Source: an archaeon
Lineage (GTDB): Archaea > Asgardarchaeota > Thorarchaeia > Thorarchaeales > Thorarchaeaceae
Direction: 5' to 3'
Assembly (NCBI GenBank): GCA_024275415.1
Contig: JAJRZD010000079.1
Coordinates: forward strand, 1-5,937
Length of the DNA stretch: 5,937 bases
The translations under genes and the position numbers were made by a program. Numbering within the stretch: position 1 is the first letter of the stretch; every line of letters starts with the position of its first letter. This document shows positions 1-5,937 of this stretch, piece by piece. The notes beneath the pieces are model-generated. The model saw only the letters and a program-made list of their open reading frames with translations. It was not told the DNA's origin and searched no databases.

Positions 1-216
1 AACACACCAATTACTAGCCATTCATTGAAATCTGTATAACCTTGGACACCAGAGTGTTGTGCTCCTATGGAACGACACGAGGTGACTCTACGGTATTATG
101 GTCTGTATCTTCGATGCATCTCCACACCCGATTTCATAAAGCCGATTACTCGGAATCCATGAGTGAAATAGTGAATAATGAACTCTGAGTATGTATCTTG
201 TGAGGGTGTGGTAAAA

Positions 217-1287
217 ATGAAACTTATGAAAGCTGCTCCAAGTGTTCGGGGATATGTGCAGTCACTTATGCACTTCTCAGAGGCAAACGTTCTGGTTGAT
301 GTGTTTCTCAGGTCGTATCCATTAGGTTCTGAGATGCCAAAGGAGCTGCGTGAGAACACCCGATGCGTACGGATAATCCAAGTGTCAGAGAATTGCCTTG
401 CACTGGGCCCCAAGAAGCCCTTTGTCACTATGATACTCCCTCTTGAGGAGGTTTCTGCGGTGGTATTATCCTCGGAACTGTCTCGTCCCGATGAAGATGA
501 GATAGACCGGCTGATTGAGGCGGAATGCCCAACGTGGGAACGCGATTTCGCATCTACTATTGAATCGAGAGGAGTCAGACAGATGAGGACAAACCGAGGG
601 CGGGACATTACAGAACTGGACGAAGCATCCTTTTGGAACAAGGCTATGAGTGCCAAATATGCGGTCGTGGATATCTATGCACCGTGGTGTCAGCCCTGCA
701 AGGAGGTCGCTGCAATACTGGACGAGATGGCTGACAAGTTTGGCGACCGCGTGTTCTTCGCTAAACTAGACGGGGATGAACATGAGAAGTTGATCGATGA
801 TTTGAACGTCACTGCATATCCTACTGTACTCCTCATTGAGAACGGGGAGGTAAAGCAGAAGATCGAAGGTGCTCGGAGTCTAAAGAAGTACATACGCGAG
901 ATTGAGATACTTCTTGGATTTCGCAAGAGAGGGAAAATCCGTAACAAGATTGCAAATGGAAAGGTGAATGTCCTGAGTGCGGACACCCTTGTGGAGTATG
1001 TCGAGGACTCGACCGCATCTCTTATCCTGTTCTACAGGAAAGACGACCACGAGTGTAAGTTACAGATCCGAGCCATGCGAGAGCTGGCGCCCAAGTACAA
1101 ACATCGTGTGCTGTTTGCCAAGGCGGATGTGAAAGCTGAGAAGGAATTAGCGGAACTCTTCGAAGTCAAGGGAACTCCTGAACTGTATCTGGTGATGGAT
1201 GGCGATGTGTTTGGCTATGCAGAGAGTCGCATGACTAAATCCGAACTCCGTGATGCGATTGAGCATCTACTTGAGGAGCTTAACTAG
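217..1287 (+). CDS. Multidomain thioredoxin-family protein: ~130-aa N-terminal domain of unknown function + active Trx domain (WCQPC) + degenerate Trx domain (DHEC)
   Basis: Trx1 ~607-915: VVDIYAPWCQPCK (WCQPC at 685-699), FAKLDGD, cis-Pro loop AYPT. Trx2 ~964-1284: LILFYRKDDHECK (DHEC at 1045-1056), FAKADV, GTPE. The ORF track starts at 178; ATG 217 is preferred because GAGGGTG (202-208) lies 8 nt upstream. Confidence 0.9.
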   Translation: MKLMKAAPSVRGYVQSLMHFSEANVLVDVFLRSYPLGSEMPKELRENTRCVRIIQVSENCLALGPKKPFVTMILPLEEVSAVVLSSELSRPDEDEIDRLIEAECPTWERDFASTIESRGVRQMRTNRGRDITELDEASFWNKAMSAKYAVVDIYAPWCQPCKEVAAILDEMADKFGDRVFFAKLDGDEHEKLIDDLNVTAYPTVLLIENGEVKQKIEGARSLKKYIREIEILLGFRKRGKIRNKIANGKVNVLSADTLVEYVEDSTASLILFYRKDDHECKLQIRAMRELAPKYKHRVLFAKADVKAEKELAELFEVKGTPELYLVMDGDVFGYAESRMTKSELRDAIEHLLEELN

Positions 1288-1368
1288 AAGTACCAGACAG
1301 TCCTACCATCTCTAGGGATGTGTTAATGTTCGATCCTAAGAGATTGCACCAATGCTGAGATGATATCG

Positions 1369-1373
1369 TTTTT
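1369..1373 (+). terminator. Short oligo-T tract, possible archaeal-type terminator of the thioredoxin gene
   Basis: TTTTT about 80 nt after the stop codon. Short T tracts arise by chance, so support is weak. Confidence 0.2.
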
Positions 1374-1378
1374 GCTTG

Positions 1379-1418
1379 GGAAATCTTATACGTTCTCACG
1401 ATTGCGGTTGTTCAGGAG
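1379..1418 (+). promoter_or_regulatory. Candidate BRE/TATA-like element and SD site for the ABC ATPase remnant
   Basis: GGAAATCTTATAC at 1379-1391; AGGAG at 1414-1418 lies 6 nt before TTG 1425. The SD is better supported than the promoter. Confidence 0.4.
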
Positions 1419-1424
1419 ATACCA

Positions 1425-1568
1425 TTGGTAGAAAGAGCACTACACGCACAAAACGTTACTAAGACATTCGGTAGGTTAAAGGCAGTCGATGGTGTTTCCC
1501 TAGAAGTCAATCAGGGTGAGATTCTGGGACTGGTCGGGAACGTGACACTGGCACACTCCGACGGCTGA
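1425..1568 (+). pseudogene. 5' remnant of an ABC transporter ATP-binding subunit, truncated inside Walker A
   Basis: Manual translation, not in the ORF track: (M)VERALHAQNVTKTFGRLKAVDGVSLEVNQGEILGLVG (1425-1538), the standard ABC ATPase N-terminus. The expected xNGAGKT is replaced by NVTLAHSDG-stop (TGA 1566-1568), which is permease DNA read out of frame. Confidence 0.88.
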
Positions 1569-2056
1569 TCGTGGCTTCAGCATCTCCTAGAGCGCTATTG
1601 TTAGGGGAATATCTCTACAATCTGACACTCATATTTGCCTCTGCTGCTTTCGTACTTGTCACAGGTGTGCTTGTGTTCAATGTGTCACTCAACTGGGACA
1701 TCCTTGCGCTGGTTGTCTTGACGTTGCTCGTGTCTATGAGCGCAATCGGGCCCGGACTGATCATATCAGGCTTCACAAAGGACGCTGAAACTGCAGGGTC
1801 CATCCAGACTGTCCTCGCTATCCCGTTGCAATTCTTCACAGGCAGTTTCTTCCCGTTGTTCCTGCTTCCTGAAGTGGGTCAGGCATTCGCCCTAGTACTG
1901 CCTTATACACAGTACTCCCTTGCTGTCAGCAACATCATGGTCAACGGTCTCACGCTTGCAGATGTGTGGGCAAATGTCATCTACGTTACTGTCACAGGCA
2001 TAGCCCTGATGATACTTGGGATTCTCGCTTACTCTAGAACCCTCCGGAAACTGTAA
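1535..2056 (+). pseudogene. 3' remnant of an ABC-2 type exporter permease
   Basis: The frame upstream of GTG 1571 reads RERDTGTLRRLIVAS..ALLLGEYL, the conserved ABC-2 permease cytoplasmic loop. Hydrophobic helices follow, with FFTGSFFP and LPYTQY motifs. An in-frame TGA at 1517-1519 and ATPase sequence upstream show the N-terminal part is missing. Confidence 0.85.
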
Positions 2057-2233
2057 GCATCGTAAGGGAAGTACATTGCCGTATCTGACGGAATCGAGGC
2101 TGCTGACCATGCGGATACTCGGTTCGTGGGGTCGGAGCCTCGCAATAGTGTCGGGCACCTGCTTGAGAAACTTGCACTCTTATCAAAGAACTTTTCAGGC
2201 GGGGAGGCAATCATAGAAGGGAGGCTTCGTCCC

Positions 2234-2488
2234 TTGAGCGAAAGGAAAAGGATCGGCAAGATAACGCGCTATTTCCACAAGATCGGCGTTGCAGCGATAA
2301 TGTTAGAGGATTCCCTGAAGGTCGGCACCAAGATTCACATCGAAGGTGCCACGACAAACTTCGAGCAGGAAGTCGCTTCGATGCAGGTGGATCGCGTAGA
2401 AGTCGAAGAAGGAAAATCTGGACAGGAGATCGCAATAAAGGTCAAGGACCGTGTCCGTGAGAATGACATTGTGTACCTTGCTGAGTGA
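2234..2488 (+). CDS. Small stand-alone beta-barrel protein (84 aa), EF-Tu domain II / U32 peptidase C-terminal domain-like ('translation elongation factor-like protein')
   Basis: RIGKITRYFHKIGVAAIML..LKVGTKIHIEGATTNFEQEVASMQVD..EVEEGKSGQEIAIKVKDRVRENDIVY matches the family pattern G.V.HYF.KIGVA...L..GD.I.I.G.TT.F.Q.V.SMQ. TTG 2234 is preferred over the track start 2126 because GGGAGG (2219-2224) lies 9 nt upstream and similarity begins there. Confidence 0.85.
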   Translation: MSERKRIGKITRYFHKIGVAAIMLEDSLKVGTKIHIEGATTNFEQEVASMQVDRVEVEEGKSGQEIAIKVKDRVRENDIVYLAE

Positions 2489-2673
2489 GTCTGTGGTTTC
2501 ATCGCACAATACCCAAATCAATTTCAGGTACAGTGGGTTAATCACATTCAAGGTAGACAAAGATTCTGACATTCGGTACCTTTCAACGGCGTGTCGCGAT
2601 ACACTGTCGACCTTTACGAAAAATAATCCAGTCAATCTAATAATTGGAATAATATGAACACTGGACCAAATTT

Positions 2674-2706
2674 CGAAAGGCTAATAATACAATTTGCAGG
2701 TATTAT
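2674..2706 (+). promoter_or_regulatory. Candidate BRE/TATA (CGAAAGGCTAATAAT) overlapped by the inverted repeat ATAATAC-N9-GTATTAT; putative promoter/operator of the downstream operon
   Basis: Perfect 7-bp inverted repeat at 2684-2690 and 2700-2706. CGAAA at 2674-2678 precedes the AT-rich box. Function is inferred. Confidence 0.4.
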
Positions 2707-2840
2707 CATGGAAGTAAACAGAGGAAACGAATCTGTCCGAGCTTTGACAACAGATCATCAGAATGCGATGGCCTAGCTTTGGATGTCGTACTCATCGGGG
2801 CCATCCACGATGACCATACTCACGAACAACACTTCTGAGC

Positions 2841-2846
2841 AGGTGA
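2841..2846 (+). promoter_or_regulatory. Shine-Dalgarno site (AGGTGA) of the opine dehydrogenase gene
   Basis: AGGTGA 5 nt upstream of ATG 2852, complementary to the 16S rRNA 3' end (archaeal-type GGAGGTGA core). Confidence 0.7.
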
Positions 2847-2851
2847 TACTC

Positions 2852-4036
2852 ATGACTTTGGAAAACACGAACGAGATGACACCAGATATCCTAAAAGTCG
2901 CAGTTATTGGCGCTGGACATGCTGGTAGAGGACTCGCCAGCTACTTGTCGATATACGGGATTGATGTCACACTATTCAATCGCACCTTCGCAAATATCCG
3001 TGCGATTCGCGAGAATGGAGGCATTAGAGTGTGTGGCATGTATGACACCTTTGCAGAGATCACGCTCATCACGAATAACATTAGAGCTGCAATCAATGAC
3101 TGTCAACTGATAGTAGTCACAGTGCCTGCACACACCCATTCATACTACGCCAGGATAATGGCACCTCACTTGCAGTCAGGTCAAGTGGTGTTGCTGATGC
3201 CCGGACGCACAGGAGGCGCTCTAGAGTTCATGAACACCATCAGTTACTCCTCGATAACACGAGATGTGTTGGTCGCCGAGGCTGAAACCTACAGCTTTGT
3301 ATCCCGCATGGTAGATGAAGAAACCGTTCTGCTGTCGAAGATAAAGACCAGCGTTGAGGTCAGCGCATTTCCCGCGATAAGAAACAAGGAACTCTTGCAG
3401 GCACTAAAGCCACTTCCATTGAACATCAAGCTGGCAGAAACCGTTCTAGAAACGAGTTTCAATAATATTGGGGCGATGTTACATCCCACTCCCACTATTC
3501 TGAGTGCGGGACTTCTCGAATCGAGGGGTGGTGGATACAATCACTATCATGATGCGATCTCTCCGACAGTTGGCAGATTATTGGAAAAGATGGACGCTGA
3601 GAGAGTGCGTGTGGCCCGTGAATTTGATACCAATCCGATAACCCTTATCGAATGGCTTACCTCTTCATACGGAGCAAGAGGCACCACACTCTGCGAGTGT
3701 ATCAAGAGCATCGATGCGTACGACAACGTTGGGAGCCCTTCATCCCTGGATCATCGCTATGTGCTTGAGGATGTGCCAACCGGATTGGTTCCTATCTCGT
3801 ATTTCGGCAAGCTTGCGGGCATTGACACTCCAACAATCGATACGGTCATCGATATGGCGTGCCACCTGTATGATATCGATTTCTGGGTCGAAGGCAGGAA
3901 TATTGAGAGTCTTGGCCTTGGCGGACTGAGCCCGCTGGATGTGTTGCATTATGTCAAGACTGGCGAGTTGCCTGAAGACATGACCGTGGAACAACCTCTT
4001 CCAGATATCTTTGGGCTGGAGGTTGATGAGATATGA
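2852..4036 (+). CDS. NAD/NADP-dependent opine dehydrogenase (octopine/nopaline dehydrogenase family), 394 aa; substrate unknown
   Basis: Rossmann motif KVAVIGAGHAG (GxGxxG at 2909-2926); MPGRTGGALEF; N-x-G-x-x-L-H-P (His at 3482-3484); RYVLEDVPTGLVP (3755-3793, family signature with the catalytic Asp). The track start 2783 has no evident SD; 2852 does. Confidence 0.92.
   Translation: MTLENTNEMTPDILKVAVIGAGHAGRGLASYLSIYGIDVTLFNRTFANIRAIRENGGIRVCGMYDTFAEITLITNNIRAAINDCQLIVVTVPAHTHSYYARIMAPHLQSGQVVLLMPGRTGGALEFMNTISYSSITRDVLVAEAETYSFVSRMVDEETVLLSKIKTSVEVSAFPAIRNKELLQALKPLPLNIKLAETVLETSFNNIGAMLHPTPTILSAGLLESRGGGYNHYHDAISPTVGRLLEKMDAERVRVAREFDTNPITLIEWLTSSYGARGTTLCECIKSIDAYDNVGSPSSLDHRYVLEDVPTGLVPISYFGKLAGIDTPTIDTVIDMACHLYDIDFWVEGRNIESLGLGGLSPLDVLHYVKTGELPEDMTVEQPLPDIFGLEVDEI
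4018..4036 (+). promoter_or_regulatory. Internal SD (GGAGGT) and ATGA start/stop overlap coupling the two operon genes
   Basis: GGAGGT at 4018-4023, 9 nt before ATG 4033; ATG 4033-4035 overlaps TGA 4034-4036. Confidence 0.8.
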
Positions 4037-5736
4037 AGATTCTCGGTGCTGCAATAGGTGCATGTGTGCATGTCGCTGGAGTCTTCCGGTTCCTCAGTCT
4101 GGCTGAGGATGAAGGTCATGAGACCATCTTTCTAGGGCCGGCAGTCCCGATTGGGCGACTGATAGAGGAGGTCTTAAAGCATGACCCTGATGTTGTCGGG
4201 GTCAGCTATCGTCTGACAGAAGCAAGTGCTGAGAATCTACTTGCTGAACTGCATGAGGCAGTACGAGCAAACGGTCTTGAAGGAAAGCGATGGGTCTTGG
4301 GTTGTACTGCTCCCATCAGACCTATTGCGGAACGCTTGGGATTGTTCCAAGAGATATTCACTGGGTTCTCGACTGATGATGACACATTGTCTTTCCTGAG
4401 AGGGAGGACTCGTGAGCACAGTATTGACCAGCCACCGCAGGATCTGCTGACGCGAATTGCCATGAAGTGCCCCGTCCCGCTCATTCGCCATCACTTTGGA
4501 CTTCCTTCATTCGAAGAGACCGTCGCAGGGGTGGCAAAGATTGCTGACGCATCGGTTCTCGATGTCATCTCCCTTGGGCCTGATCAGAATGCGCAGGAGG
4601 CATTCTTTCGGCCAGACGAGATGGACTTTGCGCGGACAGGCGACGGTGGAGTGCCCTTGCGAAGGAAAGAGGATCTTGAGGAGATATACAAGTCCTCACG
4701 ACGTGGCAATTTCCCGTTGCTCAGGTGTTACAGTGGGACCCGTGACCTGCTCTCATGGGCTAGGATGCTGAAGGACACCATAGACAATGCGTGGTGTGCT
4801 ACACCCTTGTTATGGTACAGCGAGCTTGATGGTAGGAGTAAGAGACCTCTCGAACAGGCGATAGTCGAGAATGTGGAGAACCACCGATGGCATGGGCAGC
4901 ATGATATCCCTGTCGAGATTAATGAGTCGCATCACTGGAGCCTGAGAAGCGCTCATGACACAATCGCTGTGACCATGGCGTATCTCTCAGCATACAACGC
5001 CAAGATGAGCGGAGTGCGACATTATGTTGCCCAGTATATGCTGAACACCCCACTGGGTACTTCACCCAAGATGGACTTGGCAAAGATGCTTGCGAAGATC
5101 GAGCTCATTGAGTCCCTCCATGACCACAGCTTTGAAACATTTCGTCAGGTTCGCCCAGGCCTGTTCTCCTATCCTCCCGACCTCGACTTTGGGAAGGGGC
5201 AGTTGGCATCTTCCATCTACACGGGGATGATGTTGAAACCACACATTGTGCATGTTGTGGGATACTGTGAGGCTGATCACGCAGCGACTGCTGATGAAAT
5301 CATCGAGAGCTGCAAGATTGCTCGGCGGGTCATCCATGATTGTCTACAAGGGCTTCCTGACCCTCTTGCTGACAAAGAGATCGTCCAGCGGAAGAACCTG
5401 CTCATCAGCGAGGCACAAGTACTCATCAAAGGACTGTGCTTGTTGAATGAATCTAGCACCACGAATCCCCTTACAGACCCAAGGACATATGTTCTGGCTG
5501 TGGAGAAAGGTGTCTTGGATGCCCCACATCTAAGGAACAGTCCCATAGCGAAGGGCGAACTTGAAACAAGGATGATCAATGGAGCATGTGTCGCTATAGA
5601 CCCGGACGATGGGGAGCCGATTGACGAAAAGACTCGATTGGAACGATTGGGACTTGATTTGGAACAAAACCTCAAGACCGATATGCCTTTCATTCGTATT
5701 CCAAGCATCAGACATCAAGTTGATGAGTATCGTTGA
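4033..5736 (+). CDS. Single-chain cobalamin-dependent protein (567 aa): N-terminal B12-binding domain fused to a glutamate mutase E-like TIM barrel; probable AdoCbl radical enzyme of unknown substrate
   Basis: Residues ~1-125 carry base-off/His-on hallmarks: CVHVAG (DxHxxG variant, 4063-4080), FLG, VVGVSYRL, VLGC. In the remainder, HHFGLPS..DVISLGPDQ, DGGVP, YSGTRD, INE, AKMSGVRHYVAQY and GYCEADHAAT parallel the barrel strands of GlmE (by-eye comparison from memory). The B12 domain is firmer than the barrel assignment. Confidence 0.8.
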   Translation: MKILGAAIGACVHVAGVFRFLSLAEDEGHETIFLGPAVPIGRLIEEVLKHDPDVVGVSYRLTEASAENLLAELHEAVRANGLEGKRWVLGCTAPIRPIAERLGLFQEIFTGFSTDDDTLSFLRGRTREHSIDQPPQDLLTRIAMKCPVPLIRHHFGLPSFEETVAGVAKIADASVLDVISLGPDQNAQEAFFRPDEMDFARTGDGGVPLRRKEDLEEIYKSSRRGNFPLLRCYSGTRDLLSWARMLKDTIDNAWCATPLLWYSELDGRSKRPLEQAIVENVENHRWHGQHDIPVEINESHHWSLRSAHDTIAVTMAYLSAYNAKMSGVRHYVAQYMLNTPLGTSPKMDLAKMLAKIELIESLHDHSFETFRQVRPGLFSYPPDLDFGKGQLASSIYTGMMLKPHIVHVVGYCEADHAATADEIIESCKIARRVIHDCLQGLPDPLADKEIVQRKNLLISEAQVLIKGLCLLNESSTTNPLTDPRTYVLAVEKGVLDAPHLRNSPIAKGELETRMINGACVAIDPDDGEPIDEKTRLERLGLDLEQNLKTDMPFIRIPSIRHQVDEYR

Positions 5737-5759
5737 AGGGCATCGGCTTTATTGCTCTC

Positions 5760-5776
5760 TTGGGAAAAGATCCCAA
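5760..5776. terminator. Small hairpin between convergent genes, possible bidirectional terminator or 3' end stabiliser
   Basis: TTGGGA-AAAGA-TCCCAA, a perfect 6-bp stem in the 62-nt gap between stops at 5736 (+) and 5799 (-). Confidence 0.35.
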
Positions 5777-5798
5777 ATTGTAAATTCGACTAATGATT

Positions 5799-5937
5799 TC
5801 ATTTACTCAGGAGCTTGCCAATCTCCATGGCGTATTTTCTCATCTGGGTGACGGCAAGTCCCATAGAGGTGAGGTCTCTTGCTGAACCCATGATCAGAAA
5901 GTCGCCTGCATGGGAAAGTACGACGAATCCTTCTTTG
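5799..5937 (-). CDS. Roadblock/LC7 (MglB / LAMTOR2-like) domain protein, C-terminal part; runs off the window end
   Basis: Manual minus-strand translation from 5936: KEGFVVLSHAGDFLIMGSARDLTSMGLAVTQMRKYAMEIGKLLSK-stop. Two beta strands followed by the typical 'x-G-L-x-x-x-x-M-R/K-x-x-A-x-x-I-x-x-L-L' terminal helix. Only 45 residues are visible. Confidence 0.72.
   Translation of the reverse strand, partial: KEGFVVLSHAGDFLIMGSARDLTSMGLAVTQMRKYAMEIGKLLSK

Follow-up and report, generated by a model that had tools for sequence, protein, structure and literature searches.

A fused B12-binding and glutamate mutase E-like barrel protein with a replaced arginine claw, encoded beside an opine-type dehydrogenase in a Thorarchaeaceae genome

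The gene pair and its neighborhood

The window analyzed here, a whole stretch of 5,937 nucleotides, carried a gene of the opine-dehydrogenase family (P0002; 2783..4036, + strand) followed by a gene for an enzyme in which a B12-binding domain is fused to a glutamate mutase E (GlmE)-like barrel (P0001; 4033..5736, + strand). P0001 was 567 aa long and was characterized from its ORF, Pfam matches, an AF2 model, and a structure search. An earlier note on this DNA had singled out positions 4483-4938, which corresponded to residues 151-302 of the ORF at 4033-5736 on the + strand. The strings that it quoted, RHHFGLPSFEETVAGVAKIADASVLDVISLGPDQNAQ, PLLRCYSGTRD, and NAWCAT, were all found in the ORF translation, as was INESHHW. 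The His pairs that it listed at 153-154 and 300-301 were both present.

P0002 was listed with 417 aa and was assigned by PF02317 with an E-value of 8e-42. Translation may actually start at Met24 (nt 2852) or Met31 (nt 2873), since the N-termini of the homologues lie approximately 8 aa ahead of the GxGxxG motif. The glycines of this Rossmann motif (G43/G45/G48) were invariant in 23 partner sequences. P0002 was matched over its full length by N-(1-D-carboxyethyl)-L-norvaline dehydrogenase (CENDH) of Arthrobacter (PDB 1bg6), with a phmmer E-value of 3.6e-66. The catalytic His202, Arg292, and Asp297 of CENDH were kept as H234, R325, and D330 in P0002, and these residues were likewise invariant in the 23 partners. 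Unlike P0002, CENDH is a stand-alone enzyme of an aerobic organism and lacks a B12 partner.

According to the ORF coordinates, the stop codon of P0002 and the start codon of P0001 shared an ATGA overlap (4033..4036, + strand), from which translational coupling of the two genes is predicted. The same 4-nt overlap was found in an Anoxybacter locus (L001) and in a Thorarchaeota locus (L003). The dehydrogenase gene was located directly upstream on the same strand in 28 of 30 bacterial loci and also in Asgard loci, and it adjoined even those relatives of P0001 that were only 32-34 % identical. The complex prediction for P0001 and P0002 gave a score of 0.01, which spoke neither for nor against binding. 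Beyond the pair, no gene was common to all 30 bacterial loci on the downstream side, where the genes were heterogeneous (Lgt, P-type ATPase, SpoIIE, HD, and RNase R). In the window, the opine dehydrogenase gene stood alone upstream, without a GlmS/GlmL/methylaspartate ammonia-lyase operon as in the E. coli O157 cluster. The partner of P0001 was an opine dehydrogenase and not methylaspartase as in the case of GlmE. In some lineages, a Ddl-type ATP-grasp ligase traveled with the pair (53 % identity between an archaeon and a bacterium). No Ddl-like ligase was found in the genome of P0001, where the generic PF07478 matches were unspecific.

Domain organization and fold

The N-terminal part of P0001 (residues 1 to ~125; 4033..4407, + strand) was a Rossmann-type B12-binding domain, as indicated by PF02310 (E 5e-8) and by the strands and helices of the AF2 model. 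It matched corrinoid proteins in the PDB (4jgi and 1y80) as well as the B12 domains of OAM and GlmS. The loop C11-V-H13-V-A-G16 (4063..4080, + strand) corresponded in the alignments to DxHxxG in 4jgi, OAM, and GlmS, and H13 coincided with the cofactor His of these proteins, the position of the base-off/His-on ligand. This meant that CxHxxG was a variant of the base-off/His-on motif. Among 159 relatives, C11 was kept in 145, H13 in 151, and G16 in 155, and the Asp of the usual motif was found at the Cys11 position in 6.

The rest of the protein was a GlmE-like (beta/alpha)8 barrel with a C-terminal domain (residues 134-540; 4432..5652, + strand), as delimited by VIA-align and hhalign. A barrel of this kind had been proposed from an alignment by eye, and it was supported by structure comparison. 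The top PDB match in Foldseek was 1cb7_B (GlmE) with an E-value of 2.6e-15. VIA-align superposed residues 133-538 of the model on residues 43-440 of 1cb7_B with Z 33.1 and an rmsd of 2.8 Å over 370 residues. AdoCbl aminomutases and acyl-CoA mutases ranked next, and the top matches in Foldseek and VIA-align were all cobalamin-dependent barrels.

The sequence comparisons depended on the profiles used. When P0001 and the family profile were run with phmmer and hmmsearch against PDB sequences, B12-binding domains were returned and no GlmE. In an earlier hhalign run, in which the 12 GlmE sequences were closely related, the alignment was long but had a probability of 2 %. Significance was reached only with diverse GlmE harvested from genomes and a profile trimmed to the barrel; the family barrel profile then matched 15 true GlmE sequences with 92.7 % and an E-value of 4.3e-7 over 349 columns. 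P0001 itself gave no Pfam match to PF06368 at E<=1, so the gathering score was not reached. However, 9 of 21 family members matched this model weakly at E<=0.01 (best 1e-6), and the relative P0138 passed the cut-off with 27.5 vs 26.6 bits. These results suggested that P0001 is most likely a member of the GlmS+GlmE lineage in which one fused chain contains both subunits, S preceding E. It resembled GlmS/GlmE (EC 5.4.99.1; C. cochlearium, PDB 1cb7, 1ccw, 1i9c, and 6h9e) in the barrel, the C-terminal domain, and the B12 Rossmann domain with its His ligand. In contrast, P0001 consisted of one polypeptide whose N-terminal part was the S-like domain, and its loop contained CxHxxG instead of DxHxxG.

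Residues at the claw positions

In GlmE, the claw arginines Arg66, Arg100, and Arg149 bind the two carboxylates of glutamate (PMC10947579). Residue equivalences were determined from the profile alignment and the strand ends of the AF2 model, with GlmE numbering transferred to C. cochlearium. His154, Gln188, and Tyr233 had been placed at the three claw positions, and hhalign bore this out. The segment R152-H153-H154 formed the end of barrel strand 1 (4486..4494, + strand), and H154 was aligned to R66, anchored by the invariant G156 at G68. Q188 (4594..4596, + strand) was aligned to R100, ungapped from D184 at D96 and D177 at D89. The segment R231-C232-Y233 formed the end of barrel strand 3 (4723..4731, + strand), and Y233 was aligned to R149, anchored by the match of G235-T236-x-D238 to G151-T152-P-D154. 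The equivalents of Asp89 and Asp96 and the Gly-Thr-x-Asp after strand 3 were features shared with GlmE. In the AF2 model, DSSP strands ended at H154 and Y233, as expected for residues at the barrel mouth. H154 was kept in 157, Q188 in 156, and Y233 in 158 of the 159 relatives. However, genuine GlmE (n=15) kept R66, R100, and R149 with no exception, down to 43 % identity. Whether arginines persist at these positions had been put forward as a check, and the profile alignment showed His, Gln, and Tyr instead. Because strictly conserved residues replace the claw arginines, the substrate is probably not glutamate.

Two further equivalences could not be confirmed as the earlier note had stated them. 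Glu171 had been described as replaced (NAWCAT), and its placement shifted with the alignment: two profile alignments gave C255 or D266, and the ungapped register gave T257. There was no clear Glu171 in P0001, unlike in GlmE. Glu298 had been equated with Glu214, and hhalign put Glu214 no more than one residue away from E298. The invariant D266-G267-R268 in the loop that follows strand 4 (4828..4836, + strand) was recognized by its conservation, and it may substitute for the region around Glu171, Tyr177, and Tyr181 in GlmE, although this part of the alignment is ambiguous. The segment of strand 5 with its loop, E295-I-N297-E298-S-H300-H301-W302 (4915..4938, + strand), which includes the second His pair, was also conserved, with E295 in 158, N297 in 156, E298 in 151, H300 in 155, and W302 in 159 of the 159 relatives. 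H301 was present in 119 of them, and Gln was found there in 38. The position of Lys326 in GlmE was Val409 in P0001. The predicted pocket was rich in His, Trp, Tyr, Asp, and Glu.

The claim that the site was reshaped away from glutamate was upheld in part. The three claw arginines were replaced; however, four near-invariant arginines remained in the barrel, namely R152 (158/159 relatives), R231 (158/159), R268 (157/159), and R374, and D266 was kept in 159/159. R152 and R231, which the earlier note had not mentioned, were aligned to Q64 and Q147 of GlmE, two residues upstream of the lost claw arginines on strands 1 and 3. The absence of the claw does not mean that carboxylates cannot bind, because these four arginines persist. 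An anionic, even glutamate-like, substrate would be compatible with them, with the side-chain orientation judged from the strand register alone. P0001 might then still be a mutase of glutamate, methylaspartate, or a close dicarboxylate, with the carboxylates gripped by the relocated R152, R231, R268, and R374, an interpretation that we considered unlikely. It would agree with GlmE as the closest overall fold, with the presence of two of the arginines on strands from which claw arginines were lost, and with the relative P0139, whose gene neighbors encode subunits of an aconitase-type hydratase, as is the case in dicarboxylate pathways. However, Gln64 and Gln147 are core positions kept even by divergent GlmE paralogues, so a structural role of R152 and R231 is plausible. 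The conserved gene context contained an opine dehydrogenase instead of methylaspartate ammonia-lyase or mesaconase. In addition, the family and canonical GlmE occurred together in eight sampled genomes (G001, G087, G121, G128, G154, G159, G179, and G199). Together with the replaced claw, this supported the view that the name 'glutamate mutase' would be a misannotation.

Predicted reaction and candidate substrates

E413 (5269..5271, + strand) was aligned to Glu330 of GlmE in both hhalign runs, and Glu was kept there in 155 of 159 close and 20 of 20 distant relatives. In GlmE, the adenosyl ribose is held by Glu330, a role that E413 would share by equivalence. It occupied the position of the ribose glutamate of base-off/His-on isomerases (Glu330 in GlmE, Glu338 in OAM). 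A MutL/GlmL-type protein (PF13941) was encoded directly downstream of the family gene in two loci (L061 and L064), and it was fused to the distant relatives P0155 and P0162, which retained the same signature residues. This linkage of some relatives to a MutL-type reactivase was another likeness to GlmS/GlmE. The genome of P0001 encoded a PduO-type adenosyltransferase, and no MutL was found in this MAG, which is 92.9 % complete. Since the glutamate for the adenosyl ribose was kept and since MutL linkage and a PduO adenosyltransferase were found, an AdoCbl radical isomerase is likely. The fold, the residue replacements and their conservation, the gene pairing, and the MutL linkage were established here, and from these we infer the use of AdoCbl, a radical reaction, and the kind of substrate. 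These results suggested that P0001 is probably an AdoCbl-dependent radical isomerase of the glutamate-mutase lineage that acts on a substrate other than glutamate and works with P0002.

In the proposed mechanism, His13 of the CxHxxG loop would ligate cobalt from below, and the barrel would close on the cofactor from above. Once the Co-C bond is homolyzed, Glu413 would hold 5'-deoxyadenosine by its ribose. The adenosyl radical would take a hydrogen from the substrate at the barrel mouth, and a 1,2-rearrangement would be followed by return of the hydrogen. The mutase and P0002, to which it is translationally coupled, would be obligate partners. The dehydrogenase would make or consume the substrate or product of the mutase, and this compound is probably either an amino acid or a secondary amine of the N-(1-carboxyalkyl)amino acid type.

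That P0001 is a PLP-dependent aminomutase like the lysine 5,6- or ornithine 4,5-enzymes, moving the amino group of a basic amino acid, was regarded as quite improbable. The barrels of LAM and OAM were nearly as close as that of GlmE (VIA Z 30.7 and 27.8) and are AdoCbl barrels of the same superfamily. OAM also joins the barrel and B12 domain in one chain, and the partner enzyme P0002 acts on C-N bonds. However, the domain order of P0001 was reversed relative to OAM. A 4-residue insertion of OAM, the candidate loop for the PLP-Lys, was absent in the family profile when compared with 3kow, and no conserved Lys was found there. From the numbering offset from His618, we take this insertion to be the loop with the PLP-anchoring Lys629. 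At the sequence level, the family matched PF06368 and no Pfam aminomutase family.

Very little probability was given to a corrinoid methyltransferase or 'methionine synthase'. These names stood in the source annotation of relatives and in many database records, the B12 domain scored best against methyltransferase corrinoid proteins, and pterin-binding DHPS barrels were among the weaker structural matches (Z ~16). However, the barrel was far nearer to AdoCbl isomerases (Z 33 vs 16), and the adenosyl-binding Glu and the MutL linkage also argued against methyl transfer. At E<=1, Pfam gave PF02310 only and none of PF02574, PF00809, PF02607, or PF02965, and NCBIfam yielded no methionine synthase model. 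This agreed with the view that 'methionine synthase' would be a misannotation, as there was no Hcy, pterin, cap, or activation domain. A non-catalytic B12-binding protein (sensor or chaperone) or a decayed enzyme, which would fit the loss of both the DxHxxG Asp and the substrate claw, is hardly credible, because approximately 45 barrel positions were near-invariant across bacteria and archaea and the gene was strictly coupled in an operon to an intact dehydrogenase, both of which point to a catalytic site under purifying selection.

The neighboring dehydrogenase gene suggested an opine as a candidate substrate of the mutase. We tentatively propose, as a possible but rather doubtful reading, that the dehydrogenase-mutase pair carries out a B12 radical rearrangement of a new kind. 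The mutase would isomerize either an N-(1-carboxyalkyl)amino acid of the opine type or an amino acid, basic or neutral, that is bound by acidic residues together with His, Gln, and Tyr. A variant of this idea is that the dehydrogenase makes a 2-oxo-acid imine, which could take the role of PLP in aminomutases. Where the Ddl-type ligase is present, mutase, ligase, and dehydrogenase would form a route to an undescribed metabolite derived from amino acids. This module would be formally analogous to PylB/PylC/PylD of pyrrolysine synthesis.

To our knowledge, about a dozen reactions of AdoCbl-dependent isomerases are known, and new ones are rare. The earlier note had implied a new substrate. The replaced claw spoke for this, but the family and its dehydrogenase partner had already been published. 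The P0001 family is the same as the 'novel B12-dependent protein family' reported in 11 bacterial genomes by Zhang, Rodionov, Gelfand, and Gladyshev in 2009 (BMC Genomics 10:78; PMC2667541). Its members had a distant N-terminal COG5012-type B12 domain, a pfam02317 octopine/nopaline dehydrogenase was always adjacent, a D-Ala-D-Ala ligase was sometimes nearby, and no function was assigned (PMC2667541). The relationship to GlmE, the missing claw, the MutL link, and the archaeal members go beyond that report (PMC2667541). In a literature search for a characterized member, nothing was found beyond the 2009 prediction; a transcriptome paper on Thermoanaerobacter went no further than an up-regulated octopine dehydrogenase gene. 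The family, which is common and strictly paired with an opine-type dehydrogenase, was thus first flagged seventeen years ago. The present analysis added the fused glutamate-mutase relative, an intact predicted adenosyl site, and a claw exchanged for a different but equally conserved set of residues, and this set is a concrete, testable handle on the substrate. The family was present in 56 of 151 sampled genomes of the archaeal phylum of P0001 and in ~36 of 201 sampled genomes of one bacterial phylum.

Fold of P0001 and its genomic setting

P0001 is the product of the 567-aa ORF at 4033-5736 (+), and the span 4483-4938, on which the earlier note had focused, covers its residues 151-302. All strings quoted in that note were found in the protein, and so were its two His pairs (153-154 and 300-301). 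Pfam recognized a sole domain, the N-terminal B12-binding domain (PF02310, residues 2-63), and plain sequence searches of the PDB with P0001 and its family reached B12 domains only. An AlphaFold2 model was built on 21 diverse relatives and was confident (mean pLDDT 89.4, pTM 0.81). The best solved match of this model in Foldseek was 1cb7_B, the epsilon subunit of glutamate mutase (GlmE), with an E value of 2.6e-15. In VIA-align, residues 133-538 of the model and 43-440 of 1cb7_B gave Z = 33.1 with an rmsd of 2.8 Å over 370 residues. Lysine 5,6-aminomutase (Z 30.7), ornithine 4,5-aminomutase (OAM; 27.8) and the methylmalonyl-CoA mutases (approximately 22) followed. The top matches were all cobalamin-dependent barrels, which agreed with the GlmE-like cobalamin barrel proposed earlier. 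Pfam Met_asp_mut_E was matched by 9 of the 21 relatives at E<=0.01, with one fusion relative above the gathering score. When the family barrel profile was aligned with 15 genuine GlmE sequences, hhalign gave 92.7 % probability (E 4.3e-7, 349 columns).

The window is an entire 5.9-kb contig (C60) from a 3.5-Mb genome that is 92.9 % complete, and the closest protein matches of the window were from Thorarchaeota and other Asgard archaea. At 178-1287 (+), a 369-aa protein carries two thioredoxin-type domains (residues ~146-240 and ~261-331; PF00085, E 2e-33) behind a 140-residue N-terminal region without a family match. At 1571-2056 (+), the ORF aligned with ABC-2 permease profiles in their C-terminal half alone (PF12698 positions 199-347 of 347). 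The space back to the gene before it could not accommodate the rest; the ORF is probably what remains of a truncated gene, or else its start was mis-called. A 120-aa ORF at 2126-2488 (+), just 5' of the dehydrogenase gene, had no family match and gave faint matches to EF-Tu domain 2-like beta-barrels (E 0.017).

Residues at the claw positions

In GlmE, R66, R100 and R149 are known as the arginine claw, and roles have also been given for E171 and Y177 (PMC10947579). Residue numbers were transferred from C. cochlearium 6h9e_B/1cb7_B by alignment with the GlmE annotated in E. coli O157 Sakai, and diverse GlmE genes were gathered from 201 genomes in the phylum to which Anoxybacter belongs. Arg66, Arg100 and Arg149 were invariant in 15/15 genuine GlmE (43-100 % identical). 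In the hhalign alignment, H154 of P0001 fell on Arg66 beside the invariant Gly156/Gly68. Q188 fell on Arg100 without a gap from Asp177/Asp89 and Asp184/Asp96, and Y233 fell on Arg149 beside the Gly-Thr-x-Asp common to both families. Barrel strands 1 and 3 of the model end at H154 and Y233. No single-gap alternative alignment placed an arginine at any of the three positions. The 159 close relatives had His in 157, Gln in 156 and Tyr in 158 cases, and the 20 distant relatives (32-39 % identity) had them in 19, 20 and 20. The three substitutions named in the earlier note were thus borne out. Because they are kept in close and distant relatives alike, this conservation indicates that the replacement of the claw is real, ancient and under selection.

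The same note had described the site as apparently lacking the claw. This holds for the claw arginines themselves, but the barrel is not poor in arginine, and two arginines have moved one layer deeper. R152 and R231 were each conserved in 158/159 relatives. They precede H154 and Y233 by two positions in strands 1 and 3, so by strand register they should face the same side, a layer further down. They correspond to Gln64 and Gln147 of GlmE, which are present even in divergent GlmE paralogues. Also near-invariant were R374 and R268, the latter part of an invariant Asp-Gly-Arg that follows strand 4. The conserved barrel arginines may line the bottom of the pocket or belong to a buried salt-bridge layer. 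Alignments differed on the counterpart of GlmE Glu171, placing it at C255, T257 or D266. Glu214 mapped within one residue of E298, its proposed match, and E298 was not conserved in the distant subgroup.

Two GlmE paralogues, L046 (G164:C1:398585-400594) and L047 (G127:C2:75729-77729), were 38-39 % identical to E. coli GlmE. They kept Gln64, Gln147, Arg149, Lys326 and Glu330 and had Leu66, Gln100 and Leu171 instead of the GlmE residues. This is a further GlmE-like group with an altered claw, presumably with a different substrate.

Cofactor, substrate and partner gene

In both profile alignments, E413 corresponded to Glu330, the glutamate that holds the adenosyl ribose in GlmE structures, and it was conserved in 155/159 close relatives and in 20/20 distant ones. 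At two bacterial loci, the gene directly 3' of the mutase encodes a full-length MutL/GlmL-type protein (PF13941, E 3e-144). The same type of domain is fused at the C-terminus of distant relatives sharing the signature residues of the family. The genome of the window encodes a PduO-type cob(I)alamin adenosyltransferase (E 4.5e-56); in this genome, 92.9 % complete, neither MutL nor canonical GlmE was found. In the cofactor loop, His13 and Gly16 were kept, and the usual Asp was Cys in 145/159 relatives. The loop taken as bearing the PLP-anchoring lysine of OAM was absent from the family in their alignment. The adenosyl glutamate, the MutL link, the adenosyltransferase, His13 and the absent lysine loop pointed to P0001 as a predicted AdoCbl radical isomerase and away from a methyltransferase or a PLP aminomutase. 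In one of the MutL fusions (L008:3908-7588, 1226 aa), a distant family member with 37 % identity in the barrel is joined to a complete MutL reactivase-like domain; genes for a peptidase C45 (AAT) and for oligopeptide ABC ATPases lie next to it.

Anoxybacter fermentans carries a family member together with a canonical GlmE (61 % identical to E. coli GlmE), and seven others of the 201 genomes sampled also had both. P0002 (Octopine_DH family, PF02317, E 8e-42) is encoded at 2783-4036 (+), and its gene overlaps that of P0001 by ATGA. An opine dehydrogenase gene was found immediately 5' of the mutase on the same strand at 28/30 bacterial loci, and also in Thorarchaeota. It also adjoins a 625-aa mutase subfamily that is 32-34 % identical. 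P0002 matched the opine dehydrogenase CENDH (1bg6) with E 3.6e-66, and the equivalents of His202, Arg292 and Asp297 were invariant in 23 partners. The partner of the mutase is thus a genuine opine dehydrogenase. The lost claw, the coexistence with GlmE and the different conserved partner together argued that the substrate is not glutamate. The interpretation offered in the earlier note was supported in part. By the criteria tested here, neither "glutamate mutase" nor "methionine synthase" fits, and both would be misannotations, as had been anticipated. An opine as the substrate is a guess.

Distribution and accessory genes

The family was present in 56/151 sampled Asgard genomes and in 29/72 of the high-quality ones. 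It was already flagged, along with its dehydrogenase partner, in a 2009 paper, which noted a D-Ala-D-Ala ligase nearby (PMC2667541), and our literature search found no characterized member. New here are the quantitative relationship to GlmE, the claw replacement and its conservation at residue level, the retained adenosyl glutamate, the MutL link, the coexistence with true GlmE and the Asgard abundance. The significance is real but moderate, since the family had been flagged and the present analysis does not fix the reaction.

Subsets of the loci carry accessory genes. One is a Ddl-type ATP-grasp ligase, a candidate third pathway enzyme, which lies directly downstream of the dehydrogenase-mutase pair at L099:9013-10044 and L065:3229-4254. 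The archaeal and bacterial copies share 53 % identity (E 3e-121), although the adjoining mutases are only distantly related to each other. At L006:35-4463, the dehydrogenase gene is followed by P0138 (863 aa), a mutase joined to a GshB/RimK-type ATP-grasp domain, and then by a C26 amidase gene (Peptidase_C26/GATase). The close packing of these genes suggests that gamma-glutamyl-type amide chemistry surrounds the mutase product. A Mur-type ligase was also among the accessory genes. Several of these genes encode amide-bond enzymes, so the product may be an amino acid that is later ligated to something else. At L007:163-4105, P0139 (732 aa) combines the mutase with Peptidase_M15_3 and is followed by overlapping aconitase large and small subunit genes (LeuCD-like).
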